DNA from: Bizionia paragorgiae
Lineage (GTDB): Bacteria > Bacteroidota > Bacteroidia > Flavobacteriales > Flavobacteriaceae
Assembly: GCF_900107625.1 (NCBI RefSeq)
Contig: NZ_FNQK01000024.1
Coordinates: 1 to 26,877 of the forward strand
Reading direction: 5' to 3'
Length of the DNA stretch: 26,877 nucleotides
Shown here: positions 1-26,877 of the stretch, piece by piece
How the letters are laid out: every line of letters starts with the position of its first letter
Position numbering within the stretch: position 1 is the stretch's first letter
The notes under the pieces: generated by a model
The model's database searches: none
What the model saw: only the letters and a program-made list of their open reading frames with translations
What the model was told of the DNA's origin: nothing
Translations under genes and position numbers: made by a program

Positions 1-250
1 TATGAGACCGCGACGTTTGATGACACTTCTTGCTCTTGGGTAGTTACGGGAACACAACCTGACGAACCAACAACAGCTTGTTATGAAACGGCAACGTTTG
101 ATGATGCTTCTTGCTCATGGGTAGTTACTGGAGATCAACCTGAGGAACCAATAACAGCATGTGATGAAATAGCAACATTTAATGACATGACCTGCTCTTG
201 GGACATTACTATCAGTCCAACAGGCGTAGATGATTGTGATTGCGAATGTG
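1..250 (+). repeat. In-frame 81-nt (27-aa) tandem repeat array inside the first CDS (two full copies plus one degenerate copy; the array probably continues upstream).
   Basis: Direct reading shows copies at 1-81 and 82-162 with ~80% nucleotide identity. Most differences are synonymous or conservative. The third copy (163-~250) diverges into a Cys-rich DDCDCECEGG stretch. Confidence 0.6.
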
Positions 251-825
251 AAGGTGGTATGGTAGAATTAACTCTACAATACAATGGACCACTTACTAAT
301 GCAAATATTGTAATTGAAAGTAAAAAGGGTGCTGAAATTTATAGTGGTACGCATTCAACTACTGGACAATTCACAATCTATGGTACTGGAAAGAAAAATA
401 GAATTTCAAATACTATTTACCTTATCGTTAACGGTGTAGTCGTTGGTGAGCTACACACAAGTTGCTCACAGCCAATATATGTCGGAATGGTAATAGGAGA
501 TTTCACTATTGTAGCAGGAGAAAGCCGTAATAATGGCCCATTATGCTCTAGTCCATATAAGCAAGCAGCTAATACATCAATTGATTTATTCGAGGTAAAA
601 GCTTATCCGAACCCATCAAGTAGTACTTTTAACTTGAATGTAAAAACACCGTCTAAAGGAAAAATTGGTATTCAAGTTTTCGACTTATACAACAAACAGT
701 TGCTTAATGACGAGTTTAATAGTCAGCAGGAATATAAGTTTGGTCAGCAATTACCAACGGGTATTTATATTGTTAAAATAAAACAAGATAAACATCTTAA
801 AATAATTCGTGTGATCAAGAAATAA
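1..825 (+). CDS. 5'-truncated secreted/cell-surface protein. It has Cys-containing 27-aa tandem repeats and a type IX secretion (T9SS) C-terminal sorting domain.
   Basis: Frame 1 is open from base 1, so the ORF-track start at 187 is internal and the gene begins upstream of the window. The C-terminal ~75 aa (…KAYPNPSSSTFNLNVK…GIYIVKIKQD…IRVIKK) match the T9SS Por secretion CTD pattern of Bacteroidota. Two near-identical 27-aa units (YETATFDD[TA]SCSWVVTG[TD]QP[DE]EP[TI]TAC) occupy 1-81 and 82-162, with a degenerate third copy after that. Confidence 0.6.
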   Translation, partial: YETATFDDTSCSWVVTGTQPDEPTTACYETATFDDASCSWVVTGDQPEEPITACDEIATFNDMTCSWDITISPTGVDDCDCECEGGMVELTLQYNGPLTNANIVIESKKGAEIYSGTHSTTGQFTIYGTGKKNRISNTIYLIVNGVVVGELHTSCSQPIYVGMVIGDFTIVAGESRNNGPLCSSPYKQAANTSIDLFEVKAYPNPSSSTFNLNVKTPSKGKIGIQVFDLYNKQLLNDEFNSQQEYKFGQQLPTGIYIVKIKQDKHLKIIRVIKK

Positions 826-841
826 GAACGAATAATAATTT

Positions 842-890
842 AAAAAAAGAGAGGGGTTTCTATTAAATTAGAAACCCCTCTTTCTTTTAT
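842..890. terminator. Bidirectional intrinsic terminator between convergent genes.
   Basis: An 11-bp perfect stem (agaggggtttc 850-860 pairing with gaaacccctct 871-881) encloses a 10-nt loop. It is flanked by an A8 run on the 5' side and a ttcttttat run on the 3' side. It sits between the stop of the + gene (825) and the stop of the - gene (931). Confidence 0.8.
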
Positions 891-930
891 ATTTCGCCAG
901 GTCATAATACTATACTATAGCCTCATACCA

Positions 931-3900
931 CTAAGCTTTAAAACCTTTCTGAAGCACTTCTTTTATACCTTCTAAATTATCAGAAAACTGCATCAATTGA
1001 GAAAGTAACTGCGCCATTTCATTTTTATTACCGAAGCCTTTTAGTTTATTATTCTTTTGAAAGGTCTCCCTTATTACAGCCCAACGCTCTTTGTCCGTTT
1101 CAGAAAGATCACCAACAAGCTCTTTGTACTTTAATAAATTTGCTTCAGCAGAAGAAGTCAGCGTTTGCGATTCGCTTTCATAGTGCGATAGCACCAGTGT
1201 TTTTAGCTCTTGATCATTCATTACCGGAACAACCTTAGCAACCATTTTATTCATATCCCTATACGAACCCTGTAGTTTAAACGAAGGCTCTGTGCGATAG
1301 TCATCTTCCATAGCTGCACTTTTAATATAGGTCGCATTAACTTTAAGCACGGTATTTCTAATTTGAATCACCTTCTCTAAAACTGAAACATAGTCTTGAA
1401 CTTCTTGATTGGTGTAATTACCCGTTAATTGTGCCTCTTGATTACCATTTTCAATTCTATCAAGCAAGGTGTAAACGTCATCAAAATTCTTACTCCCTAA
1501 TTGGTGTAAAATAGGATTTGATGTTAATGCGTTTTCAATAAGACTCAACTTAAATAAATGCGCAGTATCTCCAATAATATCACCAAGGTTATAAATATCT
1601 GCTCTATTAGCTAACATATCAGGAATTCTAAACTTATCACCACTTTCAGTATAAGGGTTTCCAGCCATAATTACACAGAATTTCTTCCCTCTTAGATCGT
1701 AGGTTCGAGAAACGCCGTTATAGATACCTTCAACTTTTCGCGTTCCATCGGATAGCGAGATGAATTTTTGCAAAAATTCCGGATTACAATGCTGAATATC
1801 GTCAAGGTACAACATCACATTATTACCCATTTCGAAAGCCAAGTTTAACTTCTTTAACTCCTCGCGAGCTGCAGAATTTGTTGCCGAAGCGGGGTCTACC
1901 GACGTAACATCATGACCTATTGATGGTCCGTTAATTTTCATAAAAATTAAACCTAACCGATTTGCTATGTATTCCATCAAGGTAGTTTTTCCATACCCTG
2001 GCGGCGATATTAATAACAATAAGCCCATTCTATCCGTTCGATTTTGATCGCCTACAGTCCCCAGTTGCTTTGCTAAATTATCTCCAAAAAGCGGAAAATA
2101 AACTTGATCAATTAATTTATTTCTAACAAACGAACTCAGAATTTTAGGTTTAAACTCTTCTAATTTTAACACCTCTTTTAAATGAATGGTCACCTCGTGT
2201 TTTGCTTTTCTAAAAGCATAGTAAGCAGGCACTTTTATTCTAAAATAACGTTCATAAGCCGTTAAAAAATCGTGATAGTTAAACTGAAAAACTCCATTTT
2301 GAATAGTCCCATGATCTCCTCGCAACCCTTCTATAGCCTCTGAAGGCGATGTAAACTGTGCGTTTAGAACAGATTCGTCTTCAAAAAGAATTAAACACAC
2401 CACTTCATTTACATACTTTAACTTGAATTCTAAATCCTCAGCATTCTCACTTGCCAAATAGGCTTTTACCCACTGACGAATTAAAGCCACTTTCGACGAA
2501 TTGACCTCTAGTGCATCAAGACTTTTTCTGAATTTAAGATCTGCTTTTTGGGCTTTCATTTCATTAAGAAATGCTTCCTTAATCTGAATTGCAACCCCAC
2601 TCTTTTGAAAGTCATCATCATTTTGAAGCTCTTCAAACAAATAGCGAGCAGCTTGTTCTGCATGAGACGCTACATATATACCTGAAGTCTCAGCAAAATC
2701 GTAAAGAGCAATTTGAAGTTTACTCAAAATATACTCATACTCTTTTGTGGTCGGGAAATACCGTATAACTTCACCTGATGCTTTTATACCCTCATTAAGG
2801 TAGCGTCGATTTTCATCACTTGTAAAACGCCAAAAATAGTGTGCACAAGCTCTAATCTCCGGGTGAAACCGCAATAACTCAAGCGCCTTGTGCTTTTGTA
2901 TAAGTGTTGATAATATTTTAGCAGCGTCAAGATCATGCACCCCTTTCACATAGCCCTCAGAATAATCCTTACTACTCTCTTCTTGAACTAGGGTAATAAG
3001 CTCCTCGTCGGTGTGATCTAAAATAGCATCGTTATGCTTAGTAAAGATTTTATATGCCAAGTAGGCCCCTCTATAAATATATTTATTTTCAGAAATATAA
3101 TCTTGACTCCAAAATTCTTCTGAATCTAAAAGTGTTTGGTTTTCTATATTTTGATAAAAATCGGTTCCAGTTAAGTGGTATTTTAGACGTCCATCGGTAA
3201 AAACTATAACCAAATCTAACTCCTGATTATTAACCCCGAATTTATGTTTCCCTAGGCGAATTACATTATCGCCATCCTCATAAAGTTCTTTTTTATCTTT
3301 AAGCTTTCGAAGCGCATCTTCGCGTGCCGATTTAAGTAAAGTTAAAATTTCTTCTGCCCTACCACTATCGTCCATATTTTGAAGTTGCTGGGCAATATCT
3401 CTAGCTTTACTCACCAAAATATCTGAAGCAAAATACCCGTTAATATCTGAAACTTCAGAAAAGGACTCTGCTTTTTTACGCACGCCATTTAAAATACGTT
3501 CTGCCGATTTTTGTAAAACAAGTGCTCGCTTATTTCGTTTTTCAATGACGCTATTTTTACGCGCTTGAAAAGCATTATACACTTCTTCCCGCTTCTCAAT
3601 TATTAATCCGATAAAATCCTCATAATCGGCGAACTTTCCTTCCAGTTCTTCTAGTTGAATGGAAACTCTAGTTTGATACTCATCACATTTTTCGGGAGTA
3701 TCAGCAATATCTAAGTAATTAATAATACTCTGGTCTATTAATTTTAATTGAGCTGCAAACTCCGCTTGCGCCTCTTCACTACCAAGAGATTTCGTTTTTT
3801 TTCTTATTTCAGCTTTCAACTGATTAATAGTAGCAAAAATCAGTGAGATATTATTAATGATTTTAGTAGAATGCGATGTGTCTTCAATTTCTAAATTAGA

Positions 3901-5808
3901 GACAATATCAATTAGCATCTCGAGATCTTTAGAGTTCTCATTAACCTTATCTTCTAACTGTTTCGCATCGATAACCTTTACAATACTACCTAAGGACTTT
4001 TCGTGTTTTTCAACCTCATCCTCGTAAGGCTTTAAGGCTTTATCATCGAGAAGAAAGGTAGCACATCGATTAGATATACGAGAGGTTTGCTCAGCAATTT
4101 GGTTCTCTAAATCTTCAATAAACCCCTCATCGACATAGCGAATTTCTTTTAAACTAATTGCTTCTCCGCGCATCCCCCTAAATTGGGTAAGAACATCTAC
4201 AAAATCATTAATACTTCTAAAGCCTGTACTTTTAACTTTATTAAATAAAACCTGTGTTGTCTTTTCAATCTCAACGGTTTTTTGCTGAGCATTTTTTTTT
4301 AATTGTAAAACCTTTTGAAACTCGTCGATAGCCGCATTGGCCGTCTTATTAATTTCTTGTAAAGGTTCATTTAATTGCTGGGTTTCCTTTTCATTTAACC
4401 AATAGTAAGCATCCAATAAGTCTTTAGACCGTTTAGCTACATCGTTATACAGTCCGTCGTAATTATCCTCCTTATTAAGCAAGTTAATAAGTCCGTTAAC
4501 CTCGGCCATCGCTTTAACAATGTCTTTATTCCCTATTTTGTATAGCAGACTATCTTTGTGAGTAGAAGGCATCAAATCCTTTTTTAAATAAGGGGTTTGC
4601 CAAATCTGAATAACATGATGACGCGTTTGCTCGTTTTCATTTCTAAAATAACACAACTCTCCATCCTCCAAAATGGTAAAACCATTACATATTATAGGCG
4701 TTTGAATCTCTTGAGAAATCACATTATAGCTCATTAGATTATATAAACCGTTTTCTGAAGAATAAAAAACATAAAGATAATCTTCGCCATTGGGAGAGGC
4801 TATTTTTTCTTGATAACGCACGTTCGGGATGCTATTATCAAAAAGATAGTACTCACCGGTATGCAAATAATAACCTGTCGGAAAAATAACACCATGATCG
4901 TCTGGCAGCAAAACACAGGTATCTTTTATACTATCGATCTTTTGAATTTCTTTAAGCTTATGATTATAAACAAAGTATCGCGGCTGTTCTTGAAAAGGTT
5001 TAATCTCTAAAATAATAAGATCTCCGAGATTCGCAAAGCGGTATTGCCCGTCGTCTAAAGTTTGGTCGCGGTGCTCTACAGGCTCGGAGTAAATGCCCTG
5101 GCCATCATCTGTATTGTCTTCGATTTTAATCGTTAAATCGCCTCCGATAGTTTCTACAAATACACGATCTAAAATAGACACGTGAGCATGGACTCCGCGT
5201 CGGTGCATGTCTCGCGAAACCTCCTGCCAATTAAACTCGTGTTGTGAAGGCAATTTATACTCGTGATCACTGCGGTTATCCACATACTGAAGTGTATTGT
5301 CTTTAATTAACCATTTAAAGGTTTTAATATCTGTAACGCTTTCACTTAATTGAAAGACCATATAGAGGTAGTTTCCTATAATGGCGAATTTAGAGAATAT
5401 GGTATTGCGGTAATATTTATAAAGGTTAGCAAAATCTAATTTAAACACATCGTCTTCCAAAAGATCTAAAGACACCGCTTCAAAGCTATTGTCTTTAAAC
5501 TTATAAATACTCATCACATCCTTTAGACCAATATCTGTTCGTAAGCCAAAATGAACATTGTACCCCAAAAGACAGATATCACCCAAAGAAACAATATCCC
5601 TAGCGATACAGTTGTTTTCTGTATTTATACGATCGTTGGTTATGAGTTTAGTTTCAAGAGAGCCAAAAACATCTTTTCGTCCGTTATTAAGTTGAATTAG
5701 ACGCTGTTGTAGTTCCACTTTTTGCTTTTGAAGTCGGTTTTGAATCACTTCATAAGTACCAACGTCAAGTTTTTGAGTATTTACGTCCTTTATAGGTTTC
5801 TTTGTCAT
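931..5808 (-). CDS. Giant (1625 aa) multidomain protein. A classical AAA+ ATPase core lies near the C-terminus; there is a long coiled-coil middle section and a beta-rich N-terminal region. Function is unknown.
   Basis: The 4.9-kb ORF is uninterrupted. A single P-loop (LLLISPPGYGKTTL, Walker A at 1981..1998) is followed by Walker B (VMLYLDDIQ, ~1798..1812). After that come a sensor-1-like motif (CVIMAGNP, N at 1657..1659) and an Arg-containing motif (RIPDMLANRADIYNL). No second NTP-binding motif is present. Residues ~430-800 are heptad-rich and charged, consistent with coiled coil. The gene is on the same strand as, and immediately downstream of, the flotillin gene. Confidence 0.85.
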   Translation of the reverse strand: MTKKPIKDVNTQKLDVGTYEVIQNRLQKQKVELQQRLIQLNNGRKDVFGSLETKLITNDRINTENNCIARDIVSLGDICLLGYNVHFGLRTDIGLKDVMSIYKFKDNSFEAVSLDLLEDDVFKLDFANLYKYYRNTIFSKFAIIGNYLYMVFQLSESVTDIKTFKWLIKDNTLQYVDNRSDHEYKLPSQHEFNWQEVSRDMHRRGVHAHVSILDRVFVETIGGDLTIKIEDNTDDGQGIYSEPVEHRDQTLDDGQYRFANLGDLIILEIKPFQEQPRYFVYNHKLKEIQKIDSIKDTCVLLPDDHGVIFPTGYYLHTGEYYLFDNSIPNVRYQEKIASPNGEDYLYVFYSSENGLYNLMSYNVISQEIQTPIICNGFTILEDGELCYFRNENEQTRHHVIQIWQTPYLKKDLMPSTHKDSLLYKIGNKDIVKAMAEVNGLINLLNKEDNYDGLYNDVAKRSKDLLDAYYWLNEKETQQLNEPLQEINKTANAAIDEFQKVLQLKKNAQQKTVEIEKTTQVLFNKVKSTGFRSINDFVDVLTQFRGMRGEAISLKEIRYVDEGFIEDLENQIAEQTSRISNRCATFLLDDKALKPYEDEVEKHEKSLGSIVKVIDAKQLEDKVNENSKDLEMLIDIVSNLEIEDTSHSTKIINNISLIFATINQLKAEIRKKTKSLGSEEAQAEFAAQLKLIDQSIINYLDIADTPEKCDEYQTRVSIQLEELEGKFADYEDFIGLIIEKREEVYNAFQARKNSVIEKRNKRALVLQKSAERILNGVRKKAESFSEVSDINGYFASDILVSKARDIAQQLQNMDDSGRAEEILTLLKSAREDALRKLKDKKELYEDGDNVIRLGKHKFGVNNQELDLVIVFTDGRLKYHLTGTDFYQNIENQTLLDSEEFWSQDYISENKYIYRGAYLAYKIFTKHNDAILDHTDEELITLVQEESSKDYSEGYVKGVHDLDAAKILSTLIQKHKALELLRFHPEIRACAHYFWRFTSDENRRYLNEGIKASGEVIRYFPTTKEYEYILSKLQIALYDFAETSGIYVASHAEQAARYLFEELQNDDDFQKSGVAIQIKEAFLNEMKAQKADLKFRKSLDALEVNSSKVALIRQWVKAYLASENAEDLEFKLKYVNEVVCLILFEDESVLNAQFTSPSEAIEGLRGDHGTIQNGVFQFNYHDFLTAYERYFRIKVPAYYAFRKAKHEVTIHLKEVLKLEEFKPKILSSFVRNKLIDQVYFPLFGDNLAKQLGTVGDQNRTDRMGLLLLISPPGYGKTTLMEYIANRLGLIFMKINGPSIGHDVTSVDPASATNSAAREELKKLNLAFEMGNNVMLYLDDIQHCNPEFLQKFISLSDGTRKVEGIYNGVSRTYDLRGKKFCVIMAGNPYTESGDKFRIPDMLANRADIYNLGDIIGDTAHLFKLSLIENALTSNPILHQLGSKNFDDVYTLLDRIENGNQEAQLTGNYTNQEVQDYVSVLEKVIQIRNTVLKVNATYIKSAAMEDDYRTEPSFKLQGSYRDMNKMVAKVVPVMNDQELKTLVLSHYESESQTLTSSAEANLLKYKELVGDLSETDKERWAVIRETFQKNNKLKGFGNKNEMAQLLSQLMQFSDNLEGIKEVLQKGFKA
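1490..2046 (-). other. AAA+ ATPase core domain of the giant protein (approximately residues 1255-1440).
   Basis: The order is Walker A GYGKTT, Walker B DDIQ, sensor-1 N (AGNP), then an Arg-finger-like R…NRAD motif. Spacing is about 65 aa between Walker A and B and about 48 aa between Walker B and sensor-1. This is typical of classical AAA/AAA_5-like modules. Confidence 0.7.
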
Positions 5809-5870
5809 TATATCCTATCCTGAATTTTAAATTATATCTGCTAATACGTCCTACTATAATCCTGAAATAT

Positions 5871-5899
5871 AAAGCCGACTGGAATCGTCGGCTTTACTT
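5871..5899 (-). terminator. GC-rich hairpin 4 nt downstream of the flotillin stop. Candidate intrinsic terminator or attenuator separating flotillin from the giant ATPase gene.
   Basis: Minus-strand RNA reads aagt-AAAGCCGAC-gauucca-GUCGGCUUU-auauuucagg. The stem is a perfect 9 bp with a 7-nt loop, and the tail is U-rich but interrupted (UUUAUAUUU). It lies in the 91-nt gap between 5900 and 5808. Confidence 0.45.
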
Positions 5900-7984
5900 T
5901 TATTTTCTTAGGTTAGATACCGTTTTATCAGAAATCCCTAAGCCTTTTGCTAGGTTTAATAAATTTCCTAGCATGGTTTGCTCATCACGATCATCAGATT
6001 TCATTTTCAAATCGGCAATTAAACCAGCGATACTAACATTTTTAAGGTCCTCGGTAGACACGCCATACTTATCTGCAAACGCTTTTACCTTTTCTAAAAG
6101 ATCGCCCTTGGTACCATTGCTTTCGTCACCTAAAATAGCGGATTTAACGTCTTGAACATTTGTTGAGTTTTGCACCAAACGATCATAACCTTTACCTCTA
6201 GTTATTTGTCCGATAATTTGATCGAAGAACATGGTCTCACCACCAACAATATCAATTTTAGCAGCTTTTAGGGCATCGCTAATCACCTGAGCTTGTGCAT
6301 CGGCAATATCTTTCTGGATATTTATATGTGCAAGATCCACTTTAAGATCTTTATTTAAGCGCAATTTAAATTCTTCATGATCTTTACCAACGCCATCTAA
6401 TTTTTTCATTGCGGCTGCTTTCTCTTCTATTCCTGTAGCATCGGCGATTGCTTTTTCTTTAATCACATCGGCTTCTGCTAGTCCATCTTTACGTTTGGCA
6501 TCGGCTTTAGCTTCGATTCCTGCTGCTTCTGCTTTCGCTTTTTTCTCTATAATATTAGCTTCCACAAGACCTTGACGTTCATTAGCATCTGCTTTCGCGT
6601 GCATCACTTGCGCTTCAGACATCCCTACAGTTGCCTCTTCTTTTGCTTGTGCTTCTGCTAAAATCTTACGTGCTTCTGCTTGTTTCTGACTCGCTTCTTT
6701 ATGAGCAAGCGCTTCGATATTAATTTCTTCAGCTTTTTGTTTCGCGGCTTCTTTTTGTGCTTCGGCTGCTTTAATAGTCTTAATTAAATCTTCTTCTGCG
6801 AGCCCTTCAGCAGTTGTAATTTTAACCTGCTTGTCTCTATCTGCTGTTTTAAAGGCCTGAATATCTTTCATATTCTCTTGTTCTTCCACCACTCCTTTTT
6901 CCAGCATGACACGATCTCTAATCACATCTTGAATATTCTTTTTCTCTACTTCAACAACTTTCTCTTTTTCAATCTGTGCTAAAGTAACCACGCGCTCGCG
7001 CTCTGTAACTTCCAACATCCTGTCTTTCTCCACACGTTCGGTCTCTACAGCATCGGTACGTTCCTTATTTTTAAGTGCCACAATAATTTGGCGTTGCATG
7101 TTTTCTTCGGCAACTTTTACTTTTTCTTCGGTTTCGATACGGGCACTTTCCGACTTTAAACGTTCCTCTTCACTCACCTTTAAGGTTTCGGCTTCTTCAC
7201 GCGATTTTATATTAGCGATTTCACGTTTTTGCTTCTCTTCTTTTTCTGCTAATTGTTTATCTAATTCTAAAATAGCCTCACGCGCTTCAACATCTTGTTT
7301 TCTGATGGTTTTTTCTTCATCGCGTTTTATCAAATTAGCTTTCATATTTTGAACAGCCGTAAGCTCAGTAATTTTCTTAATACCTTCGGCATCTAAAATA
7401 TTGTCTGGCTTAAGTTCCTTTACCGACGTTTGCTCTAAAAAGTCGATAGCACAATCCTCTAAGGTATACCCATTAAGATCGGTTCCAATAATGTTTACTA
7501 TCTCATCACGAAACTCTCTTCGCGCTTCGTAAAGCTCTATAAAATCGAATTTCTTACCTACTGTTTTTAGAGCTTCAGAAAACTTCGCTTCAAAAAGATC
7601 TTCCAAGGTTGCTATTTTAGAAGCGCGGTCCACACCAATAGTTTGCGCTACCTTTTTTATATATTCGATATCGTTATTCACACGAACAAAAAAGGCTACT
7701 TTAATATCGGCACGCATATTATCTTTACAAATAAGACCTTCGTGTGCAATTCTTTCAATTTGGATTTTCTTCACTGAAATATCCATAATTTCTGTTTTGT
7801 GAAATACAGGTACAGTATATAAACCTTTATCTGTTGCCACTTTTGTTCCACCAAAACCTGTTCTAATAAGCGCTTGGCCTTGTGGTATTTTTTTGTAAAA
7901 CATCGCTATAATCGCGAAGTATACGATAACAAGGAAAAGCAACACGCCTATTCCTATCCCAATAATTGGTAAAATTGATTCCAT
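5900..7984 (-). CDS. Flotillin-like SPFH/band-7 protein (YqiK/FloT-like).
   Basis: An N-terminal TM helix (ILPIIGIGIGVLLFLVIVYFAIIAMF) is followed by an SPFH domain (…GGTKVATDKGLYTVPVFHKTEIMDISVKKIQIER…). After that comes a long Glu/Ala/Lys-rich coiled coil with the EA-repeat character typical of flotillins (…KAEAAGIEAKADAKRKDGLAEADVIKEKAIADATGIEEKAAAM…). Confidence 0.9.
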   Translation of the reverse strand: MESILPIIGIGIGVLLFLVIVYFAIIAMFYKKIPQGQALIRTGFGGTKVATDKGLYTVPVFHKTEIMDISVKKIQIERIAHEGLICKDNMRADIKVAFFVRVNNDIEYIKKVAQTIGVDRASKIATLEDLFEAKFSEALKTVGKKFDFIELYEARREFRDEIVNIIGTDLNGYTLEDCAIDFLEQTSVKELKPDNILDAEGIKKITELTAVQNMKANLIKRDEEKTIRKQDVEAREAILELDKQLAEKEEKQKREIANIKSREEAETLKVSEEERLKSESARIETEEKVKVAEENMQRQIIVALKNKERTDAVETERVEKDRMLEVTERERVVTLAQIEKEKVVEVEKKNIQDVIRDRVMLEKGVVEEQENMKDIQAFKTADRDKQVKITTAEGLAEEDLIKTIKAAEAQKEAAKQKAEEINIEALAHKEASQKQAEARKILAEAQAKEEATVGMSEAQVMHAKADANERQGLVEANIIEKKAKAEAAGIEAKADAKRKDGLAEADVIKEKAIADATGIEEKAAAMKKLDGVGKDHEEFKLRLNKDLKVDLAHINIQKDIADAQAQVISDALKAAKIDIVGGETMFFDQIIGQITRGKGYDRLVQNSTNVQDVKSAILGDESNGTKGDLLEKVKAFADKYGVSTEDLKNVSIAGLIADLKMKSDDRDEQTMLGNLLNLAKGLGISDKTVSNLRK

Positions 7985-8002
7985 ATGTTTAGTTATAATT
8001 AA

Positions 8003-8713
8003 TTAGTCGTTATAAGATTGTACTAAATAGTAATTGCGATCGGCCGATCTTTTAATAATAAGAATTGAAGCACCGTAAGTGAGGGGTTCTCCATTTAAGG
8101 ATTTTACGTAAATCGATAAGGAGTCGCCATTAATTACCACCTCTGCATTCCCCATTTTATCTTCTGAAATTGAAGATAGAAGTGTTGCTTTCCTTCCTAA
8201 ATAATCTATTGGTGCATCACCATCTTTATTAAGATGTTTGAAAAAGCTTTTAAAGGGAGTTGTTATAATTTTGGTGATTATTAGCGCTGGAATACTGGCG
8301 ATTAACATTATTCCAAATCCCAAAGGATTGTCGTAGGTATACGTTAACGCGGTTGTAATAGTCGTAAGAAACCACCATATAAAAATCCAAAACGTGAAAG
8401 TGAACATAAAGGGCAAACCCACGAAGTTGAAATTGATTAAAGCAACTTGCCACCATTTAAGTGGTTTCCTCCTTTTACCGACGACATCTTCTCTATTAAT
8501 TTCGGTATTGGATATATCTTCAAAATCCATATTACCGCCTTCAATACCTGAGTCTGCTTCAATCTCAACCTCTGTATCTATGTCAATATCAAAATCAGGA
8601 TCAAAATCTAGTCCGCTCATCATGGTGACTATCCAATACAAAATAAGGATCATCAATAAAACACTAAGCACGACGTTAACCTCCGAAAAAAGTATGTTAG
8701 TTAGCTCTGCCAA
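8003..8713 (-). CDS. NfeD-like (YqiJ/YuaF-like) membrane protein with a C-terminal OB-fold beta-barrel. It is the usual partner of SPFH/flotillin genes.
   Basis: Two hydrophobic segments flank an acidic DFDPDFDIDID… loop. The C-terminal ~70 aa (GRKATLLS…MGNAEVVINGDSLSIYVKSLNGEPLTYGASILIIKR…YYLVQ) match the NfeD short-form OB-fold pattern. The gene lies immediately upstream of the flotillin gene, as in E. coli yqiJ-yqiK and B. subtilis yuaF-floT. Its start is 2 nt from the PspA stop. Confidence 0.7.
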   Translation of the reverse strand: MAELTNILFSEVNVVLSVLLMILILYWIVTMMSGLDFDPDFDIDIDTEVEIEADSGIEGGNMDFEDISNTEINREDVVGKRRKPLKWWQVALINFNFVGLPFMFTFTFWIFIWWFLTTITTALTYTYDNPLGFGIMLIASIPALIITKIITTPFKSFFKHLNKDGDAPIDYLGRKATLLSSISEDKMGNAEVVINGDSLSIYVKSLNGEPLTYGASILIIKRSADRNYYLVQSYND

Positions 8714-8715
8714 TA

Positions 8716-9432
8716 TTAACTGTTTTTAGAGTTTTTTAATCCCAATTGTTCCTTGAGTTTAGCCAAATCATTATCGGCTTTTGCAGTAGAGGTATCGGCG
8801 GCTTTATCAATTTCATCATCTATAGACTTAGAGGCCTTCGCAATATCACCATAAGCTTCTGCAAGCGCTTCTTCCTGTGCCACTTTCTCCTTCATACGCT
8901 CCAACATAGACACCGTACCAGTACTATCCAATTCGGCCATTTGCTTATTTAGATTCTTGGTCGCATTGCTCACTTTTACCCGAGCTTTTAAGGTTTTAAG
9001 CTCATTTTCCCAGTTTCCAATATTCGCTTTTATTGTTTGAATACTTTTTTGAATCTGTTCTACGCTATTATCAAATTTAGCAGACTCTTCTTTTGCTCGT
9101 AAAAGTTGCTTTTCGGCACTGTCTTTTTGAGCTAAAGCTTCTTTAGCCAATCGGTCAGCTTCTGCAGTATCGATCTCATTCGTGCTGGCTTTTTTCAAAA
9201 TAATTATCGCTTTATTTTGATAATCATCAGCTTTATTTTGAAATTCTTCCTGTTCACTTTTAGATCGTATAGCCATGGCTTTAACCTGTGCTAAAGCCTC
9301 CAAACTTTTATCGAGATCTAATCGCATATCGCGAATACCTTGCTCGGTCATTTTAATGGGATCTTCCATTTTATCTATTGCAGAATTGGTTTCTGCCTCT
9401 CCTATTTTAAATAATCTTCTAAAGATGTTCAT
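8716..9432 (-). CDS. pspA: PspA/IM30/Vipp1 family protein (bacterial ESCRT-III superfamily).
   Basis: The N-terminus MNIFRRLFKIGEAETNSAIDKMEDPIKMTEQGIRDM… aligns with E. coli PspA [36 protein letters not shown]…. The protein is all-helical and coiled-coil, 238 aa, a typical family length. Confidence 0.9.
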   Translation of the reverse strand: MNIFRRLFKIGEAETNSAIDKMEDPIKMTEQGIRDMRLDLDKSLEALAQVKAMAIRSKSEQEEFQNKADDYQNKAIIILKKASTNEIDTAEADRLAKEALAQKDSAEKQLLRAKEESAKFDNSVEQIQKSIQTIKANIGNWENELKTLKARVKVSNATKNLNKQMAELDSTGTVSMLERMKEKVAQEEALAEAYGDIAKASKSIDDEIDKAADTSTAKADNDLAKLKEQLGLKNSKNS

Positions 9433-9443
9433 AATGTTCGTTT

Positions 9444-9839
9444 TTAGTATTTTGAAAATTCAATAATTTTGTCTGAGTATTCAGACATTAAGAGACTTAA
9501 AGAATTTAATGACCCTTCGAGTTCATTTAAATCCAAATTCTCTATTTGTAGTGTATCTCTATAGATAACTTTCTCGCCAGAATCATCTAAAACAAAAGCC
9601 CCGTGTACAATATCTCTGTTTTTTTGCAGTAAACTTTTAAATATTTTTTCGGACTGATTATTTATCTTAAAAATAAACTGCTCCATAATTAAAATTGGGG
9701 GAGCGACGCCTATAATTAAATTTCTAATTCCAAAGTTTTCCTTTTGAACAACCATAAGACCATCTTCTAGATTCTCTCTAGTTATATCAAAATTTAATTC
9801 TAGTAAAAAATTTCTCGTTATATTGAAATGATTTTTCAT
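9444..9839 (-). CDS. Small (131 aa) cytoplasmic protein, possibly YbjN-like with a T3SS-chaperone-like fold. It is the first gene of the PspA operon.
   Basis: The ORF is complete and sits 11 nt upstream of pspA on the same strand. It is acidic, carries no TM or signal peptide, and has a size and alpha/beta pattern resembling YbjN-family proteins. The assignment is tentative because I cannot run a profile search. Confidence 0.45.
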   Translation of the reverse strand: MKNHFNITRNFLLELNFDITRENLEDGLMVVQKENFGIRNLIIGVAPPILIMEQFIFKINNQSEKIFKSLLQKNRDIVHGAFVLDDSGEKVIYRDTLQIENLDLNELEGSLNSLSLLMSEYSDKIIEFSKY

Positions 9840-10108
9840 CGGTGGTTTTTAGGGTTAGTAGTAAAATTTTGAAAGCTTAATATTACAAAAAAGTATCAAG
9901 ACTTTGTTAAATTATCTTAACAAGCTCTGCTAAGATGTATAAAATTAATAGTATCATAAATTGTGGTTTTAAGGGTTAATACCGGTCTTAAATTACCTTT
10001 CGAATGGTTTTAAAGCTAAAAATATTAGCTATTTTCTTTAGTATTTGCTAATATTGTTAGACCAAAGTACAAAAAAAATTTAATATTGCAAATATAATTA
10101 GCAAAAAC
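9840..10108. promoter_or_regulatory. Divergent AT-rich promoter/operator region between the PspA operon (-) and the XRE regulator (+).
   Basis: This is a 269-nt non-coding AT-rich interval between divergent starts at 9839 and 10109. Several TAnnTTTG-like Bacteroidota -7 element candidates occur on both strands (for example tagtatttg, taatattg). I cannot place them confidently. Confidence 0.5.
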
Positions 10109-10867
10109 ATGTCGTTATTCGGTAAAAATATTAGAAAAATAAGAAGTGTTAAAGCGATGAGTCAGCAGGCCTTCGCTGAGATATTCGACCTAAAGCGCGG
10201 AACACTAGGCGCTTACGAAGAAGGCCGAAGCGAACCTAAAACAGAAACGATAATTAAGATTGCTAATTATTTTAGCATCCCTATCGACGATCTACTCACA
10301 AAAGAACTCACGGTAAATCAGCTTTTAAAATTTAAAGGCGATATCGAAGATCATTTTTTTGAAGAAACAAAACATGATTTTATTTCTGTGCCTTGTATTA
10401 CACCCGAACAACAGAATGATTACATTAAGAACGCTTCCCTAAGCTCATTTATTAATAGCTTACCTTTTATTAGCCTACCTAATGATAACGCTAAAAAAAA
10501 GAGAGCCTATATAGTAGACGACTTGGAAATGAGTACTGAAAATGGCGGATTATACCCAAAAGACATCGTGTTTGGCGAATGGATACCCAAATCAGCTTTC
10601 GATACTATTTCGCCTTCTCATATGTATTTAATACTTACTAGTAACGCTTTAGTACTTAAAAGAATTTACCCCAAAGGTGATACCCTCACCTTAACATCAG
10701 ATCATAAAGGCATCGAGGAACAACACATCACAACTTCGGAAATTAAGGAATTATGGGAAATTAAATCGGTATTACAACACCGACTTCCAGACACTAAAAA
10801 CAATCACGTGTTAGACAAAATCGCCTTTCTAGAGAATGAATTTAAAAAATTAAAATCTTCAATGTAA
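10109..10867 (+). CDS. XRE-family HTH transcriptional regulator with a C-terminal LexA/CI (peptidase S24)-like domain.
   Basis: The N-terminal 65 aa are a canonical HTH_XRE (IRKIRSVKAMSQQAFAEIFDLKRGTLGAYEEGRSEPKTETIIKIANYFSIPIDDLL). The C-terminal ~110 aa follow the S24 topology (VDDLEMST…GEWIP…ALVLKRIYP…GDTLTL…ELWEIKSV), with a KR pair where the catalytic Lys normally sits. The canonical G-D-S-M Ser motif is degenerate (DLEMST). Confidence 0.75.
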   Translation: MSLFGKNIRKIRSVKAMSQQAFAEIFDLKRGTLGAYEEGRSEPKTETIIKIANYFSIPIDDLLTKELTVNQLLKFKGDIEDHFFEETKHDFISVPCITPEQQNDYIKNASLSSFINSLPFISLPNDNAKKKRAYIVDDLEMSTENGGLYPKDIVFGEWIPKSAFDTISPSHMYLILTSNALVLKRIYPKGDTLTLTSDHKGIEEQHITTSEIKELWEIKSVLQHRLPDTKNNHVLDKIAFLENEFKKLKSSM

Positions 10868-10931
10868 TGTCGATTCAACTAAGATAAGGGAGTAATAAAA
10901 GGTCTCTATCTATTCAGAACACGCTATAAAC

Positions 10932-10970
10932 AAAAAAAGCTCCTCATAAAATGAGGAGCTTTTTGCTCTT
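10932..10970. terminator. Bidirectional intrinsic terminator serving the XRE gene (+) and the tRNA-Leu (-).
   Basis: A 10-bp perfect stem (agctcctcat 10938-10947 with atgaggagct 10952-10961) has an aaaa loop. It is flanked by A7 upstream and tttttgctctttt downstream. Confidence 0.8.
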
Positions 10971-10976
10971 TTGTTG

Positions 10977-11058
10977 TGCGGGCGGGGAGACTCGAACTCC
11001 CACACCTCGCGGCACTAGATCCTAAGTCTAGCGTGTCTACCAATTCCACCACGCCCGC
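10977..11058 (-). tRNA. tRNA-Leu, anticodon TAG, with long variable arm.
   Basis: The reverse complement reads GCGGGCGTGGTGGAATTGGTAGACACGCTAGACTTAGGATCTAGTGCCGCGAGGTGTGGGAGTTCGAGTCTCCCCGCCCGCA. A 7-bp acceptor stem GCGGGCG/CGCCCGC is present, with a D-loop GGAATTGGTAGA and anticodon loop (ACTTAGGAT, anticodon TAG). A long extra arm and a T-arm GGTTCGAGTCC-like GAGTTCGAGTCTC follow, then discriminator A. CCA is not encoded. Confidence 0.9.
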
Positions 11059-11182
11059 AAAAGATAACTAACTTATTTAGTTAGCGAGTGCAAATATAAA
11101 CAAATGTTTGAATATTCAAACAAGAGTTTATAATAAAATTGCAACTCTTTTTGTACTTTTACGTAAATCCAAAAATTATAGT

Positions 11183-12571
11183 ATGCAAAATATTAAATCT
11201 TATGTGACTGAGCATAAAGATCGATTCTTAACAGAACTTATCGAATTACTTAAAATACCGTCTATTAGCGCGGATTCTGCTTATAAAAAAGACGTCATCA
11301 CAACAGCAAATAGCGTTTTAAAAAGTTTAAAAGAAGCCGGATGCGATACTGTAGAACTTTGTGAAACCGAAGGCTACCCAATTATCTACGGAGAAAAAAT
11401 AATAGATAAAAATCTTCCCACTGTGTTGGTTTACGGTCATTATGATGTACAACCACCAGACCCTATCGATTTATGGACTTCACCACCATTCGAACCTGTG
11501 ATCAAAAAAACAGAAACACATCCTGAAGGTGCCATTTTCGCCCGCGGTGCTTGCGACGATAAAGGTCAAATGTACATGCACGTTAAAGCCTTAGAGTTTA
11601 TGACGCGTACCAACCAACTACCGTGTAACGTTAAGTTTATGATAGAAGGTGAAGAAGAAGTAGGCAGTGTTAACCTAGGAAAGTTTGTAAAAACAAATCA
11701 AGAGAAACTTAAAAACGACGTTATCCTTATTAGTGATACCGGTATGATCGCTAAAGACGTACCATCAATTACAACAGGTTTACGTGGATTAAGTTATGTA
11801 GAAGTTGAAGTGACCGGACCAAACAGAGATTTACACTCTGGCCTTTATGGGGGTGCTGTCGCAAACCCGATTAACGTGTTAACTAAAATGATAGCACAGT
11901 TACACGACGAAAATAATCATATTACAATTCCTGGTTTTTATGATAATGTCGAAGAGCTTTCTAAAGAGGAGCGCGCACAAATGGCAAAAGCTCCGTTTTC
12001 ATTAGAAAACTATAAAAAAGCATTAGATATCGATGCCGTTTATGGGGAAGCTGGCTTCACAACCAACGAACGCAACTCTATTCGTCCAACATTAGATGTT
12101 AATGGTATTTGGGGAGGTTATACTGGAGAAGGCGCTAAAACCGTAATCGCGAGTAAAGCCTATGCAAAGATTTCTATGCGTTTAGTTCCTAACCAAGATT
12201 GGGAGAGAATTACCGACCTGTTTAAAACGCACTTTGAAAGCATCGCTCCAGAAGGTGTTAAAGTGAAGGTAACCCCACATCACGGTGGTCAAGGTTATGT
12301 TACACCAATCGATAGCGTAGGATACCAAGCAGCAAGCAAAGCTTATGAAGCTACTTTTGGAAAAACGCCTATACCTCAACGCAGCGGTGGTAGTATTCCA
12401 ATTGTTTCGCTTTTCGAGCAAGAACTAAAGAGTAAAACCATTTTAATGGGCTTTGGTTTAGATAGCGACGCCATTCACTCGCCAAACGAACACTTCGGAG
12501 TATGGAATTACCTAAAAGGTATAGAAACCATACCGTATTTCTTTAAACATTTTACAGAAATGCACAAATAA
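11183..12571 (+). CDS. M20-family metallopeptidase (dipeptidase/ArgE-DapE-like).
   Basis: M20 metal-binding motifs are present: GHYDVQP (His-x-Asp), ACDDKG (Asp) and GEEEVGS (Glu-Glu). A dimerisation-domain length insert is also present. I prefer the ATG at 11183 (MQNIKSYV…) over the ORF-track start at 11108. The latter lies inside an 18-bp palindrome and adds a non-conserved leader. Confidence 0.85.
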   Translation: MQNIKSYVTEHKDRFLTELIELLKIPSISADSAYKKDVITTANSVLKSLKEAGCDTVELCETEGYPIIYGEKIIDKNLPTVLVYGHYDVQPPDPIDLWTSPPFEPVIKKTETHPEGAIFARGACDDKGQMYMHVKALEFMTRTNQLPCNVKFMIEGEEEVGSVNLGKFVKTNQEKLKNDVILISDTGMIAKDVPSITTGLRGLSYVEVEVTGPNRDLHSGLYGGAVANPINVLTKMIAQLHDENNHITIPGFYDNVEELSKEERAQMAKAPFSLENYKKALDIDAVYGEAGFTTNERNSIRPTLDVNGIWGGYTGEGAKTVIASKAYAKISMRLVPNQDWERITDLFKTHFESIAPEGVKVKVTPHHGGQGYVTPIDSVGYQAASKAYEATFGKTPIPQRSGGSIPIVSLFEQELKSKTILMGFGLDSDAIHSPNEHFGVWNYLKGIETIPYFFKHFTEMHK

Positions 12572-12589
12572 CAGCACAGTTAGACTACT

Positions 12590-12618
12590 AAGCCGCTTAA
12601 TTTTTAAGCGGCTTTTTT
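12590..12618 (+). terminator. Intrinsic terminator of the M20 peptidase gene.
   Basis: aagccgctta-attt-taagcggctt is a 10-bp perfect stem followed by tttttt. Confidence 0.8.
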
Positions 12619-12764
12619 ATGCTATAAAATTAAAAACTCACCGTATTTTAATATGGGCGTTTCCCTAACGGGTCGGGTCTTCACGACTCGCTTCCCGAAA
12701 AAAAATCGGGAGAGCTCAAACATATCGCTCAACCCCTAACGCATTCTAATTCCTAAAAAAGACC

Positions 12765-12829
12765 TTCTACATTTGTAGAATAGGTATTTTTATTCTACAT
12801 TTGTAGAATACCCTCTAAAATTGTAGAAC
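12765..12829 (+). promoter_or_regulatory. Three tandem BlaI/MecI-type operator dyads (TACA-N-TGTA) immediately upstream of the blaI-like gene.
   Basis: ttctacatttgtagaa is a perfect 16-bp palindrome found at 12765-12780 and again at 12794-12809 (19-mer 18/19 identical). A third variant, tctaaaattgtagaa, lies at 12815-12829 and abuts the ATG at 12831. The TACA/TGTA dyad is the recognition core of the BlaI/MecI/CopY family. Confidence 0.6.
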
Positions 12830-12830
12830 C

Positions 12831-13196
12831 ATGCAACTCACAAAGACCGAAGAAGAATTAATGAATCACCTCTGGCGATTAGATAAAGCTTTTATGAAAG
12901 ATTTACTAGAAGCCTACCCCGAACCAAAACCTGCCACCACAACAGTAGCTACCCTTTTAAAACGTATGGCAGACAAAGGCTTTGTAAGCTATACGCGTTT
13001 TGGAAATTCGAGAGAATACTTTCCCCTAGTTAAAAAGAAAGAGTATTTCTCAAAACAGGTTAATAGTCTAATCAAAAACTTTTTTAACGATAGCAGTTCG
13101 CAATTCGCCTCCTTTTTCACCAAAGAAACCAATTTGTCAAAAAAAGAATTACAAGAATTACGTGCTATTATAGATAGTGAGTTACAAAATAAATAG
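12831..13196 (+). CDS. BlaI/MecI/CopY-family winged-helix transcriptional repressor.
   Basis: The 121-aa protein has an N-terminus LTKTEEELMNHLWRLDKAFMKDLLEAY…TTVATLLKRMADKGFV typical of the Penicillinase_R family. It is followed 9 nt later by an M56 peptidase gene. Confidence 0.85.
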   Translation: MQLTKTEEELMNHLWRLDKAFMKDLLEAYPEPKPATTTVATLLKRMADKGFVSYTRFGNSREYFPLVKKKEYFSKQVNSLIKNFFNDSSSQFASFFTKETNLSKKELQELRAIIDSELQNK

Positions 13197-13205
13197 TCAG
13201 ATATT

Positions 13206-15245
13206 ATGGAACTATTACTTATAAAATCCGCAGCCTGTTTAGTCTTTTTTATAGTCTTCTATAAATTGGTCTTAGAACAAGAAAACATGCATACTTTTAA
13301 ACGCTTCTATTTATTAGGGGCTTTGGTTTTATCGTTTAGCATTCCATTTATCACCTTTACAGAATATGTTACCATATCAGCTACTCCCAACATTCTCAAC
13401 GAAACAGGAGTATTCAATGTGCATCTTGAAGATCAAACCCCATTAGATTCTATAAATTACATTAGCTATATACTATGGGCTGTTTACGGATTGGGAGTAG
13501 TGGTCTTCGGATTAAAATTTGCTGTTAACCTATATCGCATCAGGCAGCGTATTGTTCAAAACCCGAAATATAAAACTCAGCACATTACTAATGTTTTATT
13601 AGACGGTGAGGTTACTCCTCACACGTTTTTAAATTACATATTCTTCAACAAAACAACTTTTGAAAATAATAGCATTCCCCAAGAAATAAAATTACACGAA
13701 GAAACACATGCGATACAAAAGCACTCTCTAGATATTTTATTTATAGAATTCCTTCTTATTTTCTTTTGGTTTAACCCCCTACTTTACATTATAAAAAAGG
13801 ACATTAAACTAAACCATGAGTTCCTTGCCGATGCAGGAGTTTTAAAACAAGGCATTCCCCCAGCAACATATCAAAATTTATTACTCGCATTCTCATCAGG
13901 TGCGCATTATAATTCCTTGGCAAACGCCATAAACTATTCATTAATCAAAAAACGATTTACAGTTATGAAAACACAAACACCACCACAAGCAAAGTGGCTA
14001 AAAAGCCTTTTATTACTCCCCTTATTGGGCGGCTTACTGTTTAGCTTCAGCAGCACTAAAACTATCGAAGTACATGATGTGCCACCTTTACCAAACCAGC
14101 AAACAGCTCCTATTAGTTCAACTCAAAACCCTCAGTTAACTATAAACGGCATAACTTGCGACGCGTGCCAACTTAGACTTTCTAAACAAGGTATTGAGAA
14201 AATACTATTAGGTACAACAACAGGCGATCCAATTGTATCCTTTAATGTGAAATTTAAAGGTAAACCTACAGAGAGAGTAAAAGGCAATACATTAAACAAT
14301 CAGGCAAAAGTGTTTCTTAACGAAACAGAATTAGGAGCTGTTATTCAATTATTTAATATAAAAACAAAAACAAGCAAACCCTTCTCACCTGTTCTGATTA
14401 CTTTGGTGGATAAACATGATAAAAACTATTCAATTTCACCCAAAGCTAAAGCTGGAGAAGCACTAGTGTTACCACCACCACCACCACCACCGCTATCAAG
14501 CGACCAAATAATTGGAAGTCTTGAAGGGTTCTCAAAATACATGAAGCAAACAGAAAAAAACGGTGACGACATCCTTTACAAAAACAAAAAGATAAGCGCC
14601 AAAAAAGCCATTGCGTTGTATAAAAAACAAGGCAACATGGATGTATTGGTAAAACAATACCCTAAAGGAAAGTATAGTGTACACCTGTCTAAAACAAAAA
14701 ATAGTAAGTCTACTCTAAGATCAGAATATTATTCTCATGTTGCTCCACCACCGGCACCACCAATGCCTCCAAAGGTAAAAAAAGGAGAGTCATCGCATAT
14801 ACCACCACCTCCAAGAATCCTAAAAGGAGACACGTTAAGGGTGATTAAAAAATTAAAAACCAATGATAAAGACTATGAGCTTGAAATAGAAGAAATCGAA
14901 CATCGTGATTCTGACCAAAAGGAAGCACATAGAGTTAAAAGAGAATTTGAAAAAGAAGTTGAAAAACACGAAGAAAGACGAGCAGAATTACGCCGTCCAA
15001 AGCAACATTCAACAAATAGACCAACAATGAAATCGACAACAGAAACAATAAAAGAAATGGCTAAAAACAACGCTTCTTTTTATTATAACGGTGAAGCGAT
15101 TACTTCTAAAAAGGCATTAGAGCTTTTAAACACAAGCGAAAATATAAATTTAACAATGCAAACTAATAATGGTATTTCGACTGTACATTTATCTGACAAA
15201 TCGATGACCATTATTAACGGTGAATATATTCAAGATGAAGACTAG
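13206..15245 (+). CDS. BlaR1-like M56-family membrane metallopeptidase / signal transducer with a proline-rich (TonB-like) spacer and a C-terminal extracytoplasmic domain.
   Basis: The N-terminal TM helices are followed by the HEXXH zinc motif in LHEETHAIQKHSLD and then a further TM. Three poly-Pro tracts follow (LPPPPPPPLS, APPPAPPMPPK, IPPPPRILKG), as in TonB. The gene is operonic with blaI. Confidence 0.8.
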   Translation: MELLLIKSAACLVFFIVFYKLVLEQENMHTFKRFYLLGALVLSFSIPFITFTEYVTISATPNILNETGVFNVHLEDQTPLDSINYISYILWAVYGLGVVVFGLKFAVNLYRIRQRIVQNPKYKTQHITNVLLDGEVTPHTFLNYIFFNKTTFENNSIPQEIKLHEETHAIQKHSLDILFIEFLLIFFWFNPLLYIIKKDIKLNHEFLADAGVLKQGIPPATYQNLLLAFSSGAHYNSLANAINYSLIKKRFTVMKTQTPPQAKWLKSLLLLPLLGGLLFSFSSTKTIEVHDVPPLPNQQTAPISSTQNPQLTINGITCDACQLRLSKQGIEKILLGTTTGDPIVSFNVKFKGKPTERVKGNTLNNQAKVFLNETELGAVIQLFNIKTKTSKPFSPVLITLVDKHDKNYSISPKAKAGEALVLPPPPPPPLSSDQIIGSLEGFSKYMKQTEKNGDDILYKNKKISAKKAIALYKKQGNMDVLVKQYPKGKYSVHLSKTKNSKSTLRSEYYSHVAPPPAPPMPPKVKKGESSHIPPPPRILKGDTLRVIKKLKTNDKDYELEIEEIEHRDSDQKEAHRVKREFEKEVEKHEERRAELRRPKQHSTNRPTMKSTTETIKEMAKNNASFYYNGEAITSKKALELLNTSENINLTMQTNNGISTVHLSDKSMTIINGEYIQDED

Positions 15246-15262
15246 TCTATTCTAAATTCAAT

Positions 15263-15310
15263 AAACAAAAACGTCGGCTCGAAGTACAACTTCAAACCGA
15301 CGTTTTTTAT
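15263..15310. terminator. Bidirectional intrinsic terminator between convergent genes (blaR1-like + and phnA-like -).
   Basis: aaaa-acgtcgg-ctcgaagtacaacttcaaa-ccgacgt-tttttt has a 7-bp GC-rich stem, with an inner gaagt/acttc pairing, flanked by A4 and T6. Confidence 0.75.
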
Positions 15311-15332
15311 GAGATATAAAATAACTACAGAA

Positions 15333-15911
15333 TTACAATTTCTTTACGTATTGCGTAATAATTACAATTTGTTGTCCGTCTACTTTTCCTTCTATATAAT
15401 CTGCATTTTCATGATCTAGAGAAATACGTCTCACCGCAGTACCTTGCTTAGCAACCATACTAGACCCTTTTACTTTTAAATCTTTTATTAAGACTACAGA
15501 GTCTCCAGCTTCTAAAACAACACCATTAACATCGCGATGAATTAATTTATCGGCATCATCTTCACCTTCACCTGTAGCTTTAGCAAATTCTAACACCTCA
15601 TCTTCTAGATACATCATATCTAACAAATCTTGAGGCCAACCTTCTTTGCGTAAACGCGACAGCATTCTCCAAGCCATTACTTGTACCGGCTGGTGCTCGC
15701 TCCACATACTATCATTTAAACATCTCCAGTGATTAGGATCTGTTTGTTCCGGGTCTTCAATTTGTGTTAAACAGGTTTTACAAACGGTTAACGAATGCTT
15801 TAAACTTTTGTCTTTTGCAGGTTCTAAAGTATAGATTTCTAAATGCTCTGTGTTTGCACATAATTCGCACTTATTATCTGCTCTTTTATTTAATTCTCTA
15901 TCTAAACTCAT
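15333..15911 (-). CDS. phnA: PhnA-family protein (zinc-ribbon plus PhnA C-terminal domain).
   Basis: The N-terminal Cys pairs CELC…CKTC form a zinc ribbon. The C-terminus VLEAGDSVVLIKDLKVKGSSMVAKQGTAVRRISL…IEGKVDGQQIVIITQYVKK aligns closely with E. coli PhnA (…DGDSVTIIKDLKVKGSS…KIDGFGPMKLKSEFVKK). Confidence 0.8.
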   Translation of the reverse strand: MSLDRELNKRADNKCELCANTEHLEIYTLEPAKDKSLKHSLTVCKTCLTQIEDPEQTDPNHWRCLNDSMWSEHQPVQVMAWRMLSRLRKEGWPQDLLDMMYLEDEVLEFAKATGEGEDDADKLIHRDVNGVVLEAGDSVVLIKDLKVKGSSMVAKQGTAVRRISLDHENADYIEGKVDGQQIVIITQYVKKL

Positions 15912-15975
15912 AGTATTATGTTATCCGGCAAAAGTAAGCATATTTATTGAATCTTTAAACACCCAATATTTGCGA

Positions 15976-16341
15976 TTACAAGTCAAGTTCTTGACGTAAT
16001 TTTTTGGTGAGACTATCTACTATTAAATTATACGAATCATCAATTAATTTTAAAACAAATTGAGGTTGTAGCTCGTTATGATTAAGATACACCGAATTCC
16101 AATGCTTTTTACTCATGTGATATCCTGGCTGAATACTTTCATAATCAAACCTTAAGGCTTCAGCGTATTCGGGATCACACTTTAAATTCAGAAATGGGTT
16201 ACCTTTTTCCCAGGTTTTTAAACCCGTTAATAAAAACATTTTACCAGCAACTTTAAACACTAAAGTATCTTTATCAAACGGGAAATGTTCGGTCACATGT
16301 CGTTTCCCCAAACAATAGTTTCTAATATCTTCAATATTCAT
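15976..16341 (-). CDS. MmcQ/YjbR-family protein.
   Basis: The 121-aa protein shows the family pattern at its N-terminus (IRNYCLGKRHVTEHFPFDKDTLVFKVAGKMF…) and ends …SKKHWNSVYL…. The length is typical for the family. Confidence 0.65.
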   Translation of the reverse strand: MNIEDIRNYCLGKRHVTEHFPFDKDTLVFKVAGKMFLLTGLKTWEKGNPFLNLKCDPEYAEALRFDYESIQPGYHMSKKHWNSVYLNHNELQPQFVLKLIDDSYNLIVDSLTKKLRQELDL

Positions 16342-16359
16342 AGTTATTACAAAGTCTAT

Positions 16360-17043
16360 TTAAATTGATTTAAGAGCCTTTAAACTTGCCTCTGTTAGAT
16401 AGCCTAAGTCTAGCAAGTCATCGTGGCTCGCTATTGCTTTTAAGACCCCCTTTTGTAGACACACAAGAGTATCTGCTAAATGTATTACATTTTTGTAATC
16501 ATGATCGGTAATTATAAAGCCTTTCTTCGCTTTCATTGACTTAAGATAGTCAATAATATAATCTCTCACTATAGGACTCACCCCATTAAAAGGCTCGTCC
16601 AACAATATAAAATCTGCCTTTGAATGAATAATTAATAGAATTTCAACAATTCGTTTTTCACCTCCCGACAATTCCTGATTCTTTTTATCTAATAGCGGAA
16701 CAATATGAGGGTTTTTAAGCACTACGTCCCTATTTTCCTTTTCCAGAAATAATGCAATAAGCGATTTTATACGTATGCTATTTGGCAGGAAGTTTTCTTG
16801 AGGCAAATAATTAATTAGCCCACGTCCTTCCGATAAATTTTTAATATGCCGCCCCCCTATTTTTATAAATTTAAAATCGGATTTCTCTATTCCGAAAATA
16901 ATTTTAAGTAGTGTTGACTTCCCCGATCCGTTGCGCCCTAGTAATCCTTTAATCTCGCCTAATTTACAGGCTAGAAACACATCGCTTAAAATCACTTTAC
17001 CATGGTAGGACTTACTTATACTATCAACATGTAACACACTCAT
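16360..17043 (-). CDS. ABC transporter ATP-binding protein.
   Basis: Walker A is GRNGSGKST, the ABC signature is LSGGEKR, Walker B is ILLDEP and an H-loop (ITDHD) is present. The stand-alone NBD is 227 aa. Confidence 0.9.
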   Translation of the reverse strand: MSVLHVDSISKSYHGKVILSDVFLACKLGEIKGLLGRNGSGKSTLLKIIFGIEKSDFKFIKIGGRHIKNLSEGRGLINYLPQENFLPNSIRIKSLIALFLEKENRDVVLKNPHIVPLLDKKNQELSGGEKRIVEILLIIHSKADFILLDEPFNGVSPIVRDYIIDYLKSMKAKKGFIITDHDYKNVIHLADTLVCLQKGVLKAIASHDDLLDLGYLTEASLKALKSI

Positions 17044-17315
17044 ATTGCCAATAGTATTAATAAATTAACAACACCAATGACGACGGTCGATAACCAAAGA
17101 ACGCCATGACTTAAACCCAAATTATAATAGTAGTAATATTGGCTTCTATTTTTTATCTCATAAAAGAAAGCATGGTTTAAAAGCGCGATTGGAAAAAAGA
17201 AAACCCCAATTACGGCGGGATCAAAATCCAACAACAGCCCAATTAGCATAGCTATACTATAGGAAGTAAAGAATATCTTTTTTTGAAATAAAAGCATGTT
17301 TTTAAATAATCTCAA
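17040..17315 (-). CDS. Small (91 aa) polytopic membrane protein, translationally coupled (ATGA overlap) to the ABC ATPase.
   Basis: Three hydrophobic helices are predicted. There is an unusual YYYYY run in a loop. The stop overlaps the ABC ATPase start by 4 nt. No full-length permease gene is adjacent. Confidence 0.5.
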   Translation of the reverse strand: MRLFKNMLLFQKKIFFTSYSIAMLIGLLLDFDPAVIGVFFFPIALLNHAFFYEIKNRSQYYYYYNLGLSHGVLWLSTVVIGVVNLLILLAI

Positions 17316-17377
17316 AAGTGGGTTGTCTGATTTTTTTAAACTTATATGCCACCAGGCATTAACACCCTGAAAAAGTC

Positions 17378-18124
17378 TTATTCGATTTTGTACAATACCG
17401 GTTTACTCGGAGAGGCATCATTTTCGAAAGGCGCTATTTGAAGGTTTAGAATGTACGATCCATCAGAAATCTTATTGGGTACATAAATAAACTCGGTAAT
17501 GGTGGCTTCTTTTCTAAGCGTTCCATTGTAATCCCAAAAGGCTTTATGTGCTAATAATGCGCCATTGTCTTTCTCTTTATCAACACTTGGCAAATCGATA
17601 AGTAAATGCTGAATATTCTTAGTTTTTAGATACTCGGCCGCTTCCTCTGTAAGATAAGCCCAATTGGTATTAGAATATTGTCGTGACTTTTTATCTGTCG
17701 TATTCGGCATAGTACGAATCACTAAAGCTTGTGGCATCTTACGTTTTAATAAAAACTGAATTTGCTGCTTACTAATAACATAATCTTCTCCTTGTAATTC
17801 GGGTGCTACAGTAATGAGCTCGGCTACAAAAAAGAACTTTTTTAAACATTTATTAATACTATAGACTTTTTCGGTAATATGACCTACACATTCTGTATGT
17901 GTGCCATGTGCATGTGGATTAAACTGTATAGTATTAAAATTTATAGAGGCTCCCTTTTTTACACTAGCTACCCAATCATCAATCTCTACAGGCTGTATTT
18001 CTGGAGCTCCAATATACCATGCGTTGGCATTACTTTTAGAAGCCCTTAAAGGCATGGAAATATCTAAGGGTTTATTTAAATCTACTTTATACTTTTTACT
18101 ATTGACTTGAATTGTTGCGTTCAC
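17378..18124 (-). CDS. Cyclase-family protein (kynurenine formamidase/arylformamidase-like metal-dependent hydrolase).
   Basis: The sequence contains HAHGTHTECVGH, matching the Cyclase-family HxGTHxDxPxH metal-binding signature with Glu in place of Asp. It is about 250 aa. Confidence 0.65.
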   Translation of the reverse strand: MNATIQVNSKKYKVDLNKPLDISMPLRASKSNANAWYIGAPEIQPVEIDDWVASVKKGASINFNTIQFNPHAHGTHTECVGHITEKVYSINKCLKKFFFVAELITVAPELQGEDYVISKQQIQFLLKRKMPQALVIRTMPNTTDKKSRQYSNTNWAYLTEEAAEYLKTKNIQHLLIDLPSVDKEKDNGALLAHKAFWDYNGTLRKEATITEFIYVPNKISDGSYILNLQIAPFENDASPSKPVLYKIE

Positions 18125-19254
18125 TATATATTAATTTTAAATAAATCGGAAGCGATACCATCGCTTAAAAATTTACCTTTTTTGGTTACTTTTAATTTTT
18201 CATTTTCAATATACAATAATTGTTCTTTTATATGCTTATCCGACTGTTTTAAAAGATAATCTTCAAAGTTTTCACCAAAATCTGTTCTAACCTTTTCTAA
18301 AGACACGCCCCAAATGGTGCGCAATCCCGTCATAACATACTCGTTATATTTGTCCGTTACACTTAATGTTTCTACCTCTAAAGGCAGCCTATTTTGTTCT
18401 ATCGCTTCAATATATTTCGTATTATTTTTAATATTCCAACTGCGTTGTTCACCATTAAACGAATGCGCAGAGGGCCCTATACCCAAGTAGGTTTTACCCT
18501 GCCAATAGGCAGAATTATTGCGACTAAAATAGCCCGGCTTACCAAAATTAGACAACTCGTAGTGTACAAATCCTTGTCCTTCGAGAGCATCGATTAAAAT
18601 AAAAAACTGCTGTTGCGCCCGCTCATCATCAACCTGATCAATAACGCCTTTTTTTATAAAGGACGCCAGCGCCGTTTTAGGCTCTACCGTTAGCGCATAA
18701 CTCGAAATATGATTAACACCAAACGCTAAAGCCTGCTCAATATTGGCTTTCCATTGCGCATCACTAGCTCCTGGAATTCCATAAATTAAATCTAATGAAA
18801 TATTATCAAAATGCTGACTTGCAAAGGTTAGACAGTCCATAGCTTCCTGTGCATTGTGGGCGCGATTCATTAGTTTTAAATCGGATTCAAAAAACGATTG
18901 TATTCCAATACTCAATCGGTTAATCGCTGTATCTTTCAACTCTAAAATCCGCTCTTGAGTTAAATCATCAGGATTCGCTTCTAAAGTAATTTCCGGAGCA
19001 TCTGTAACCGGATAGTTTTTATAAACTGCAGCAAGTATCGCTTCTATTTCCTCATTGCTTAATAAGGACGGCGTTCCTCCACCAAAATAAATAGTTTCAA
19101 TCACTTGTCCCTCTGTTTCTGATGTCCGCATTCCAATTTCGTGGATTAAGGCCTCAACAAGAGCGTCTTTTTTTTTCAATGAGGTCGAAAAATAAAAGTC
19201 ACAATAATGGCAAGCTTGCTTGCAAAAAGGAATATGTATATAGATACCCGACAT
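18124..19254 (-). CDS. hemW: Radical SAM heme chaperone HemW (oxygen-independent coproporphyrinogen-III oxidase-like).
   Basis: The N-terminus MSGIYIHIPFCKQACHYCDFYF carries the CxxxCxxC radical-SAM motif in the HemW context. The protein is 376 aa with a C-terminal HemN_C-like region. Confidence 0.9.
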   Translation of the reverse strand: MSGIYIHIPFCKQACHYCDFYFSTSLKKKDALVEALIHEIGMRTSETEGQVIETIYFGGGTPSLLSNEEIEAILAAVYKNYPVTDAPEITLEANPDDLTQERILELKDTAINRLSIGIQSFFESDLKLMNRAHNAQEAMDCLTFASQHFDNISLDLIYGIPGASDAQWKANIEQALAFGVNHISSYALTVEPKTALASFIKKGVIDQVDDERAQQQFFILIDALEGQGFVHYELSNFGKPGYFSRNNSAYWQGKTYLGIGPSAHSFNGEQRSWNIKNNTKYIEAIEQNRLPLEVETLSVTDKYNEYVMTGLRTIWGVSLEKVRTDFGENFEDYLLKQSDKHIKEQLLYIENEKLKVTKKGKFLSDGIASDLFKINI

Positions 19255-19362
19255 AGTAGTATTTGTATTGTGTTTAAACTAAAAACGAATGCTTTTAAGT
19301 TGTTTTAACCACAGCCTTAAAACGGCTGTTTTCAGATTTTTGTTTTCGTAGGTATAGCGCTA

Positions 19363-19917
19363 TTATTTTTTAACACGCTTTTCATTTTGCTTAACAAAAG
19401 CACTCCACCCCGTATAACTTTTACCAATTTCTACACGACCTTCATTATAAAAATGACAAACTGCAGCCGCTAGACCATCCATAGAATCTAAATTCTTTGG
19501 CAGGGATTTTAAACCGAGCATACCTTGCAACATTTTAGCGACTTGCTCCTTACTAGCATTACCATTACCGGTAATCGCCATTTTTATTTTTTTCGGTGCA
19601 TACTCGGTAATAGGAACTTCTCGCGATAGTCCCGCGGCCATTGCAACACCCTGAGCGCGCCCTAATTTTAGCATACTCTGAACATTTTTACCAAAAAATG
19701 GTGCTTCAATAGCAATCTCATCGGGGTGATGCGTATCGATTAATTCTATGGTGCGTTCAAAAATAAGCTTGAGTTTTAAATAGTGATCGTCATATTTTTT
19801 TAAATCCAACTCGTTAAGCTGAAGGAATTGCATTTTTTTATTCACTACTTTTATAAGTCCAAAACCCATAATAGTCGTTCCTGGATCGATACCTAAAATA
19901 ATTTTTTCTCCTGCCAT
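19363..19917 (-). CDS. ruvC: Crossover junction endodeoxyribonuclease RuvC.
   Basis: The N-terminus IILGIDPGTTIMGFGLI carries the catalytic Asp. The protein is 184 aa with an RNase H-like fold pattern typical of RuvC. Confidence 0.9.
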   Translation of the reverse strand: MAGEKIILGIDPGTTIMGFGLIKVVNKKMQFLQLNELDLKKYDDHYLKLKLIFERTIELIDTHHPDEIAIEAPFFGKNVQSMLKLGRAQGVAMAAGLSREVPITEYAPKKIKMAITGNGNASKEQVAKMLQGMLGLKSLPKNLDSMDGLAAAVCHFYNEGRVEIGKSYTGWSAFVKQNEKRVKK

Positions 19918-20547
19918 TTAATTACACGTTCTGCACCCGCTTAATGCGACCGACACACCAACCGTTACGGTTAATAAATTACCATTAAAAGAGCCATAGC
20001 CATTAAATTCTGGTTCAAAATCACCCGCAAAACCATAAATATAACTTCCATCTAAGTAAATAGACACGGTCTCATCTATAGTATAATGAAATTCTAAGCC
20101 TGCCATAGCGTTTAAAAACGACAGCTTATTATCACCATAGGCATCCAAAGGTTTAATTATGGAATACCCAGGACCAATATGTGCTATCGAAGCCATTCGC
20201 AAAGGTAAAAATCGCATATGTCGCGTGGCATCATAAACAAACTGAGCGTTGATACGTGTATAATTCACTTTAAAATCCGGCGTATTATCGGCATTAGCAA
20301 AGCGGTTATACCCTAAATCTAACCGCGCTCCCATTTGAGGGGTAAATAAGGTTTGTATCCCTAAGTTTATCGTAGGGAAATTTAGAGAATTCCCTTCAAA
20401 GTCACCAACAAAACCACTTTGCGACGGACTATTAACACCGACAGCTAATAGTGCACGCCATTTGCTTGTATCACGCTGCGCGAGAAGTGCGGTTGAAGTC
20501 ATTAAGAATAGAATTATAAAACAATAGCCTATATGTGAAGTCTTCAT
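19918..20547 (-). CDS. Outer-membrane beta-barrel protein (small porin/OMP_b-brl-like) with signal peptide.
   Basis: A signal peptide (MKTSHIGYCFIILFLMTSTALLAQ) is present. Short amphipathic strands alternate with Gly/Asn/Tyr/Phe-rich segments. Its stop abuts the ruvC start, so the two are operonic. Confidence 0.55.
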   Translation of the reverse strand: MKTSHIGYCFIILFLMTSTALLAQRDTSKWRALLAVGVNSPSQSGFVGDFEGNSLNFPTINLGIQTLFTPQMGARLDLGYNRFANADNTPDFKVNYTRINAQFVYDATRHMRFLPLRMASIAHIGPGYSIIKPLDAYGDNKLSFLNAMAGLEFHYTIDETVSIYLDGSYIYGFAGDFEPEFNGYGSFNGNLLTVTVGVSVALSGCRTCN

Positions 20548-20769
20548 TGTATTATTTTTAGTTTATTTTGCAAACATTAAATTTGGCTTCGCTTTTTAAA
20601 AGCCTTTTAATTAACATGGATAAAGCCATACCCTACAAAACTAATCAATTAATTTTTGTACTCATTAAATTGAGTTTAGTACTTGCTGCTTTTTATTTTA
20701 TTTATTGTAAATCAAAATATGCCTTTAGAATCTTTTACAACAACAAATGACTTTAAACAAAAACTTACC

Positions 20770-21249
20770 CTATTCAGCAACAGATACAATTAACGGTAAG
20801 GTAAATGTTGTTTTTACGGGTTGATCGCGTTTAATAGCAGGGAAAATTTCCGGAAGTGTTTCTAAGCTTTCTTGTAACACAGTCTTAATAGTTGGGATTT
20901 CATGAATCGTTAACGAATCGACTTTAATATGATTTAATGCCAGTATCCCTTTTTCGGATACACTAAATTCCATAACTACGGTATCATTAATAGATTGAGT
21001 CACAATAAAGCGATGTGCTAAAAAAGTCTCAGCAATATGTGTGGCCAAAGTATTTTCAAAACATGCTTTCCTATCTTCTTTAGAACTTAGTGTTTCGCAA
21101 GAAGCAAAAGCAGGGTACGCATCAACCGTATTCCAATTGAATGATTTAAGCTCTTCATTTAAAATATCTTCCGAAGCTATTTTTTCGGCTTCAAAATATT
21201 TACATGAAAAAACAGTGACTAGCAGTAAAAAAACAAGTGCTTTTTTCAT
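20770..21249 (-). CDS. Lipoprotein with TonB C-terminal-like domain.
   Basis: A signal peptide with lipobox (LLVTVFSC) is present. The domain (VDAYPAFASCETLSSKEDRKACFENT…TTFTLPLIV) has the same architecture as the C-terminus of the adjacent BlaR1-like protein (EVPTFAECEDL…KRKCF…VTFFLPIHF). Confidence 0.6.
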   Translation of the reverse strand: MKKALVFLLLVTVFSCKYFEAEKIASEDILNEELKSFNWNTVDAYPAFASCETLSSKEDRKACFENTLATHIAETFLAHRFIVTQSINDTVVMEFSVSEKGILALNHIKVDSLTIHEIPTIKTVLQESLETLPEIFPAIKRDQPVKTTFTLPLIVSVAE

Positions 21250-21293
21250 AATCTAAACTGAACGTGAAAAGTACAATTAATTCTTCTAAAAAG

Positions 21294-21327
21294 AAAAAAC
21301 CGAAGACAGTGCTTCGGTTTTATTTTA
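21294..21327 (-). terminator. Intrinsic terminator downstream of the second blaR1-like gene.
   Basis: aaccgaag-acagtg-cttcggtt is an 8-bp perfect stem. On the minus strand it is followed by uuuuuucuuuuu, and it lies 20 nt below the stop at 21345. Confidence 0.75.
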
Positions 21328-21344
21328 CAGCGGTTGAGATCACT

Positions 21345-22763
21345 TTATTTCACCATGAAATGAATAGGTAAAAAGAAGGTCACGTTTACAGGCTTACCAT
21401 CTTGTTTTCCTGCATTTATTTTCGGCAGTAAGCTTACAACACGTTTAGCTTCTTCTTCCAATAAGATATGGGGACCTCTTGTTTTGATGTCCTTAATTTC
21501 ACCGTTTTTAGCAATGGTAAAAAAGACACTGATTTTTTGATTTCCCACTAATTTTAATTCATCGGCGACTTTAGGGTTAAAATGATTAGCAACAAAAGTG
21601 TTAACCATCTTACTAAAACATTTTCTTTTCTCAGTATTGCTACCTAAGTCCTCACACTCTGCAAAAGTGGGTACCTCGTCGATATCTAGAAATGAAAATG
21701 AATCTTGATTGTTTGACAATAGATGTTCGCGTTCTATTTTTAAAGTGTTCACTTTAGACTCTTCTAGCATCTCTACCAACTCAACTAAGGCTTTTTCTTC
21801 TAAAGGGGTGATTGTGCCTTGTGTACTTATAGAAGACTTTAAAGCTTCTATTTGTTGTACGATACTTAGATTTTGATTCGTGTTGTCCTCCTGTGCAGTA
21901 CAAGAGGTATACACAAGCATAAACACAACTAAAGGTAATACTAACGTGTATTTTAAAACGTTTACTCGATTTGATTTTGATTTACTTAACATAATGATTC
22001 GTTTTTTGATTAATGATTGTTTAAAAAATGGATTGATGAATGAAATGGATTGTGTATCAAAAACTTGAGAAAGTAAATTTTCATAGTACACTTTTTTACT
22101 GTGCTGTTTTACAGCTTTCGAGTCAGCTATAAATTCATGAACCTCAGCGATTCGTTTTTGATAGATATAAATTAATGGATTAAACCAAAATAGAATACGT
22201 AGTAGTTCAAACACTAATAAATCTAAGGAGTGCTTTTGGCTGACATGCACCTTTTCATGGGCTAAAATCGCCGATCGCTTGCTGGTTGAAATGGCGTCTC
22301 CCAAAAAAATAAAATTAAAAAAAGAAAATGCCGAAGTACTATTTTTTAAATAAATCAGCGTTATACGGCCTTGTTTCTCTCCCTGGTTACCCCTTAATAA
22401 TTTAATGATTTGGAATACCTTAAAACTCAATATTAGTGCTGATATTACCCAACCAAAAAACAACAGATTCTCCCAAGTGAACACTGTTATATTTGAAATA
22501 AACACAGGATCTAGATGCTGAACACCCAAAAATTTATGAGGTGATGAACCTATAATAACTTCTGGCAAGGAAACCACATAAGCTTCCGGAATAATCCTTT
22601 TAAAATGATCTATTTTTACAAATGGTATAACAAGAGAAATAAGAACAGTCACTAATAAATACGCTCTATTATAATTAAAAAAAGTTTCCTTTTTTAAGAC
22701 TATATCATACACTAATAAAAATAGTGATTGAAAAACAATGATTTGAATACAATAGTGTAACAT
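21345..22763 (-). CDS. BlaR1-like M56 metallopeptidase fused to a TonB C-terminal-like domain (second paralog).
   Basis: The N-terminal TM helices are followed by HEXXH in AHEKVHVSQKHSLD and a further TM. The C-terminal ~110 aa are a TonB_C-like domain (…VPTFAECEDLGSNTEKRKCF…KPVNVTFFLPIHFMVK). The gene starts 1 nt after the blaI-like stop. Confidence 0.8.
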   Translation of the reverse strand: MLHYCIQIIVFQSLFLLVYDIVLKKETFFNYNRAYLLVTVLISLVIPFVKIDHFKRIIPEAYVVSLPEVIIGSSPHKFLGVQHLDPVFISNITVFTWENLLFFGWVISALILSFKVFQIIKLLRGNQGEKQGRITLIYLKNSTSAFSFFNFIFLGDAISTSKRSAILAHEKVHVSQKHSLDLLVFELLRILFWFNPLIYIYQKRIAEVHEFIADSKAVKQHSKKVYYENLLSQVFDTQSISFINPFFKQSLIKKRIIMLSKSKSNRVNVLKYTLVLPLVVFMLVYTSCTAQEDNTNQNLSIVQQIEALKSSISTQGTITPLEEKALVELVEMLEESKVNTLKIEREHLLSNNQDSFSFLDIDEVPTFAECEDLGSNTEKRKCFSKMVNTFVANHFNPKVADELKLVGNQKISVFFTIAKNGEIKDIKTRGPHILLEEEAKRVVSLLPKINAGKQDGKPVNVTFFLPIHFMVK

Positions 22764-22764
22764 A

Positions 22765-23139
22765 TTATTCCTTTTTTAGTGGGACTTCGGAATTAATATC
22801 TTTTAAAACCGATTCCAACTCATTAAGACTGATGTCGTTATTTTTCATAAAAAACGACACCATACTTTTAAAAGAACCTTGAAAATAGTTATCGACTAAC
22901 TTATTAATAGACTGATTACTGTAGTCTTGTTTTTTCAACAGAGGAAAATAAATATGCCCTTTTCCTTTTTTTTCATAATCGACAAAACCTTTACTTTCTA
23001 GAATTCTAACAATAGTAGATACCGTGTTATAAGCCGGCTTAGGATTATCTAATTGTTCCAAAATCTGCTTGACATTGGCTTTTTTTAATTGCCAAAGCAC
23101 CTGCATTATATCCTCTTCCGCTTTTGTTAACTGCCTCAT
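22765..23139 (-). CDS. BlaI/MecI/CopY-family repressor (second paralog).
   Basis: The 124-aa protein has an N-terminus LTKAEEDIMQVLWQLKKANVKQILEQL…NTVSTIVRILESKGFV that matches the Penicillinase_R family and the first paralog. Confidence 0.85.
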   Translation of the reverse strand: MRQLTKAEEDIMQVLWQLKKANVKQILEQLDNPKPAYNTVSTIVRILESKGFVDYEKKGKGHIYFPLLKKQDYSNQSINKLVDNYFQGSFKSMVSFFMKNNDISLNELESVLKDINSEVPLKKE

Positions 23140-23176
23140 TTTAAAATCCTTATTTTTATTTCCCTAAAACAAATAT

Positions 23177-23210
23177 AACTAAAAAATTAGTTTAAACTAA
23201 TTTTTTAGTT
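23177..23210. promoter_or_regulatory. 34-bp perfect palindrome in the divergent promoter region between blaI-2 and the DUF456 gene; candidate operator.
   Basis: aactaaaaaattagttt|aaactaattttttagtt has a zero-mismatch dyad axis. It lies 38 nt upstream of the blaI-2 start (23139) and 50 nt upstream of the DUF456 start (23260). Confidence 0.5.
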
Positions 23211-23259
23211 ATAAAATAGTAACATTATTCACTTTTAAACGTCTTATAGTAAACTTTTT

Positions 23260-23757
23260 ATGGATTTACTTTATATTTGTATTGGCTTTTCATTTATTCT
23301 AATGGGCATAGTTGGAAGCTTACTACCTGTTCTTCCTGGCCCACCCCTAAGTTGGGTTGGCCTCTTATTCCTTTATTTCACCACACCACTGGACTACGAT
23401 TGGTTATTTTTAGGTATTACACTAGCTATTGCCCTAATTGTTTTTGCTCTAGATTACATTATTCCAGCCCTTGGAACCAAGCGCTTTGGGGGTACTAAAG
23501 CCGGAATGATTGGAACATCTATTGGGTTAATAATAGGACTTATAGCTCCAATTCCTGGAGGTATAATTATAGGCCCTTTTATCGGTGCACTCGTCGGAGA
23601 AGTACTAAATAAAACGGATTTTAAAACCGCATTAAAAGCTGCCTTCGGTTCCTTTTTAGGATTTATTACGGGAACCTTTATAAAATTTATGGTAGCAGTA
23701 ATTTATGCAGGACTATTTATAACCATTGTTTGGGAGCATAGAGACATACTATTTTAA
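23260..23757 (+). CDS. DUF456-family small inner-membrane protein.
   Basis: The 165-aa protein has four hydrophobic helices. Its N-terminus …MGIVGSLLPVLPGPPLSWVGLLFLY… matches the conserved LPGPPL start of DUF456 proteins. Confidence 0.6.
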   Translation: MDLLYICIGFSFILMGIVGSLLPVLPGPPLSWVGLLFLYFTTPLDYDWLFLGITLAIALIVFALDYIIPALGTKRFGGTKAGMIGTSIGLIIGLIAPIPGGIIIGPFIGALVGEVLNKTDFKTALKAAFGSFLGFITGTFIKFMVAVIYAGLFITIVWEHRDILF

Positions 23758-24002
23758 ACAAAAAAACCTTATGGTGTTTTTTTAAACAACCATAAGGTAA
23801 GTGTAAATATGTGTACTATGCTATTATTAACAAACCACCAAGGAAAGAAAATAATTGGTTTGTTGGTATAAACTTAAAAAAATAAATTTTAATGCATTAC
23901 GGCAAAAACCGTAATAAAAAGCACGAAAAGAGTCAAATCATCCCATTTTAGTAGGATAATCGTTGATTAAAAAAAATAAAAAAAATGTATTTTAAGCTTT
24001 CT

Positions 24003-24680
24003 TTATACAAAACCTGCTTTTTTAGCGGCGATCACTAGGGAGTCATCTTTACCATCTGTAATATTAAAAATCTCCTTTAAGTATTTTTTACGTTTTTCAA
24101 TCATACTCAGAGAAAGATGAATACGATGTGTCATATCTTTATTTTTAACACCTTGAGATAGAAGATACAGTATTTCGTGATTTACTTCATCCACATCTAA
24201 CCCAGTAGATAAGGTTTTTTTTAATATTTGATTAACCGTACCACTATAGTAGGGCGGAAAATTAATAATAGCCTGAAAAGCACTTGACAACTCACTTGCA
24301 GTGATATCACTTTTAATTAAAAAGCCATCGGGTTTAATGTTTTTTATAATATTATGAATACGATAAGACTCATTAAACATAGTTAGCAATACCACTTTTG
24401 AATCTGGCACATATCGTCTAACATAAGACGCTAAATCTACGCCCGACTGGTAAATACCATCTTCAGTTGGAGGAATACTTATATCGAAAAAAAACAAATC
24501 GTAAGGTGCGTTTATCGCAATCGATTTCGTTATTGCCTTTATAGACTGTTCACAATTTGCTGCAATATCAATAATTAACTCTTGATCTTCCTTTTTAGTA
24601 GACAGTAAGGTATTTTGATATCCTTCAATAATCATAGGATGATCGTCGGTCATTAATATCTTAATTTGCGTTTTATTCAT
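24003..24680 (-). CDS. Two-component response regulator, NarL/FixJ (LuxR-type HTH) family.
   Basis: The receiver domain (KILMTDDHPMIIEG… with acidic pocket; FFDISIPP phospho-Asp region) is followed by a C-terminal GerE/LuxR HTH (EILYLLSQGVKNKDMTHRIHLSLSMIEKRKKYLKEIF). Confidence 0.85.
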   Translation of the reverse strand: MNKTQIKILMTDDHPMIIEGYQNTLLSTKKEDQELIIDIAANCEQSIKAITKSIAINAPYDLFFFDISIPPTEDGIYQSGVDLASYVRRYVPDSKVVLLTMFNESYRIHNIIKNIKPDGFLIKSDITASELSSAFQAIINFPPYYSGTVNQILKKTLSTGLDVDEVNHEILYLLSQGVKNKDMTHRIHLSLSMIEKRKKYLKEIFNITDGKDDSLVIAAKKAGFV

Positions 24681-24701
24681 AGCTCAATAACTTGCTTTTT
24701 A

Positions 24702-26726
24702 TTAACGGTAAGGAATAGTAATCACAACTCGTGTTCCAGAATTAATTTCAGAATCCAAACGTAAATCACCTTTTATTTCATTCACGCGATCGCGTATATT
24801 TTTTAATCCTATCCCTTTTTTTGTTTTAGAATCATTAAAACCTATTCCGTCATCTTTAATCTCTAAAATAATATTTTTATTTTGCAATACCATACTTACA
24901 GACACCTCCGAAGCTTCTGCATGTTTAAAAACATTTTGCAATGACTCTTGTGTAATACGATATAAATGTATTTTAGTTTTGTTGGATATTTGATCCCAAT
25001 TAATATTATCATCTATAATAATACTCTGTTTTAAACCTATAGCAGACGCTTGTGTACTGACTAGCGACTCTATGATATCGGTAAATTTGGCTTGACTAAT
25101 AAAATCGGTATTTAAATCATGAGACACTTTGCGAATGTCATCCTCAATACTTTTTAATTCTTCGATATACGTACTACGCGATTGGATAGCATCATCCGAT
25201 TTATTTAAATTCAAACTATCTAAACTTAATCGCGTTCCGAACAAACGCCCTAATATTCCATCATGTAATTCTTGAGAGATACGTTTCTTCTCTTGTTCTT
25301 TTGCTTCATGTAATTGTTTTTGCTGCGAAAGCATCAGGTTATAAATTTCTTCGTTGGCTTCCTGTTGTGTTCTAACCATTTCTAACTCCCGCTTACGAGA
25401 TCGGTGTGTTTTAATGGTATAAACAAACAATAAAGTTATAAATAATATAGCGGAGATCAACAACAACCATAATCGCTGTTTAGAAATTATTTCTTTTTCT
25501 TTTTTTATGACATCGGTTTCATAATCTATGCGTGCAAACTTGTTACGTATAAGACGCTCTTTTAACACCAAGCTATCGTTTAATTGTATATGCTCTAACA
25601 AATAGTTTTTAGATTGTCCACCTTCTTCTATTTTAGCCTTGAGTAGTAGTGTCCGTAATATGGATTCGTTGGCATTTTGAGACTTGGCCAGTTCATGAGC
25701 CTTATTAATATAAACCAAAGCAGAATCTTTGTTTCCTTTAGATATTAAATATTCTCCATAATACCGACTAGCGTACATTAATTCCATTAAAAAGCCAGAG
25801 TCTTCGGCAACCTCGATAGACTCCTTAAACCGCGTTTGTATTTCACTATCGTTAGCGTTATTTGGGTCTAGAAACTCACTATAAGCTAAACCTGAAAGCA
25901 CCAAAGAATAGGTACTAGGATCTTCGTATTTAAGGGTCGTGTTTTTTAAAATAGCTCTAAATCGACTCTTAGCCTCTTTAAATTTTCCTTTCCTACGAAA
26001 TAAAATAGCCAAATTGGTTTGAGTATACAATCGTAAACTCTCACTTTGCTTCATTTTTTTAGCATAATCAAGGGCCCTTGAATGGTAATCAATGGCTGTA
26101 TCAAAACGTTCTAACTGTTCAGCTACGATACCCACTAGGTTATGAAGAGACCACAATAAATCGTACACCGAATCGCTTGGGGGCAGTGTTTTTAAAATTT
26201 CAATAGCCCGAATAGCACTAATCTCACTCCCCATAAAATCGCGTTCGCGTTCTTGTATAACCGCAATATTAAGCAATACTGAAGCCTCATTGTGTAAAGC
26301 GCCTTGAGACTGATACAATTTACGCGCTTTTACATAATAAAAATACGAACTATCAAGTACGTTGGTTTCTTGAAAATAATACGCCAGATTATTCGTAGCA
26401 TAAGCCATACGCAACGAATCCTTAATGCGGGATGCCAACATAAGATTTTCTTTGTTAATAGGATAAATAGAATCGATATCTCTATTTATTAGAAATAAGA
26501 AAGACAACACCCTATTACTAGACAAAACGATGCTATCCACTTTCTCCAACCGCGAAAGTTCTATAGCCTTTCGAGCAAACTCAAAACGTTCCGGCATCGG
26601 GTATGAGGCGGTCCTGGCAAGTTTATGGAGGCCGTAAATACTATCCACCATTTTTGCGTCCTTAAATTGCGAAAACCCAAAAACAGGTAGCAATAGGAAA
26701 AGTAATAAGAGTAAAAAGCGCTTCAA
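24702..26726 (-). CDS. Sensor histidine kinase with a TPR-repeat extracytoplasmic domain, single TM, HisKA_3 and HATPase_c domains.
   Basis: A signal peptide (MKRFLLLLLFLLLPVFGFSQ) is followed by ~400 aa of TPR-like helical repeats and a TM helix (LWLLLISAILFITLLFVYTI). A coiled coil leads to the H-box ISQELHDGILGRLFG (HisKA_3). N, G1 and G2 boxes follow (LQNVFKHA, IKDDGIGF, GIGLKNIRDR). The gene sits 21 nt upstream of the response regulator gene. Confidence 0.85.
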   Translation of the reverse strand: MKRFLLLLLFLLLPVFGFSQFKDAKMVDSIYGLHKLARTASYPMPERFEFARKAIELSRLEKVDSIVLSSNRVLSFLFLINRDIDSIYPINKENLMLASRIKDSLRMAYATNNLAYYFQETNVLDSSYFYYVKARKLYQSQGALHNEASVLLNIAVIQERERDFMGSEISAIRAIEILKTLPPSDSVYDLLWSLHNLVGIVAEQLERFDTAIDYHSRALDYAKKMKQSESLRLYTQTNLAILFRRKGKFKEAKSRFRAILKNTTLKYEDPSTYSLVLSGLAYSEFLDPNNANDSEIQTRFKESIEVAEDSGFLMELMYASRYYGEYLISKGNKDSALVYINKAHELAKSQNANESILRTLLLKAKIEEGGQSKNYLLEHIQLNDSLVLKERLIRNKFARIDYETDVIKKEKEIISKQRLWLLLISAILFITLLFVYTIKTHRSRKRELEMVRTQQEANEEIYNLMLSQQKQLHEAKEQEKKRISQELHDGILGRLFGTRLSLDSLNLNKSDDAIQSRSTYIEELKSIEDDIRKVSHDLNTDFISQAKFTDIIESLVSTQASAIGLKQSIIIDDNINWDQISNKTKIHLYRITQESLQNVFKHAEASEVSVSMVLQNKNIILEIKDDGIGFNDSKTKKGIGLKNIRDRVNEIKGDLRLDSEINSGTRVVITIPYR

Positions 26727-26808
26727 TATACTAGTCGTTAATGGCGTGCTACAATGTATAATTTTTAGGAGAAATAAAAGGAAATTATCTCATAAAATAA
26801 AAGGAAAA

Positions 26809-26877
26809 ATGACACTAACCCTTTTATACATTTTGATTTTAACCGTTTGTTGGAACACTTCCTCTTATTTTGTGAGT
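26809..26877 (+). CDS. Possible 5' end of a + strand gene running out of the window (hydrophobic N-terminus MTLTLLYILILTVCWNTSSYFVS).
   Basis: An ATG at 26809 is followed by an open frame to the window end, and the peptide is signal-peptide-like. It is too short to assess. Confidence 0.2.
   Translation, partial: MTLTLLYILILTVCWNTSSYFVS

Follow-up and report, generated by a model that had tools for sequence, protein, structure and literature searches.

Comparison with described operons

Bacterial PspA and Vipp1 are relatives of ESCRT-III, and bacterial flotillins build SPFH cages. A 2025 review points out that bacterial PspA lacks a known Vps4-like ATPase, and literature searches returned no report of an ATPase that remodels flotillin cages. 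Among the closest described systems is an operon of Dokdonia (Ravi et al. 2024, PMC11237479), whose ATPase was named "beta-propeller + coiled-coil + AAA+" and whose divergent regulator is written 'cHTH+Protease' (Table S3). In Pseudomonas aeruginosa, the six bac genes, bacABCDEF ('biofilm-associated cluster', PA3732-PA3727), are co-transcribed; BacC is an NfeD of the short type, BacD corresponds to the flotillin PaFlo3, and BacE is up 8.9-fold along with BacB-D in a bacA mutant. A paFlo3 mutant shows mild phenotypes only.

The window analysed here is a stretch of 26,877 nucleotides (positions 1-26,877, forward strand) of contig NZ_FNQK01000024.1 from Bizionia paragorgiae (GCF_900107625.1). It contains an operon with the same-strand order CesT-like, PspA, YqiJ-like, flotillin, and ATPase, and has the following features:

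848..883, bidirectional: terminator-like hairpin separating the ATPase stop from a convergent gene (187-825)
931..5808, minus strand: ATPase ORF (DUF3686/DUF7902/AAA+), 1625 aa, ATG to stop, last gene of the operon
5870..5896, minus strand: GC-rich hairpin inside the 91-nt spacer between flotillin and ATPase
5900..7984, minus strand: flotillin-type SPFH protein, 694 aa (Pfam Band_7, E 5.7e-15; hydrophobic segment aa 7-25)
8003..8713, minus strand: 236-aa membrane protein, a candidate YqiJ/YuaF-like protein (short NfeD, DUF1449; sequence features, homologue names)
8716..9432, minus strand: PspA/IM30 (ESCRT-III superfamily), 238 aa (Pfam PspA_IM30, E 1.9e-41)
9444..9839, minus strand: CesT/Tir-like chaperone-fold protein, 131 aa, first gene of the operon (Pfam CesT_Tir_1, E 3.1e-56)
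10109..10867, plus strand: XRE-type HTH regulator with a C-terminal domain, divergent from the operon (Pfam HTH_19/HTH_3)

The CesT/Tir and PspA genes form an adjacent, same-strand pair upstream of the ATPase. The flotillin-type protein consists of an N-terminal membrane anchor, Band_7, a long E/A/K-rich helical region, and a conserved C-terminal domain; the Pfam Flot C-terminal domain gave no match in it at E <0.01. Judged from its sequence, the 236-aa YqiJ-like protein has three hydrophobic segments and a beta-rich (OB-fold) C-terminal domain. It has no Pfam or NCBIfam match, a lenient Pfam scan included, and its homologues carry the names 'OB-fold-containing' or 'DUF1449 family'. In both proteins, N-terminal anchors are followed by K/R-rich stretches, so that the bulk of each should be cytoplasmic. 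The ATPase itself is free of hydrophobic segments (KD19 peaks at 1.17). The flanks of the window are housekeeping genes. The ATPase gene occurs in 13 of 72,556 plasmid records and in no viral contigs; it is chromosomal and lies off mobile elements, and an origin from a mobile element or phage was rejected on these counts.

The Dokdonia operon has the identical domain order and five-gene order with a divergent cHTH regulator, and its ATPase orthologues share 71% identity with the Bizionia protein over the full length. Both the family and the operon had thus been catalogued and published before, and the window protein is another orthologue. The first-pass annotation, made from the sequence alone, could not match the protein to a named family; it in fact belongs to Pfam DUF3686/DUF7902, and its operon is the one described in PMC11237479. 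In Pseudomonas indica, a cluster between thrC/hom and recJ has the order DUF2170 (BacA-like), PspA, a 213-aa protein, a 680-aa flotillin-like protein, a DUF3686 ATPase of 1748 aa (40% identical to the window protein), and PLDc_2. This order matches that of the six bac genes of P. aeruginosa, and synteny suggests that BacE (PA3728/PA14_16190) is the ATPase. The Pseudomonas CesT-like gene is of the DUF2170/YjfI type, whereas that of the window is CesT_Tir_1; the Pseudomonas operon has an additional phospholipase-D gene; and the P. aeruginosa bac promoter is sigma-54 dependent, whereas the window operon has a divergent HTH regulator instead.

Domain architecture of the ATPase

Two AlphaFold2 (AF2) models cover the ATPase, with mean pLDDT values of 86.5 and 86.7. 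Together with the Pfam matches and conservation, they place the following units:

5665..5763, minus strand: predicted N-terminal helix, aa 16-48 (AF2 model m29220ffc2a08)
4402..5715, minus strand: Pfam DUF3686 (PF12458), aa 32-469 (589.8 bits against a cut-off of 25, E 4e-177)
4597..5649, minus strand: predicted beta-rich, propeller-like domain, aa 54-404, ~28 strands, the core of DUF3686 (AF2)
3292..4548, minus strand: predicted helical arm, aa 421-839, about ten helices of 10-58 residues each, including DUF7902 (AF2)
3790..4041, minus strand: Pfam DUF7902 (PF25472), aa 590-673 (86.6 bits against a cut-off of 26, E 1.3e-24)
3148..3264, minus strand: small conserved beta unit, aa 849-887, consensus LGxHRFxVN...GTD (AF2 model m78dc900f233b)
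2062..3072, minus strand: second, mostly helical region, aa 913-1249 (AF2; conservation)
934..1587, minus strand: lid and C-terminal helical domain, aa 1408-1625 (AF2; invariant columns)

About 1250 N-terminal residues had been left unassigned in the first-pass annotation, yet DUF3686 and DUF7902 account for aa 32-469 and 590-673, and the PF12458 alignment spans profile positions 1-448 of 448. The beta-rich strings quoted there lie at aa 344-363 and 376-390, and the suggestion of a propeller-like fold agrees with Foldseek, in which the modelled N-terminal beta domain resembles known propellers, though only loosely; this loose match is also where our description departs from the "beta-propeller" of Ravi et al. 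The stretch that they and the first-pass annotation called a coiled coil is indeed helical, but in the AF2 models it is a chain of short helical bundles and not one coiled coil. In the small beta unit, G853 is invariant and F857, G881, and T882 are nearly so, and the second helical region closes with a conserved pre-AAA segment, SFVRNKLID..LAKQ. Scanning the middle and C-terminal portions of the ATPase against Pfam with lenient settings found nothing further. The proposed order of partner-binding domain, helical spacer, and ATPase is real and is conserved in homologues.

The AAA+ module and its clade

The ATPase has one contiguous AAA+ module (aa 1264-1530), and a second P-loop is absent. Its elements are as follows:

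1588..2019, minus strand: predicted AAA+ alpha/beta core, aa 1264-1407 (AF2)
1981..2010, minus strand: Walker A ISPPGYGKTT, aa 1267-1276; SPPGYGKT is invariant in 110 homologues
1792..1812, minus strand: Walker B LYLDDIQ, aa 1333-1339; D1336, D1337, Q1339, and H1340 are invariant
1696..1737, minus strand: predicted pre-sensor-1 beta-hairpin KVEGIYNGVSRTYD, aa 1358-1371 (AF2 strands aa 1358-1363 and 1366-1371)
1654..1668, minus strand: MAGNP, aa 1381-1385, with the invariant sensor-1 Asn N1384 (sequence; conservation)
1597..1608, minus strand: NRAD, aa 1401-1404, with the invariant putative arginine finger R1402, at the end of helix alpha-4 and before beta-5
1258-1260, minus strand: putative sensor 2 R1517, in the lid and C-terminal domain, which also includes the invariant FxLQGSYR motif (conservation)

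The 1625-aa length and the sole AAA+ core near the C-terminus are as first annotated, and Walker B, the sensor-1 Asn, and NRAD are all found. The single P-loop also holds, but the coordinates given for it, 1981..1998, cover only part of the motif. A non-AAA+ P-loop class, raised at that stage as a possibility, does not apply. K1274, D1336/D1337, N1384, R1402, and R1517 are invariant among 27-110 diverse homologues. The alignment and structure tools were run on 43-row alignments. As far as conservation can tell, the ATPase active site is under selection and the ATPase appears catalytically competent. We take R1402 to be the arginine finger from its position, by analogy with the MoxR 'LDRF'. Walker B reads DD and not DE as in MoxR proteins, and this invariant DD might mean slow, switch-like hydrolysis instead of motor activity.

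Among the Pfam AAA models, the top-scoring one is PF00004 (classical AAA), which reaches 33.1 bits where the cut-off is 21.2 and aligns over positions 1-110 of its 131, and PF07728 (AAA_5) is marginal (23.6 bits against a cut-off of 22); PF07728 matches are precomputed for most homologues. The nearest structural neighbours of the module belong to the MoxR/AAA_5 group and not to the classical AAA clade. In the AF2 model, the hairpin KVEGIYNGVSRTYD (strands 528-533 and 536-541 in the numbering of the C-terminal model) sits between alpha-3 and beta-4; the classical clade lacks such a pre-sensor-1 hairpin. The loop after beta-2 is GPSIGHDVTSVDPASATN, with the family consensus GPALGHxVTSLDP; the consensus contains no aromatic residue, and an aromatic-hydrophobic-Gly pore loop 1 is absent at this position. 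The module is of the MoxR/dynein/midasin (AAA_5) type, and not 'classical' as in the description of Ravi et al. PDB searches, started from the ATPase sequence and from a profile of 27 sequences, gave matches of ~35-45 residues around the P-loop (at most ~70 in the weakest, Rix7-type ones), and since these are confined to the surroundings of the P-loop, there is no solved homologue. In NCBIfam, only P-loop matches to RuvB and CDC48 were obtained, all sub-threshold.

MoxR proteins such as CbbQ, NorQ, and RavA have ~270-500 aa, whereas the window ATPase adds a 1250-aa N-terminal extension. The predicted pre-sensor-1 hairpin is common to both, but the helix-2 beta-hairpin insert of the MoxR group is absent from the AF2 model, in which aa 1294-1311 form a loop and one short helix. 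MoxR ATPases normally pair with a VWA/MIDAS partner, whereas Pfam scans detected no VWA domain in the ATPase or the operon proteins. The dynein heavy chain and midasin/Rea1 carry six concatenated AAA modules per chain, as opposed to one here, and their arm is inserted in or after the ring, whereas that of the window ATPase is N-terminal; beyond the AAA module, there is no demonstrated homology to them.

Family distribution and gene neighbourhood

The family numbers more than 4000 full-length homologues, spread over many phyla and for the most part carrying the automatic name "DNA repair ATPase". The whole layout of 1600-1900 aa is collinear across hundreds of 50%-identity clusters with identities of 26-44%; query aa 10-1199 form one continuous alignment to proteins of 1600-1930 aa, and query coverage in full-length searches is 99-100%. 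Literature searches found no experimental work on any family member.

Neighbourhoods were counted in 65 genomes with enough upstream DNA, spanning Bacteroidota, Planctomycetota, Verrucomicrobiota, Desulfobacterota, and Clostridia. In 63 of them, flotillin is the next gene upstream, on the strand of the ATPase; in the other two, the ATPase has no flotillin neighbour. A YqiJ-like gene is present in 50/65 loci, PspA in 31, and a CesT-like gene and a divergent HTH partner in 30 each. The near-invariant partner gene is flotillin and not PspA, which differs from the description of Ravi et al.; in Bacteroidota and Pseudomonas, the flotillin/YqiJ module is extended by CesT-like and PspA proteins. In some genomes, variable small genes, one of them DMP19-like, lie between flotillin and the ATPase.

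Proposed role and alternative explanations

Taking together the architecture, catalytic-residue conservation, gene linkage, and structural class, the protein is most likely an ATP-driven remodeller in a flotillin/PspA membrane-stress module at the cytoplasmic face. We assign a probability of roughly 0.55 to its being a cytoplasmic AAA+ mechanoenzyme that forms the energy-consuming part of a conserved flotillin (SPFH) and YqiJ/NfeD scaffold module. With its linkage to flotillin across many phyla and, in Bacteroidota and Pseudomonas, to PspA as well, the ATPase is an obvious remodeller candidate, although gene linkage alone is not proof of physical interaction. Ravi et al. argued likewise from gene context in Dokdonia. 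The topology of the encoded proteins, the co-transcription of the syntenic bac genes, and the chromosomal setting also favour this role. Against it stand the two loci lacking a flotillin neighbour, the failure to detect a VWA/MIDAS partner, the DD form of Walker B, and the mildness of the paFlo3 phenotypes. The AAA+ domains would form a ring, and because each chain has one AAA module, any ring would be a homo-oligomer. ATP-driven motion of this ring would travel along the helical arms and reach the propeller domains, where flotillin and, in loci that have it, PspA may be held. In this way, these oligomeric scaffolds, bound to the inner membrane on its cytoplasmic side, would be assembled, repositioned, or dismantled, presumably upon envelope stress. 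The action would probably be a lever-like remodelling and not the threading of a polypeptide through a pore. If established, such a function would provide an energy source, open to testing, for the dynamics of membrane scaffolds in bacteria, and it could help account for the phenotypes in biofilm formation and virulence that are linked to the bac operon of P. aeruginosa.

A fuller version of this role, which we put forward only tentatively, is that a MoxR/dynein-type homo-oligomeric ring with propeller-tipped arms assembles or dismantles flotillin cages and, in loci with PspA, PspA/ESCRT-III polymers, and so would be a functional counterpart of Vps4 from a different AAA+ clade, acting as a lever and not by threading. 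The Vps4-ESCRT-III and FtsH-HflK/C pairs, each an AAA+ enzyme with an ESCRT-III polymer or an SPFH cage, offer a functional analogy only. FtsH is a membrane protease inside its cage, whereas the window ATPase is soluble and has no protease domain.

A strict bacterial analogue of Vps4, namely a hexameric unfoldase that disassembles PspA polymers by threading their subunits through a central pore, seems unlikely. The PspA gene belongs to this operon, as it does in 31/65 loci, PF00004 is the best AAA model (33.1 bits), and reviews know no Vps4-like ATPase for bacterial PspA, all of which would suit such an enzyme. Vps4 and FtsH are threading enzymes of the classical clade with aromatic pore loops, whereas the window ATPase belongs to another clade and lacks that loop.

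Less probable still is an envelope-associated anti-phage (abortive infection) effector or sensor ATPase built on SPFH and PspA. Many defence NTPases are likewise large ATPases with a partner-binding propeller, the variable small genes, DMP19-like included, occur between flotillin and ATPase in some genomes, and PADLOC gave a weak match to mad8 (E 0.0012). No operon protein has a significant PADLOC match, though, and nuclease, toxin, and pore-forming effector domains were not found. Moreover, the operon persists as a stably inherited unit in the genera of Flavobacteriaceae and in many phyla, its flanks in the window are housekeeping genes, and it is nearly missing from plasmids and missing from viral contigs.

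That the protein is a DNA-repair ATPase is very improbable. This reading follows the labels, 'ATPase involved in DNA repair' in Pfam and 'DNA repair ATPase' as the NCBI product name, and the weak RuvB matches, which span just ~35-45 residues at the P-loop. Pfam and NCBIfam scans found no DNA-binding, nuclease, SMC/Rad50, or helicase domain in it, nor any match to SMC_N, Rad50, or SbcC. In SMC/Rad50/SbcC proteins, a coiled coil splits the ABC-type head, with Walker A N-terminal and the signature and Walker B C-terminal; the window ATPase lacks this layout. Furthermore, the genes conserved next to it all encode proteins associated with membranes. Spurious similarity between the long helical region and proteins of the SbcC/Rad50 type is probably where the label came from, and the product name, now on thousands of database entries, is almost certainly wrong.

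Finally, an assembly or annotation artefact joining two genes, suggested by nothing beyond the unusual length, was rejected, since homologues of 1600-1930 aa are collinear over their entire length in 409 clusters (E below 1e-30) and in at least 588 species genomes, and an independent assembly holds a 99%-identical full-length copy.

Domain architecture of the ATPase

The 1625-codon ORF of the ATPase runs from ATG to stop on the minus strand (931..5808). The first-pass annotation located this ORF and its motifs, but gave the P-loop coordinates only in part and left the strand unstated. It also called the N-terminal ~1250 residues unassigned, which does not hold: Pfam places DUF3686 at residues 32–469 (E 3.7e-177, entire profile) and DUF7902 at residues 590–673 (E 1.3e-24). 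The ATPase region matches AAA (33.1 bits), AAA_22, AAA_5 (23.6 bits) and, weakly, RuvB_N. AlphaFold2 models of the two halves, computed from 43-row alignments, had mean pLDDT values of 86.5 (residues 1–840) and 86.7 (residues 831–1625, pTM 0.72). The layout proposed earlier, i.e., a β-rich region, a coiled-coil spacer and a C-terminal ATPase, is largely right. Modelled elements and motifs are as follows.

Residues 16–48, helix
Residues 54–404, ~28 β-strands
Residues 344–363 and 376–390, β-rich strings quoted in the first-pass annotation
Residues 421–839, ~ten helices of 10–58 residues each
Residues 849–887, small β unit
Residues 913–1249, helical region
Residues 1264–1267, AAA+ β1
Residues 1267–1276 (window 1981–2010), ISPPGYGKTT, the sole P-loop of the protein
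Residues 1288–1293, AAA+ β2
Residues 1331–1336, AAA+ β3/Walker B
Residues 1333–1339 (window 1792–1812), Walker B motif LYLDDIQ
Residues 1358–1371, β-hairpin ahead of β4 (pre-sensor-1)
Residues 1377–1383, AAA+ β4
Residues 1381–1385, MAGNP
Residues 1401–1404, NRAD
Residues 1404–1407, AAA+ β5

The C-terminal model contains one AAA+ core, followed by a lid and additional helices.

Active site

Four features fit the MoxR/AAA_5 pattern: the pre-sensor-1 hairpin, the xxxNP sensor-1 strand, the Arg directly ahead of β5 and the GSYR motif. Unlike MoxR, the ATPase has no hairpin insert in helix 2, and Pfam scans of it and its operon proteins found no VWA/MIDAS partner. Its Walker B is also an invariant DD-x-QH (DD, then x-Q-H, in 110/110 aligned family members) instead of the DE of MoxR and usual AAA+ proteins, and this may lead to slow or regulated hydrolysis. 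The loop after β2, GPSIGHDVTSVDPASATN, lacks an aromatic pore-loop residue. K1274 (Walker A), D1336/D1337, N1384, R1402 and R1517 are invariant among 27–110 diverse sequences, and conservation within the protein is highest in the AAA core; this argues for a functional nucleotide site.

Family and distribution

The family is already catalogued in Pfam. A search among 5.8 billion proteins returned more than 4000 homologues; the best 120 come from Flavobacteriaceae and a few Echinicola, are 1615–1648 aa long with 65–99% identity, and are mostly named "DNA repair ATPase". An exhaustive search with residues 1–1200 matched 1344 clusters (50% identity), 409 of them with E <1e-30. Many are 1600–1930 aa long and align unbroken over query residues ~10–1199 at 26–44% identity. 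The suspicion that the ORF is a fusion artefact is refuted by such long homologues, which align collinearly in one stretch. A profile search added Gammaproteobacteria, Acidobacteriota, Planctomycetota, Sumerlaeota and Persicimonas, and plasmid matches extend the family to Streptomyces, Nonomuraea, Deinococcus, Vibrio and Proteus. At least 588 carriers were counted among species-representative genomes. The frame is in two pieces in Dysgonomonas capnocytophagoides DSM 22835 (locus L055, 9953–14818) and in three in a Rubripirellula MAG (L059, 9911–15232), either as pseudogenes or through sequencing error.

Operon and its conservation

The ATPase gene is the final gene of a minus-strand operon.

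10109–10867, plus, XRE-type HTH gene, divergent from the operon
9444–9839, minus, CesT_Tir_1 protein
8716–9432, minus, PspA/IM30
8003–8713, minus, 236-aa protein with three hydrophobic segments and a β-rich C-terminus
5900–7984, minus, 694-aa Band_7/flotillin protein with an N-terminal anchor
848–883, terminator-like hairpin after the ATPase gene

Database names for homologues of the 236-aa protein are "OB-fold-containing" or "DUF1449 family", the latter being the YqiJ family. The ~170-aa C-terminal domain of the HTH regulator, perhaps LexA/S24-like, is labelled "Protease" by Ravi et al. (PMC11237479). Flotillin stops at 5900 and the ATPase starts at 5808, and the 91 nt between them hold a GC-rich hairpin, AAAGCCGAC...GTCGGCTTT, followed by ATATTT (5870–5896, minus strand). 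The hairpin may terminate transcription partially, or act on RNA stability and so set the flotillin:ATPase expression ratio.

Every ORF at 80 related loci was compared with the operon proteins, and 65 of these loci had enough upstream DNA for counting. A flotillin gene lies directly upstream of the ATPase on the same strand in 63/65 loci, and a YqiJ-like gene is present in 50, PspA in 31, and the CesT-like and divergent HTH genes in 30 each. The ATPase gene thus has a nearly invariant partner in flotillin, to which some lineages add PspA as an accessory. The HTH regulator goes together with the CesT-PspA pair and does not accompany a bare flotillin-ATPase core. Flavobacteriia, Sphingobacteriia, Cytophagia, some Bacteroidia and Pseudomonas have operons with PspA; only (YqiJ-like)-flotillin-ATPase is found in Saprospiraceae, Planctomycetota, Verrucomicrobiota, Desulfobacterales and Clostridia. 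Upstream genes are unrelated at the two loci without adjoining flotillin, and at one of these (L051 4330–6975, Desulfobacteraceae MAG) they encode a STAND/NACHT-like NTPase and a TPR protein. The flotillin-ATPase gap is a variable slot in an otherwise fixed operon: one to three small unrelated genes occupy it at L004 (9054–9958), L017 (8612–9698) and L070 (7850–9750), with weak or moderate Pfam matches to DUF3592, DUF6141, DMP19, DUF3997 and DUF6779.

Relation to described operons

The operon and architecture were already described in 2024 (preprint 2020), and the window brings no new type of system. Ravi et al. (mSystems 2024, PMC11237479) reported an operon group joining CesT/Tir-PspA to three more genes, including in Table S3 the Dokdonia donghaensis operon with its divergent "cHTH+Protease" gene, and noted shortened operons of just flotillin and YqiJ/YuaF genes, sometimes with the ATPase. 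The window protein shares 71% identity with its Dokdonia orthologues.

In Pseudomonas indica, the order DUF2170, PspA, 213-aa protein, 680-aa protein, DUF3686 ATPase and PLDc_2, flanked by thrC/hom and recJ, matches the six-gene bacABCDEF operon of P. aeruginosa. The bac genes are transcribed together in a sigma-54-dependent manner, BacB-F build up in a bacA mutant, and the products include a short NfeD (BacC) and the flotillin PaFlo3 (BacD). From this synteny, we infer that BacE, a protein the bac paper does not describe, belongs to the DUF3686 ATPase family. The literature searched contained no experiments on the ATPase itself. The PLDc_2 phospholipase-D-family gene directly 3′ of the P. indica ATPase (L081 13305–13997), the counterpart of bacF, fits a lipid or membrane function.

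Proposed function

The ATPase has no hydrophobic segment, and in flotillin and the YqiJ-like protein basic residues follow an N-terminal anchor; thus, all parts can come together at the inner membrane, on its cytoplasmic side. On the most strongly supported interpretation, put at roughly 55%, the ATPase is an ATP-driven remodeller of the flotillin/YqiJ scaffold, with PspA and the CesT-like protein added in some lineages, acting in envelope stress. Ring formation, partners and trigger are all presumed. The ATPase would work by lever-type remodelling via its helical arm and propeller, a mode favoured over Vps4-like threading because the module resembles those of MoxR, dynein and midasin and has no loop for threading. 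A strict Vps4-like PspA unfoldase is unlikely, since half of the loci lack PspA and the AAA+ clade differs. A role in phage defence is more doubtful still, with no PADLOC support, mobile-element association or effector domain. A DNA repair enzyme, suggested by nothing but database labels and P-loop-level similarity to RuvB, is scarcely credible: the protein showed no DNA-related domain, and it is partnered with membrane proteins. The ATPase is well worth pursuing experimentally to learn what drives the dynamics of flotillin and PspA in bacteria.

Other genes of the window

Chromosomal functions of an ordinary kind make up the rest of the window: RuvC, a two-component system, an ABC ATPase, a HemN-like radical SAM enzyme and two BlaI/BlaR-like pairs. 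These two pairs, each of a BlaI-like repressor and a BlaR1-like M56 sensor, lie separately at 12831–15245 (plus) and 21345–23139 (minus); the sensor of the second has a TonB_C domain.
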